Below are positions 1 to 64,000 of a stretch of 64,000 bases of DNA, one piece after another. This stretch comes from Oikopleura dioica (taxonomy: Eukaryota > Animalia > Chordata): positions 7,626,001 to 7,690,000 of the forward strand of contig OU015567.1 of assembly GCA_907165135.1 (NCBI GenBank), written 5' to 3'. A program made the translations under genes and the position numbers. Under the pieces are notes generated by a model, which worked only from the letters and a program-made list of their open reading frames with translations, made no database searches and had not been told where the DNA came from. The stretch's first letter is position 1, and every line of letters starts with the position of its first letter.

Positions 1-427
1 CTAAAAGTCGCAATATGATGAGCTGAGGTGCCTTTTGCGCAAACGCCCGACGATTTCTCTGTCCAGCGATTGTCGAAATTTCAAGGTCTGGTCCAAGGGT
101 CGATTCTTCGTAAACTTCTCTCGATTTTTGGTGAAAAGTGGCGAAAGAATTATGTTTTTCTCAGTATTTTAGGTTTTCCCCGGCGTGCGTGCGTGGTTGC
201 GTGGGCGCGACTTTCGGCGCGTGGGTCGTGGTGGCGCTCGTGCGGTGGCGCTCGCTCGGGGTGGTGTTGGTGTGGTGCGGAAAATTCTCTGAGTGGAGTT
301 TCTCCGGCGGCGCGGTGGCGGTTGGTGATTCGGTTCCCCTCGACTCCGCTGACGGCCAATCAGCGTCCAAGTTGCGAAACTTCGGTTGTCGATGGCGGAA
401 AAATTTATCTTTTCTCCAACGGGACTA

Positions 428-692
428 CTCTGATACCACTGAAGGGATCCTAGCTTCTGCTGAATCTCCCACTTCTAGCGTAGTTTGCCTGCTCTCTATA
501 TCTGGACGAGTGAAGAAAACGAGTAAAGTATCTTTGACGTCTGTATTTCGAGCTGGAGTAAAATAGAGGTTAATTCACGAACTGCGTGAATTACCGAATG
601 GAGAGAAATACACGGCGGCGACCGAGCAAAGCTCGATCTAGATAAGCAAGTGACCTTAGGGGACGAGGGAGTCTAACGAATCTAAGATCCCA
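428..692 (-). mobile_element. Putative LTR retrotransposon 5' end (PBS plus ~250-bp LTR) in reverse orientation inside a midasin intron; internal region runs off the left edge
   Basis: 428-438 reverse complement is TGGTATCAGAG (classic tRNA-iMet-type PBS), 1 nt from a TG..CA-bounded segment 440-692 with imperfect terminal repeats (gggatcctagctt / gggatcttagatt). 1-427 reads as a low-complexity CA-rich leader on the minus strand. No second LTR or gag/pol in the window. Confidence 0.45.
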
Positions 693-696
693 ATAG

Positions 697-2985
697 GGAT
701 CAGCAAGACGAGTCAGAATTCAACGCGGACGAACAAGCGCAGCCGCCCCCTGAGAACTTCGAAACAGAAGCACCAGAAGTCGACGATGTTGATTTCGAAG
801 AAAAAGATGACGGTGAGAATCAAGACGAAGAATCAAAGCAGGATGATGATGATGGGATCGAACTTGACGATGCTCCGCCTGAAGGTGAGTTTTTAATTTG
901 ATTTTCATTGCTGAAGATTTTTTTAGGAATGAGTGATGCAGAGGGCGAAGAAGAAAACACTGATAACAACGAAAATAGCAAAGAAAATGAAGATCAAGAA
1001 GAGGAAGAAGATGCGGATGAAGGCGGAGACAAAACAGAAAACGCTGATGATGATCAGGAAAAGATTTTAGATTTACCCATTTTTGATATTCATTATTTTG
1101 AGTCATGGTTTCAAATCTCATGAAAAGACAACTGAAGATGATTTGAACAAAGATATTTCTGCTCCTCGTAAAGGCGAAACACCAATGGCCGAAAATCAGC
1201 AGAACCACGAGAGAGCAGCGGAAACTTGCGAAGCAACTGATATGGAGCAGGACAATGGAGATAACACTGGAGGCGAAGAGGCTTCTGGAGATCAGACTGG
1301 CGCATCGGAGGACAAATCTGATGGAACCAAAGGCAATCAGCAGACACAGGGTAACCTTTTTCTCCTTATCTTTGTTAATAATTCAAATTTTATGTTTAGT
1401 TGAGCGGCCAAAACCAAAAAGAGGCGATGAAAAATCATCAGATTCAGCTGAGCTGGAAAAACACGAAACAAAGGAAAAAGAGTCCCAAGTGGAAAATAAC
1501 GAAGAGGAGCCAGAAACTGGAGTTGAATTCGAGCGTGACAACGCTGCGAAAAAAGAAGTTCTTGACGAAGCAGAAGAAGGAACTCGGGAACAAATCGAAC
1601 GGATGGAAATCGAAGATGGGGAAAAAGAGCAAAAAGAGGAGCCGATGGAGGTGGAGCACGAGCCAAACTCGAAGCTTGAATCGAAGTCCGGTGAGAAAGT
1701 TGATGAGGAAAAGGTCAAACATTCGGAAAATGACGAAGACGAGAGCAATGAAACGGGAAATGAGGATGTCGAAATGCAGGAAGACAAGGAAGAGAGGGAG
1801 AATGTTATTATGACGAATCATTTGCAGAAAAGCTCGTTGGAGAAAAAGATGCGCGACTTGGAGAGCATCGAGCGTCACATCCCCGAATTGATCGGAATGA
1901 AGCCAGCTGGTGAAGAGGCGCAAATGGCGTGGAGAGGAATCAACATGCTCCAAGCGTCCCAAGCGCAGAGACTGGCGGAACAGCTACGCCTCATTCTTGA
2001 GCCGAAGAAAGCTTCTGCACTGAAAGGTAAAATTTCGTTAGTTACATTTCTTTACAATTGAATCAGGTGATTACCGAACTGGAAAGCGGCTGAACATGCG
2101 AAAAGTAATTCCGTACATCGCCTCCCAATTCCAAAAAGACCGTATTTGGCTGAGACGCACGAAACCGCGAAACAGAAATCACCAAATTGTGCTTGCTCTC
2201 GGTAAGGATCCAATTATTTTGTCAGAAATAACAGTTTGATTTCAGATGACTCGGAAAGTATGATCGACAACAAATCCAAAAAGCTGGCTTTCGAGTCACT
2301 GGCGTTGGTTTCCTCGGCGTTGAAGCTAATTGAAATCAAGAATTTGGGCGTTTTTCGCTTCGGTGCTGAAACAGAGTGCATACTTCAACTGGGTGACGAG
2401 TTGAATGACCAAGTAGGCACGGTTCTTTATCTTATCATAAATTTAAAAGAAGTAAGAATTATCAACGAAAAATTATCGGTAAAAAAAGATAAAAACCGTT
2501 ATAAAGGTGGACATATCATCAGCCGCTGCACATTTGAGCAACAAGCCACTGACATGGTGAAAATGCTGGATTTTGCTCGGAGGAGCTTCAGAGAAGCGGA
2601 CAGCGAAGGGGTCGCTAGCAAATTGCTGATTGTGATAACAGACGCGCAAGGCATTTTCAAACAGGGTCGGGAAGCCGTGGCCGATCAAGTCAAGCTTGCT
2701 CGCCAGCGAGGAATGATGGTGATGCTTGTCGTTGTTGACAATGGCGAAAAATCTATTACGGAAATCAGGGTAAGTTATTTTGGATCAGGAATTACAAATG
2801 TAATGAATCAATTTCATCGCTGTTTTCAGTCGGCAACGTTCAAAGATGGAAAAGTAAGCTGGAAGTCTTACCTTGACGATTTCCCTTTTCCCTACTATGT
2901 GATCTTGCGGAATGTGGAGAGGCTTCCGGAAGCGATCGCGAATGCGTTGCGGCAGTGGTTTGAAATTTTGGAGTCTGAATCTTGA
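697..2985 (+). CDS. MDN1: Midasin C-terminal part (acidic D/E-rich tail plus MIDAS/vWA domain), multi-exon, 5' partial
   Basis: Spliced translation gives a D/E-rich region, then LAEQLRLILEPKKASALKG-DYRTGKRLNMRKVIPYIASQFQKDRIWLRRTKP, DDSESM (MIDAS) and YLDDFPFPYYVILRNVERLPEAIANALRQWFE, all characteristic of the midasin C-terminus. Confidence 0.93.
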
Positions 2986-3243
2986 ATCTGGATTTCAAAA
3001 CTATCGATGATGGAAAACGAGCGCTGCTGGGCTCAGAAGACTTTTATATCACTAGAAGATATTTTAAACTGTACATATTCCGTATTTATTGATATATTAA
3101 AGTGAACTAGCCCTGCTTAAATTTTTTTTAATTTCTTCGAATAGGCATGCTTTTTGAATGCAACCACCGCAGGTAAATGATAAGAAAAACATCTTAGAAT
3201 GTGATAATTAATAATATATTGAAATGATTCGCTTGATATGCAA

Positions 3244-4404
3244 TTAAAACTGAGGATAATAGGGCAGTGCTCTGGAGCATAGTGGTGAAAATGGGAATGG
3301 AGTGATAGGAGCTCGGAATCCTGGGAAGAAGTATTCATATCGTGTTGTCTGCTTGGCATAGGCTCCATTCGTAAATCCAGGAATTGGGAAGTAGTTGACC
3401 ACCTCGTGAATCGACTCGTGGGGAGAGCTGAGAAAAGGACGAATATTTTCATCGAGGAGTGCATACAGGGCGTCCGCTTCATCCGATGGGTCACTTGCCT
3501 CGCACTCGTTCGAGATTTTATCGTCGTTGAACGAGAGGGCTTCTTCGCCGCTGTCTTGAGTGTCTGGGATGGACTGAAAGTTTCCATTGGGTTTATAATT
3601 AAAATAATGAAGTTACCTTTTGTTCGGTATTGAGCTGATTCGCAACCAAAGATGCTTCCAGAACGGGCAGCGGAGCTTCATCCTTTCCGATCGGCAATGC
3701 TTCAACGTCGACATCGGGGCAAGGGTCGGTTGTTGCAGGAGCGGAAATCTCGACTTTAGTGGTGATCTGGTCCACCTGCGCGCTGGTTCCAAGATTTGCA
3801 GTCTCATCTGGCTGAGTTGGCGAGGTCGCATCGAGCTACAAAAATAATTAAAGTCGTATTTATGGTTGATGAATTAAGTCGAGCATTATGCTGCATAATT
3901 AATGTTTACCGGTGAAAGAGCAGGGAGAGAACCAAGAATTTCCTTGAAGGAGACATCAGGCCGAGGAGTCGATGTTGGCACTCCCTTCAATTGTTCAAAT
4001 CCGTCGAATGACATCTCTGCTTTGAAGCTAGCGATGAGCTCTTTCTTTCGATTCTTGGGTTTTGGAAGCACTTCTGAGACGGATGAGTTGATCGTATCAT
4101 TCACGGTAGTCTCGTGGCCGGGTAAAGTCGAGCTGGTAGTCCCGTGAAGTAACGTCTCATCTTCCCTTGCTCGTTTCCGAAAACGGCCATTTTTGTAAGA
4201 CGGTCGTACCCAATTCTTTGAATCTCCTGTAGCAGCTCTTTCATTTTTAAACCAGTTAGATATCTGCCTCAACGGCTTGTCGAAGTGACTCGCGATTTCA
4301 CGTCTAGCTTCAACATCCGGGTATTTGTCTTCATTTTCGTAGTACTTCTTGAGGTAGTCCTTTTCGTAGTTGGTGAATGTGGCTCGCTTTGGCTTTCCGG
4401 TCAT
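3244..4404 (-). CDS. Divergent homeodomain protein (K50 type), 3 exons
   Basis: KPKRATFTNYEKDYLKKYYENEDKYPDVEARREIASHFDKPLRQISNWFKNER is a homeodomain with helix-3 WFKNER. GT-AG splicing joins acidic exons ending in PYYPQF* at 3244. Confidence 0.8.
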
Positions 4405-4752
4405 GATGCTGATTTGATTTAATCTGATTTCCAAGAAGAAAGGTCCCACTTTTGTATCATCTGGTGCTCGATTGATGGCGCTATTCCAGGAGTGGACTCG
4501 GTGGGTGAGCGCGGTACGGTTTTCGCCAAAAAGGGCACCTGTGCGCTGTTAGTTGACATGATATCAGTGATGTCCTGCTTTGAACGATTAGTTTAACAGC
4601 GCAATGCAACTGCAAAACACTGTCGCAAAAATTCAAGCTAAAATAATTTATGCAGTTTTCGTTTATTCAGATGAGAAATTGTATTTTTCGGTAGCAACGC
4701 TTTTAGTGAGTTAGAAAGACAATTGATATAATAAGCGTATTCTTATAAGTAA

Positions 4753-4885
4753 TTACTTGCGCGGGGATGAATGGTCCATTTTTGCAGGGATGAGTAACTT
4801 TCGATTCCATCTCAACCCGGGGGCATAGCGCTGGTAGCCCACAATTTTTCACTGTCTCACTGCGGTTTTTTGCTTGCGAGAGCTG
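4753..4885 (+). ncRNA. Candidate U4-like snRNA variant or pseudogene
   Basis: CTTGCGCGGGG (4756-4766) can pair with the conserved U6 segment CCCUGCGCAAG (stem II, one G-U pair). CAATTTTTCACTGTCTC (4842-4858) matches the U4 Sm-site region CAATTTTTGACAGTCTC at 15/17, preceded by a GGGC..GCCC hairpin. The stem I complement and kink-turn are not recognisable. Confidence 0.35.
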
Positions 4886-4951
4886 ATTTTACACTAGAAT
4901 TACAAGCCAACAGATAATTATCAACAAGAAAGAAGCCCAGAGACTGAGAAG

Positions 4952-5964
4952 ATGGGGAAAACGTCGCAGAAAATGTTCAATATTTTGAGCACAATTGAAT
5001 TTCTAATTCTGGGCGCTAGTTTGGGCCTTTCTATTTACATATTGACGTTGGCGCCAACAGTTGATAATGTCTTTTCAATTGTCGTTGTTGCTTTTACTGG
5101 GTAAGTTTTAGTTTTAGAAAAATTCAACCTTCAAACTCCATCTAGATTTGGAGTTATGGCCACACTTATCGGGGCGTTAGGAGCATGTGCAGAATCGCGT
5201 TGCCTTTTGAAGCTGAACGGAATGATGGGAATCATTTGTTTCATTTTATTTGCGATCATTGCTGTTCTTTCCGGGCTTTGGTACGGCGGAATCGATATCG
5301 TTCCAGGTAATATAATGATTACAAAGAGAAGCTGGCTTATGCAAGCACTTTTTAGAGTTTGATGTTGGGAACAAAAACTTTACGGAGCTATGTGCTAATT
5401 TCAACGAAACTGAGTTTGAAAAGACGCAAAACGACATTTTGTTGGAAGAAATCAGCAAGAACTTGGAAGATAATGAAGTTATCGATGAGGCCTCAGAATC
5501 AACCGTCACTGAGGCGGTTGCTGATGCCCAAGTTCAAGAACCAACAACAACAACTGTCAGCACGATCACAACTTTGAGCACAACGACAGAACTGGAAGTC
5601 GAAGAAAAACAACTTGATGTCGGCGATTCGTCAGTAACAACAACAACGTCGAGCGATAGTTCTACCGTCAGCACCACAACTTTATCAGATGAAGCCGGGG
5701 ATGACAAACCTGTTGATAATAGACTTTTGTATTACTATTGTGAACTTGAAGGTAATCATTCAAAGTTTAACAAACCTCAATAAAAAATTAGGTTTTATGC
5801 TGGAAATTATGTTCGGCCGCGCTGATCCAAACTCCGATTCGGACTCCGCCAAAATCATGCTCGCCATACTTATCATATCCTGCTGCGTATCTGTATTTTA
5901 TCTTCTTTCTTCATGCTTAGCTTTTTATGCCGCCAAAAATATCGACCGCTACAGTGGCTACTAG
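4952..5964 (+). CDS. Tetraspanin-like four-TM protein with Thr/Ser-rich large loop
   Basis: MGKTSQKMFNILSTIEFLILGASLGLSIYIL... then GVMATLIGALGACAESRCLLKLNG (tetraspanin TM2-TM3 pattern), a long E/T-rich loop and a fourth hydrophobic helix before SGY*. Four short GT-AG introns. Confidence 0.65.
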
Positions 5965-6225
5965 CTGTAGTTACAGTCGATATGAGCTTGCACAAATATA
6001 TCTCATTTAGTTCCGAAAAATATATGTTTTTTTCTGTACTTTTCTTTGCATTTCAATGTTAAAACCCAGCTTTACTTCCTCTTGTATCATTTTTATCAAT
6101 AAACTCAATGAACAAAATACAAATCATCTCTCAAAGTGGTAAAAGAGCAAAATATTTTATTCACATTATGTCAGACAAGGCAGAAAAGAATTGATTCGTT
6201 ATTTTTTTTTTGCATTTTTTGTTTT

Positions 6226-7831
6226 TTAAAAGATGTTCATTCCAGCCAATTTGGCATCGGAGGGTTCTCCACCTGGTTTGAGCTCGTCCAAAATAGCAAA
6301 GACAGCAGCTCTAAGGTCGCCCATGTTGACTTCCTTTGGCGCTCCGACTGGACCAGGGTTTCCAGGCATACCGGGAAGACCTCTTGGTCCCGGCTGACCT
6401 CGTTGACCAGTTGGACCGTTGTCACCAGTGTCTCCAGAGGCACCAGGGGGACCCTTGATACCTTGTTCTCCTTGAGGTCCTGTTACTCCTCGCTCTCCAT
6501 GAGCACCAGGTCGGCCCCAAAGACCAGGTTCACCCTTGGGTCCGACAACACCGGGGGTACCATCTTTTCCTGGAAGACCTGCGGGTCCCTCGGGACCTGC
6601 TGCACCTTGAGCGCCAGGCTCTCCGTCAGCTCCGACGTCACCATCTTCACCAGGTGGACCCTTCTCACCAGGAACACCAGCTTGACCAGGAGCACCAGGA
6701 CAACCGGTCGGGAGGGGGCACTGGCATTCGCAGTGAAGCGACTTCTGTGGTGGCTCTGGGCACTGGCTCTGACAAGAGTCAATGACGTCATGGATGGATC
6801 GCGCATCGTTGTACTCGTAGATGTCGTTGGAGTCGTTGTTGAGCATAGTCATAATTTCTGCTCGCTTGGAGCACTGTTCGACCTTTCGTTGGAAGTTCGA
6901 TTTTTGGCACTCTTCGATGGTTTTGAACTCTTCACCTCGTGTAACAGCGTGGAGCTCAACATCTGATCCAAGCTGACGGAGCTTTTGTTGAACGTCTCGT
7001 GGCTCGACGCTGGGATGGTTGTAACCGTCGGCAACAGTGACAAGGACTTTTTTGCTGTTAGGTCTGGCCTTGTTGAATTCAGAGATGGCTTCATCAAGAC
7101 CGTTGGTGACGTAGGTTCCCTCGGCGACAAAGTTCTCTGGGGACATTCCCTCGATGGCGGATTTGATGTCTTCGATGTTGTCAGCGAAAGAGATGACAGT
7201 CTCTTGGGATTTTGAGTATTGCACGATGGAGATTCGTGCCTCCTCGCTGCTCACGCCGATTTCCATCTTGATTTTAAATTAAAACTAAGTTTGCAAAAAA
7301 TAAACGTACATGGAATTTCTTCGCCAAAGCTTCAACGTAGGACACAACACCCTGCCAGATATCCCATCCGCAAGAGCACACATCAATCATGATGACAACG
7401 TCCAGATCGCACTTTGGAGCTGGCTCTTGTTGGCAATCACAAGTGCATCCTTAATAAAATCGTTAATAATTTTCCACGATTTTTTTGCAAGTACCGTCTT
7501 CTTGTTGCATAACAGCAGAGCATTCCTCTGGTGGCGGGCAGATTGGAACCTCTGGAGCCTCACATTCGTCATCTCCGTAGTTGATCTCAGGCTGTTCAGG
7601 TCTTGGACCTCTGTCTTGGACGGGCATGTCTTTGTAAGGATCATCTCCCATTGGCAGTTCATTGAAGTTGATGGTTGTTCGCCAGTTGTCCTGTACGCGA
7701 TTGACTCTCTGTCGACGGGATCCTCGTCGGAAAGCATCGCCTTCTTCTACCAAAAGGGCAGCGAGAAGACCCTGAAAAACATTAATCCCTCATCTGAATA
7801 AACTAAGAGTTACTACCTTGAACAGCTTCAT
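6226..7831 (-). CDS. Secreted vWA-domain short-chain collagen
   Basis: Signal peptide MKLFKGLLAALLVEEGDA, Cys/Pro-rich linker, vWA (DVVIMIDVCSC...ARISIVQYS...GTYVTNGL...KKVLVTVADG), 41 uninterrupted Gly-X-Y triplets and a short helical C-terminus. Confidence 0.85.
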
Positions 7832-8238
7832 TCTCTAATTTTCCGAGCTTCTGAGCTTGAGCCGGGCAAGGTTACGAGTGAAAGCGGCTTTGAAGTGAGC
7901 CGGATGAAAACATTTCTGAGATCGTAAAGCCAATTTTAGTACCAGCATCAACCTGCCAACATGCCGATCTGTCATTATTCGGACGAAAAGCACCAATTAG
8001 TCAATCAACATAAAAAATGAAAACGATGGTATTTGAACTTCTTCGGCGCTCGAACTTACTTGCTCATCGATAAATTTATTCTTATTCACTGATGAGTTCT
8101 TTTCTGCAGCAAAATGAATAGGAATAAGTCTAGGAAAACTAACAAGGCAAAAATAAAGTCATTCATAATTATTTATTGCTCATCTAACATCGCATGTGCA
8201 GTATCTTGGCAATTATTTCTCAGAGCGCAGATACGAGA

Positions 8239-9540
8239 ATGATCAGAAGATTCGCGGTGCTCATTTTTGCTTTTTCTAGCGCCTTCAGAAATGACAGAAA
8301 AGATTACACAGAATTTGCTTTCCGTGCGCAACTAACGATAAAAATCCCAGAACAACTCCCGGACCAGGACCTTGTCTCTACGACTGAGCCAACAACTTTG
8401 ATGACAAAAATTGAAGAAGAAACGACAAATAAAGAAAGCGAATTTGTTTCAACAACTAAAGACGTGGGGAAAGATGATTATTTTTTCATTTTTGCTCAAA
8501 AGCCACAACCGGTCTTAGGGTGGCCAATCGAATGGAAAACTATAGAAATGAGCTTCATCATGTCAGCTGAAGGAAATTTTGTCGATGATCGAAAGATTAA
8601 CGTTCCACCTTCTGATTCTGTTTACGGCTACACCGGAGGAAGCGTATGGTCATTTGTGAACGGAGAAGTTTACATTTTTGGCGGACTGGATGATCCGAAG
8701 TCTGAAGATCTCCTAGAAAATACGAAGAAGATTTCAAAGTTGGAAAATTGCGAGATACGTAGGACAAATAAGCAGCTCAAATTCGCAGTAAGTGGCGTCT
8801 CATTCATCATGGAGGTCCAAAATAAAGAAGGATCCAGAGGTGAGCGGAAGTTTTCTGCGAAACTATCAGTAAAAATTTGTTAATTAGCGCTAATTTGTGG
8901 CCATCAAAATCAGTGCGAAGAGTTTGATGGGAACTCTTCATCGCTAACACCACCACTAAAATATCAACATGCTGGAGGTTGTCTAGCTTATTATGATTCT
9001 TATCCGACTATTGTTGGTGGTCAAACATGGTGGGGATGGGGAAAGAAAGTTGAATCTCTAACTGGGCCTGGATGGGTGGAACTTACTTCTCATAAAAGGC
9101 AATAAACGAAGATTAAATAGTGAAAAAAATGAATTACAAGGAACCTGCATTCTCCCGGATGCATCAGCTTAGAGGGAACACTTTTGACTGTTGGTGGCTA
9201 TATTTCGAATGATGACTACGTCGACGATGTTTGGAGGCTCAAAAATTCCGAGTGGTCGCTTTCTGGACATCTGAACCATGTTTACTTTTTTATTCTTCGG
9301 AACAAGTATTGAAATAAAATTTAGGCTGTTGGGTACAACACACTTTTGAGCCATGGAAACTGGGTCTACTCTTTTCCTGGGTTTGTCTCGTCAGATCGTC
9401 AGAACAAGTTTGCAGTGGAAAAATTTCAGCTTGTCGAAGACACTGTTATCGCAGAGAGCGTGAAGTTCTATGGTGGTGACAAGGCGTTCGAATATCCATT
9501 TCCTCTAGTCTTACAAGTACCTCTTGACTTCTGTTTGTAA
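8239..9540 (+). CDS. Secreted kelch/beta-propeller-like protein with Thr-rich N-terminal stretch
   Basis: Signal peptide MIRRFAVLIFAFSSA and repeated GG-containing blades (VYIFGG, PTIVGG, LLTVGG) with downstream W residues. Four short introns including a GC-AG at 9099-9140. Confidence 0.6.
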
Positions 9541-9656
9541 ATAAATTATTCTCAACAAATTTATGACTTTGATTCTTCAGATATTCCTTCATTTCAAAAA
9601 AAACATTTCCATGCTGTAGAATAGCCTAATCTGAATCTTTCAAGCAGAAAAAGATG

Positions 9657-9680
9657 TGCCTTGACTGTGGATCGAACACA

Positions 9681-9724
<44 letters not shown>

Positions 9725-9729
9725 AAGGC
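9657..9729 (-). tRNA. tRNA-Phe (GAA)
   Basis: GCCTTGATAGCTCAGTTGGGAGAGCGTCAGACTGAAGATCTGAAGGTCCTGTGTTCGATCCACAGTCAAGGCA: cloverleaf, A and B boxes, anticodon GAA, followed by a TTTTT terminator. Confidence 0.97.
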
Positions 9730-9737
9730 GAAGGATA

Positions 9738-9811
9738 TGGCCAGTACGGGGATCGAACCCGCGACATTCGCGTTATTAGCACGACGCTCTAACCAACTGA
9801 GCTAACCGGCC
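9738..9811 (-). tRNA. tRNA-Ile (AAT)
   Basis: GGCCGGTTAGCTCAGTTGGTTAGAGCGTCGTGCTAATAACGCGAATGTCGCGGGTTCGATCCCCGTACTGGCCA: cloverleaf, anticodon AAT. Confidence 0.97.
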
Positions 9812-10229
9812 TGGAGAAGGGCGCAATTATTACGCTACTTATTCGACTTTTTTACGTAAACGAAAAAATAATCAAAAATTTGTCCAAATTTTATGCTGGC
9901 GTCTTTGATTTTCGCTATTTTGTCAAATGACAATGGCAATTTTGGTCAAAGAAAGAGAAAGTCTCAATTTTGAAATCTGGAAAGCCCGAATTCTCCGCGC
10001 GCCGCGATTGGTGCGAGGGAGAGATGAGCCATTTTTGGTGCGTTACTCAAAGTGACAAAAGCTTGCGCCATCGAGAATGTTCTGTCATCGCTTCAGTTTC
10101 AATTTGCCCCCGTGAATCATCACTGATAAAAACCCCCTGTTTCCCACTGCACTGCAAGACTTATTGAGTTCTTTTCATTCGAGAAAAAAGAGAAAACTTT
10201 TTAGATAAAAAAAGCAAGAGAATCTGATC

Positions 10230-13200
10230 ATGGAAAGTGATGCGAGACCGCCAGATGATGGCGGAGGGAAACCGCAAACTAAAATGAAAAACAATCGTAT
10301 GTAAAAAATAATTATTATTCAACTTTATATTCAAACTGAAAATATCATTATTTTTTCTTGACTGAAAGTACCCTTGAGAAGTGAAAAATATTGGTTTTAA
10401 ATTTTGTCGTTTAGAAAATCGATACTCAAAAAACGGACGAGGCCGTCCAAATTCTGGCGGCAAAAGCGGTCAGAATCAGCGAAATCAAGCTGAAGGCGAC
10501 AATCAAGGTCGAAATTCCATTCAAAATGAAGGCAGAGGTCAGAACAGAGGAAGCTTTTACAATCGCGGATCGCGGGGTCGAAATTCAAGAGGAAACAAGA
10601 ATTCTCCCGCCCAGTCGATCGGATTCAATGTGAATGCTCCTGTATTCGTCCCAGGAAGTGTCGAAATGAGGAATCCTCCTGCTCGTGGCGGTGGCAGAGG
10701 CCGAGGAAGAGGAAGGGGTGGCTCAAGAGCGATAAAAATTATCGACCCAGAGGTAAAGAAAAAGGCCGGAAAGTTCAGTATTACAAATTTTTAGAAAAAT
10801 GAAGAAATCAGGATTGGAGCAAAATCTCCTGATGACGGAAAGCCCCAGACTCCTCGCAAAGAATCGAATCGAAACCAAAATCAAAGTAGAAATCGAAATA
10901 AAAGTGGGAATCCAGCTAATCGGCCAGCAACCAGGCAGGCGGAACAAGCAGATATCAACGCTCTTGCCGATGGAGTCAGCAAGGTAAAATTTCTTTTATA
11001 GATAAATTATCTAATTTTACTCATAGTTGATTTCGAAAAGACACAAGACAAAAATGAACGAAGACCAGCACGAAATCCTCTCCCGAAAGATTCAAAAGAA
11101 CCTGTTGGAATGCAGTATTTGTTTGGAAAAGATGAAGCATTACGAAAAGGTGTGGCACTGCGGCAACTGCTACAATCTCTTGCATTTGAAATGCGCTACG
11201 GAGTGGGGAAAAGCAGCACTGAAAGACAAGAGTACGTGGAGATGTCCGTACTGCCAGAACGAATCTCGCTTCCTTCCAAATCGCTACTACTGCTACTGTG
11301 GACGCGAAGAGAATCCGACATCGAGTTACGGTGAATTGGCGCACTCCTGCCACCAGCCCTGCGATCGCCCTCAGAAGTGCCCTCATCGTTGTCCTCTGGA
11401 ATGTCACCCTGGTGCTTGTCCTCCCTGTAAAGCCACCTCTTTAGCTGAGTGCTCCTGTGGCAAGACAAAAGCGCGTATAAAATGTGGTACTGATCTTCGT
11501 TGCGAAGAAATATGTGGAAAAGAACTCGCCTGCGGCTACCACAGTTGCGGGGAAAAGTGCCATCCAGGCTCATGCAAGCCTTGCGAAGAAATCGACCTGC
11601 TGGAGTGCGTCTGTGGACGAGTTGAGAAAGAGGTCCCTTGTGGCGTCGAATACGACTGGAGTTGCGAGCAGAAATGCGAGAAAATGAAAGACTGCGGGAA
11701 TCACCCCTGCGAGCTTGTTTGCCATGAGGGAGCTTGTGAAATCTGCCCGTATACGCCCGAAAGAGTCTCTAGTTGTCCTTGTGGCGCGATACCGGTTTTG
11801 CGCAACTCGAGGAAATCTTGTCTTGATCCGATTCCTACGTGCGATGGATATTGCGAGAAAGAGCTGATGTGCGGCCACAAATGCCCAGAAAAGTGTCACG
11901 AAGGAAAATGCCCCCCGTGCAAGGTCGAGTTAAAAGTCGAATGCCGCTGCGGACGGACTGGCGATTTACTGGTCAACTGCCACGACTATTTCATGGATCC
12001 CAAAGCGGCTCAATGTAAGCGCCCATGTAAGAAGAAAATGAGCTGCGGACGACACACATGCCAGGTCTTGTGCTGTCCAGATCGACTCGACAGCGGACCG
12101 AATTCGCATATTTGCACGAAACCCTGCGGAAGAATGCTTCAGTGCGGCACTCATCGTTGCGAACAAGTCTGTCATCGAGGAAACTGCCGGCGATGCTTGG
12201 AAGTTTCCTTTGACGAGCTGACTTGCCACTGTGGCCAGCAAGTATCATACCCACCGATTCAATGTGGCCAGAAGCCGCCAGAATGCCAAGAGATCTGCCG
12301 AAGGGAGCACAGCTGCAACCACACCGTTCATCACAATTGTCATTCTGATGAAAGCTGCCCTCCATGCACCGTGTTGACAGAAAAAGAATGCAACTGTGGA
12401 AAAGAAATACGGCGAAATATTCCCTGCCACTTGAACATTGTCTCGTGTGGACGACAGTGCGGAAAAGAGCTTCCTTGTGGCCACACTTGTCCTAAGATAT
12501 GCCATGATGGAGACTGTATCACTGGCGAAAATCATGTTTGTCAACAGAAATGCCAGGAAATACGGCCAACTTGTGGTCACATTTGCGCGAAAAAATGCCA
12601 CACTGGAGTTCCATGCGAGCCCTTCGACTACTGCGAGGTGAAAATTGCACTCAAGTGCGCATGCAAAAGACGAACGCAGAACTTTCTTTGTCCAAAGATT
12701 GAACAGATGAAGGCTCACCAGCTAAAGATGATGGCGCAACAAGGTCAAGCCGTTCCTGCGGGGGAGATGATCTTGTCGATTGAGTGTGATGCTGAGTGCG
12801 AAGTTCAGGAAAAGCTTTAAAAACAATCAATATATTTTGATAATTTAAAAAGGTGGAAGTTCAATTTTTGAGCTTTTTTAGAGAATAAAGGCTAGGGACG
12901 AATTCTTAAAAGCTAATAAGGAACGGAACCGTCAGATTGCCGCTGCTCTTGCGATCGAAAATCCGGTCATTTCATCAATCCCAGAAGTTGTCTATCCAGA
13001 GAGCGTTGTTCGATTTGCAACGGAAAGACCCAAACTGGCAATAACTGTCGAAACGAACCTGCGAAGGCTAGCGAAGCAATGCGAAGAAGCACCTGGAAAG
13101 GGGATATTTGAGTACAACCTACCACCGATGAATAAGAAGGAACGAATGTTTGTACACGAGCTCTCTGATTTTTACAACATCGAATCTAAAGGTAACTATT

Positions 13201-13388
13201 TTTTCAATAAATCAACATAAGCCTCATTTTTATCAGGTAGGGGAACGGAGCCGAATCGCCACCTACTCCTTGTTGCTGTAAAAGGGATGACAATCGCCCC
13301 ACCGAATACGCTTTCAAAGATGCTCAAAATCTCTCCAAGCTCCTATCAATCTACATGGAGTCGACCTGTCGCTAACAAGTTCTATTAG
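10230..13388 (+). CDS. NFX1: NF-X1-type zinc finger protein (RGG, PAM2, RING, NF-X1 Zn-finger array, R3H)
   Basis: FNVNAPVFVP (PAM2), ECSICLEKMKHYEKVWHCGNCYNLLHLKCATEW (RING), many CGxHxCxxxCHxGxCxPC repeats, and PPMNKKERMFVHELSDFYNIES (R3H). Confidence 0.93.
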
Positions 13389-13468
13389 TTCTATCGACGC
13401 TGCACTTAATAAAAGCTCTTCAAAAAGTTCAAATTCATGCGATTTTTTATGAAAAATGTTAAGAATTA

Positions 13469-15248
13469 ATGCTTCGTATTGTCGATTTCGGTCCAGATAT
13501 TCATGACAAAGAATCCAAAAAGGCAGATCAGTACATTTCTCATGGCTCTGCTTCTGAGAGACGAGAAATTCTAGACGGGATCAAGGGATTTTCAATATTT
13601 GACGCTGATGATGTCGAGGATCTCGAGAGAAATTGCACATCGATGATTGAGCGAGGGGGCAAGGGAAAATTCAGGGTCAAGTCCATAGGTACATACTATC
13701 TTTTCGATAGGAAATTAACCGGAAAATCAGACATTTCTCGATTGCGGATGAAATACTTTTTTGGCCACGGATACGACTACGGCGGGGGCAAAGGATCGGA
13801 AAAATTCTTCAATCCAAAGGATATTTCGCCTATTCCAGAATGGATCTATGAAAGCATCATTGAAAAGATGGAAAAGACCGGCATCGTCGACAAGAATTGG
13901 ATCAACTCAGTCGTCATAAACGATTATGAACCGGGAGGATTTATCGTTCAGCACCAAGACCCACCTCATCTTTTTGAAAGGAAAGTTTAAAAAAAGCTAT
14001 AAAGAGTCAGCAAAAGGCAAATTTTAATCTTTCAACAGACCGATTTTCATCTTGACCCTCTTCTCCGATTCAGCGTTATCTTTCGGGAACAGGTCGCATT
14101 TTTTGTAATCCCCTTTTGAAAACCCATGTTTCAAATCGAGACCAAGGTAAAGCTGCAACTTGCGGTTCGATAGAACTGTCGAGCCAGTAGAAGTGACTGC
14201 TAGCGATCCAATTTTGCGCCTTCCCATGCAAAGAGGAATTATAACATCTTTCGAGGGCATGTGTATGAATGAGGTAGGCTTAGCGGACGAATAAGAGAGT
14301 GAAGAAAGGTTTAAGATCAAACACTGTGTCCGACCAGTAGACACGAAAGAACGTCGTGTAGCCATTATTCTGCGGCGAATATGCGAAGATGGTCCAGTCC
14401 TTGAGCCGCTGACAAATGGCGAAAGCCTGCGTAATTTCGACAAAAAGCTACACAAAAAAGTCCAAAAACGATGCGAGAAGATGCTAGCCTCGAAGATCTT
14501 GCCCTATGAAAGGTCTTTCCATCTCGTCGAAGTGAAAAGAGAAACGGAAAAATGTAAAACACCGATTCGCAATTCATGCCATTCATTCATTTCATCTTTC
14601 AGCTAAAGCTGCGCCAAAAGAAAAGGTGAAAGAACCTTGGAGAAAACAGCCAAAACCGAAAAAAGAATCAAAAAAGAGGAAAGAAAAACTCAAGAAAAAG
14701 GGAGTCGGAACTTTCGAACTGGATCGACCTATTGAAAAGGACGAAAATGACAAACAGTGGAACTTTGGGGTATGTTTCTGCTTCCGGCTTCTATTTTTCC
14801 TCAGATATAATTTTCAAGGATTCACCAGAGAGAGTTTCAAAGCGAGTTGAGTGGTCTTCTGATGACGAGCAAAAGGAAAAGAATAAACGAATAGGTAGTG
14901 GGCTTAGTAAATCCAAGTCTGAAGAATAACTTTTAGGTAAAACTGGCGACATGGCCGATTTGATCTACGATTTCCATCACCAAGACAAGGATTTACGGGA
15001 TATGGACATCAAGACTATTGAGCGCAAAGTGTACGACTATTTAGCCATACTTGATTGAACTTTCATTTCTTTTTAGTCACATGCAAAAGAGCAGGAAACA
15101 GCGAGGCCGCGAGTTCCGCGACAAAATCAACTCGAAGTTCGGTTTCAAAACCAGCGTTGCCAATTCCGATTCTGATTCTTCCGACTCGTCCGACTCTTCC
15201 GAAGAAGTCAGACCCAAAAAGACGAGGATCAGCAAGTTTACGTTCTAG
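13469..15248 (+). CDS. ALKBH5: m6A RNA demethylase ALKBH5-like with K/R/S-rich C-terminal tail
   Basis: [55 protein letters not shown] and EIRHCVRPVDTKERRVAIILRR align motif-by-motif with ALKBH5 (HxD...H...R). Confidence 0.9.
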
Positions 15249-15367
15249 TCATGCTTTCTCTGTACTGCCACTTATTTCTCTTTCAAAATGTTTGTCTGAA
15301 AATAGCAAAATATTCCACGCTTTCAAACTCTTGAACTCGTTTTATTTGTATTAAAATATCAGAAACG

Positions 15368-18300
15368 ATGGAAAAGTATGAATTCGGAAGTAAAGATGTT
15401 CTCTGGTGTCAGATTGAAAACTGGTACCCGATTTTCAAAAGGTTTTGCCCAAAGACGGAATTCTTCCCGCTTGATAAGGTAATTCTCTGACCACTTTAGT
15501 CGCTTGCTGATCTGATTCTAGAGCGCGCTCAACTATCTGAAATCAAATGACAGCATCGTTTTACCAGAAGAAGAGCCTGAACCAGCCGGTCCTCAGCCGG
15601 ATATCTTCGGTCAAATTGACTCGGATGATGCTTTCTCTGACTGGTCCACGGACGAAGAAGCGGAGTCTGTTCCACACGTGAATCCAGTCCCAGATCTTTG
15701 CAGAAAAATTCGCCGGGTCATTGGCGAGCGTGCTAGAAAAGCTGTCGTTCCCAAATTGAACTGGAGTTGTCCCTCTGACGCGCTGCATTTTTCGCCAGAT
15801 CAGTCGCTTAAATCAGGGATGGAAATATGACAAAATTTTCCAGCGGCACCGGCACGGCACGGCACAACCAAAATACCCGTGCCGCGGCACGGTACGGCAC
15901 GGCACGGCACAAAATTCAATAATGGGGTGCCGCGGCACCACGGCACGGCACGGCACAAATTTGAGTCATATAAATTATTAATTAAAATGAAAAAAATTAA
16001 AGCTGCTAGTGTTCTTATAGAATTTTGACAAGGTTTAAATGAAAACCATAATAAAATTAAAATCTTGGGTAATTTGAATTTTTCAAACAATGGGTGAGGG
16101 TGGGGTTGGGGACGTTACAAAGATTGACAGCAATGTTCCCAGCCAATGTCAAGCCCCTTAAATTCAAAAATCAAGGAACGGGGCTGAAACGGCCCGAAGG
16201 GCCGTCAAGCCCTTAAATTCAAAAATCAAGGAACGGGGCTGAAACGGCCCGAAGGGCCGTCAAGCCCCTTAAATTCAAAAATCAAGGAACGGGGCTGAAA
16301 CGGCCCGAAGGGCCGTCAAGCCCCTTAAATTCAAAAATCAAGGAACGGGGCTGAAACGGCCCGAAGGGCCGTCAAGCCCCTTAAATTCAAAAATCAAGGA
16401 ACGGGGCTGAAACGGCCCGAAGGGCCGTCAAGCCCCTTAAATTCAAAAATCAAGGAACGGGGCTGAAACGGCCCGAAGGGCCGTCAAGCCCCTTAAATTC
16501 AAAAATCAAGGAACGGGGCTGAAACGGCCCGAAGGGCCGTCAAGCCCCTTAAATTCAAAAATCAAGGAACGGGGCTGAAACGGCCCGAAGGGCCGTCAAG
16601 CCCTTAAATTCAAAAATCAAGGAACGGGGCTGAAACGGCCCGAAGGGCCGTCAAGCCCTTAAATTCAAAAATCAAGGAACGGGGCTGAAACGGCCCGAAG
16701 GGCCGTCAAGCCCCTTAAATTCAAAAATCAAGGAACGGGGCTGAAACGGCCCGAAGGGCCGTCAAGCCCCTTAAATTCAAAAATCAAGGAACGGGGCTGA
16801 AACGGCCCGAAGGGCCGTCAAGCCCCTTAAATTCAAAAATCAAGGAACGGGGCTGAAACGGCCCGAAGGGCCGTCAAGCCCCTTAAATTCAAAAATCAAG
16901 GAACGGGGCTGAAACGGCCCGAAGGGCCGTCAAGCCCCTTAAATTCAAAAATCAAGGAACGGGGCTGAAACGGCCCGAAGGGCCGTCAAGCCCTTAAATT
17001 CAAAAATCAAGGAACGGGGCTGAAACGGCCCGAAGGGCCGTCAAGCCCTTAAATTCAAAAATCAAGGAACGGGGCTGAAACGGCCCGAAGGGCCGTCAAG
17101 CCCCTTAAATTCAAAAATCAAGGAACGGGGCTGAAACGGCCCGAAGGGCCGTCAAGCCCTTAAATTCAAAAATCAAGGAACGGGGCTGAAACGGCCCGAA
17201 GGGCCGTCAAGCCCTTAAATTCAAAATCAAGGAACGGGGCTGAAACGGCCCGAAGGGCCGTCAAGCCCCTTAAATTCAAAAATCAAGGAACGGGGCTGAA
17301 ACGGCCCGAAGGGCCGTCAAGCCCCTTAAATTCAAAAATCAAGGAACGGGGCTGAAACGGCCCGAAGGGCCGTCAAGCCCCTTAAATTCAAAAATCAAGG
17401 AACGGGGCTGAAACGGCCCGAAGGGCCGTCAAGCCCTTAAATTCAAAAATCAAGGAACGGGGCTGAAACGGCCCGAAGGGCCGTCAAGCCCCTTAAATTC
17501 AAAAATCAAGGAACGGGGCTGAAACGGCCCGAAGGGCCGTCAAGCCCCTTAAATTCAAAAATCAAGGAACGGGGCTGAAACGGCCCGAAGGGCCGTCAAG
17601 CCCTTAAATTCAAAAATCAAGGAACGGGGCTGAAACGGCCCGAAGGGCCGTCAAGCCCTTAAATTCAAAAATCAAGGAACGGGGCTGAAACGGCCCGAAG
17701 GGCCGTCAAGCCCTTAAATTCAAAAATCAAGGAACGGGGCTGAAACGGCCCGAAGGGCCGTCAAGCCCCTTAAATTCAAAAATCAAGGAACGGGGCTGAA
17801 ACGGCCCGAAGGGCCGTCAAGCCCCTTAAATTCAAAAATCAAGGAACGGGGCTGAAACGGCCCGAAGGGCCGTCAAGCCCCTTAAATTCAAAAATCAAGG
17901 AACGGGGCTGAAACGGCCCGAAGGGCCGTCAAGCCCTTAAATTCAAAAATCAAGGAACGGGGCTGAAACGGCCCGAAGGGCCGTCAAGCCCTTAAATTCA
18001 AAAATCAAGGAACGGGGCTGAAACGGCCCGAAGGGCCGTCAAGCCCTTAAATTCAAAAATCAAGGAACGGGGCTGAAACGGCCCGAAGGGCCGTCAAGCC
18101 CCTTAAATTCAAAAATCAAGGAACGGGGCTGAAACGGCCCGAAGGGCCGTCAAGCCCCTTAAATTCAAAAATCAAAGAACGGGAATTGTCCTTTATATTT
18201 ACCGATAATAAAAATTTTATGTGAAAATAGTGTTATACTGTGCCGCGGTGCCGCAACCAGATTTTATTCTGCGGCACGGCACGGTACGGCACGTGCCGTG

Positions 18301-19523
18301 CCGTGCCATGCCGCTGTGCCGTGCCGTGCCGTGCCGCTCAGATTTGCATCCCTGGCTTAAATGCATGAGCCCGAACGAGGTGTTTCTCCTTCTCAAATCG
18401 TCCGACAAAATTAATCACGACTTGACTTATCCTTTTGAAAACTGCAACGACTCTGATGATTCTGAAAGTCCGGTTTATACACTGGCTCTGCAAGAATTTG
18501 CAAAACTCGCTCCTTCTCGTGAATTTCGTTGCTTTATTCGCGACAAAAAGCCAGTTGCGATTTGTTCCAGATCGACTACATTCAGCGATGACGAGGAAGA
18601 CTTTTTCGACGAAGTTTACGAGGAGCTTTTGGAGTTTTTAGATCTACAAATCATTCCGAAAGTAGAACTAAGTTCATTCGTAATTGATGTTTACAAAAAA
18701 GAAGCGTCAGGGTTTCTGATTTTTGGATTCAGTCCTTTTGGGCTACCAACCTGGAGCATGTACTTTTCATGGAAGGCCTGGTTCGAATTCCGTTTAACCC
18801 GTTAACTGGGCATCCGATCTTATGCGTTAACGGGCGCGTGGCAGTCTAATGTCCACGCACCTTTTGGTGTTTTCTGAGAAATAGGGATGAGAAAAATTAA
18901 TTCCAAGTGTAAAATCTGATTCAGAAGCGTCTTCTCTTTCTCCTTCATCTTTTTGTTTTGTTTTTGTGATTCGTTTAGGGGTTGAAAATTGAGGTCAAAG
19001 TTACGTCAATTTTCGACGCTGAGATTGGAGAAAAAGGGAAAGAAGGGAAAGGCGGGCGATTTGTATTATTCTTTCCCTTTTTCTCGCTCACTGAAGTTTT
19101 TCTTTCGCTTCTCCCGACCTGAATTTCATGCCGATTTTTTTCAAAATCACACAAACAGATAGAGAATCGATTGAATTTTTAAAAAATACAAAAATTTTTG
19201 ATAAAAACTTGAGTTTCTCCTATCTTATGGCTCTACAATGGCTGCGTGGCCGTGAGACAGCCACGCGCCTGTTAACGGGTTAAATAAGCTAGCAATCAGC
19301 ATAAATTTTTAACCGAGCAAAGGAACTATATGACGACGAATTTGGAGTCGAAGAGCCAGTCTATCGGTTCAATGATGGAGAGCAAGTGATAGGCTTGAGC
19401 CAGGACAATCGAGTACCACTGGACGCCATTCACATATCGCAAGGATTAGACTCGCAGAAATTAGTAGATTACATGCAACTTGTCAAAGAAGGAAAGCTTG
19501 ATGGAGAAGGACTACAGTCGTAA
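15368..19523 (+). CDS. CDC123: Cell division cycle protein 123 (ATP-grasp eIF2 assembly factor), interrupted by two transposon insertions
   Basis: WCQIENWYPIF, VVPKLNWSCPSDA, SLK|CMSPNEVFLLLKSSDKINHDL, REFRCFIRDKKPVAICSR, VIDVY, FSPFG and RVPLDAIHISQGLDSQKLVDYM all match CDC123 motifs. Confidence 0.9.
15814..18354. mobile_element. Non-autonomous hAT-like DNA transposon (2541 bp) in a CDC123 coding exon
   Basis: 8-bp TSD GCTTAAAT (15806-15813, 18355-18362). 13-bp TIR CAGGGATGGAAAT / ATTTGCATCCCTG (1 mismatch). Inverted subterminal (CGGCA)n/(TGCCG)n arrays. No transposase ORF. Confidence 0.92.
16149..18183. repeat. Tandem array of 36 full plus 1 partial 55/56-bp units inside the hAT-like element
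   Basis: Unit CAAGCCC(C)TTAAATTCAAAAATCAAGGAACGGGGCTGAAACGGCCCGAAGGGCCGT, counted line by line. Units differ only in homopolymer length. Confidence 0.98.
18798..19279. mobile_element. piggyBac-type MITE (482 bp) in a CDC123 intron
   Basis: TTAA on both flanks (18794-18797, 19280-19283), CCCGTTAAC/GTTAACGGG termini, and an internal inverted repeat CGTTAACGGGCGCGTGGCAGTCT displaced from the left end only. Confidence 0.85.
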
Positions 19524-19595
19524 TTTCTTCGACGTTCTTTTGCTCAAAATTGTAAAAAGGTGTAATCGGCCAAACTTAATGAAATTTTACTTAGA

Positions 19596-21128
19596 ATGAG
19601 ATTGAGTCCGTCCGCTATTTCTTTGTTCCAATCGGCAACTGCTCTTCTCAAAAGATCACAAATCGAAAAAGAGCGTCTAAAAGGCTGTATCGTAGGCTTG
19701 TGGAAGACAGACGCGTTTTACTCTGACCTTGGCCTCGTCTACGCTGATGAGTCTTCTGTGATCATCGATGAAATAGACGACCCAAAGTTCTCCCCATACA
19801 AAGCAATTGATGAGCCGGGAATATATGTTTTTGAAAAGAAGCTTGAAAACCGAAAGTGCCTGATGGATTTACCAGTAGCTCCTGTTCAACCTGAAAAAGT
19901 CTCAATGAAAAGTTTCGAAGCACTTGTTACGGAAATCAACAGAATCTGCAAGACATTTCGGAAAACAGATGGGAACTTGAACTTCAAGGGAATCCACGAG
20001 CAAGAGATTATTAAAAATCTTTATCATTTTGACGGCCCTACGATGGACAGTGTGAAGTTCTCTCGAGGTCTCAATTCTTGGCAAACAAGAGGGGCCGAAA
20101 TCCCAAAGTGTCAAAAAGTTTCTGCGAAAGACTTATCCTACGACGAGTTCAAGCACTCTTATGTTGAGCGAAATCGACCGGTAATCATCGCCGATGCTGT
20201 TGATAATTGGAAGGCATTTGACCTTTGGTCAAAGGAATATTTTCTCGAAAAACTGGAAGACGCAAAAATTCACGTGAAGCTTGGCGAGAGCGGTGTCTTT
20301 GAAGGACCCGAGGAGCGCGAATTATGGAATGATGCGGAGGAAAACGAATTACCGGAAAAACTTACGAAGAAATTGCGATTTCCTGAGCTTGTCATGGCCA
20401 GGCCGGGACATGTTCAATTAGAAATGAGTAAAATATTCGATCTGTTTCAAACTTCCTTGAGAGATCCAAACAAGGAATCATGGACATCTGGTAACGTTGA
20501 TTTTTCTGTTTAACTCAATGAAATGATTTTAGCGTATATCGAGTACACGCCGATGAAATCTTCGAACGCTTTTTCAATTTTGAAACCTGACGTGCCTGAA
20601 ATCAAAAAATACTTTCACGAGCTCAAGCTGCATCACCAAAATATCTGGATTGGTGATGGGCAGACGTTAGGGAAGATGCATTTCGACGAGTATGAAAACG
20701 GACTGGTAATGATAAAAGGATCGAAGCAGTTTCTGATCTACGACCCACGTGACAATCGGAATCTTTACGAGGGACATATTCCAGAAGCCAGATTTGAAAT
20801 CGAAGAAACAAAGGAGGGAAAATATAAACTTATTCGAGACGGGCTTCAAGAATCAACGTCCATGGTGATGGCTCCTGTAAATGTCCTCAACCCAGATTAC
20901 GAGAATTTTCCGCTTTTCAAAAATGCAAAACCTATGAACTGTACTGTAGGCCCGGGTGAGATGCTTTACTTACCTTCTTACTGGTGGCACGAAGTTCAGA
21001 GCTTTCCCGATTTAGATGAATACTTAAACATCGCCGTTAACTTTTGGTACGAGCCTTTCTTCTCCAAAGAATTTCCTTGTGCCGAGTGTCCTTTAGAGAT
21101 TAATCCACAATACTTTGATCTTCTGTAA
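19596..21128 (+). CDS. JmjC/cupin-8 2-oxoglutarate oxygenase (JMJD5/JMJD7/HIF1AN-like) with N-terminal extension, 2 exons
   Basis: RNRPVIIADAVDNWKAFDLWSKEYF, NIWIG...KMHFDEYENGLVMIKGSKQFLIYDP, VGPGEMLYLPSYWWHEVQS and NIAVNFWY give the HxD...H triad. Confidence 0.88.
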
Positions 21129-21223
21129 AAAGACCCAATTTTCTGTAGGCCTACTTTAGTGGTTTAAAATAGTGCAATATTTAATTTACAGCTACAATAT
21201 TATCGACATATTTGCGATTTAGA

Positions 21224-22171
21224 ATGCTCCCAAAGATTCCAAATCATTTACCGCCCACAAACAAAGTCGACTATCTCTTGGACTTGTCAGAATTGCTGGT
21301 TATTCACTTGATGGAAGAAACTGGCACCAAAGTGATCCCGTTACAAAGAGTAATCGACTTTATCCTTGAGAACATTCCCAGTAACCTGCCAGTAGGACAA
21401 GAGCTCATCGACGAAATACTCTCATTAATTTCGGCGAATCCTAAAATGACATACAAACTCAAAGCGAGGACGAACCGAATTCTCCATGACGGGAAGAATA
21501 TCCATTTACTCGACGAAAAGTATTGGTTCGGTGAAACCTCCCTCCCATCAGAGCGACCGCCGCTTGGAAGAAAGATAAATCTGCCGGAACATATTTCCAA
21601 TCTTATATTCGATCCTCAAATACGTTTCGAAGCCGTCCGTGGTTTTTGGTTCAGGCCAAAGCAAAATAAAGGCCTTCTTCTTTCGAGATTGGGGCAGATG
21701 ATCGGTCAGACACCACGCTTACCTGCATTCGTTTATAATTTCATTTTAGTACACGATTATGGCTGTTTTGTTACCTATCTGCTACAGTGCTGTCGAGAAT
21801 ACCGCCCGCATTGGAACGAAACTGACGTTAAAATTTACGAAACGCGTCTGAAGGATCAAATCATGCAGCGGATAAAATCAAACCTAAATGTCGCCAGTTG
21901 CCTCGACTTGCCCTACATATCATTCTACACCTTCACTGTCCCTCTCCTCGTTGATTCCAACCTCATCAACTGTTTCCTCACTCACACGGCAGTCAACTAC
22001 GCTCAAGATGGCCTCTTTCTGAAATCCGGACCAGGGCAAGTTTCAGAAAGCTGGGACGATGACAACAGCGAAATGGAGCCTGAAGAAGTCATCACAGAAA
22101 ACTTGAAAAAGCTAGGCGACGATGATATTTTGTCTGTTTACTCCTCATCTTCGCGCACATCATGGAAATAA
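21224..22171 (+). CDS. Uncharacterised intronless protein (~315 aa)
   Basis: Long open frame with tttag|aATG acceptor-like start and downstream AATAAA-like signals. No family recognised. Confidence 0.6.
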   Translation: MLPKIPNHLPPTNKVDYLLDLSELLVIHLMEETGTKVIPLQRVIDFILENIPSNLPVGQELIDEILSLISANPKMTYKLKARTNRILHDGKNIHLLDEKYWFGETSLPSERPPLGRKINLPEHISNLIFDPQIRFEAVRGFWFRPKQNKGLLLSRLGQMIGQTPRLPAFVYNFILVHDYGCFVTYLLQCCREYRPHWNETDVKIYETRLKDQIMQRIKSNLNVASCLDLPYISFYTFTVPLLVDSNLINCFLTHTAVNYAQDGLFLKSGPGQVSESWDDDNSEMEPEEVITENLKKLGDDDILSVYSSSSRTSWK

Positions 22172-22425
22172 CTGTATTTACTGATAATGTTTAAACAACC
22201 CAACTATAGAAAAATCAAATCGATAATAAAATGCCCTCACTTTTTTGTAACAAATTGAACTTTAAAATCGAACCAAACTCTGCCTAACGATCAAACCAAT
22301 TTCGGCGCCAACAAAAACAGTCACTCGCTGAGATAAGAAATCTCTCGCCTTGCATTTTTGTTGTCTCATTTTTAGCCTACCAGAGCACCTTTTACGTTAG
22401 CTGAAGACAGATAGAAATATTTTTT

Positions 22426-23474
22426 ATGAACGATCTCACTTCAGCAATGGATGAGTGGTCCTTTAACGTAAGGGATCAGGCACTTGGCGACAAGACGGGT
22501 ACCGACGACGTCTTTTCCGGTAGCTTTTTCTTGGAAGAAGACAAACCTGGACATGAGAAACAAGTTCGAAGGAGGTAAGAAGAGAATGAAATAAGAGATG
22601 GGTGTCTCTAGGTTAACTTTAAATGTGCAGATGATTGATACAAAATTTTAGCGCTCGGCTTTCATCACGTAAGAAAAAAGGCGTGAAATTTCTCGTGGAA
22701 AAAGAAGCCGAGAAAACTCCACGACCACCGGCAAAGAAGAAGCCCAAGCAGGATCTTCCAGTTCCAAAAATCGAGGAATCGGAGGAAAAACCAAAGAAAG
22801 CCGCTCATGTCGCGGCTAAGAAGGTGGAACCAGTGCGGGCTACTACCAAGGCAGCGACGAAAAAGGTGGAGAAAACTGAGGCACCGAAGCCCTCTACTGC
22901 TTCTCTTCCCAAGCCGGTGGTGAAGGGAAGAAAAACAGAGACGGATCTAGGCGAGTTCTTCAAGTATAAGAACGATAAGGGCAAGGTTCGACGCAGTACG
23001 ACGAATCCACAGCCCTTTAGTTTCATGGTACGCGAAGAACAGAAGAAGAAAGCACGGGAGGCTGCGAAGCAGGCATCAGCTGCTAATGTGTACAAGGACG
23101 ACGAGTTAGAGTTCACCTCTAAGCCGGCCGTCCGAACAACCACTGCTGCAACTGTTAACCGTCTTGCTCAGCCAAAGAAAGTAGCGGCTCCCGTCGACGA
23201 TGAAAAGAAAGAAGCACGACGCATTGCCAAGGCGAGACGAACTACTCGAGCGCTTTCGCCGAAATTTCGCACAGCTGCGCGCGCTGCTTCGCGAAAGTTC
23301 TCCACAACGGAAAATAAACCAGCTGAAGGAACTGAAAAGGAGGAACCCAAGAAGGTAACCGAAAATCAAGATCTTCAGGCATCTCTGACTGATTATTTAG
23401 AATAACACCGAGCGCAAGCCCTTCAAGCCAACGGTCGCAAAGTCGCCAAACTTCCACTACACAGCACGCGCTAA
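22426..23474 (+). CDS. TPX2-like basic microtubule-associated protein
   Basis: K/A/P-rich. Motifs TNPQPFSF, TRALSPKFRT and terminal PTVAKSPNFHYSTR* resemble TPX2 repeats and its C-terminal TVPVSPKFSTRF. Two GT-AG introns. Confidence 0.5.
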
Positions 23475-23833
23475 GAAGCGAGCCTTGGCCGAGCAGAACT
23501 GATTACAACGCTGCTCTGATGCTGCCCAAAACTTTCACCATTTCCACATAACAACCGTTCACCACACAACTTTTTGTATAAAAGAAACTAAAAGAACATC
23601 CTGTGCACTCTAATAAAACTGACTGTTTTACTAAAACGATAATTTTCCCGACATGATCTAAAATTGCATAATTCTTTGCATATTTTTATTCATAAGTCGT
23701 TGTTGTTTTATTTCTAGATTTCTCATGTTTTTTTTTCTCACACATTTTTCGAGCGGTATATTGACAATAGAATCACTTTTTAATCAAATCAGTTGATAAT
23801 TATTCCTGTTTAAGAAATTGTACTCGAAAGAAA

Positions 23834-26800
23834 ATGACTCTTCTTACGAGTCAGTTGATGAAGCTCCGACAGGATGCTTCATCCAATATGGAAATAGATG
23901 CCCGGAAACGCGTCTCAGTCCTGTACACGCCAGAAGAAGCGGCAAAATTGAGCTTGAGCGTCGTCCTTGAACTCGCCCAATCGGGTCTTTCGTTCCTCTC
24001 TGAAATCGATGATAAAATTGTCGAATATGCGGATGATCTTTTCTCGCCCGGATCTGTCGAGCTCGAGCGAAGTATGCTCAAGCCAGAAGATCATAAGATC
24101 CTATCAGACAAGATTCGCTTATTTCTGGTTCATCTTGCCCCGCATTATCTCATCCGAGCAGGTCAAAAGTGTCTTGAATGGCTCCTTGCTAGATATAACG
24201 TCGCAGAAGTTCAATATGCCGACCTTCTTTTCTCCCTGATGCCATATCACTCGACAAACCTTTGGACAAAGGTTGCGTGCCAAATCAAGTTTCAAGGCAA
24301 CTGGCGCTGGTTGAAGAACTACAAGCACGAAGCGATTCATAGGGATGTCATTGTCAAAGAGTTTTCGTTGAACTTGCAGCTCTTATCCGACTTTTACAAG
24401 ATCTTCGAGCTCGCAGCGGATAATGAAACTAATCCGATAGTTGTGTTTGGCATTTCGATTTCAAACCTGCTTGCTACAAAGCCAAAAGAAAGTGTCCTCG
24501 CTGTACTCGTTCAAAGCGTTATGAAAGGTTTCCAATCTGACAAAGTCGCACTTAGAGCTCATGCGATCACCACCATGGCTAGTCTTACTCTTCAAACAAC
24601 GAGTTCTGCTTTGCTCGACGAGTCTTTGGCTAAGAAAATATTGAAGATTTCACTGAAGGATGGATGTCCTCTAAACCTCGAAGCTTTCAACTCTGTTTCT
24701 CTTGTCGCTCATTGCTCAGAAATTGAAAGTTTGCCATCGAAATTTTTCACCCGCACGATGAAGTACATTGCTGAAGGTTCTATGCTTCCTCAAATTTCCA
24801 AAAGCTCAGCGAAAGTCTTTCTTCTCCTCTTGAACCAAGCAACTCCCCTTGCTCTTGAAGAAGATCAATCAGCTTTGGCGACTGTCGAGTACATCTTGCA
24901 TCAGCAAAGTTCGCATATAGATATTTCAAGCGCTTTGGAATTTGTCGTTGCGTCTGATTCCGATAGTAAGGGAGCGTTATTGGCGTTGTTCAGACGCTCT
25001 TGTAACGCTGACCTTCTTCCGAAGATCATGAATGTTTTGACAATTGAAGATACAAGTAAACTTCCTGCGGAAGTACTCATCCAACACCCTGAAAAGAAGA
25101 TAAGAATGAATGCGCTCTCAAAGCTTGAAAAAGTCCCTGAAAACGAAAATCTTCTGCGCTCTTTCATCGACGGAGAAAATGAAAGCGATTTGGTCACTCT
25201 TGCGTTTGAAAAAATCGAACTCAGCAAACGACACGTTCCTTTCGTTTGTAACCAAGCGTTGAGGTTAAACAAGCCAGATTTACTTGAAACGTGTGCGGCG
25301 CTAGAAGATTTGCAAAACTTTGAAAAATACAAGTTGCTCGCCTACTCGATGGCATTGGGAAATGAAGAGTCTGTTTCGAAATCTCTCGGAGGTTCTCGAG
25401 TCGCAAACTGTAGCTTCGTCGACTTTGATGAGCTCATAAAAATCATGGAAACGGACAAATTGGGAGATGCCTTGAAAGCAATTTCCAAGGATGTAGCACG
25501 GACAGGTTTGATACTAGTGTTATGTGAATAAACTAAATTTAATTTCAAGAAACGAATCAAGTCGATAAAGTAACTCGACTTCTGAAACTCAGCAAAAGCT
25601 CCAGCGATCGTTTATCGGCGAGTTGTTTGGAATTAAGCTGCCGATTCATATTACCGACAAGTTCGCTTTCTTCGCCCTTTCTTGTCCAAATCTTCTTGGA
25701 AATTTTATCAACGAGCATTTGCCCAAGAATGTGGAGCTCGAAGTCTCAAACAAGGTAAAAATTATCAACAAGTAGAACTCAACTAACATTGTCAGGTAAC
25801 TGCCGGTCGATTTTTCGCGCGTCTTGCGTTCCGGCATACAGAAGGAGTCGGCCCTGCTCTCATGGTCATCAAACTCTTAGGTAAGCGGTTATCAAAAAGT
25901 TTTTCTTAGAACTTATTTTTAAAGGATCCACAGAAGAGTATTGTCCGGTGATTGAGCTTTTGGCCCTACTTGGAATGTCCAATACTGAGGATTCAACAAG
26001 ATCACTTGCTTTCGAAATTTTCGAGGGCATCCAGGCATCTCGTGATTCGGAAGATAAAGTCGCAAAGAAAATCATTAAAAAGAAAGGAGAAATCCTCTCT
26101 GATGGCAAGCAGCTAAAGCAAGTTCTTGGTCGAATAGTCGAAAAACAAGGAGCTGAGAACTGGTCTCTTTTACACGGTCAACTTTCTCGATTTGGTTTGC
26201 CGAAGCTTCTTGAGCTCTGTTCTGCCAATCTCGCGGATTATGTCGTCCCTGCTTTTATTGAAAAACGATCTCTTGATACAAGCCATGCTTACTTCACCTC
26301 ATTATTTGCGCTGATGCAAAACATGACAACCGACATTTCCAACAACACTGTCGACGCTATCGATAATCAACTATCTTCCGGTCTTCTCAGTGGTCAAAAC
26401 ACTTCTGAGTTGCTTGTTGCCTTGTCAGGAAAAGCGTTTTCCTCGAAACAGAAGCAAATATCTCTGGCTAAGAAGCTCCTCTCGATTGCGCATGAAAGTG
26501 CGCAGACAAATTCTGGCATTTCGGAAGCGACTGTCGGCTATTTGAAAAATTTGCCTTCAGCAGTCATCAAAAGCATTCTTGCTGGCTGCCGCAAAACTAA
26601 CGAAAAGACCAGTTTAACAAGAGCAAAGAAAGCTAAGAAAGACCAGCCTGAATTCACTCTTGAATTTGTACTCTTCGTAATTGAGCGATTGAGCTCATTC
26701 GACCAACTTGCTAATGAGATCAACGACATTTTCGAAGACTCGCTGGGCAACGAAGGCAACACAGAAAACATGATTCAAACGCGTGTTGTTGGCCTAGCTG

Positions 26801-29800
26801 CTTCAACGAAATTCGACAAGCTTAGGCCCGAATTGCTCGTTGAAGTTGTGAGACGCTGTTCCGCCCGAGGAAATGATGATGGAAATATGCTTCTTGTCTC
26901 CGCGCTTTCCTTATTGTCATCAATGGCTAGGTGTAATAGTAGAAAAATCGACCCCCCGATCGCCCTTTTTAAACTTTTAATTTCATGCAGAATAAGAATC
27001 CTTATGTCGCGGCGATCATTTTGGTACCAAATTCATCGCAATCGGACTTGGTTTTCGGCCGATAAGGAGCATTTGAAGGCCCAAAATAAGCACTAGAAAT
27101 TTTCTAGCGCCCGGAAAGGGATGAATACTCCATCTCATCAGTACGCCACTTGTTCCAGATTGTAGAGCAGGCTCTACTCTATCGGAATCTACTCGCAAAA
27201 GTTGTGAACAGGGGCTCTAGTGAGAACCAGCGCCCGAAGAAGGTCGAAAAATGAAGCAAAATTGGGGTGAAATCATCAGTCTGAGATCATGGAAGTCAAA
27301 TTTGGCCTTGATTTTGCCCCATTTTTTGAGCTTCTTCGGGCGCTGGTTCTCACGAGGGCCCCTGTTCACAACTTCTGCGAGTAGATTCCGATAGAGTAGA
27401 GCCTGCTCTACAATCTGGAACAAGTGGCGTACTGATGAGATGGAGTATTCATCCCTTTCCGGGCGCTAGAAAATTTCTAGTGCTTATTTTGGGCCTTCAA
27501 ATGCTCCTTATCGGCCGAAAACCAAGTCCGATTGCGATGAATTTGGTACCAAAATGATCGCCGCGACCTAGGGATTCTTATTCTGCATGAAATTAGAAGT
27601 TAAAAAAGGGCGATCATGAGGGCGATTTTTCTACCGTTACACCTATCAATGGCATCGAAGACACCCGACAAGGTGCTTCAAAGCTTGATGTCTGTTTTCA
27701 CTTTCATGGGCGCCGGGTTGCTCCCACGAGCTGACGATCGCTATTCCTTCCATTCGATTCAAGAAACCATCAAATGCGTAGTCCCACCACTTTTGAAAGC
27801 TTCGGGAAAACGTAATCAACTTGGAAATATTCTTGACGTTTTCTGCACGGCACTTCCTCATGTTCCTGTTCATCGACAAGGAGCTGTTTTTGAGTCTCTA
27901 ATTATCAGATGCGATCCAGAAAAGGCCCTCTGGTTGACTCTTGTTCAGCTAGCCGTTAAACACGTGAAAAATTTCAACGGAGAAGGAAAAGACGAATCCA
28001 TATTGGATCCCTCTGTTTACACAGAACTCATGTCTCTTTTGGTCAAGCGATTTCCCGTTGAAGTTGTTCTCCAGGCTGCAGTTGAAATACTTTCGTTCTT
28101 GAAGGAAACTGGCTTCGATGCTTCTGATGAACTTGATTTGAAAATGAATACTAAACTCACTGGTGGACGAGTTATGCAGGTCAATTTCTATTTAGTCTCT
28201 TTCCTCAACAGATTGTTTGGATCAATGGACTTCCTTCATACACAACTAGCGCAGATCACTGATGTCGAGCAAGAATCAATCGTTCAAATTTACAGAGAGC
28301 TTCTTGAGAAGTCCTTTGCTTACACGGAAACAGTACAGCCACGACAGAGCGAAAAAACCTTCAAGGGTCTGGCGTCGAAGGTCAACGGAATTATTGAGAA
28401 GATTCTTGGTCTTCTACCTAGCGTTGAGTTCGCCCAGTGCGTAACAGGACTCCTTATGAATTCTCTAAAAACATCAACTGACTGGTTGACTCTTCAATCG
28501 CTCGAAGTTCTCTGTACTCGCCTGAGACGCAGTGATGCTGATGAAACGGAGACACTTATCGAAGCTGGTATTCTGGAACACTTGGCGAAAGTCTTCGAAA
28601 ATGAGTCCATCACATGTATCAATCTCGCCGCAAAGTCTGTTAAATTGCTAGCGAAGCTTTCTGGAGAGCATCAACTCAAAAAATTCAAAGGATTGATGCC
28701 TTCGCTGAAGAAGCTTTTGACTGCGTCTGATAAGTGCCATATTGGAATGAAAGATAGCGCTTTCGGACCCGTTGTTCTCTGCTGCGCTGTTCTTTTGGCA
28801 AGATTGAAAGTTCAGGTAAAAATATTTTGCCAAAAGTCTTCTAATTATGTCAAAATTATAGGCACTGGGGCATTTGAACTGGACTATTGAATCAATCATC
28901 GCGGGTATCACGAAGGCTGACTCTGAAACGCTCAAAATTATTACCGTTGCATCGCTTGGAAAAATTTTGTCGGAAATGAGTGGGTTCGTATCCCCACACT
29001 TGCCAATGATTTTGACGGCACTCAGCCAGTTTTCACTAAAGAACGATTCTGAATTGGAACGACGAGTTGCTATTTGCATCAAAGAACTTGGTAAGCCAAA
29101 TTTTAAAGACTTTTTTTTTTATCATTTTTAGGCGGCTTTCCTTCCAGAGTTCTTCTTCCTGAGATCGCCTCTGTTTACTCGACTTTGGACGGCAGCTCTG
29201 TTGTGACTCTCCTAGCGATTGTCGAAAAGCACATTGATAGTTTGGAAAAAGGAGCTGCTGTTAGACAACAGTCAGTTTTCCAGGACTTTTTCTTGCGTGC
29301 TCTGGCTTTCAGAGAGGAACATCCGGACATCGATGCTGCTTCTGCTACTGAAATTGAAACTGCAACTTGTAACGCAATGGTGCAGTTGGCTCTTCGACTT
29401 CCTGAAGCTTCTTTGAGGTGCAAACATCCATGAAAATAGAATTTCAATCGATTTTTAGACCTTTCTTGTTCAAGACATTCAACTGGGCGGCAAATGAAGG
29501 GGGTGGAGCTGCTCGGCTATTCCCACTTTACATACTTTATGGGAAGATGACTGAGGTCATGAAGTCAATGTTCCTCATCTTTACAGGATCACTTACACCG
29601 CACTTTATTGATATTTTGGTAACTCGTTCTTTTCCCCCATATTGTGTTGATTCTTTGCTTTAGCCCAAGATCACGGACAGAAGCAATGCATTTACGAATT
29701 CTGCACCGCTGAAGACCGAATTACTCCGACGAATGCTACAAGTTCTCTCGCTCATTTTCGTGAATGACACTGGAGAGTTTTTGGATGAAAGCGCGATCAA

Positions 29801-30228
29801 TGATCTTATTCCATTACTGATTGACTTGTTGGAACACAATGAGCTTGCTGATTACGACTCTTTCTGCAAGAAAGATTTGGTAAGAGCCTGTATTCCTAAC
29901 ACAGAAAGTAAATTTCATGTAGATTCCTTGTATTTCCCATGCCGCGACTGCAATCAGCGATGATGCTCTCTGGCGGCCTTTGAACTATCGATTGCTTTTG
30001 AAAACGAGAAATGAGAATGCCGAAGTTCGTCTCGCAGCTTTGGATTGCCTTGACGACCTGATTGACAAGCTCGGAGATGATTGCCAGACTCTGCTTCAAG
30101 AATCTGCACCGCAGTTCTTCTCTGAGCTGCTGGAGGATGACGATGAACGAGTAGAAAAGAAGATGCAGGAGACCATCGCCAAACTTGAACAAGTCTTCGG
30201 CGAAAGCGTCCAATCTTACTTTACATAA
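23834..30228 (+). CDS. HEATR1: HEAT repeat-containing protein 1 / UTP10, interrupted by a foldback element
   Basis: N-terminus MTLLTSQLMKL...LFSPGSVELERS...FLVHLAPHY...KCLEWLL, central PDKVLQSLMSVFTFMG...YSFHSIQETI, BP28CT region and C-terminal FFSELLEDDDERVE...LEQVFGESVQSYF. Confidence 0.92.
26928..27645. mobile_element. Foldback hAT-like MITE (718 bp) in a HEATR1 coding exon
   Basis: 8-bp TSD TCAATGGC (26920-26927, 27646-27653), termini TAGGTGTAA/TTACACCTA and ~310-bp near-perfect inverted arms around a short spacer. Confidence 0.93.
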
Positions 30229-30309
30229 ACTCCTATCGACTGTTTACCCGAATGAATAATAAAAAAAACTTGATAAAAATGATAATTTTGTGACATTATT
30301 AGATCTAAA

Positions 30310-31374
30310 ATGAGTGGAACGGAAAGCTGTCCCGCAGGAACAGAAATGGCTGGCAAGGCGTCAGCTTGTGAAGGCTGCCCGAGTAGAAATATTTGCGCCT
30401 CTGGGTAGAGTTCTTTGATAGTTGATAGCAAGGGGAAGTAAATCTTTTGTGCGCCGGTAAAGAACTCTTTTCTTGGTGCAACTGGGCCAGACCCTGATAT
30501 TGCGAAAATTGCAAGTTGCTTGAAAGACGTGAAGAACAAAATCGTTGTCTTATCCGGAAAAGGCGGCGTTGGAAAGTCGACCGTATCGTCTCTCTTAGCG
30601 AGATCGTTAGCGAAAAATGAGGAACTGGAAATCGGTCTTTTGGATATCGACATAACGGGACCTAGTCAGCCTCTGTTTATGGGAGTGAAGAATGAAGAGG
30701 TGCACAAGAGTGCGTCTGGATGGACTCCAGTTTATGCTGATGAGAATTTAGCTGTGATGAGTGCTGGATTTTTGCTCGCTCATGATGCAGCGCTTGTTTG
30801 GGGCGGCGCTAGAGTATGTTATTCAGCAAAGCCATTTTTAACAAATTCTATAATAGAAAAATGGTCTCTTGAAAAACTTTCTCAAAGAAGTTGAATGGGG
30901 AAGCTTGGACTATTTGTTGATTGACTCCCCTCCTGGAACTTCGGACGAGCACATGTCGATCACTTCCTTATTGAAAGACGCAGGAATTACCGGAGCAGTT
31001 CTAGTCACTACTCCCTCGAAAGTTGCTCTGATTGATGTTCAAAGACAGCTAGCATTTTGTAGAAAAGGTGAAATTTGCGGATAGATTTAAAATAACAGGT
31101 TTTAGTCGATTTGAAAATAATCGGGTTAATCGAAAATATGGCCGGGTTCGTTTGTCCCAAGTGCACGAAAGAGAGCGAAATTTTCCGAAAATCAGCGGGC
31201 GGCGTCGAGGAGTTCTGCCGAAACAATGATGTTCCTTATCTGGGTGCATTACCGATTGATCCTAAAATCTGCCAAGCAATGGACACGGGTGAAAATCCGG
31301 TTGAAATCGATTCGCCCGCGATCAAAAAATTGAACGAAATCTGTGAGCACATTCAATCAAATAGTCAGCAATAA
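30310..31374 (+). CDS. NUBP1: Cytosolic Fe-S cluster assembly factor NUBP1/Nbp35
   Basis: N-terminal CPAG...ACEGCPSRNICASG, P-loop SGKGGVGKST, LLDIDITGPS, DYLLIDSPPGTSDEH and ENMAGFVCPKC. Confidence 0.93.
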
Positions 31375-31591
31375 TGATGATTCTAGTACATTCTACCGAT
31401 TCATCCCTTGTTTTTGAAATTTTTCAAAAAAATTTTTTCTCTAGAATGCCTCTCTATGTTTTTGAAAAAATCACAGTTGCCTCATTCGCTCAGCTTTACA
31501 GGTACGAATAAGTGATATTATGGTTTTTTTTAAAAGCATTTATGGGTTAATCGGGGATTTTTATTCGTTTTAGGGACCCTTCTTACACAAA

Positions 31592-34500
31592 ATGGAAGGG
31601 GCTCGAAGGCGTCAAAGCGCCTTTCAGGCCAGCTCGAATCGTCGGCAGTCACTCACGACTATGAATCTACAAAAATACCAAGAATCCCTGAAGGTAAATT
31701 ATATTCTCCCAATTATACGCTAATTTTTGAATAGGAACGCACCGCAAAGTTCAAAGCTGAACGAGAGGAGCGTAAAGGGGCAATTGGACCCGTGCATAAG
31801 CGAATTTGTGACTACTTGGCTCACCATGTCATGTACATCACTCCTGAGGATGCCGAAGAGCACATCATCGACTCTCAGAAGCAAATGGATCTGATCGAGG
31901 ACTTCATGAAAAAGGGTGGCAAGCGCACTTTGCTCGTCTACGTTCAAATGTGCGAACCACCAGCATTGGAGACCGGTCGAAGTGGTCAGGTAAATAATCG
32001 TGTTCTAGAGATTAGATAGAAAATTTTCTAGCAGAAAGAACCCTCGGTTAGAGCGTTCGTCACAGATTGCAAAGACGCTCCTTGCACTGGAAAGATCGTC
32101 TTTTTCCACAAAAAAGATGTTGCCCTAAACGCCCGAAACTGCGCCGACGAAATGACGATGCAATTTATCGATCTGGCCCAATATTCTGGAGCTGTGCTTC
32201 CAGCTCTGCGTGAACACATGCAAAAATGTCTGATCCCATCTATTGAACAGGTAAACCTTTTCTTCATTACAGTTGATAAAAATGTATCTCAGTATGAAAA
32301 CTGGGGACCTCTCAAAGCTAACAAGCAAGGACTCCAGCAAATCGACGCTTTCCGTCGAACACTCAGAAACTTCGAAAATTACCTGGCCTCCGCTCAAAAT
32401 AATATCGAAGGCGCCGTCACTTTGAAAACGTCCGCCAACGAAGCTGTCAACAACATCGACGAATTCAAAGTAGAAGAACTCGCCAAGGACGCAGACTTTG
32501 TCAAGGAAGTCGAAGTTATTGTTCTTGAATGGAGCCACCAGATTGAACAGGTAAAATTCGCATATTTCAACTTTTTTCTAAAGGGCACTTTTAGGTCTTG
32601 GCAGAATCGTCTCAAATGCGAAAAGAAGCTGACGATATCGGTCCACTGGCTGAGCTTGAACACTGGCAGTACCTTACTGCACGCTTCAACTCCTTCCTCG
32701 AGCAGCTCAAGCAAGCACGATGCAAGAACGCCATTGCCGTTCTCGTCTTTGCCAAGTCCAAAGTCCTCAACAGCTGGAAACAGATTGACATGCAGATCAC
32801 CGATCACGCCAACGAAGCAACCGATAACGTCCGCTACCTCAGCTCGCTCGAAGCCGCCTGCGAGCCCCTCTACGGCTCCGATCCAACTGGCATGATCGAG
32901 CACATTCCTAACCTCATCAAAGTCATCTCAAACATCTACCAGATCTCTCGCTACTACAACACTTCTCAGCGAATGACCTCCATCCTCATCAAAGTCACCA
33001 ACCAAATGGTAACCGCCTGTAACAAGTACATCACCGACTCCGGTAAACTCACTGTCTGGGAGCAAGACGTCGACGTCGTCCAGCGAAAGATTAAAGAATG
33101 CATCCTCCTCCACGACAAATATATCGAGCATTACGAAGCTGAACAGCTCCGTCTCAAAAACGCCGCCAACGATGGCCGAATTGACCCGACCAAGCAGTTC
33201 GACTTCTCCGAAATCTACATCTTCGGCAAGTTCGAAAACTTTGTCAAGCGAGTGACCAGCATCAAGAACCTCCTTGAAACTATTGAAGGCTACCGTGGCA
33301 TCGCCAAATGCCACATCGACGGAATCGACTCAATCAACGCTTCTTTCAACGGTATTGTCGCCACCATCCGTAAGAAGCGATACGACGTTCTTGATCACCG
33401 AAAGACTGAGTTCAACACCGACTATAAAAACTTCCGCAACGACATGGACAAGCTTGAACAACAGCTTATCAACTTCATGGACTCTACTTTTGACAAGCTC
33501 AACACAATCGAGCAATTTGAAGCCATGATGGACCGATTCCGCAAGCTTGACTTCCCATGCCTGCGCGATGAGCTTCCAGCGAAATACGAGATTTACGCTC
33601 AGCTTTACAAGGAGCGTCTTGAATCCATTCAGCGAGAGTACAACGATCGACGAGTATCTGATACTTGGCACATTCCCCAAGATTGGCCAAAGACCCCCGG
33701 TATCGTCCGTCAAATGGAATTCTTCCTCTTCCGAATCACCCAGCCAATGCAAGTCATCCAAGCTAATGCGCCTCACCTGATCAAGAGCAACAACAAAAAA
33801 TACAAGAACTTCGCGAACTTGATCTCAATGCACAACAAGCTCGGAGAAATTTGCGTTGAATGGGCTCGAATGAACTACCTCAAGTGGGCTGAAACTGTCG
33901 ATCACGATGTACGAGTCGCTCTTCACGCACCTATCCTCTTCCGTGATCAAAAAGGCAACTACTGGGTTAACTTTGACCCGAAGCTCGATCAAATCCACCG
34001 AGAAGCAAAGTACTTCAAGCGCATTGGCGAGCAGTACAACTGTACTGATTCCTATCCGTTGACTAAAGGAGCAGAAGACATGCTTCGACGATATGCCGCT
34101 ATTCGAACAGTTAAGATTAATGCTGAGGATCTTATTCGTCGATATACCCACGAAACCGGCCGAATCCCACGAATCTTCCAGTCCGTTCTCGACAAGCATC
34201 TTCGACGAGTCAGAAGCGCCATGAACCGAGGTCTCCTAGATGTCACCTGGTCCTCACTTATCCAGGAGCGGTTCTTTAAAAAATGTAATGACGAGCTCGA
34301 TAATCTCAGCAAGATTATCAGCGAAACTTTGGATATTAAAAACGAGCGAATCGACACGGTTTTCGCTGAGATCTCATCTTTTGATCTCATCGAAATCGAC
34401 GAAGATGCAACTTTTGAGCCTGCTGAATTCCTGAACGAGGTTCAAAAGCAAGCAGCTGCTGGTGGAGTTGAGCTTGAAAAGCTTTCTCAGCGAGTTGAAG

Positions 34501-37500
34501 ATGCTGTTTACAATCTTATCAAGGCTTTCGCCCATTATGAAGATGATGTTCCCGAAGACTTCGATATGGACATTCGAGAGAAGATTTCGGTCGCTGGTAG
34601 CTCTTCTTTCTGCTTGACCAAGCCAAACGAAGTTCCCGCTGATGAAAAGGGAGAGAAAGACTTCCCTCAGCAGTGTCTGGATATTTTGACTTACTTCCGA
34701 AACCGATGTATCGAACGAGTGGTGACTTGCCTCAAGAATGCACTCGAGCTTATTAAAAAGCGAATTGTGCCTCCAAAATCCAAGACTGTCACTCCAATTC
34801 TTCGAATCGACATTAACCTCGCTATCCCTAACATCGTCCTCTCTCCACCACTCGACGAACTCCAGCAAACGCTAAACAAAGCGACAAAAGCTATTGTTGA
34901 TGCTTCCACCTCCATCAAAGCCTGGAATCAGCATCGAGTTCAATCTTGTTTGGTTGAAAACGAGCAGGGCGTCCAGGAAACTCAAATTGTCCCGATCAGC
35001 CCAGATAACCTTGACAACTGGTATACTAGCATTCGAAACAGCAAAGATATCGTAAAGAATGTCGTTGTTGTCAATGGCGCGGTCAACTCTTTCCGAGAAT
35101 CTACTGCAGCCATCCTCAAGAGTTTTAACGTGTACCAACATCTTTGGGAAGGTGATCAGAAGGAAATCATCCAAGCTTTCATTGAAGGCGAAGACGGCGT
35201 GAAGCCGACTCTTTCCGATTACAAGGCTGAGATCAACAAATACGTTGAAATTCTCGAAAATATCGACAATATCGACCAAGAATTTATTCTGAATTCGATT
35301 GCCTTGAACGCTGCTAATGTCAAACTTGCATTCTCTGTCGAAGCCAAAAATTGGAAGTTCGAACTTTGCAAGTACATGCACAGCGAATACAGAAACATGA
35401 TGAACGAGACTTTCAACTTTGTCGATGAAGTCGCCAAGAAACTCACCCGACCCATTCAAGATCTTGAAGATGTTCGATACGCTATGGACTCACTCAAGGA
35501 AATCCGTGATAACTTCACAATGACAGAGGCGTCTATTCCACCGATTGAAGAAGCTTTCGCCCTTCTTACCCGATTCGAGTACCAAGTTGATCAAGAAGAG
35601 ATTAATAGATGCGATTCCATCCGATACGCATGGAAGAAATGCCGAAACCAGTCTGAAAAAGTCCAGAGCGAACTTGAAATTATTCAGCCGAAGTTTCTTC
35701 TCAATCTCCAGGAGAACGTCGAAATCTTCAAGGAAGATATGGATAACTATGAAAACGACTACACTGAAAGCGGACCTATGGCTGAAGGAATCACTCCTGA
35801 TGTTGCTTCTGAGCGACTTGCCATGTTCCAGTCCAAGTTCGACACGATTTACCGACGATACGACACCTACAACTCTGGTGAGCAGCTCTTTGGTCTCGCT
35901 CAGACCGAGTACCCGGCCATTCACGTCATCAAAAAGGAGCTTGGCCTCCTTCAGAAGCTCTACGGCCTCTACAACGCTGTCATGGATTCTATCGACGGTT
36001 ACTACGATCTTCTGTGGGTTGATGTTGATACTGAAGCTATAAACGCTCAGCTCTTGGACTTCCAGAATCGATGCAGAAAGCTTCCAAAGGCTCTCAAGGA
36101 ATGGCAGGCGTTTAACGATCTCTCCAAGAGAATTGCCGATTTCTCCGAATGTTGTCCTCTGCTCGAGCTTATGTCTAACAAAGCTATGAAACAGCGACAT
36201 TGGGATCGAATCGAAGCTCAGACCAATCACAAGTTCGACATTCATAACGAGAACTTCTCCCTTCGACATGTCATGGCTGCTCCTCTTCTCGAAAATAAGG
36301 ATGATTTGGAAGATATTTGCATCTCATCTGTTAAAGAAAACGAGATTGAAGCCAAGCTCAATCAGGTCATCGCCGAATGGAGCGCGCACGAGTTCGAATT
36401 CACTATGTTCAAGACAAGAGGCGAACTTCTCCTCACTGGTGGTCACACGACCGATATTGTCACATTCATGGAAGATTCTCTCATGATCCTCTCCTCTTTG
36501 ATGTCCAACAGATACAACGCTCCTTTCAAACCCCTTATCCAGCAGTGGGTTTCAAAACTCTCTAACTCGAATGAAATCATCGAGTCCTGGCTTATTGTCC
36601 AGAACTTGTGGGTCTACCTCGAAGCTGTCTTTGTTGGTGGTGATATCGCCAAGCAGCTGCCCGATGCCGCGAAGAGATTTGCGAACATTGACAAGTCCTG
36701 GGTGAAGATCATGGCTCGTGCCAAAGAAATGCCGAACGTTGTTCAGTGCTGTGTTGGAAACGATTACATGTCTCAGCTTCTTCCTCATTTGAGTGAGCAG
36801 CTTGAATGCTGTCAGAAATCTCTTACTGGTTATCTCGAAGCCAAACGACTTATCTTCCCTCGATTCTTCTTCATTTCCGATCCTGCTCTTTTGGAAATTC
36901 TTGGTCAAGCCTCCGACTCCCACACCATCCAAGCTCACTTGCTCGGTATTTTCGAAAACGTTGCCTCTGTCGAATTTAACGAAAAAGACTACAACAGAAT
37001 CGATGCTGTCCTCTCCCGAGAAGGCGAAAAAGTTCCTCTTGACGAGCCTGTCATGGCTGTCGGAAATGTTGAAGATTGGATTGGTAAACTGTTGGTCCTC
37101 CAGCAGCAGTCCCTCCATTCGGTCATTCGATATGCTGCGAATGACATCATGGAACCAGATACTTTCGAGCTCCTCTCTTTCATCGACAAGTACCCTGCAC
37201 AGGTCGGCCTTCTTGGTATTCAGATGATCTGGACCAAGGATGCTGAAGAGGCTTTGAACAACGCCCGATTCGACAAGAAAATCATGAGCGTTACCAACCA
37301 GCGATTCCTCGATTTGCTCACTAAGCTCATCGACCAGACAACACACGATCTTTCCAAGTTCGATAGAATTAAGTACGAAACGCTCGTTACCATTCACGTC
37401 CATCAGCGTGATATCTTCAATCAGCTCACTCAATGGCACATCAAGACTCCGCTCGATTTCGAATGGCTCAAGCAGGCTCGATTCTACTTCGATCCTGAAG

Positions 37501-40500
37501 CTCACAACGGAAAAGGAAAGTGTCTTGTTTCCATCACTGACGTCGACTTCGAATACCAGAACGAGTTCCTCGGTTGTACTGATCGTCTCGTCATTACGCC
37601 ACTTACCGATAGATGTTACATTACCCTCGCTCAGGCTCTTGGTATGGCTCTCGGTGGCGCTCCAGCTGGTCCTGCCGGTACTGGTAAAACTGAAACCACC
37701 AAGGATATGGCGAAAGCTCTTGGAAAGTACTGTGTCGTCTTCAACTGTTCCGATCAGATGGATTTCCGAGGTCTTGGAAGAATTTACAAGGGTCTTGCCC
37801 AGTCCGGTTCATGGGGTTGCTTCGATGAGTTTAACCGTATCGAGCTTCCTGTCCTTTCCGTCGCTGCCCAACAAATTTACATCGTCTTGCAGGCTAAGAA
37901 ACATCGCAGCCGAATGTTCATCTTCACTGATGGTGATGAAGTGAGCATGAACCCCGAGTTCGGTCTCTTCATTACTATGAACCCCGGTTACGCTGGTCGA
38001 CAGGAGTTGCCAGAAAACTTGAAGGTCCAGTTCCGATCTGTTGCTATGATGGTTCCCGATCGACAAATTATTAAACGAGTCAAGCTTGCCTCCTGCGGTT
38101 TCAACACCAACGAAATTCTCGCCCGAAAGTTCTTCGTCTTGTACAAGCTCTGTGAAGAACAGCTTACCAAACAGGTCCACTATGATTTCGGTCTCCGAAA
38201 TATTTTGTCCGTCTTGCGAACACTCGGTGCTGAAAAGCGAAAGAATCCTGAAGATACTGAAGAACGAATCGTCTTGCGAGTCTTGCGAGACATGAACTTG
38301 TCTAAGTTCGTCGATGAAGATGTGCCTCTTTTCCTTTCGCTCATCAGTGATTTGTTCCCTGGAATTCAACTCGGCTCTGCCTCTCATGACGAACTTCAGG
38401 CTCTTATCCAACAGAACGTTGAGAAAGCTGGCGATATCGTCAACCACCCATCTTGGAATCTGAAGGTCATCCAGCTTTACGAGACTCAGCTTGTCCGTCA
38501 CGGTATTATGACTCTCGGACCTACTGGTACTGGTAAAACTCGTGCTATTCGAACTCTCATGGGCGCCTTTACCGATCAAGGCCGACCTCACCGAGAATTG
38601 AAGATGAATCCTAAGGCTATCACAGCTCCTCAAATGTTTGGTCGACTCGATGTTGCCACCAACGATTGGACTGATGGTATCTTCTCCACGCTTTGGCGTC
38701 GATCTCATCGAACCAAGAAAGGTGAATTCGTTTGGATTATTCTTGACGGTCCCGTCGATGCTATCTGGATTGAGAACTTGAACTCTGTCCTTGATGATAA
38801 CAAAACACTCACCCTCGCTAATGGTGATCGTTTGGTCATGGCTCCATGCGCCAAGCTTGTTTTCGAAGTCCACAATATCGACAACGCCTCTCCAGCTACT
38901 GTCTCTCGAATGGGTATGATTTTCTTGTCAAGTTCTGCTCTTGACTGGACACCTATCCTCGACGGTTGGCTCAACACTCGAAAGGCAACAGAATCCGGTA
39001 TCCTTCGAGACCTTTTCCACCGAGAAAATGTCTTTACTGATCTGTTGACGCAAGTCTACCAAGTCTACGAGCCAAAGATGAAGCTGTACGAGTGTAACTA
39101 CATCGTCCAAGCCACAAATGTTCTTTCTGGTCTTATCCCAGAGAAGGAAGACAAATCCACGTTGTCTGCCACTATTCTTGAGCGACTTTTCATCTTCGCT
39201 CTTATGTGGTCTATTGGCTCCGTACTTGAATTGGAAGACCGAGCGAAAATGGAAGCTTTCCTCAAGTCCCATCCATCAAAACTTGATCTACCAAAGATTC
39301 CAGGTGATACCAACTATACCATCTTCGAATACGTATGCAATATCGAAACCGGTGAATGGGAACATTGGAACGATCGTGTCCTCGCATACGATTACCCAAC
39401 CAGTCCTGATGAAGATCTCCCAGACTACTCTGGAATCCTCATTCCGAACGTCGATAATACGAGAACAAATTTCCTCATAGATATCATCGCTTCCCAGGGC
39501 AAGTCTGTTCTCCTTATTGGTGAACAGGGTACTGGTAAAACCGTCATGGTCCAAGGTTACTGTAAAAAGTACGACCCAGAAGTGCACGTTTTCAAGTCTT
39601 TCAACTTCTCCAGCGCTACCGAACCACACATGTTCCAGAACACTATCGAGTCCCTTGTCGACAAGCGAGTTGGTACTACCTACGGACCCCCTGGTGGGCG
39701 TAAGATGACTGTTTTCATTGATGACGTAAACATGCCTGTTGTTAACGAGTGGGGTGATCAGATCACTAACGAAATTGTCCGACAGATGATGGAACAGAAC
39801 GGTATGTTCTCACTCATCAAACCTGGTGATTTCACCAATATCGTCGATATCCAGTTTATCGCTGCTATGATTCACCCTGGTGGCGGACGAAATGACATTC
39901 CTGAACGATTGAAATCCCAGTTCGTCATCTTCAACTGCACCCTTCCCGCTGATAACTCGATTGATCATATCTTCCGAACCATCGCTACATCTTACTTCTC
40001 GACTGAACGAGGCTTCTCGCCAGATGTTCACGACATTGTCGCCAAACTCGTCCCTACAACTCGACTCCTTTGGCAACAGACCAAGGGTAAAATGTTGCCA
40101 ACACCCGCGAAATTCCACTACGTCTTCAACTTGCGAGGTAACTTCCTAATTATGAGATTATTAATCTAATCCTAATTATTAAGATTTGTCTCGAATCTGG
40201 CAGACCGTTCTCAACGTCACTCACGAAGAATGCAATTCTGTCGAGAGTGTTGTTGCTCTGTGGAAACACGAATGTACCCGTGTCATTGCTGATCGATTCA
40301 CTTGTCTCGAAGACAAGGCTTGGTTCGAAAATGCCATCAACGATACCCTCAAAACTGTCATTCCTGAAGACGTCGTCATTCGAGAAGAACCTTTCTTCGT
40401 CGATTTCCTCCGAGAAGCTCCTGAGCCAACTGGTGAAGAAGGCGATGATGCTGACCTTGACGCGCCAAAGATCTACGAAGAAGTTCCAAGTTTGGACTTT

Positions 40501-43500
40501 CTCTTGGAAAAGCTCCACGAGTACATGCGAAACTACAACGAAAACGTCCGAGGTGCCAATATGGATCTTGTATTCTTCAAGGATGCTATGGTTCACTTGG
40601 TCAAAATCTCACGTATTATTCGAACTCCACAGGGTAATGCTCTCCTTGTTGGTGTTGGTGGTTCTGGTAAACAGTCGCTTACCAAACTCGCTTCCTTCAT
40701 CGCTGGATACAAAGTCTTCCAGATCACCCTCACAAGATCTTACAATGTTACCAACTTGATGGAAGATCTCAAGGTTCTCTACCGAGATGCTGGTCAAAAG
40801 GGTCAGGGATGGACTTTCATCCTTACCGATAACGAAATCAAGGACGAAGGCTTTTTGGAACCAATGAATAACCTCATTTCTTCTGGTGAGATCTCTGGTC
40901 TTTTCGCTAGAGATGAAATCGACGAGATCTGTGGTGAGCTCATCGCTGTTATGAAAAAAGTTTCGCCAAAAACTCCACCAACTCAAGATAATCTGTACGA
41001 ATTCTTCGTCTCTCGAGCAAGAGCAAATCTTCACGTTGTTCTCTGCTTCTCCCCCGTCGGTGAAAAGTTCCAAGCTCGATCTCTCAAATTCCCTGGTTTG
41101 TTCTCCGGCTGTACTATGGATTGGTTCACTCGATGGCCTAAAGATGCCCTCGTCGCTGTGTCCAGCCATTTCTTGGGTAATTTCGACATCAAATGTACCG
41201 ATGAAGTAAAACAACAGCTTATTCAAACTATGGGTTCTGTTCACGATTGTGTTCAAGAGTGCTGCCTTGAATATTTTGATCGATTCCGAAGAACGACTCA
41301 CGTCACCCCGAAATCCTACCTATCCTTCTTGGAAGGTTACACAAAGATTTACAAGGCTAACCTTGAAAATCTCGAACATCTTGCTTATCGAATGGGTACT
41401 GGTTTGGACAAACTTGTTGAAGCTGGTGCTTCCGTCGATCAGCTCTCCAAAGAACTTGAAGTCAAGAAAGTCGATCTCGAAGTTGCTTCTATCAAAACAA
41501 ACAAGGTCCTTGAGGAAGTCGCCGTCGCGTCTGCCTCTGCTAACAAAGTCAAAGAAGCTGTCATGGTCGTCAAAGAACGAGCTCAGAAAATCGTCGACTC
41601 CATTCAGGCAGAAGAAGCCGTTGCAAACGAAAAACTTGCTGCTGCTGAGCCTGCTTTGAAGGCTGCCGAAGATGCCCTCAACACCATCAAAGCTGCTGAT
41701 ATTGCCACGGTCCGAAAACTGGGTAAACCTCCACATCTGATTATGAGAGTCATGGACTGCATTCTCATCCTCTTTGGAAATAGACTCAACCCATGCGTAC
41801 AGGATCCTGAGAAGGATTGCCCCACACCATCATGGGGTGAGTCTCTCAAGATGATGTCTCAGTCTTCTTTCCTCTCTAACTTGCTGAATTACAACAAAGA
41901 TACCATCACTGACGAAATGATTGAAATGCTCGAGCCTTACTTCCGAATGGAAGATTTCACTCTCGAATCAGCGATGAAGGTCTCAGGATCTGTCGCCGGT
42001 CTCCTTTCTTGGGCTAAAGCTATGGCCTCCTTCTACTCCGTCAACAAGGAAGTCATTCCTTTGAAAATGAATCTCGCTGCTGCTAAGGCTCGTCTTACCA
42101 TCGCCCAGAAGGAACTTGACGCTGCTCAGGCTGAGCTTGACGCAAAGGAAGAAGAAGCTGCCATTGTACAGGCCAAGTTCGATGCCGCTATGGCAGAGAA
42201 ACAAGCTCTCGAAGACGATGCTGCTTCTTGTATGAGACGTATGTCTGCTGCTACAGCGCTTATCGAGGGTCTCTCCGGAGAAAAGATTCGATGGACAGCT
42301 GCTTCTAAATCTTTCCAAGACCAAATCAACAGACTTGTTGGTGACGTCCTTCTCGCCACTGGTTTCTTGTCTTACACTGGTCCATTTAACCAGGAATTCC
42401 GACAGCTTCTTATTGACAATAGATGGAGAGTTGAAATGGAAGAGCGAGGAATCCCCTTCACGGAAGACCTCAACATTACTGATTTCCTCATTGATCAGAC
42501 TACTGTCGGCGAGTGGGCCCTTCAAGGCCTCCCATCTGATGATCTCTCCGTCCAAAATGGTTTGATTGTCACCAAGGCGTCCCGATATCCTCTTCTCATT
42601 GATCCTCAGCTCCAGGGTAAATCATGGATTAAAAACCGGGAGAAGAAGAATGACCTGATGGTTACAAACTTGGAGAACAAATACTTCCGAACCCATCTCG
42701 AAGATGCTCTCTCCATTGGTCGACCTCTTTTGATCGAAGATGTTGGTGAAGCACTGGATCCCGCTCTTGATAACGTCCTTGAGAAGAACTTCATTAAGAG
42801 TGGTTCCCGTTACAAAGTCAAGGTAGGTGACAAAGAATGCGACGTCATGGATGGCTTCGTTCTCTACATCACCACCAAACTTCCTAACCCCAAGTACACT
42901 CCCGAAGTTTCTGCTCGAACATCCATCATTGATTTCACTGTCACATCAAAGGGTCTTGAAGACCAGCTTCTTGGACGTGTAATTCTCACAGAAAAGGCGG
43001 AACTCGAAGCTGAACGAGTCCGATTGATGGAAGAAGTCAACGCTAACAAGAAAACAATGAAGCAACTTGAAGATAACCTCCTGATGAAGCTTACCTCTAC
43101 CAAGGGTTCTCTTGTCGACGACGAATCTCTGATTATTATGTTGAACACAACCAAGAAAACCGCTGGCGAGGTCTCTGAAAAGCTTCAGATTGCCCACGAC
43201 ACCAACATCAAGATTAACATTGCTCGAGAAGAGTTCCGACCTGTCGCTACTCGAGGTTCGATTCTCTATTTCTTGATCACCAAGATGCAGGATGTCAACG
43301 TTATGTATCAGACATCTCTCTACCAGTTCTTGGAAATCTTTGATAACTCCATGCATCGATCTACCAAGTCGCCAGTTAATCAGAAGCGAATCGCCAATAT
43401 CATTGAGTACTTGACGTTCGCTGTCCATGAGTACACTGCGCGATCACTCTACGAGGAACACAAGCTTCTCTTCGTCCTCCTCATGACTCTTCAAATTGAT

Positions 43501-45807
43501 CTGCAGAGAGAAAACATCAAGTTCACTGAGTTCCAGACCTTCATCAAGGGTGGTGCTGCTTTGGACATGGCTTCTGCACCAACCAAGCCTCCATCTCTCA
43601 AGTGGATTCAGGATATGAACTGGCTCAACTTAGTTCAACTCAAGCAACTTCCTGAATTCCGAGAAATTCTCAACCAGATCATCCGAAACGACAAGGCCTG
43701 GAAGCAGTGGTGGGATACTGACGCCCCAGAAGATGAAATCATCCCTGATGGGTACAACGCCTCCCTCGACACCTTCCGAAAGCTTCTCCTCATTCGATCA
43801 ATGTGTCTCGATCGATCTATGCCTCAAGCTCTCCGATACATTTCTGACTCTCTTGGAGCACGATACGCCGATCCAGTCATTTTGAACTTGGAAACTATGT
43901 TGGCTGAAAGTACCATCCGTGTTCCTATGGTCTGTCTGCTTTCTATGGGTTCCGATCCTACAAACCAGATTTGCGATTTGGCGCGAAAGATGAACCTCGA
44001 ATGCCGATGTATCTCCATGGGTCAGGGACAAGAAATTCACGCTCGACGACTTCTCAACCTCGCTCGAGAACAAGGTGGCTGGGTTCTTCTTCAGAACTGT
44101 CACTTGGGTCTTGAGTTCATGGAAGAACTTCTCGAGTTTACTCTCACCAACGAAAACCCCAACCCAACTTTCCGAGTCTGGATTACTGTTGAGCCTCATC
44201 CAAAGTTCTCTATCACTCTCCTCCAGTCATCGATCAAGTTTACCAACGAGCCTCCTCAGGGTATCCGAGCAGGTCTCAAGCGAACCTTCTCCGAGTACGA
44301 TCAGGACTACCTTGATATTAACAACCTCAAGGAATGGAAACCGCTCATCTATGCCGTCGCCTTCCTCCACACCACTGTTCAAGAACGACGTAAGTTTGGT
44401 CCAATTGGTTGGAACATCCCTTACGAGTTCAACTCTTCCGATCAGTCTGCTACCATGCAGTTCATCCAGAACCACTTGGACGATCTCGACCCCAAGCGAG
44501 GTATTCAGTGGGCTACTGTACGATACATGATCGGTGAGGTACAATATGGTGGTCGAGTCACTGACGACTTCGATAAGCGACTTCTCAATACCTACGCTCT
44601 CGTCTGGTTCTCACAAAAGACTTTCGAGGACAGCTTCAACTTCTACAAGGGCTACATTATTCCCAAATATGCCTCTCACGACCAAGTCATGGGTAAATTA
44701 TCAAATTATAATCCAGTTATTCATATTTTTATTAAGGCGCTATCAATGGAATGAGTCCTATTGATTCTCCCGAAGCTTTCGGTCTCCATCCAAATGCTGA
44801 TATCACCTACCAGACTCGATCTGCTGGAGCCATTCTCTCCACAATCGTCGACATTCAACCTAAGGATGCTGGCGCTGGCGGCGGAGAAACTCGAGAAGAG
44901 AAGGTCTACCGAATGGCCGATGAAATGTTGGCAAAGCTCCCCGCTGACTTTATCCCTCATGAAGTCAAGGCACGTTTGAAGAAGATGGGCGAATTCCAGT
45001 CGCTCAACATTTTCCTCAAACAAGAAATTGATCGAATGCAGCGTGTCATTTCGCGAGTTCGAATCACCCTCATCGACTTGAAATTGGCCATCGAAGGTAC
45101 AATTATTATGTCCGAAAACTTGAAGGATGCATTGGACAATATGTTCGATGCTCGTGTTCCCGCCCTCTGGAAGAAGATCTCCTGGGATGCTTCTACCCTT
45201 GGTTTCTGGTTCACCGATCTTGTCGACAGAGATGCTCAGGTAATATTTGTATTTTTTCTTTAAGGCTCTTATTTTCATTTTAGTTCCGATCTTGGTGCTT
45301 CGATGGTCGACCTAAATCTTTCTGGATGACTGGTTTCTTCAACCCTCAAGGTTTCTTGACCGCCATGCGACAGGAGGTCACTCGAATGCACAAGGGCTGG
45401 GCTCTCGATTCCGTCACCCTCGCCAACGATGTAACCAAACACAACTACGAAGATATCAACGAGGGACCTAAGGAAGGTGTCTACGTCCACGGCTTGTTCT
45501 TGGATGGCGCCAACTGGGATCGAAAGAACAACTGTCTCGCCGATCCTCTTCCAAAGGTTTGACTTCGTATTTTTCAAACAAAAATCTTGACTCACTTTTT
45601 CAGGTCTTGAATGTGGCCATGCCCGTGATCCATGTGTACGCTATCAACTCGACTGCGCCCAAGGATCCCGCGCTCTACCAGTGTCCAACATACAAGAAAC
45701 CGCAGCGAACGGATTTGACCTTCATTTCGTCTCTGTACTTGAAGTCCAAGCAGCCACCATCCAAGTGGGTCCTCCGAGGTGTTGCCCTTCTCTGCGATAT
45801 CAAATAA
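31592..45807 (+). CDS. DNAH5: Axonemal outer-arm dynein heavy chain (DNAH5/DNAH8 class)
   Basis: DHC_N1/N2 stem, AAA1 [21 protein letters not shown]2 [11 protein letters not shown]3 [11 protein letters not shown]4 GVGGSGKQ, stalk, and C-terminal [17 protein letters not shown]5 and DNAH8 cannot be separated by eye; the start codon is approximate. Confidence 0.9.
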
Positions 45808-46001
45808 GCTGTTTCTGATTTCTGCTTTCACATCTATTTATTTTTATATCAACATAATATTCTATTTTTATATTTAATAACTTTGGTCCGCATATTAATC
45901 CCTTCAATCAAATTTCAATAAATAATTCTCCGCAATAAACTAAGTTTGTCTTGTTTAGAAACTTTTTGGTAGTAGCGAGTGTATAATATAGCAGTGTCGA
46001 G

Positions 46002-47431
46002 ATGGATTGGGTAGAGCCCGCAGAGGAGGAAATGTACATTTCCAACTTTCCTCCTGAAAACATGCGTCTAAATGTGAAGTTGTTTTCTGTCCCGCCGAAG
46101 TCTTCGCCAGATCCACCGGTAACTTGACTATTTCGAGATGAAGATAATTTTCAATGATAGGAAACACACTCCAAAGTATTCAAATGGAAGTCGCAAATTA
46201 CCGAGGGTCGTCTTATTTCAAGCCTCACTGATCTAAAGACAAATCTCATCACTGGAATTGAAAATATCACGCTGAATCAAAACAACGCAGAAGCTAAGTT
46301 TACTGAGAAAATGTTCATCTATGCGAATTTGGCGCGAAATCCGGACGAGCAACAAGAACTTATTGAAATTTTACGAATACGAACAGATGGAAACGGCCAC
46401 TATTGGTTCAAGCCAGATTTGACAGGAAGCAGGCCTCCCTATCGGATACCGCCGTTTGCGTCTGCCAGCATTTTTACCAACCAAGGTTTTTCAAGAGCTT
46501 CTGATTCTTGAGACGATGCCATTTAGAGTGGCGATATAAAATTGAAGGAATTCAAGTCGGACCGGCACACGGTTTCCAAGATGAAAAATCAGTTCTACCG
46601 CCGCAAATCACATGGACAGACTCGCACCCGATGGAAGGTGTCGTCAAAGTCCATGTTTTTGGAGAGGTGCTTTCGGCTGAAGGCTTCGAGTATCCAACTA
46701 TCTCTGGTAAATTCCGCTCTATTTTGCTCTTTTTCGAATTTACCGCCTTAAGTAACGATCAGAAACTCCCTCGACTCGCAACACGTTGTCACGCATTCAG
46801 TGTCCCCACGAGACGGAATCAGAAAATATTCGTATCCCTTCACTTTTGAGTTCTCAATGAGAGACGGGGCTCGGTATCCAGAGCTGTTTGTTGAAGCAGT
46901 TTCTTTCGGGTTTTTCAATAATCGAAGAATCGAAGGTAATTCTTATCATTTTATCTATTGATAATAGACTATTATCAATTCATTTTCGATATTTTTAGGC
47001 TATGGTTACGGAATGATCCCGGAAGAGGCGGGTAAACACGATGTTGAAATCAAATGCTGGAGACCGCAAATGGGACTTCAAGACGAGTAAGTTCCATTGA
47101 TTTTGCTCCGTTCTGATTTGAACTGCTTTCTAGATTACGCCGTTTCTTCCTCGGTGGCACAGGAGAGCTGGTGTCGCTCAATCCAATCGGCATCAACCCT
47201 TATTCTTCCTCAAACAAGTTCTCCCGCCTTGGACTCAACACGATGACTACAGGGACGGTGAAAGTGCGTCTCCGCATCGCCAAACACTTCCACAAAAGCT
47301 CCAAAAAGAAATCAACCTCACGACTGCCAGCAGAAAGTTCGAAAGAAGACATCTTGGAAAAATTCCAAAAGGTTCGAGATCAGATGATTCGCAACCGAAG
47401 AGCCGTTCCAAAACACATTATTTCCTCTTGA
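46002..47431 (+). CDS. MKS1: Meckel syndrome type 1 B9-domain transition zone protein
   Basis: KMFIYANL...LRIRTDGNGHYWFKPDLTGSRPPYRI, GEVLSAEGFEY, PELFVEAVS...RRIEGYG, CWRP...LRRFFLGGTGEL and SRLGLNTMTTGTVKVRL match MKS1. Confidence 0.88.
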
Positions 47432-47988
47432 GAAGAAGCCGCTTTTATTTTTTTAGCACTGTCCATTTTATTTTTTTCAATAAAATCTTTCCTTTTGATA
47501 ATTTTGTGCGTGTTAATTTTTTAAATAAGGTAAAATGGAAATGATTATTTGAGTTGAAAACAGGATTTCGGTGAAAATAAGTCAGGAACTGTCCAAAGAT
47601 GAAGTTTTTGGAGACTTGAATCAAAACACCATAATGCCATATTTAACCAGATATTCCGGGATCGATTTTCGGTCTTTTGCTTCAGCTCTGGTCTCTCTTC
47701 AAAACGTATAATTCTTTCGCCTTTTACTAAAGAATTCCGTGGAGAGGGACACTCTTATGAGTATTTGAATTTTTCTGAAGCCTCACACGAGGCAGTAACC
47801 CTGAACTTTGACCTCGGTTCTGAGATCTCACCTCCGACGGGGGATTATCCATCGGTCGCAGGCTGCTCGCAGCGATTCCTTTCCCGATTCGTCTTTTACA
47901 TCTTTTGATTAGTGTTGGTTGATTTTGACGTTTGTCGATATATGCTACTGCATATAATATGTAATATCATGAATTATGATAATAGTAT

Positions 47989-48583
47989 GACGCGCTTTTT
48001 TTAAGGTTGTGCAAGTTATTTCTCCCACTTTTTCTTTGAAATACCCATAACATCATATATATTTGGAATCAGTGAGAAATATCAAAAACCGTGACCTTTT
48101 TAGTTTATCGAAAATCATTTCCGGTTTCGACTCTAGAGTCGGAAGTTGGCGAAATTAATGAGAATGTTATGCTTGTGACCTATCAAATTGAAGCTAAGAA
48201 CGTTTTAAATCATTTTCAGATCGCGTTCAGATTCGGTTCCCTTTGGTTTAGTGCGCTCTTTTTTCAGTTTGAAATTCGTAAAAATATGCCAAATATCGAT
48301 TTTTTTCTCTCGTTTGACCGGTCGTTCTGACCGCGGTTTGATTTAATTTCTCTTCCAAGAGACTGGAAATGTTCTATGCTCCAGTTTGATAGGTCACATG
48401 CATGCCATTCTCATAAATTTCGCCAACTTCCGGCTCTAGAATCGCAACCGGAAGTGATTTTCAAGAAACAAAAAAGGTCACGGTTCTAGATTTTTTCTGC
48501 TGATTCCAAATATGTATTGCATGCCAGGTTTTGGAATTAGTAAGTAGGTCAAATAACTTGCACAACCTTAAAAAAAGCGCGTC
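47989..48583. mobile_element. Foldback MITE (595 bp), 33-bp perfect TIR, 3-bp TSD
   Basis: TIR GACGCGCTTTTTTTAAGGTTGTGCAAGTTATTT at both ends, TAT on both flanks and long internal inverted repeats containing GCCAACTTCCG. The superfamily (PIF/Harbinger-like) is inferred from TSD length only. Confidence 0.9.
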
Positions 48584-48709
48584 TATGGTGTTTTATTCCG
48601 AGAACTTTCGTCCATAAAAGACAGAGAACTCGGAATAAAGCGCCACACTACAAATATAATCATAGGAATGATAATTGATTATTTTTAGAGTATAGAAAAC
48701 TGTTAGAAC

Positions 48710-50065
48710 ATGTCGTCGATTTTGGTTACATATCCGCGAATATTGAGAACGTACGATTGCGATGCTTCACTTACAGGCGAATGGACGAAGCCCTCGAATG
48801 AGATTGCTTTCGCGAAAATGTCGTCAACTGGACAACTCCTTTACAGGTAGCTGGTGTCACAAAAACTAGTCCAAATTACAACTGTATTTAGACAAGGAGA
48901 ATCTCTTCTTTTCGCCGACCAAAAAGCGCCACCGAAAATCGTAAATGTAACCGAAAAAGTCACTAAGTTCGACGTTTCGGATCGCAACGTCATTTCCCTC
49001 ACACCGAATTCACTCGATGTCCTCACCCTTGGCCTTCGAAAAGAAAACTCAATCAAAATACCCGCAAATCGCAGTTGTCTTGCTCCAAATACCGCCGACA
49101 AATCCGTGTTCGTCGGCTGCGCCATTTCCGGAGAGCTCCACCGAATCTCCCTCGTCAATTATTCCGTCAAAGAGATCCCTATCATCAAGCAACCAACAAA
49201 TGCTCTGAAATCTGGAATTCTACAAATCGCGCCGATCCACGCATCGCAGAGAAAACTCGCCATTTTGAGGGGCGAAAAGCTTGCTGCTTCAGAAGCCGCC
49301 ATTCTCGATGTCACTAAAGGCGTTGTAAGCGCCTTTCCGCATTCTAGCCTGGCTCCTACTAAAGCCCTTCGCTGCTCTCCAGTCACTGACACGCTCTGCT
49401 TCACTGCCGGCTACGACAAAACTATCAAGCTCTACGACACGAGAGAGGTGAAGATGATCAGCCGCAACACAACCGACTTGATCATTCAATACGCAGACTT
49501 TGTCGACGCGCAGAAAATTGCGTTTACTTGCATCAAAGGTGGCGTCTACATGATCGACTTGCGAAATAGCGATAAAATAACGACAATCGCGCAGCCCGTC
49601 GAAACCGGACTCGTCAAAAGCTCGATCACTTTGGATCCTACTCATCGAGCTTCTACAATTTTGGCAGAGTTGGAGAACCCACAAGAAAAACCAAAAAGAG
49701 ACAGAAATTTTCTGGAAAAACGAACTGCGCCGAGAATCCAGTCTCCGTTAGTTTCGCATTCTACGACCACAAGTGCTAGCCTTCAGCCATCTGCAAACAC
49801 AAATACAATGGAAATTGACCAGCAAAAAATCACGACAAGGCCAAAGCCAGTTCTCAGGGAGCAAGTTTTCCCAAGTTTCAAAGAGAACAAACAAGTCACT
49901 CCGAGAAATGAAGACGAAAAGCAAGAAACTGCAACATTGCCAAAAGTGGAACTTGCGAAGATCACCGGTCTACTGGAAACTCTTGTTTCGAAGGTTTCGG
50001 CAATTGAACAAAAAGTGGTGAGTTTGGATCAGCGGATTGAGAAATTGGAAGCTCCGGTCAAGTAA
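48710..50065 (+). CDS. NEDD1: NEDD1/GCP-WD-like WD40 protein with C-terminal coiled coil
   Basis: LAPTKALRCSPVTDTLCFTAGYDKTIKLYDT resembles NEDD1 KAPASGICFSPVNELLFVTIGLDKRIILYDT. GGVYMIDLR and a C-terminal heptad region are present; one 45-nt intron. Confidence 0.65.
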
Positions 50066-50132
50066 GTTTCATGAATATTTTCTTGTTTTCAAAACGAATT
50101 CAAGAGAAACGAGACATTTGATTACCTTCCCG

Positions 50133-50475
50133 ATGGAATCTGACTCCGCACGTCCTTTGCAAGCTGGTATTCTTCAATAACAAGATGATCTAATTTATAT
50201 TTTAAAATGTAGACATGAGAGCTCAAGTGACAGATCCACTCAAGAGGAAAATCGAGCGACTCGAACTTTTCCAGAACGACGCAAACAGCATGATCAAGGA
50301 GCTGGGCGAGATGTACATCAAGGACAACGACGAACTGAAAGCCGCTGTGCAGAACCTTGCTGAACAAATAGAACGAGCGCGGTAAGACTCAACGCGATTT
50401 TCTTGAAACAAGACTTTTTCTTTCAGCCAGCCGATGAACGCTTCTCAGCTTGTCCTTCCAGACTGGCGAACTTAA
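50133..50475 (+). CDS. Small (~83 aa) coiled-coil protein, 3 exons, not in the ORF track
   Basis: MESDSARPLQA|DMRAQVTDPLKRKIERLELFQNDANSMIKELGEMYIKDNDELKAAVQNLAEQIERA|RQPMNASQLVLPDWRT*, with in-frame GT-AG introns. Confidence 0.6.
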
Positions 50476-50667
50476 AACACCTGTTAAAAAACTAACTTAC
50501 TCTCACGGTTTATTATTCTCTCACATTCCCTCATACTCAACACATTCGTATTTTTAATATTTTGTCTTAAAAAGTTCAAATACAACTGCCTTTCACTTAA
50601 AATTTTAATAAATTTCGAATTGATCTTGAAGCTGATCTCATTTCTCTAAAATTTGCATCTACGTAGA

Positions 50668-51472
50668 ATGTCATTTGCAAGGCACTTGTCAACATCCACT
50701 CGCCACCAAATCAACAAAAAGCCCTTGCTGCGCCCTTGGTTCTATCATCACAAATACCAGGACTCGCCTGCTAATGGCGAGTTTGATTACAACAGTGGAA
50801 AGGGAGACTATTTCTTTGGAAAGCCATACTTCGTGCACAACAAGGCGAAAGACATCTTCTACGAGCAAATTGGCTGGATCAATTCAACCCATACTTCCGT
50901 CAAAGTAGTCTTGCTCAAGGATTTAGTCTACGAAACTGACGAAGAAGGAACCCAAGCATCGGGCACTGTTGGCGATGTTATTTCGCTAACAAAGGTAATC
51001 TATTGAAGGGTTGATTTTGACCAAGAGTTTCATCAAAAACCTCAAGGATATGGGCCGAGCGATGGTCAACAATCTTGATGCTCTTTATGCGACGCCTGAA
51101 AATATAAAATTCGTCGAAAGCACGACCGATTCGACCGGTCAAACCAAAGAACAACTTGCTTTGAAGAAGAAGTATTCCTGGCTTGAACTTGCGGACTTAT
51201 TCATTGGTAGCCTTTTTTACAGATCTTTCTCGTCAACTTGATTTCAAGATTTCAAAGCAGGATCCGGCTGGACGGTGACAGAAGAGACTATCGCACGAAG
51301 ACTTCTTGTCTGTAATAAAATTGTTGTACCAGCGGAAAATATAACTGTTCTCGACGATTCACTCGTCAGGCTCGGCGATGTGGAGCCAAGGGGCGTTTTG
51401 AAAATATCTATTGCTTATGATGGAAATGTCTCTTCCATAGAAAAGTCTATTGAAATTTGCCCCGCTGAATAA
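50668..51472 (+). CDS. MRPL9: Mitochondrial ribosomal protein bL9m
   Basis: Presequence-like N-terminus, then VKVVLLKDL...GTVGDVISLTK|DMGRAMV...ALYATPENIKF (L9 N-terminal domain pattern). Confidence 0.7.
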
Positions 51473-51527
51473 ATTTGACCTTAGAGAATAAACGCACTGC
51501 TTTTAATCGTAATTTTTTTTTTAAAGA

Positions 51528-53185
51528 ATGGCAGATTCTGAGGTGGAAAGTTCTGTTCCACAGGACTCGATTTCGGTCGGCGACAATCAGTCAACATTCA
51601 CCGGCTCGACGGTGACGGGTTTCACATCCACAGCTGCAAGGAGAAAGATTATTAATGTGGAGACCTCGACCCTATTTCAGCTTCGGTCTGAAGTCGCTCA
51701 AAAAGCGGGAGAAGTGACAGAGATAAAAAACAAAATCGGCGTTTTTAAAGCTCCTGTTGTTAGGTATCCATCTTCGAGTTATCATTAGATTACTGTTGTT
51801 TAGTCGGAAGCTGCTGCCAGAAGAACTGAAAGCGAAGCGAAAAGCGAGAAAAGAGGAAAAGCGAAATGCTGGAATTGATGCTAGAAATGAGCGTGATATG
51901 GCTCAGCGTCTTAAAGATCGCGAAACAGCGGATAAAGTCAGAAGAAAACTTGAGGCCAAATCTCGAATCTACGATGCCGTAAATTATGGAGAGGAGCTTG
52001 ATGATTACATGAGGTAAGCAAAATTTAACAAATTTTTGATGATAAAATTTTTACTAAAGAGAAAACTGTCTGGTCGACTTTGATGGAAAAGAAGTCGAAA
52101 GCAGGTCGAGGGATCGAGACTATCGAAGGGGTGATCCGCGTGATCTAGATCGAGATAGACGACCGCGAGAAAGACACTACAGCCATCAGGTACTCGCCTC
52201 GTCAACTCACTTTCTTCATGAGTTTTTCTTAGAGCGAGACATCTGACCTAATCGAACATACTGACGCTCTTGGCCGGACAAAGTACATCTCACGGGAACA
52301 GCTCCGGGAGGAGCGCGAGTACGATCGTGAGATTACCGATATGCGGCGAGGACATGACTACGACGAGCGCTCAAGTCGATATTCTGATGGATCCCGCTCT
52401 CCATCGCCTGAATCGAAGCAAGCAAGATTCCAAAATATCGACGATGGAGATATTCGAGATCTTGGTGTTGGTTACTACAATTTCTCGGCGGACGAATCGA
52501 CCAGAAGACAACAGATGAGCATTCTTGACACTCTACGAGCCTCGACCGAAGATTCCAGGTAAAATTGTTCTTACTTTCGTTTCTTACTCTTTTTAGGCAG
52601 AATAAACAGATCAAAGAAACAGAAAAGGCCGAGAAAAAACGGAAAATGCTCGAGCGAAAAAGAGCCAAGCTCGCGAAGAAATTCAAAGTTGACGCTGAAT
52701 CGATCGCGATTCCAGAGACAAATGTGGTTGTCGATCTTCCCGCTCCCAAGCCGATGAACATGACGGAGATGAATATCGATAGAAATATCGCAAAAGCAAA
52801 GAAGGCGGAAAGAGACTGGGACAAGGAAAAGGTCAGTCGATGAGTGTACGGACTTTGAGACTAACGTTAGTTCAGGATTTGGACGAAATTTATGGAAAGG
52901 ACGAAGGCCACCGTCGCCCTGTTGCGCTTGAAACTGATTATTATCAGAGAATGAGAGACGAAAGAAGGGACGAGTTTGCTCCTTCATACGATAACCAGCC
53001 GACAAAAAATCATTATACGAGCACATATCTTTGTAAGCGCATCAGCCAAAATTTGGCTTTGAAAGCTTTATTCACAGTTACATATTCTAGCCCAGCAGCA
53101 GCAACAAACCTATTCAAATCAGTACGGCGGCAGCGGCTACGGAGAAGGCAGCTCTCAACAAAATCAAGGGCCTTGGGGTTATTAG
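51528..53185 (+). CDS. CCDC174: Coiled-coil domain-containing protein 174 (DUF4078)
   Basis: STLFQLRSEV, NAGIDARNERD, RKLEAKSRIYD, CLVDFDGK, EHTDALGRTK and RDLGVGYYNFSADESTRRQQMSILDTLR. Confidence 0.8.
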
Positions 53186-53258
53186 CTTTTTCTCGTTCCA
53201 TTTTCTGTTCTTTCAAAACATTCTCACGTCTTCCATTTTCAAATTTATCTTTTTAAGA

Positions 53259-54241
53259 ATGATAAGACTCAATCGTCAACTAACATCAACTGTTTCTCGA
53301 CTAGGAAGACCACGAGTCGGTGTTACTAGCGATAATTTAATAATAGGTAAGCGGCGTTTATTGAAATTATACATTTGTCTGTTCATTGTCGAATTTTGGC
53401 GGTTTTCCTTCTGGTCCCCAGCAAGCGCTGAATGCTGTCGGCATCTTGTCCGTATCTCGGCGAGTAAGGCAAAAGCATCCAGTGCAAAAGCCGACCAGAG
53501 ACGAGACTAGTAGCAGCATAAGCAGCAGCTGCACATTAACTGAAAGTGCTCCGTCGACTAAAATGAAATTTAGAAATTGCATTTGAGTTTTTCTTCTTAC
53601 TTTGATAATCTTCTAGTGTGTCATTTTCCATCTCGCTATTTTCTCTTTGCTGCTTTTAAAATTGGATTATTTGTGTATTCTTGGTCAGCGTAAGTCTTCA
53701 ATAGTAAATGTCAGAATACGCTCCATCCTGGGATTGGGACCTTGTGCGGTCATCTTGCCCGCGGCGCATTCTGCACTAGAATGGTTGAATCATACTAGGA
53801 TTGAATTCACTTGTTTAGTAATGCATCATCCTGCCGTGGAGGAAATCAAATACGAAGACACTCTACCTCTTCCTTTGGATAAGCCCGCTACGGCTGAGGA
53901 ACTCGGTCGAAAACTGCTAAAAGCAGAAAATATTCAAGGTACCTTCGCTCAAAATTTGAAAACTTTTCAAACACCCGCCTAGAAAAAATATGGAAGTTCA
54001 CTTTCATGCGAAAACCTATCCGACACCAGAAGGCTACGACGTTCACACATTAGATGACCTCTATCCTGGCGGCATTCTTGGAAAGACGCAAGCTAAAAAC
54101 TCAGTTGTACTGCCCGAAAAGCTCGGAAAAATTTATCGAAATACGCCACGACAATGGGCAGTTCATAATTGGGCGTTCGAAAGTAGAGCGCTGGCGAACA
54201 GGCCTGGAAAAAGACGATTGGAACGTGACCCAAACCTGTAA
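53259..54241 (+). CDS. Hypothetical multi-exon protein, possibly mitochondrial
   Basis: ttttaag|aATG start and Arg/Ser-rich presequence-like MIRLNRQLTSTVSRLGRPRVG. Downstream coding-like segments end in RRLERDPNL*. The middle exon structure is unresolved. Confidence 0.4.
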
Positions 54242-54351
54242 TTTAAAAATAAACAAGATTTAACGAATAAAATGTATTGAAATTATGAAAGCTGAATTCA
54301 TTTTTTGGTTGAGCTTTTTGGATTATTTTTTGTTTTGAAATGATGCAGGCT

Positions 54352-57300
54352 TTAGGAAAGGATTTCAGTCAAGCGCCGATCAGAAGAGAGGGGTTGATTG
54401 TAAATCATCGCAGCTCTTGCCCTAGCGATGAAGTCGTCGTATTTCTTTTGCTTTCGACTCTCTGCTGTCAGTTCTTCAGACTTGAGCTTCAGCATTGTCA
54501 GAATATATTGGAGCTGATCAGCCGGTCGAATGTTTTGTCGAGCCTCGAATTTACGATAACATAATATCACTTTTTTCAACATACCCGATTATCTGCATCG
54601 CTGATGACTACAATGATAAAATTAACGATTGCGAAAATCGCAACAATCAGATATCCAATGTGGTAGATCCTAAGGAAGAAAACAGCTTCGCCTTTTTCCA
54701 CGATCGGTTTGAGATCGTTCGGTTTCAGGTAGCCAAAGACCATCAAAGAAACGACACTGTCGCCAAAAGATTTGAAACGGCCGCTGTATGAGTTCAGATA
54801 AGCCATCCCTAAAACTTTTTGGAAAATGAACTAATATATAAATACCGATAAGAGCGAAGGCGACAGTAATAGGGACCATGAAACACGCGAGGCCGAGGGA
54901 TTTTCTGACAACTTTTCGAATCACATCGAAGTAAATCTTTACCATGTTGAGGCCAGTGAGCACGAATATAACATGGAATGAGTTGAAAAAGAGCGCAAGG
55001 GCGATCGTTACCGAGCAATAAGTTTGTAAACTAAAAGTATGATTTTCAAGCGAAAGTAGTACAATTCTTACATGAAAACTTGGTCGAAAGGAGGACGCTG
55101 TCTCGGGTTGATCGAGTACAGACGGACCGCTTCCTTGGTCACGAGCAATCGACTGATAAAGAAGTAGATCATCAGGCTGTCCATCAAAACAAAGACCGTA
55201 TTCGCGAACAATTTTTTGTCGAATTTCTTTGAATATATTCTCCGAATAAACGAGATCAATTTTAAAATGAACTGGATCGCAAAAACACAGTACGCTGCGA
55301 AATAAATGTTGGACTGTGAGCCAAACGTGTAGACGAATTGGTTGATCGAGAGTGTCGGAGTGTAGCCGCCACCTGGGGCTCTTTCGAAGGTTAATCGGAG
55401 TTGCGCGAAAATGTTGATGTTTCCGTTGAAATAAGTTTGTTCGATCATGAGGAAAGACGTTGAGTTGTCGATCCAAGCACTTGATTGCAGCTCCTCGATG
55501 ATCAGTTCGCAAGAGTTCAAGTCGACTCCCAACTCGGCTTCGTATCGATGCTCGGTTATTGAGGTGGGAATGAGCTCGATGTAATCTTCAGGAACTTGGC
55601 TCTCGCTTGAGATCCACGGAATTAGGAACGGTGACTCCTTCTCGTATTCCTTCATATCTTCAATACTTCGAGGAACCCACTTTGGCGCATAATTGCCTCC
55701 TTGTCTTCTTGTCTGCAACAGTCGAGCGGGTCCAACTCGCAGCGATATCTTGTCACTAGCTTTTCGCCTTTCAAATGCGGACAACAACTTCCCGTCGTAA
55801 CTTGTATTCGCAAAATTGACCCTTTTGAAATCGTTGACAACCGACCAAATTTCATCAACGGTGACGATATTCTCGGTAAAGTCAGAGCGAAAGCGGGAGC
55901 GCAGGTTTTTATCGACTTCGAACTTTTCAGTTGCAATGAAGCTTCGAGAAAGCAGAAAGTATACGGCTTAAAATTAAATTATTTATAGAGCAACTTTGAT
56001 GAGAGACTATTGCTTAGCGTCATACCGCGTAGAATGAACCAGTTCTCGTCCGATCACTGAAGTTAAACTACGACGGGCGGGGTTAGTACTTACATGGGTG
56101 ACCGGTTGGGAATACCTCGTGCGCTAAGCATTTTGCGTTTTTCGTACGTGGATCATCCTTTTTTCGGCAAGGTCATTTCCGCACAGTCTGGCTGATGAAT
56201 CGAACGATGAGCTATCGAAAAAGGCTGTGATTGTGTAAGGCAAGTCGCATGGATTGAGAGTGTAGCTTGGCTGGCGGGCGGCTTGGCACTTGCGAAAAAG
56301 CGCCCTCTGACGCGCGCTTTTCTGAAAAGAGGCCGAAAATAGGAGCGCGCAGCGACAAAACGACCTCGAAATCAAGCACCCTCTTTCTTTACTCATCCCA
56401 TTTTTGAGTCCGATTTCGATTGTCTAACAGGTAAGAATCGTATCCATGCCCCCTCTCTCCTATCCCTCTCGCCTCTTACAAACAATAACCAGCACAACAA
56501 GAAAAATGGGGTCTTCGGACGCGCTTTTTTAAGTTTTTTCCAGCCAACTTCCGCCATATAAACCCTAGTGTTCACAATTGTAGCTACAACCGCTCGGTAT
56601 TTACCGCTAAAACGGTCCGAATTCTCTGCTGATTCTAAAAAGGTACCGTATTTGGGGTCTATAAGGCGGAAGTGGGCTGAAAACTTCGTTAACCTTAAAA
56701 AAGCACGTCTGAGCATAAATTTGAAAGGTCAGAGTTTACCTTAACTCCTTAATTTCGTCAACTTCCGACCCTAATATCGGACCGGAAGTGAAATTTCCAA
56801 AAACTAAAACCGTCAAAGTTCTTAAAATTTCTTGCTGATTGCATTCGGACCGTTTTGGCGGAAAATACCGCTACAATTGTGAGCACTAGGGTTGATAAAG
56901 CGGAAGTTGGCTGGAAAAACTAAAAAAAAAAGCGCGTCCTGTTACTCCGAAGACCCTATTTTTCTTGTTGTGCTGGTTATTGTTTGTAAGAGGCGAGAGG
57001 GATAGGGGAGAGAGGGCATGGATACGATTCTTACCTGTTAGACAATCGAAATCGGACTCAAAAATGGGATGAGTAAACAAAGAGGGTGCTTGATTTCGAG
57101 GTCGTTTTGTCGCTGCGCGCTCCTATTTTCGGCCTCTTTTCAGAAAAGCGCGCGTCAGAGGGCGCTTTTTCGCAAGTGCCAAGCCGCCCGCCCGCCAAGC
57201 TCCACTCTCAATCCATGCAATTTGCCTTACACAAACACTGTCTTTTTCGATAGCTGATCATTCGATTCATCAGCCAGAACGTGTGGAAATGACCTTGCCG

Positions 57301-60300
57301 AAAAAAGGATGATCCACGTACGAAAAACGCAAAATGCTTAGCGCACGAGGTATTCCCAACCGGTCACCCATGTAAGTACTAACCCCGCCCGTCGTAGTTT
57401 AACTTCAGTGATCGGACGAGAACTGGTTCATTCTACGCGGTATGAAGCTAAGCGTTAGTCTGTCATCAAAGTTGCTTTATAAATGTATTTATTTATTTTT
57501 ACCTGTAGTAATTAAAGTCATAATTATCATCCTGAAAGTCTGATGAATTGATTTTTTGAACTGTTTGTCGATTCTTGCAGCCTTTGTTGCTCTGGCATCA
57601 TTGATTTCCGACGGTTTCTGCGTTATTTTTGCAATTGAAACTTCAAACGAGTCATGCTTTACTCCAGACGGGTCGTGGATGAAATACTTGGCCTGGCTTT
57701 TCCTTTTGAAGCCGAAAAAGTACGAAATGTAGCCTTTCAAAAGCACGATTAAAACGGGGCCAGCGAGGAAGTCCGTGATGATGCCAAGGATTTGACTTCC
57801 AACCCAATTTTGAACGGGGACCTTGGTCAGCTGTAATCCGTAAAGAATCGTGAAAAAGTACGAAGTCAGAATTACAAGAGTGCAGAGAATGTAAGCGAAC
57901 GGTCTCATCCATCTAGAGCGCCCAACGTTAAAGTTGTCCGCCCCCGAAGCTCCCTGGAGAGAAGATGGTAATGTGTTCTGAAAAACCCAAGTGAAGACCA
58001 AAGTTGTTGTTACTGTCAGTGAGGTAACATAAAGATTGACCAAGTACGATTGTGGATCAAGCTGAATTGGCCCTATCTCGATCGGCGTCGTTTTCGGCGT
58101 CTGGTAAAACATCATATTCGCCACCGAAGCAACCGACAAAGTAGCGTGCACTATCATCGTCTTGGCGGAACGATTACAGAATGCCCAAGGACTGTATGAA
58201 AATATCGCTATTTTGATGTTCTCAATGTGGAAGTTTTTCTTGAGAATCGTGATCGGATTCGCACTCAGATTTTCTTTCGGCGCCATGTTCAATTGTTTCA
58301 AAAGCTTCTTACTCGGTGCGGTGAGAATTTCTGTTTCTTCTGACAATCCAATCTTTCCGGAAAGTTTGAATTGGTTGACCTTCTCGAATTGTTTCTTGAT
58401 AGAACCAAATGCAGGAATTCCTGTGGTTGATTCTGATCGTGGAATATAAACCTTGACGCTTTCGGGTCTCCAGGAAATGTCCATTCCTTCGAAGTTCGCC
58501 CAGAGCTCCACTCGATGTGCTTCTTCTAGAGGCGCGTTACTTCTGATCAAAAACGCTTGTTCGCTTCCTGGAGTGAAATTGCTCCCTTCCGGCAAAAGCA
58601 GCGAATAACTTCTGTGGATAAACGCTCCATGAAGGAAGCGCTCTAGATCACTCGCTGCATAAGTGGATTTTATGTGGAACGAGATGTAGCCAGTTTGCGG
58701 ATTTTTCATGCCAATGGACGCGTGAGTCGAGGTTCGGACGACAATAAGATAGTCCTGTTGATGCAGATTGTACCGGTTGTGATAAGATCGCAAGTCTACC
58801 AACTTGAGCTGAGTAAGGTCCTTTTCATCGTTTCTTCGAGACCAGATGCACATGGCCGCCCAAACTCCCACCATGAGTATGACAAACTGAATGATCGGCA
58901 TTGCACAGTCCATGCACACGTTTTTGAAAACACTGCTGAAGTCGATTGTCGATGGAGGAGCAAACACTTTTGTAGAAACTTTTACGTCTGCCGATGTTTC
59001 TCCGCAGTCACAACTGGTCAATTCTGTTGTCGTTGCGAATGGATTGACTTGACAAGTATCGTAGTCCCAGGTGCCTGCAGCAGAATCAAGGATCTGACAG
59101 GAAGCTGTAGTGTAAGTGATGTTAACCTCGGTGGGTTTTATAACCTTGATGTCAGTCACCATAGCGCCGACGAATAAAAAGCATTTCGGAGAGTTGGTCT
59201 TTTTCATGCAGTTATCAATTTCATTTTTTGGCAGTCGAAGTCCAAATTTATTGCCAGTTGATTCTTCACAATGAGTTCCGCTCTGATCAACAACATTACA
59301 TTCCGCCGTTGTCAGCGCAGGAATATTCACATCGTCATGAGTAGTAGCTGGTAGGGCAAGTTTGAACTCGTGAACAAAAAATTCCGGATTCGGAGGAGAT
59401 CCGTAGTTGATATAAACCATCATTGAGAGAGCATCAGTTTTGAAATTGACGTAAAAGTCGGTTGATTTTAGGATCTCAATTTTGATCGATGTGAACTCTT
59501 TGTCCGCTAGTGCTCTTGAAACAAGATTCGGTGGTTTTGAGTTTCTAACTGCGAATGAAAGCGGTTTGTCCCCATCTGGTGTTTGTAAACCAAGAACTGG
59601 CTCGTCTGTCGCATCATCGTCGAGGGCAAAAACGTTAACCTTAGACACCATAATTGTTCCATCATGATTTCCGTCTTATCGCAGGTTCAGAAGATAAAGC
59701 GAAATCCGAAAAGAAGGAAAATAGAACCCGTTCCTAGAGTAAATGAAGAAATATTCACCGGAGCGCCTGATCTTAATTTCTTGGAGCCAAGTTTCATGAA
59801 CATCATTCCATCAGAAGAATTGCCAATCATTGTTCCTTCCGGCTGAGTATCGAGCAAAGCAATAGTTTTCTCAACTGCACTTTCAACAAGCTTCTTTGCC
59901 TCAAGCGCTTTTTCATTAGCCCCCGAGTTTTCATATTCCTTTTTGATTTCCGACTTCATCAGCCTCTCCGCAAAACCATCAGAGTCAGAAGATTCCTTTA
60001 CGTGTGACGCAGCAGTGACGACCTGAAAAGACTCCAGCACTGTAGCGACTTTGAGCGCTGCGTCTTGAGCGGAAGCGATGTCATTGATTTCGGCGTTATC
60101 GACTTCTTTTAGAACAGTTTCACTTTGCGCTAGAACTAAAGCGACTTTTTCATTCAGTTCTTTCGCTACTTCTTCTGATTTCTCGAAAACAACTGCGTCT
60201 TTTTCTTCATCTGATGATTCTGAAGTCATTGAAAAGTCATCAACTTCTATCACTATCTTCGTGCATGATCTGGCATCATCTGTTGTCGAGAAACCAATGT

Positions 60301-63300
60301 CACACTCGCACAAATACGATCCATCGGTATTAATGCATTTTTGTGCGCATGTATTCAGTAATCGGTTTTCGCATTCATCTGTATCCAAACAAACTACCTT
60401 GCCTATTTCGTCAAGATAGTATCCTTCCGGACACGTACAGTAAGGAAGCCATTCGACTGGATTTAGATTGCAAATCGCGTTTCCCAGGCAAATGTTATGA
60501 CGCTCACTGCAGACGTCGATTTTTGTGCAAGTATGATTTCCATCTTTGAAAACGAAACCCTCAAAAGTATGAACGCAATTGCATCCTTCCAAAATATGAT
60601 CTTCCTTGCATTCAATAAGATTGTCAAGTTTTTTACACGATGCAAAAGTTGCTTGGCCAGTTTTCATGCTATAAAACTTACTCGGGCACCTTATCGGATT
60701 CTTGCTCCCCTCGCCACAGTAAAATCCCATCGGGCAAACTTCGCAATCTTCAATTGTTTGTCCTCCTTTTTCGTCGTTAAACGTTCCCGCAGGACAGAGA
60801 ATTTCCTCGGTGGATGTGATGTTCTCGTTAGAAGGGCAGTATTTTCCTTTCCCGCAAGTTCTGCACTCGTCCACGCTTTTTGCTCTTTCTGTCGGAAGAA
60901 AAGTGCCTTTTGGACATTTTGTAGGATCGACGGAGCTTTCGGGGCAGTAATGACCGATCGGGCAGCTCTTGCAATCGCTTCTCGCAGAAGCTTTGGGTTC
61001 ATTACGAAAAGTGCCAGGGGGACATTCAGTCATGCTGGTACTTTTAAAAGAGCAGTAATGTCCGGGATCGCATGGAGAACAGACCGTTCCATTTACAAAC
61101 TCGCCAGTTGGACAAGGCACTCCTTTACTTGCTCCTTCTTGACAGTACAATCCCTCTTCGCAGGGGTAGCAAAAGTCCTTTCCTCGGTAATTCTGATAAG
61201 TTCCTTCTTCACAGGGAACCGCGAACTGGGGTCGGGAACCCACCACAATATTTCGAGGAGGGGAGGGGTTTCCCATTTTGGTTGGTTTTTGGTGGGTTTT
61301 TCATTTGGTTGGTTTTTGAGGGGTTTTAAGGGGTCTCTGGTGGGTTTTTGGTGGGATTTTTTTTGTCCTATCCAAGGTAAAGAAAAAATGAATATTTTTA
61401 CATAAATATAGTTTTATTAATAGAAAAATAATGATGAAATTCTTTATTTTTTTAAACTCTTGAGGACTTTTTCCATCTCTTCGCCATAACCAAATTGAAG
61501 AAATGTTTCAACCGTTTTTGTTTTCAGTGACTCCCTGTCCGAAGAATAAAATTTTGAGCAACGGGCAAAGACACGCTCTTGGCAGCTGCTTGAACAAACC
61601 GATCCACGAAAAAGCTAGATATTATTCTTTAACGCTCAAAGAAACAACCTCACCAATCGTTTATGAAAGTTAAATATAAGAAAAAACAAATCTAGAACAA
61701 TTACCTATTTTGATAATCAGAGTGCTCGTTCTCGAAACTTTTCCATTGAGAAGGGAGCACCATTCCATCACCGGTCGAATATGAATCCGTCGAATATGCA
61801 CCGAAATCATAAAAAAACCCACCAAAAACCAACCAAAATCATCAAAATTCCCACCAAAAACCCACCAAATCGCAAAATTCGAGGTGGGTGAGGGTCAGGC
61901 TGAAAACCCACCAAAAATCCCTTAAAAAAAAACCCACCATAACCAACCTCAACATGGTGGGTTCCCGACCCCAGACCGCGAATTCCAAATAAGCGTTGCA
62001 TTTGTGACCTAGCGGGCAATACTCACAACTACTCGGGCTTGCGAATCCATACATTTGATTATTGTAAGTTTCCAAATTCTGGAATGTTCCTGATTTGCAT
62101 GGTATTTCTACAGGAGTGCTCCTGGGGCAATAAGTTCCAAATCGACATTTAATGCAGCTCGTGATATTATGTTGGCCTGTCAGAGGTTGAATAGTTCCTG
62201 GAGGACATTCAGTTTGTGAACTTGAACCGACTCCACAATAGTATCCAGCGTTACATGTCTGACAAGAGGTCGCGCGCTCTACTTTGTTATAACTACCAGC
62301 CGGGCAGGGAGAACAAATATGCCAGCCTACTTCGTCTATTGTCTGGTAAGTCCCAGGTGGACAGGGGGCTAGGAGCTATTTAAAATTTAATCTTTATGAT
62401 GAAAATCATCAATTTCTAATAAATGATACCTGAAACTCCAGCCGCATCACATGAGAATCCTGACTCGCATGGTCTACATGAGGTCTGCCCAGTTTGAAGC
62501 GTGATGGTTCCCGGCTCGCAAGGTTTGCAAAGGGCAGCTCCAGGTTCATCTTGATAGGTCATCGAAAGACATGGTAGGGGCGACGGCGAGGCTGACGGAC
62601 AATAATGACCTGTCAAGCAAGTCGTGCACTGATCACTTAGCCCCTCGATTGAATTAAAAGTCCCTGGCTCGCAATCAACACAAATGTAGTTGTTGTGCTC
62701 ATCGATGATTTGTCGAGTACCAACTGGACATGGATAACTTCCGATTCCGTCTTTTGTGCAAAAAAATCCACTCTCACAGATATCACAGCTTGAACTGCCT
62801 AAATTAGGCGCTGTAGTGCCATTTGCACAGACAATGCAATAGTTTTGTTCGATTTCGTCCTGATATTCTCCGGCGGGACATTGAAGGCAAGGGAATTTGC
62901 CATTTCCGCCTTCAGAATAATATCCCTCGCCACAATTACAATCAGTTTCTGCAGTGGCTGTCTTGTGACATTCAATATGGTCATCAACAAAGAAACAATT
63001 GGTAAAATCACTCTGGACTGCGAATGAGATTTTTCCATTCTGGTAATGTCCGACTGGCCCAGTTGTCCAAAGATTTTCGTTCAGAGAAGTGTTTGAGACG
63101 AATAACATTGTGAATTGGTCTTTTTTATGAAGAACTCTTATCCTTAAATTCTGAATGTCCACTGTTGGAATGTATTTCTTCATGGAATGAAGGCCAAAGT
63201 CATTTACTGATTTCACGTCTACCGAAAGAAATCTTCCCTTTTCATCGACATCAGAACTGATTGTCAAATAATCAGAGTCATATAAATTCGGAAGGTAATC

Positions 63301-64000
63301 AACGGAATCATCAAAAGCTGAAAACCACAGTGAAGTACTAAACATATTTGCGGGTATTTCGTGGGGGATCCTTGGATACGTCGCGTCACCATCTGCAAGC
63401 TCACTAGTTATCTCATATGTCTCATTGAATTGGCCTTCGTGGAGCTCTGTTGTAAAGTGTGAGCCAGCAGGACATCGGGTTTCTACATCAGCGGAACAGT
63501 AATTATTATCCGAACATGGAACTGGCGTGTCTTGATAAATTCGATGTCCAACGTCTGGGCAGAGAAAACCATCTGGACAAACTTCAGGGTGAATAGTTCC
63601 AAGTCCAGTTCCTACCCAAAACCCAGGTTGCGCTCGAGAGCAATTGAATGATGGAGATACATTGCTGTACTGCCCAAACGGACATCGTGCGCAAAGTCCT
63701 GTGCCCAAGTTGTAATATTGTCCAGGCGGACAAGGCTCACAGAATTCATCTTGTCCACGCACGTATCCGTGATTGCACTGGCAGTCATTCACGGAAGTTG
63801 CAGTTTTATAGCAGCGAAGATAATTCTCAGTATCAAAGAAACAACCTGTCCAATCTGAAGAAACTGCAGTCATTATGTTCACCATTCCAATCCAAGGCTC
63901 AGAAGCATCTCCTGGATTGTCGATTGGTTGAACATCAATATGACAAAATTTGTCTGTATGGCATAAAACTGTAAACATATTCCACTGCTGAAGGTCGATT
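54352..64000 (-). CDS. Polycystin-1-like receptor/channel (GCC2/GCC3 Cys-rich repeats, EGF-Ca, GAIN/GPS, PLAT, polycystin channel domain), 5' partial
   Basis: CxPCPxGxY repeats, EGF-Ca ([32 protein letters not shown]), GPS-like ASCQILDSAAGTWDYDTCQV...TSCDC, TM1, PLAT (YLIVVRTS...SWRPESVKV) and channel region WIDNSTSFLMIEQTYFNGNINIFAQLRLTFE. Confidence 0.87.
56012..56130 (+). rRNA. 5S rRNA
   Basis: 119 nt GCTTAGCGTCATACC...GGTTAGTACT...GGGAATACCTCGTGCGCTAAGCA, helix I GCTTAGCG/CGCTAAGC, box A and box C, TTTT terminator, TATA-like element near -30. Confidence 0.93.
56391..56483 (+). ncRNA. Spliced-leader RNA gene (40-nt SL exon 56391-56430 plus donor GTAAG); 3' end approximate
   Basis: ACTCATCCCATTTTTGAGTCCGATTTCGATTGTCTAACAG|GTAAG matches, from memory, the O. 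dioica SL reported by Ganot et al. 2004. Confidence 0.93.
56518..56937. mobile_element. Composite of MITE termini (same family as 47989-48583) at the palindrome centre
   Basis: GACGCGCTTTTTTAAG at 56518, AACCTTAAAAAAGCACGTC at 56691-56709 and AAAAAAGCGCGTC ending 56937, plus repeated GCCAACTTCCG/CGGAAGTTGGC motifs shared with the 48-kb MITE. Confidence 0.75.
56982..57074 (-). ncRNA. Spliced-leader RNA gene, second copy (SL exon 57035-57074); 3' end approximate
   Basis: Exact reverse complement of the 40-nt SL exon and its GTAAG donor. Confidence 0.93.
57335..57453 (-). rRNA. 5S rRNA, second copy
   Basis: Reverse complement of 56012-56130, with a G8>T change visible in helix I. Confidence 0.92.
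61226..61974. mobile_element. Non-autonomous TIR element (749 bp, 8-bp TSD, hAT-like) in a PKD1-like coding exon; candidate introner
   Basis: TSD ACCGCGAA (61218-61225, 61975-61982), 20-bp perfect TIR CTGGGGTCGGGAACCCACCA and inverted subterminal (AAAACCCACC)-type repeats. Confidence 0.93.

What the first reader, a model, noticed from the sequence alone, without database searches (positions are those of the whole stretch)
15806..18362. A 2.5-kb satellite-loaded hAT-like element inside an exon of CDC123, with a possible in-frame GG-AG splice-out
Seen: the insertion splits DQSLK|CMSPNEV. Read-through meets a stop within 6 codons (TCA GGG ATG GAA ATA TGA). The only frame-preserving option keeping the conserved motifs is donor TCAG|GGATGG (15817) to acceptor GCTCAG|AT (18341), adding 8 aa (SDLHPWLK). 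The donor is non-canonical (GG, with A at +3, like the GAA donors seen elsewhere in this window). I recall GG donors as a minority class in O. dioica but could not verify another one here. CDC123 is essential in yeast. Inference: either a tolerated TE-intron that relies on the relaxed 5' splice-site recognition of this lineage, or a null allele carried heterozygously.
Basis: partly seen in the sequence, partly recalled or inferred. Interest (0 to 1): 0.75.

Follow-up and report, generated by a model that had tools for sequence, protein, structure and literature searches.

The report
Young hAT transposon breaking CDC123 exon
A 2.5-kb non-coding jumping element full of a 56-base satellite has very recently landed in a coding exon of the single-copy, probably essential CDC123 gene in the Okinawa Oikopleura dioica reference genome; it most likely marks a broken allele carried by the one sequenced male, and nothing shows it to be a newborn intron.

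Summary
A 2541-bp element (15814-18354) splits exon 2 of the only CDC123/D123 gene of this genome (O. dioica OKI2018_I69, chr 2). It has a perfect 8-bp target duplication (GCTTAAAT), 13-bp inverted ends (CAGGGATGGAAAT / CAGGGATGCAAAT) and 36.6 copies of a 56-bp satellite. It is a non-autonomous hAT-type element from a family of about 22 copies. A sibling copy has ends that are 100% identical, so the insertion is very young.

Six ocean-metagenome contigs of related lineages (72-97% identical in DNA) are colinear and have the site empty. The published annotation (CAG5111819.1, 139 aa) ends in the stop inside the element.

Against it:
- I could examine no transcript of this lineage, so nothing supports it.
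- It is not the only in-frame option.
- Both sites lie in a very stable terminal stem.
- The 8 residues would go directly in front of an invariant Cys, where none of 18 homologues has an indel.

Best reading (about 0.7): a recent, unfixed loss-of-function allele kept when the haplotypes were merged. About 0.15: a tolerated transposon intron.

The scan has noted dozens of similar exon insertions in this same assembly.

The parts
15368..15478 (+). CDC123 exon 1 (37 codons, MEKYEF...PLDK)
   Evidence: It matches the N-terminus of the annotated protein P0046 and of the orthologues P0012 and P0105.
15479..15521 (+). Intron 1, 43 nt, GT...AG
   Evidence: Sequence. The spliced orthologue P0012 reads LDK|NALNYLK across this point.
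15522..15813 (+). CDC123 exon 2, part before the insertion (ends ...DQSLK plus the first base of the Cys codon)
   Evidence: Pfam D123 profile positions 22-112, E 9.6e-13.
15806..15813 (.). Left copy of the 8-bp target-site duplication GCTTAAAT
   Evidence: Present as a single copy in the empty sites of L041 and L057-L060.
15814..18354 (+). Non-autonomous hAT-type element, 2541 bp, with no protein-coding capacity of its own
   Evidence: About 22 family copies (45 termini) in the genome, 14 of the 16 other copies checked have perfect 8-bp duplications.
15814..15826 (+). 5' terminal inverted repeat CAGGGATGGAAAT. It contains the proposed donor CAG|GGATGG (first intron base 15817).
15828..15830 (+). 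In-frame TGA that ends the read-through product (...SLKSGMEI*). It is the end of the published 139-aa model CAG5111819.1.
15845..15957 (.). 5' subterminal arrays of the CGGCA pentamer, inverted relative to the 3' arrays
   Evidence: families D3, I1-I25.
16148..18183 (.). 36.6 tandem copies of a 56-bp satellite. Each unit carries an AG|GAA match to the non-canonical donor consensus.
   Evidence: Other family copies carry 0-15 units. The satellite is dispersed in at least 30 loci.
18240..18338 (.). 3' subterminal TGCCG/CGGCA arrays
18340..18341 (+). Proposed AG acceptor (GCCGCTCAG|ATTTGC), directly upstream of the 3' inverted repeat
   Evidence: It is hypothetical and has no RNA support.
18342..18354 (+). 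3' terminal inverted repeat ATTTGCATCCCTG. The G variant is shared only with the sibling copy at C1:16487452-16488591.
18355..18362 (.). Right copy of the target-site duplication GCTTAAAT
18363..18775 (+). CDC123 exon 2, part after the insertion (CMSPNEV...FSWK). The Cys codon starts at 18362. It is intact, with no stop or frameshift.
   Evidence: Pfam D123 profile positions 113-249, E 1e-31.
18776..19322 (+). Intron 2 (GC...AG), enlarged from about 62 nt to 547 nt by a second transposon
   Evidence: P0012 reads FSWK|ELYD across this point.
18798..19279 (.). 482-bp piggyBac-type MITE (TTAA duplication at 18794-18797 and 19280-19283; ends CCCGTTAAC...GTTAACGGG) inside intron 2
19323..19523 (+). 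CDC123 exon 3 (66 codons plus stop)

Best explanation
This is a very recent cut-and-paste insertion of a non-autonomous, satellite-carrying hAT-type element into exon 2 of the single-copy CDC123 gene (the eIF2-assembly factor). It creates a loss-of-function allele. Translation runs 5 codons into the element and stops, giving a 139-aa product that lacks D123 profile positions 113-300, the part that holds the invariant LLKSSD, EFRCF and DxY motifs. Shown here: the insertion, its youth, its absence from related lineages, and the truncated published model. Inferred: the sequenced male carried it on one chromosome only, with an intact copy on the other, and the haplotype-merging step of the assembly kept the insertion-bearing haplotype. 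The same route would explain the many similar exon insertions that this scan has noted in the same assembly.
For: 1. It is a real transposition. The element has a perfect 8-bp duplication and inverted ends. The exact empty site occurs in L041 (88% nt identity), L042, and the four ocean-metagenome contigs L057-L060 (94.5-97% identity), with an 8-bp overlap of the two alignment blocks.
2. It is very young. The sibling copy at C1:16487452-16488591 is 100% identical over 164 bp at the 5' end and 185 bp at the 3' end and shares the private TIR variant. The satellite array is 99% homogeneous. The gene around the element shows no decay: polarised changes on the window's lineage are 10 synonymous and 1 non-synonymous, and downstream of the element 8 and 0.
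3. The genome is OKI2018_I69. It was assembled from one male with about 3.6% heterozygosity, and a 99.3-Mb diploid draft was collapsed with HaploMerger2 (PMC8008620). The assembly therefore carries one arbitrarily chosen haplotype at each locus.
4. The published model g6091 (CAG5111819.1 = P0046, 139 aa) ends ...DQSLKSGMEI. The annotators' pipeline, which accepted 11% non-GT-AG introns, placed no intron over the element. No other protein on record carries that end.
5. Every protein on record from the related lineages, including spliced full-length ones (P0012 at 338 aa, CBY21132.1 at 339 aa), reads SLKCMSPNEV.
6. CDC123 is single-copy in the assembly, so no paralogue relaxes the constraint.
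7. Of 16 other family copies, none lies in a recognisable conserved exon. That is what selection against exon hits would give, and it does not fit free tolerance.
8. Unchecked notes of this scan report at least 37 similar cases in this assembly. For two of them (PRP4, RPS29) they report transcripts only from the empty allele.
Against: No read-level data were available, so heterozygosity is inferred and not seen. An in-frame GG...AG removal with the AG|G-A context typical of O. dioica non-canonical donors does exist (PMC7072748), and O. dioica splices about 11% non-GT-AG introns. The intact downstream exons fit continued function as well as they fit youth. The annotation pipeline may simply have missed a rare junction type. 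My recollection that HaploMerger2 prefers the longer allele was not checked.
Confidence: 0.7

Rival explanations
1. Tolerated transposon intron. The permissive U2 spliceosome of O. dioica removes 15817-18341 as a GG-AG intron. This leaves CAG, the 13-nt 3' inverted repeat and the duplicated 8-mer (24 nt) in the mRNA. The protein gains SDLHPWLK between K and the invariant C and still works, so this would be an intron at birth.
For: The frame arithmetic holds. The donor CAG|GGA has the upstream AG and the +3 A reported for O. dioica GA donors. The weak acceptor context is no worse than this gene's own intron 2 (ccgagcaaag|ga), and intron 2 in this lineage already uses a non-canonical GC donor. 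The 24-nt remnant has no stop in any frame (read directly from the sequence), so any sense-strand insertion of this family would be frame-neutral. The terminal stem would bring the two sites together. The insertion point is a short loop in the AlphaFold model of the orthologue (residues 127-133 without secondary structure). Transposon-derived introns are documented in larvaceans (Fritillaria borealis, summarised in PMC11282704; Oikopleura is listed under 'transposon insertion' in PMC3443670).
Against: There is no RNA support, and the published model reads through to the stop. At 2525 nt the intron would be about 50 times the median intron length of 49 nt. Donor and acceptor are both buried in a duplex of -177 kcal/mol (z = -14.7). 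Thirty-six AG|GAA decoy donors lie inside the element. The 8 residues would sit directly before an invariant Cys in a confidently modelled segment (mean pLDDT 88 for residues 131-140) where none of 18 homologues from animals, fungi and plants has an indel. The insertion is absent from all related contigs, so there is no evolutionary sign of tolerance. Other family copies avoid recognisable exons.
Confidence: 0.15
2. Partial rescue by another route. Options include a different in-frame splice, such as GA(15818)...AG(18369), which replaces CMS by SG, or GT(15803)...AG(18369), which removes 6 aa. Another option is expression of the two halves as separate polypeptides, with spliced-leader trans-splicing at an AG in front of the ATG at 18365.
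For: There are 32 in-frame G*-AG combinations. An ATG follows the insertion directly (MSPNEV...). O. dioica uses operons and trans-splicing (general knowledge).
Against: All the shorter alternatives delete the invariant Cys or other invariant residues. No protein starting at MSPNEV is on record. A split at this point cuts a single ATP-grasp-type domain.
Confidence: 0.06
3. Assembly artefact. A repeat-containing read was joined wrongly, so the element is not really in the gene.
For: The assembly is Nanopore-based, and the length of a 2-kb satellite array is hard to assemble. The 55/56-nt unit variation (CCC versus CCCC) looks like homopolymer noise.
Against: A chimera would not produce a perfect 8-bp duplication of the target flanking complete inverted ends at a site that is contiguous in six other contigs. 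Only the number of satellite units is in doubt.
Confidence: 0.03

Closest known systems
Non-autonomous hAT elements (MITE-like) with internal tandem repeats
   Same: It has an 8-bp target duplication and short inverted ends that start with CAGGG. It has subterminal short repeats and no coding capacity. The internal satellite varies in copy number between copies, from 0 to 36 units.
   Different: No autonomous partner with the same ends was found. The hAT transposase-bearing element seen in this genome has ends CAGGGTGTCAAAT. This copy carries the largest array of its own family. A sister family (ends CAGGGTGGGGAAAG) carries arrays of up to about 4 kb of the same satellite.
MITE-derived non-canonical introns of Fritillaria borealis (Henriet et al. 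2019, as summarised in PMC11282704)
   Same: The host is also a larvacean. A TIR/TSD-bearing element interrupts coding sequence, and removal by a permissive U2 spliceosome at non-GT sites is proposed.
   Different: In Fritillaria the introns are short, numerous, fixed, shown to be spliced, and mostly AG-AC or AG-AT. Here there is a single 2.5-kb, unfixed insertion with a hypothetical GG-AG removal that would not be exact (+24 nt) and has no RNA evidence.
Introners (Micromonas and Aureococcus; Huff, Zilberman and Roy 2016, cited)
   Same: A DNA transposon whose ends could supply splice sites, with a constant remnant after removal.
   Different: Introners are high-copy families found mostly inside genes as working introns, and their excision is precise. 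This family has about 22 copies, and only this one sits in a recognisable exon.
Other young transposon-in-exon alleles of the OKI2018_I69 assembly noted by this scan (PRP4, RPS29, MTAP, HGSNAT, ANKLE1 and others)
   Same: The same genome and the same pattern: a young element, an empty site in other animals or ocean samples, and an in-frame splice that exists only on paper.
   Different: They involve other element families and genes. I did not re-test those notes.

Membership tests
hAT superfamily, non-autonomous element | 8-bp target-site duplication | tested here: met
   GCTTAAAT is present on both sides of the element. 14 of the 16 other copies checked have perfect 8-bp duplications, and most have TA at positions 4-5. 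As I recall it, the nnnTAnnn pattern is that of the Buster branch of hAT; this was not checked.
hAT superfamily, non-autonomous element | Short terminal inverted repeats beginning 5'-YARNG | tested here: met
   CAGGGATGGAAAT and CAGGGATGCAAAT match at 12 of 13 positions.
hAT superfamily, non-autonomous element | Precise insertion shown by an empty site | tested here: met
   L041, L042 and L057-L060 carry one copy of the 8-mer and no element.
hAT superfamily, non-autonomous element | Mobilised by a hAT transposase (DDE core plus hAT dimerisation domain) that recognises these ends | tested here: inconclusive
   The element has no gene of its own. PF05699 gives 9 matches in the genome. One such element (L055:2194-8131) has ends CAGGGTGTCAAAT, matching at 9 of 13 positions. 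No transposase-bearing copy with this family's ends or CGGCA arrays was found.
Spliceosomal intron derived from a transposon (introner-like) | Removed from the mature mRNA | not testable with these tools
   No transcript of this lineage was reachable. The published model reads through. The spliced-junction 20-mer has 0 hits in JGI contigs, but that scan had no power, because the same collection holds neither allele of this lineage.
Spliceosomal intron derived from a transposon (introner-like) | Splice sites of a class used by the host, and frame kept | tested here: inconclusive
   CAG|GGA...CTCAG|A keeps the frame at +24 nt. The AG|G-A context agrees with the published GA-donor logo. That GG donors are a used class in O. 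dioica rests on my recollection of Denoeud et al. 2010, which I could not read.
Spliceosomal intron derived from a transposon (introner-like) | Family members recurrently occupy intron positions inside genes | tested here: not met
   Among 16 other copies, no flank has a Pfam hit, and only 2-3 have a junction-spanning ORF of about 100 aa or more.
Spliceosomal intron derived from a transposon (introner-like) | Presence shared by the population or lineage | tested here: not met
   The element is absent from all six related contigs, including four at 94.5-97% identity. The truncated product is on record only from the reference annotation.
CDC123 / D123 (PF07065), eIF2-assembly ATP-grasp protein (host gene) | D123 domain over the gathering threshold, and orthology to solved CDC123 structures | tested here: met
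   The two exon pieces score 48.4 and 110.7 bits against a cut-off of 24. The orthologue P0012 matches human CDC123 8PHD at E 1.7e-45 and S. pombe 4ZGN at E 5.8e-37. The gene is single-copy in the genome.

The most novel reading that the evidence does not exclude
The element is removed by Oikopleura's relaxed spliceosome as a GG-AG intron. The family's ends (CAG|GGA at the 5' end, CAG|A in front of the 3' repeat) always leave a stop-free 24-nt remnant, so every sense-strand exon insertion of this hAT family would be frame-neutral. That would make it a built-in way for a transposon to survive in a genome that is mostly coding, and this locus would be an intron at birth in an essential gene.
Probability: 0.15. 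Interest if true: 0.7.

Novelty: new member of a known kind. Interest (0 to 1): 0.3.

Why it matters
As a single locus it is ordinary: a young transposon that knocks out one allele. Two things give it some value.

First, it warns users of the OKI2018_I69 reference. The annotated CDC123 (139 aa) is a broken allele and not the species' gene. The scan's other notes suggest the same is true of dozens of genes, probably because heterozygous insertions survived haplotype merging.

Second, this set of dated exon insertions with known empty sites is a ready-made natural experiment. It could show whether the permissive larvacean spliceosome can neutralise transposon hits, and public reads and RNA-seq of the Okinawa culture could answer that directly.

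The dispersal of one 56-bp satellite to at least 30 loci by two hAT-type families is a clear example of transposon-borne satellite spread.

Tried and rejected
1. Autonomous partner. The longer relatives (L045-L047) turned out to be a sister family filled with the same satellite; L045 has no ORF of 120 aa or more and the four L047 ORFs have no Pfam match. The hAT transposase loci have different ends and no CGGCA arrays.

2. Other family copies in exons. I rebuilt the empty sites in a script and ran Pfam on ten flanking ORFs. There were no hits. L011 and L006 may lie in lineage-specific genes, and this was left open.

3. Transcripts or other animals of the same lineage. Exact look-ups of the MSPNEV... 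product and of the annotated 139-aa protein returned nothing. Cluster listings held no Okinawa-type full-length protein.

4. Two scans of JGI metagenome contigs. The spliced junction gave 0 hits. A degenerate pattern for both alleles gave only 4 chance hits in unrelated contigs. That collection therefore has no power here.

5. Denoeud et al. 2010 (PMC3760481) is not held, so the frequency of GG donors could not be cited.

6. Pericentromeric location as an explanation was rejected. The window lies about 1.9 Mb from the chr 2 centromere gap.

7. Joined model. The exons were searched separately by reference, and the orthologue P0012 was used for the alignment and the fold. The only joining was inside a script that checked frame and stops and printed 22-residue junction peptides.

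8. I met no contig that I took for human.
Full report
WHAT IS THERE

The window is G000:C5:7626001-7690000 of a 64.28-Mb genome in 19 sequences. The annotated protein that matches it is named Oidioi.mRNA.OKI2018_I69.chr2.g6091 (CAG5111819.1). The genome is therefore the Okinawa Oikopleura dioica reference, OKI2018_I69. It was assembled from one male with about 3.6% heterozygosity, and a 99.3-Mb draft was collapsed with HaploMerger2 (PMC8008620).

The gene is CDC123/D123:
- exon 1: 15368-15478
- intron 1: a 43-nt GT-AG intron
- exon 2: from 15522 to 18775, interrupted by the element
- intron 2: 18776-19322
- exon 3: 19323-19523

Without the insertion the exons add up to 338 codons. That matches the spliced orthologues P0012 (338 aa) and CBY21132.1 (339 aa). 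Each exon was searched by reference.

THE INSERTION

A 2541-bp element lies at 15814-18354. It is flanked by a perfect 8-bp direct repeat of the target (GCTTAAAT). It ends in 13-bp inverted repeats, CAGGGATGGAAAT and CAGGGATGCAAAT. Inside are inverted subterminal arrays of the CGGCA pentamer and 36.6 copies of a 56-bp satellite at 99% identity.

Pfam D123 matches the left exon piece up to profile position 112 and the right piece from position 113. The element therefore cuts one continuous domain, between K and the Cys of DQSLK|CMSPNEV. Read-through gives SGMEI and then a stop.

IT IS A REAL AND RECENT TRANSPOSITION

Six contigs from ocean metagenomes are colinear with the window and lack the element. 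The two alignment blocks overlap by exactly the 8-mer. The contigs are L041 (88% identity), L042, and L057-L060 (94.5-97% identity, among them two labelled as Tara Oceans).

The family has about 22 copies, counted as 45 termini. Among the 16 other copies checked, 14 have perfect 8-bp duplications, mostly with a central TA. They carry 0-15 units of the same satellite.

One copy, C1:16487452-16488591, is 100% identical to this one over 164 bp at the 5' end and 185 bp at the 3' end. It alone shares the G variant in the 3' inverted repeat. Against 3-5% divergence from the Tara contigs, zero differences in 349 bp place the insertion very late.

The coding sequence around the element is undamaged. 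Changes polarised with L041 on the window's lineage are 10 synonymous and 1 non-synonymous. Downstream of the element they are 8 and 0.

CLASSIFICATION

The 8-bp duplication, the CAGGG... ends, the subterminal repeats and the precise empty sites meet the structural criteria of a non-autonomous hAT element. The genome has hAT transposase genes (PF05699, 9 matches). One complete element has ends CAGGGTGTCAAAT. No transposase-bearing copy with this family's own ends was found, so the mobilising partner is unknown.

A sister family has ends CAGGGTGGGGAAAG, an 8-bp duplication and a length of 3.8-4.2 kb, and it is filled with the same satellite. Together the two families scatter this satellite over at least 30 loci.

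CAN IT BE SPLICED OUT?

It leaves 24 nt and gives DQSLK-SDLHPWLK-CMSPNEV.

Points in its favour:
- The donor CAG|GGA has the upstream AG and the +3 A described for O. dioica GA donors (PMC7072748).
- About 11% of introns in this assembly are non-GT-AG.
- This gene's own intron 2 uses a GC donor here, against GT in L041.
- The 24-nt remnant (CAG, the 13-nt repeat and the 8-mer) is stop-free in all frames, so it would be frame-neutral at any site.

Points against:
- The published model, from a pipeline that accepted non-canonical introns, has no intron there and ends in the element.
- It is one of 32 in-frame G*-AG combinations, and six of those keep every residue.
- The two ends of the element can pair into a duplex of -176.8 kcal/mol (z = -14.7 against shuffles) that buries both sites.
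- The satellite adds 36 AG|GAA decoy donors.
- At 2525 nt the intron would be about 50 times the median of 49 nt.
- The eight residues would go directly in front of a Cys that is invariant in 18 homologues from animals, fungi and plants, at a place where none of them has an indel.
- In an AlphaFold model of the orthologue (mean pLDDT 76, pTM 0.71) the site is a short ordered loop (residues 127-133) leading into a beta-bridge at C134 and the helix that carries LLKSSD. Mean pLDDT for residues 131-140 is 88.

The fold does not exclude tolerance, and it does not suggest it either.

POPULATION-TYPE EVIDENCE

Every related protein on record reads SLKCMSPNEV. The ...SGMEI end occurs only in the reference annotation. 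CDC123 is single-copy.

Among 16 other family copies, none sits in a recognisable conserved exon. In a genome with one gene per 3.7 kb this suggests that exon hits are removed by selection and not neutralised.

I could not reach reads or transcripts of the Okinawa lineage. Two scans of JGI contigs had no power.

VERDICT

The labels 'hAT-like' and 'satellite-loaded' are supported. Heterozygosity is inferred and not seen.

From memory only, HaploMerger2 tends to keep the longer allele. If so, that would enrich the reference for such insertions.

Notes of this scan list at least 37 similar cases in this assembly. For PRP4 and RPS29 they report transcripts only from the empty allele. I did not test those notes.

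The transposon-intron reading stays open at about 0.15. It is cheaply testable with the public reads and RNA-seq.

SIDE OBSERVATIONS

- Intron 2 holds a 482-bp piggyBac-type MITE (TTAA duplication) that the related contigs also lack.
- The sibling hAT copy is nested in an oppositely oriented array of the same satellite.

Noticed in passing
window 18794-19283: A 482-bp piggyBac-type MITE (TTAA duplication; ends CCCGTTAAC...GTTAACGGG) sits inside intron 2 of CDC123 and enlarges it from about 62 nt to 547 nt. It is absent from L057-L060 and L041. The family has 25 or more copies, and the best is 94% identical.
   Followed up: partly
window 18776-18777 versus L041:1637-1638: Intron 2 of CDC123 has a GC donor (aag|gcctgg) in the window and in the Tara contigs, but a GT donor (aag|gtcccgg) in the 88%-identical lineage L041. 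This is a GT/GC donor difference between close lineages.
   Followed up: partly
genome-wide, e.g. G000:C5:12193522-12197358, C4:10735922-10737933, C1:4348103-4350268: The 56-bp satellite of the element occurs in at least 30 arrays on all chromosomes at 96-98% identity. Many of these arrays lie inside hAT-type non-autonomous elements, so the satellite appears to be spread by transposition.
   Followed up: partly
L045:490-4298, L046:487-4294, L047:516-4707: A sister family of 3.8-4.2-kb elements has ends CAGGGTGGGGAAAG, 8-bp duplications, CGGCA subterminal arrays and interiors filled with the same satellite. L045 has no ORF of 120 aa or more and the four L047 ORFs have no Pfam match; L046 was not scanned for ORFs.
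   Followed up: partly
G000:C1:16487452-16488591 (L013, L022): The 100%-identical sibling copy (1140 bp, 14 satellite units, lacking positions 165-334 of the 5' region) is itself inserted into an oppositely oriented array of the same satellite at about 93% identity. This is a nested insertion.
   Followed up: partly
L055:2194-8131 (G000:C4:376493-382430): A 5.9-kb element with 39-bp inverted ends (CAGGGTGTCAAATCGCGGGGG...) carries a hAT dimerisation domain, so it is a candidate autonomous hAT. About 7 near-identical transposase copies occur in the genome.
   Followed up: no
window 26920-27653 and window 1-699: Notes of the scan report two more transposons in coding exons of essential genes in this same 64-kb window: a foldback element in HEATR1/UTP10 and an LTR element in midasin. 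Three such hits in one window fit a haplotype rich in insertion alleles.
   Followed up: no

Follow-up and report, generated by a model that had tools for sequence, protein, structure and literature searches.

The locus described here lies within a 64-kb stretch of Oikopleura dioica DNA (the window, that is, the whole stretch analysed) and consists of two 5S rRNA genes and two spliced-leader (SL) RNA genes arranged as a palindrome, which fills, nearly end to end, a predicted intron of an EGF/polycystin gene. Its parts are collected in Table 1. Along the forward strand a 5S gene and an SL gene on the plus strand are followed by a central portion and then by an SL gene and a 5S gene on the minus strand. 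This tail-to-tail layout, already proposed in an initial annotation made from the sequence, is borne out by Rfam matches, RNA read ends and an inverted-repeat search.

Table 1. Features of the 5S/SL palindrome and of its host gene (positions in the window)
Feature	Position	Strand	Basis and remarks
Free copy of related foldback element	47989..48583	.	TAT at each flank; reference for the centre
Next host intron	55027-55071	-	seen as RNA joint
Host exon downstream of the intron, with Polycystin domain	55072..55966	-	86% identical to P0001 residues 555-852
Whole host intron (predicted), 1,536 nt, GT..AG, phase 1	55967..57502	-	sequence and orthologue alignment
TATA-like box TTTATAGAG	55982..55990	+	30 to 22 nt upstream of left 5S; sequence
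5S rRNA gene, left arm	56012..56130	+	Rfam RF00001, 98.5 bits, full length, model positions 1-120
T-runs TTTTGCGTTTTT, Pol III terminator type	56131-56142		directly 3' of left 5S
Conserved 45-nt element GCAGCGACAAAACGACCTCGAAATCA..., putative proximal promoter	56346..56390	+	directly upstream of SL RNA start
Spliced-leader exon, left, 40 nt, ACTCATCCC...CTAACAG	56391..56430	+	donor GT 56431-56432
Non-exon (3') part of SL RNA gene, conserved up to ...CTCGCCTCTTACAAA	56431..56483	+	conservation among metagenome copies stops there
Centre, transposon-derived	56518..56937	.	75% matches to both arms of free foldback element 47989-48583
Mirror of SL RNA 3' part	56983-57034	-	
Spliced-leader exon, right, 40 nt, identical to left, then GT	57035..57074	-	reads give mirrored ends at 57074 and 57035
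Mirror of conserved SL-upstream element	57075-57119	-	
5S rRNA gene, right arm	57335..57453	-	Rfam RF00001, 92.7 bits, full length, model positions 1-120
Mirror TATA-like box TTTATAAAG	57475-57483	-	sequence
Host exon upstream of the intron, EGF/polycystin gene	57503..59676	-	89% identical over 553 aa to Bergen P0001

Arms, genes and centre of the palindrome

The arms form an ungapped inverted repeat of 549 nt (55971-56519 against 56946-57494), 95% complementary, and a gapped one (55972-56622 against 56843-57494) at 91.7%: the arm divergence of about 10% first estimated is thus right if the inner, transposon-derived part is counted, and too high for the 549-nt arms. Identity between the arms is 118/119 in the 5S genes and 40/40 in the SL exons; by segment, divergence ranges from 0 to 13%, the value of about 13% being reached in an unconstrained spacer block of 92 nt (56181-56272), where 12 differences are concentrated. 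More than 20 fixed positions separate the two arms. At 56310 both carry an A instead of the C present in nearly all other copies of the genome, and for this reason they are each other's closest relatives. Each arm makes up an independent small-RNA gene pair: the 5S gene has its TATA-like box and T-run terminators, and the SL gene follows about 260 nt downstream on the same strand. In three DNA runs the summed contig depth of the arms exceeds that of the flanking sequence by a factor in the tens, a figure which is not a copy number.

The right 5S gene differs by a single change, G8T, which disrupts a helix I pair (a mismatch flagged by Rfam), and its TATA region is highly variable in two of the DNA samples, X1 and X2: this copy may be decaying. 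Clear homology between the arms reaches outward as far as the TATA-like box, which lies 30 nt before the 5S gene, and 5S copies found on metagenome contigs have such a box at equal distance, while their flanks diverge beyond it. The motif [C/G]T[T/A]AAAAT recurs just upstream of the box in three of five metagenome copies (L010, L029 and L030, unrelated), and also forms both ends of the window intron, in AT-rich sequence.

About 17 O. dioica-like copies on metagenome contigs keep the element preceding the SL gene but not the sequence further upstream, and by this conservation the element may act as a promoter. Both ends of the SL exon are defined by reads of RNA run X14, the template-switch oligo standing directly before 56391 in about 178,000 of them and about 211,000 passing from 56430 straight into unrelated mRNA sequence; the same reads cannot separate these SL and 5S copies from others in the genome. 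We infer that these particular copies are transcribed. 5S and SL RNA genes have their own promoters, independent of host transcription. The exon does not vary among 23 aligned copies, and 21 copies from metagenome contigs match it exactly; some contigs with the same exon carry tandem arrays (L006/L021, L007). Conservation boundaries give the SL RNA gene a length of about 93 nt; other genomic copies depart from the locus at 56481 (joints 56481 to 56986/7).

By its sequence matches, the centre derives from a MITE, or foldback transposon. It comprises a short foldback unit (56518-56710, termini GACGCGCTTTTTT...AAAAAAGCACGTC) and a half element (56713-56937) terminating in AAAAAAGCGCGTC; the free copy in the window has 151-nt inverted arms (84%) and 57-nt termini (82%). 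Many genomic copies stop at 56710 or branch at 56840, as indicated by loose ends and joints in three DNA runs, and no RNA read mapped to the centre in the RNA run.

The foldback element might itself have seeded the palindrome: a single 5S-SL unit would have lain beside it, and snap-back during repair or replication would have copied the flank in reverse. The flanks of both transposon termini are indeed mirror-identical right to the edge of the element (...TCTTCGGAGTAACAG|GACGCGC), apart from 9 nt deleted between two GGA triplets on the left side, a pattern not expected from simple insertion into unique DNA; moreover, the 3-nt flank repeat of the free copy (TAT...TAT) is absent at both termini, and the free ends of other copies mostly continue with T-starting triplets. 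Insertion exactly at the axis of a pre-existing palindrome could, however, account for the same flanks, and the centre itself is rearranged. Converging SL pairs of other lineages have centres of 300-375 nt, neither palindromic nor transposon-like, and other copies in the O. dioica genome exit the arm at 56481, before the transposon, so that such a mechanism would not be general. We regard seeding by the foldback element as doubtful.

Host gene, intron and empty site

Placement of the palindrome in an intron of a polycystin gene, as originally annotated, agrees with a Polycystin_dom match in the host (Pfam PF20519, E 1.7e-12), with the GT..AG phase-1 ends and with the orthologue alignment; the Bergen orthologue also has a PKD_channel match. 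On the gene strand the intron ends read CTACAG|GTAAAAAT at 57503|57502 and ATTTTAAG|CCGTAT at 55967|55966, interrupting an Ala codon, G|CC, at residue 554 of the Bergen protein CBY33004.1. The flanking exons align to P0001 residues 1-553 and 555-852 with no indel, and the upstream one is bounded on its upstream side by a 59-nt GA..AG intron. The AT-rich sequence left at the intron ends outside the clear arm homology measures no more than 15 and 19 nt (about 14 and 18 nt in the first estimate), and the two pieces match each other at only 47%.

No RNA read was found across the exon-exon junction, host depth being 0-1.5 in the one RNA run used and zero over the flanking exons, and splicing of the 1,536-nt intron is therefore predicted from the GT..AG ends, the phase and the orthologue alignment. 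Introns of O. dioica are normally shorter than 50 nt, and its splicing machinery is tuned to 47-nt introns. The RNA of this one is predicted to fold into one giant hairpin, at -1196 kcal/mol against about -430 for shuffled sequences, with 12-1528 as outermost pair, which would place the splice sites side by side.

For comparison of the site, Bergen-type DNA was represented by two assemblies and a second lineage by two contigs from marine metagenomes (L001, L033, L031, L032). Both lineages have uninterrupted coding DNA there, ACC ACA GCG GTC; whole-gene alignment with Bergen DNA shows the window to be longer by exactly 1,536 bases, whose removal restores the reading frame exactly (P0001 residues 553/555, no indel). 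An empty site, the absence of which from all lineages had been named as evidence against an insertion, thus exists, and the exact gap supports the view that the cassette was inserted as a unit. The other lineages have no intron of any kind at this codon, contrary to the suggestion that the AT-rich remainder represents a mini-intron; the Okinawa lineage may have had a small intron before the cassette arrived. The 59-nt intron is likewise found only in Okinawa-type DNA, with the same lineage distribution, indicating that ordinary introns too differ between lineages.

An artefact of long-read assembly or polishing might have generated the inverted duplication, palindromes being a known failure mode of such assembly; no single short-read contig spans the whole structure, and the region upstream of the right 5S differs from all X1 and X2 contigs at 6 positions and by a 4-nt indel. 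Against this, short-read contigs from three Okinawa-type DNA samples (X1, X2, X5) reproduce the junctions of the locus: locus-specific contigs match across 56478-56636 and 56827-56987, over both inner junctions, with 0 mismatches in X1 and X2, and the passage from exon to 5S is bridged on the right side in X1 and X2 and on the left side in X5. The fixed differences between the arms argue in the same direction, as does the fact that inverted 5S/SL arrangements are the published norm for these genes (PMC8008620). We therefore consider an artefact, against which the initial annotation had asked for a check, excluded for practical purposes, its probability being negligible. The proposed comparison between strains revealed no polymorphism: the cassette junctions occur in 3/3 Okinawa-type samples, in which no empty allele was found, nor any cassette-skipping joint among the joints listed.

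Origin of the intron

Since coding sequence continues unbroken across the site in the two other lineages, all 1,536 nt are lineage-specific, and the absence of the intron from those lineages suggests that the 1.5-kb 5S/SL unit arrived in the polycystin gene by insertion, in the lineage of the window. It is probable, taking the two statements jointly, that the locus belongs to the known O. dioica 5S/SL inverted repeats and that it was inserted in this lineage. As to route and direction, break repair or ectopic copying, with no action of a transposase, would have brought the unit in; it would have persisted by being spliced out exactly, possibly aided by a transcript hairpin of roughly 650 bp with the splice sites about 20 nt apart. 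A more specific reading, tentative and with somewhat less than an even chance of being right, is that the palindrome created the intron in a coding exon of the Okinawa lineage rather than landing in one. AT-rich sequence from upstream of the 5S genes would, on the gene strand, supply the two intron ends, GTAAAAAT and ATTTTAAG, and the palindromic transcript would zip the two splice sites together, allowing the insert to survive; arm homology is clear only to 15 and 19 nt from these sites. Were this true and recurrent, new introns would arise from 5S/SL palindromes in a genome of high intron turnover, with no need of a transposase.

Two other histories have to be set against the creation of an intron by insertion. 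An old intron, with or without the cassette, could predate the split of the lineages and have been removed precisely, by recombination with spliced cDNA, in the common ancestor of the Bergen-type and second lineages. O. dioica has a very high intron turnover with frequent precise loss (PMC4122922), and the lineages without the intron share more identity with one another (about 88-89%) than with the window (about 75-82%), so that a single loss accounts for the pattern no less well than a single gain: for the intron itself the two are equally parsimonious. Protein searches for outgroup orthologues returned Bergen-type relatives only, and the shared distribution of the second, ordinary intron also fits a loss. 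Yet almost no ordinary intron sequence is left outside the arm homology, and arm divergence is far below that between lineages, about 20-25% even in coding DNA, which implies that the inverted duplication, if nothing else, postdates the lineage split, barring gene conversion; we hold the loss of an old intron to be rather unlikely. Still less credible, and in our view quite improbable, is a transposon-like mobile palindrome with ends of its own, moving whole into introns and elsewhere and still active, much as the initial annotation had imagined. The empty site, the nearly complete filling of the intron and the motif shared by both intron ends with the upstream regions of L010, L029 and L030 speak for it. 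On the other hand, as was rightly noted from the start, there is no unambiguous target-site duplication: the only border repeat is the dinucleotide AG, which is also the splice acceptor and needed for splicing anyway. No transposase ORF was found, the poorly matched outermost 15/19 nt resemble no transposon termini of the 64-kb window, 5S upstream flanks diverge beyond the TATA box between copies, and the cassette centres vary between loci. Divergence of the arms in the unconstrained spacer block indicates that the unit is not recent, and it is present in all three Okinawa-type samples.

Comparison with known systems

The arrangement itself is textbook for O. dioica, and no new kind of element is involved. 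Inverted repeats of 5S rRNA and SL RNA genes were reportedly described in this species by Ganot et al. in 2004, in Mol Cell Biol 24:7795. According to Bliznina 2021 (PMC8008620, citing Ganot 2004), they occur on nearly every chromosome, with more than 40 copies reported; the Okinawa assembly has 27 copies, 22/27 of them in inverted repeats, on all chromosomal scaffolds except the Y-specific region. Dispersal as inverted repeats instead of a single tandem array, inferred anew in the initial annotation, had thus already been published. The present locus has the same genes, with the 5S followed by the SL on the same strand, inverted pairing and dispersed multiple copies: full-length 5S, downstream SL with GT donor, inversion and multiplicity are all found, and the 40-nt SL exon is the same as the one at mRNA 5' ends. 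What is new here is a lineage-specific intron of 1,536 nt, its near-complete filling together with the predicted hairpin fold, and the MITE-derived centre; the passages of PMC8008620 concerned with these repeats mention neither a copy forming a complete intron of a coding region, nor absence from an orthologous site, nor a transposon-derived centre.

The locus offers a dated and clean case in which functional small-RNA genes have spread by inserting into coding sequence and are tolerated there as an intron, and two sister lineages retain the empty site. It supplies lineage-specific markers and arm-distinguishing SNPs for asking whether intron-hosted copies are transcribed, and poses two further testable questions: how 5S/SL units spread in a genome which, to our knowledge, lacks classical end-joining and most transposons, and whether the foldback shape lets a machinery tuned to 47-nt introns splice a 1.5-kb insert.

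The nematode SL1 RNA/5S rRNA repeat likewise links a trans-splicing donor gene with 5S, but in C. elegans it forms one tandem array, of about 110 copies (PMC1657053), whereas in O. dioica the two genes share a strand inside each arm and lie scattered as inverted pairs. Transposon insertion is listed as a route of intron gain for Oikopleura (PMC3443670). Introns made from foldback transposons share several traits with the present one: absence from orthologues, GT..AG boundaries, a restored frame and a foldback joining the ends. In contrast, the locus has neither family terminal inverted repeats nor a target-site duplication, there is no evidence of many intron-creating copies, its splicing is inferred, and its cargo is housekeeping RNA gene pairs rather than transposon sequence. 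Introner-type elements make introns in other eukaryotes, and introns are also known to host small-RNA genes, such as snoRNAs and some tRNAs and snRNAs. These have in common with the locus that independent or processed small-RNA genes lie in the intron of a protein-coding host; here, however, the 5S and SL genes occupy both strands and constitute the intron rather than sitting inside it.

A lineage-specific intron in a polycystin gene

The cassette fills an intron of 1,536 nt; in O. dioica a few percent of introns exceed 1 kb, and most are shorter than 50 nt (PMC4122922). On the minus strand its borders read CTACAG/GTAAAAAT at 57503/57502 and ATTTTAAG/CCGTAT at 55967/55966. The host exons were searched and compared singly, not as a spliced model: the upstream one aligns to the Bergen protein CBY33004.1 up to residue 553 (89% identity), the downstream one from residue 555 (86%), both with no indel, and residue 554 (Ala) corresponds, as read by eye, to a split codon G/CC. 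The mature mRNA is predicted to join ...ACTACAG to CCGTATAC. The initial annotation was right in naming a polycystin gene as the host, since a Polycystin domain lies on the downstream exon and PKD_channel is also found in the Bergen protein; EGF and ephrin-receptor-like repeats are present in addition in a longer Bergen model of 1,973 aa. The gene is almost silent in the RNA run X14, with zero reads on the exons flanking the intron.

The Bergen haplotype contig encoding CBY33004.1 carries no 5S gene and reads straight through the site (...CTT GTC ACC ACA GCG GTC TAT TTT...). The Bergen reference scaffold (L033) and two marine metagenome contigs (L031 and L032) are likewise continuous. The latter two are 97% alike and appear to represent a second lineage, because they are only ~88-89% identical to Bergen. 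Empty sites, on which the initial annotation had made its proposal depend, therefore exist as uninterrupted coding sequence in both lineages; all these sequences have no intron at all, not even a small one. In a whole-gene alignment, the window differs from Bergen by only two large features: exactly 1,536 extra bases, the placement of the gap being ambiguous by the dinucleotide AG, and a 59-nt GA..AG intron, also lacking in Bergen. This second intron is non-canonical and in phase 1 after CTAG; as it joins the EGF and polycystin parts, these form one reading unit, like the 1,973-aa Bergen model.

The cassette is present in 3 out of 3 Okinawa-type DNA samples. Short-read contigs from two of them, X1 and X2 (one study), cross the inner junctions 56478-56636 and 56827-56987 with 0 mismatches, and both bridge the right exon to the right 5S gene; the left exon is bridged to the left 5S gene by a contig from the third sample, X5, which belongs to a different study and diverges by ~3.6% in its flank. 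No single contig of the three samples spans the whole structure. With locus-specific contigs from three samples reproducing the junctions, in addition to the long-read assembly, the assembly artefact considered in the initial annotation is very unlikely.

Genes and arms of the cassette

The layout initially described, 5S(+), SL(+), centre, SL(-), 5S(-), tail to tail, is correct: Rfam matches define the 5S genes, and a spliced-leader exon could be located in both arms, on the same strand as the 5S gene and ~260 nt downstream of it. Both exon ends are fixed by raw X14 reads, since the template-switch oligo lies immediately 5' of 56391 in ~178,000 of them and ~211,000 run past 56430 into unrelated mRNA sequences; mirror signals are found at 57074 and 57035. 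A low-threshold Rfam scan of the intron revealed nothing besides the two 5S genes, and a sub-threshold match to a miRNA precursor merely reflects the transposon hairpin.

Features of the cassette and of its surroundings (window positions)
Feature	Position	Strand	Evidence or remark
5S rRNA gene, left arm	56012-56130	+	Rfam, full-length
Spliced-leader exon, left arm, 40 nt, then GT	56391-56430	+	RNA reads X14
SL RNA gene, left arm, putative limits	about 56391-56483	+	conserved blocks
Transposon-derived centre	56518-56937		foldback transposon
Spliced-leader exon, right arm, 40 nt, then GT	57074-57035	-	mirror RNA-read signals, X14
5S rRNA gene, right arm	57335-57453	-	Rfam, full-length
Second intron absent from Bergen DNA	59677-59735	-	59 nt
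Free foldback element, family of the centre	47989-48583		595 nt, TAT on both sides
U5 snRNA gene	47683-47795		86 bits; 190 nt from the free foldback element
Two tRNA genes	9657-9811	-	8 nt apart

For the gene limits, JGI metagenome contigs were scanned with the leader sequence, which yielded 29 contigs. Those that resemble O. dioica share as conserved blocks the 5S gene with, ~30 nt before it, a TATA-like box, the SL exon with a 45-nt element immediately preceding it, and a stretch of 52-55 nt that follows the SL donor and ends ...CTCGCCTCTTACAAA; outside these blocks the 5S/SL loci all differ. The limits tabulated for the SL RNA gene follow from this loss of conservation across loci, which suggests an SL RNA of roughly 93 nt. 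In the window (56399-56408) and in all aligned copies, the SL exon contains the sole canonical Sm-site-like motif (AUUUUUG); the 3' portion of the SL RNA, C/U-rich and conserved, has neither a U-run nor such a motif.

The inverted repeat extends for 549 nt at 95% identity, or for 651 nt at 91.7% when gaps are admitted. The arms agree at 118/119 positions in the 5S gene, 44/45 upstream of the SL exon, 40/40 in the exon and 51/53 in the rest of the SL RNA, and show 12 differences in a 92-nt spacer block (56181-56272). They can be told apart at 56019 (G/T in 5S) and at 56452 and 56458 (3' portion of the SL RNA). At 56310 both arms, each read on its own strand, have a private A instead of the C found in almost all other genomic copies in three DNA runs, which marks the two arms as sister copies.

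Upstream of the right 5S gene (57457-57490), X1 and X2 differ from the window at six positions, one of which falls in the TATA-like box, and by a 4-nt indel, all within ~30 nt; here the window allele is closer to the left arm than the X1/X2 alleles are. The right 5S copy also has a mismatch in helix I. Gene conversion between the arms may account for this variation, as may a relaxation of constraint on the right 5S copy.

Further arrangements were met among the metagenome contigs. Four of them (L007, L006, L021 and L004) share the identical 40-nt SL exon, with 5S genes only 92% alike and unrelated SL promoters. L007 is a tandem array of 594-nt period with 5S and SL on one strand, while L006 and L021 have a 726-nt period and the two genes on opposite strands; from these arrays, the nematode-style tandem layout seems to be kept in other larvacean-like organisms. 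The overlapping L009 and L016 form an alternating chain, SL(+), 375 nt, SL(-), 5S(-), 135 nt, 5S(+), showing that a head-to-head junction of units, at their 5S ends, occurs too. In one SL copy of a converging pair (L030, 1-91) the donor GT is changed to TT (CTAACAGTTAAG), and this copy is probably dead.

Origin of the palindrome and of the intron

The centre derives from a foldback transposon: its termini are GACGCGCTTTTTT.../...AAAAAAGCGCGTC, and its internal arms show 75% similarity to the free element of the window; three DNA runs contain many genomic copies that stop at 56710 or have a branch at 56840. As far as the termini, what flanks one transposon end is the mirror image of what flanks the other (junction ...TCTTCGGAGTAACAG/GACGCGC), apart from a 9-nt deletion lying between GGA triplets, and neither end has a flank repeat. 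Such a pattern is consistent with seeding of the palindrome through snap-back of the central transposon, and also with a transposon inserted exactly on the axis. As a general rule, however, transposon seeding was rejected: converging SL pairs on L030, L016 and L014 have centres of 300-375 nt, neither palindromic nor transposon-like, and other copies in the genome of the window leave the arm at 56481.

One gain and one loss of the intron would be equally parsimonious, because the window is more distant from the two intron-less lineages than these are from each other, and word-based protein searches with the 716-aa exon and with regions 300-800 and 505-625 of CBY33004.1 gave only the Bergen-type cluster or nothing, hence no outgroup. 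Several features count for an insertion, which may have gone straight into the exon. From the TATA boxes inwards the arms are clearly homologous, so that no more than 15 and 19 nt lie beyond; the eight terminal bases are near mirror images (CTTAAAAT on the left, GTAAAAAT on the right, reverse complement), and this end motif recurs immediately before the TATA box of three unrelated 5S copies from metagenome contigs. Arm divergence, 0-13% by segment, is far below the 20-25% observed between lineages even in exons. Against a firm claim stand the outermost ends, AT-rich sequences whose proposed homology is not supported, as 9/19 aligned columns match, no more than expected for their composition, and the neighboring 59-nt intron, which indicates that ordinary introns too vary between lineages. 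On balance, we regard insertion of the cassette, into an exon or a young mini-intron, as quite probable; that the cassette itself made the intron is a tentative reading, to which we give somewhat less than even chances.

The idea of a mobile palindromic unit, put forward in the initial annotation, was not borne out. No target-site duplication beyond AG was found at the borders, no transposase, no flanks shared between metagenome 5S/SL copies and no empty allele in the three Okinawa-type samples; the intron termini match none of four other foldback/transposon elements in the window. For O. dioica, which is reported to be without classical end-joining genes (PMC4122922), a route no less likely is that the unit was captured, or copied ectopically, while a break was repaired.

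The predicted RNA fold of the intron is a single hairpin (MFE -1196 kcal/mol versus about -430 for shuffles), whose outermost pair involves intron positions 12 and 1528. Such a fold would bring donor and acceptor to within ~20 nt of each other at the base of a stem of roughly 650 bp, and this may plausibly explain how a spliceosome accustomed to very short introns could remove one of 1,536 nt.

Dispersal of these genes, rather than confinement to one tandem array, was already established by Bliznina et al. (PMC8008620), who reported 27 copies in the Okinawa assembly, 22 of them in inverted repeats, with copies on all chromosomal scaffolds but the Y-specific region. The arrangement of the cassette is accordingly already described; what is new here is that it occurs as a whole intron specific to its lineage, the empty sites being preserved in others, and this makes the locus a useful test case for the spread of 5S/SL genes and for intron gain in the O. 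dioica genome.
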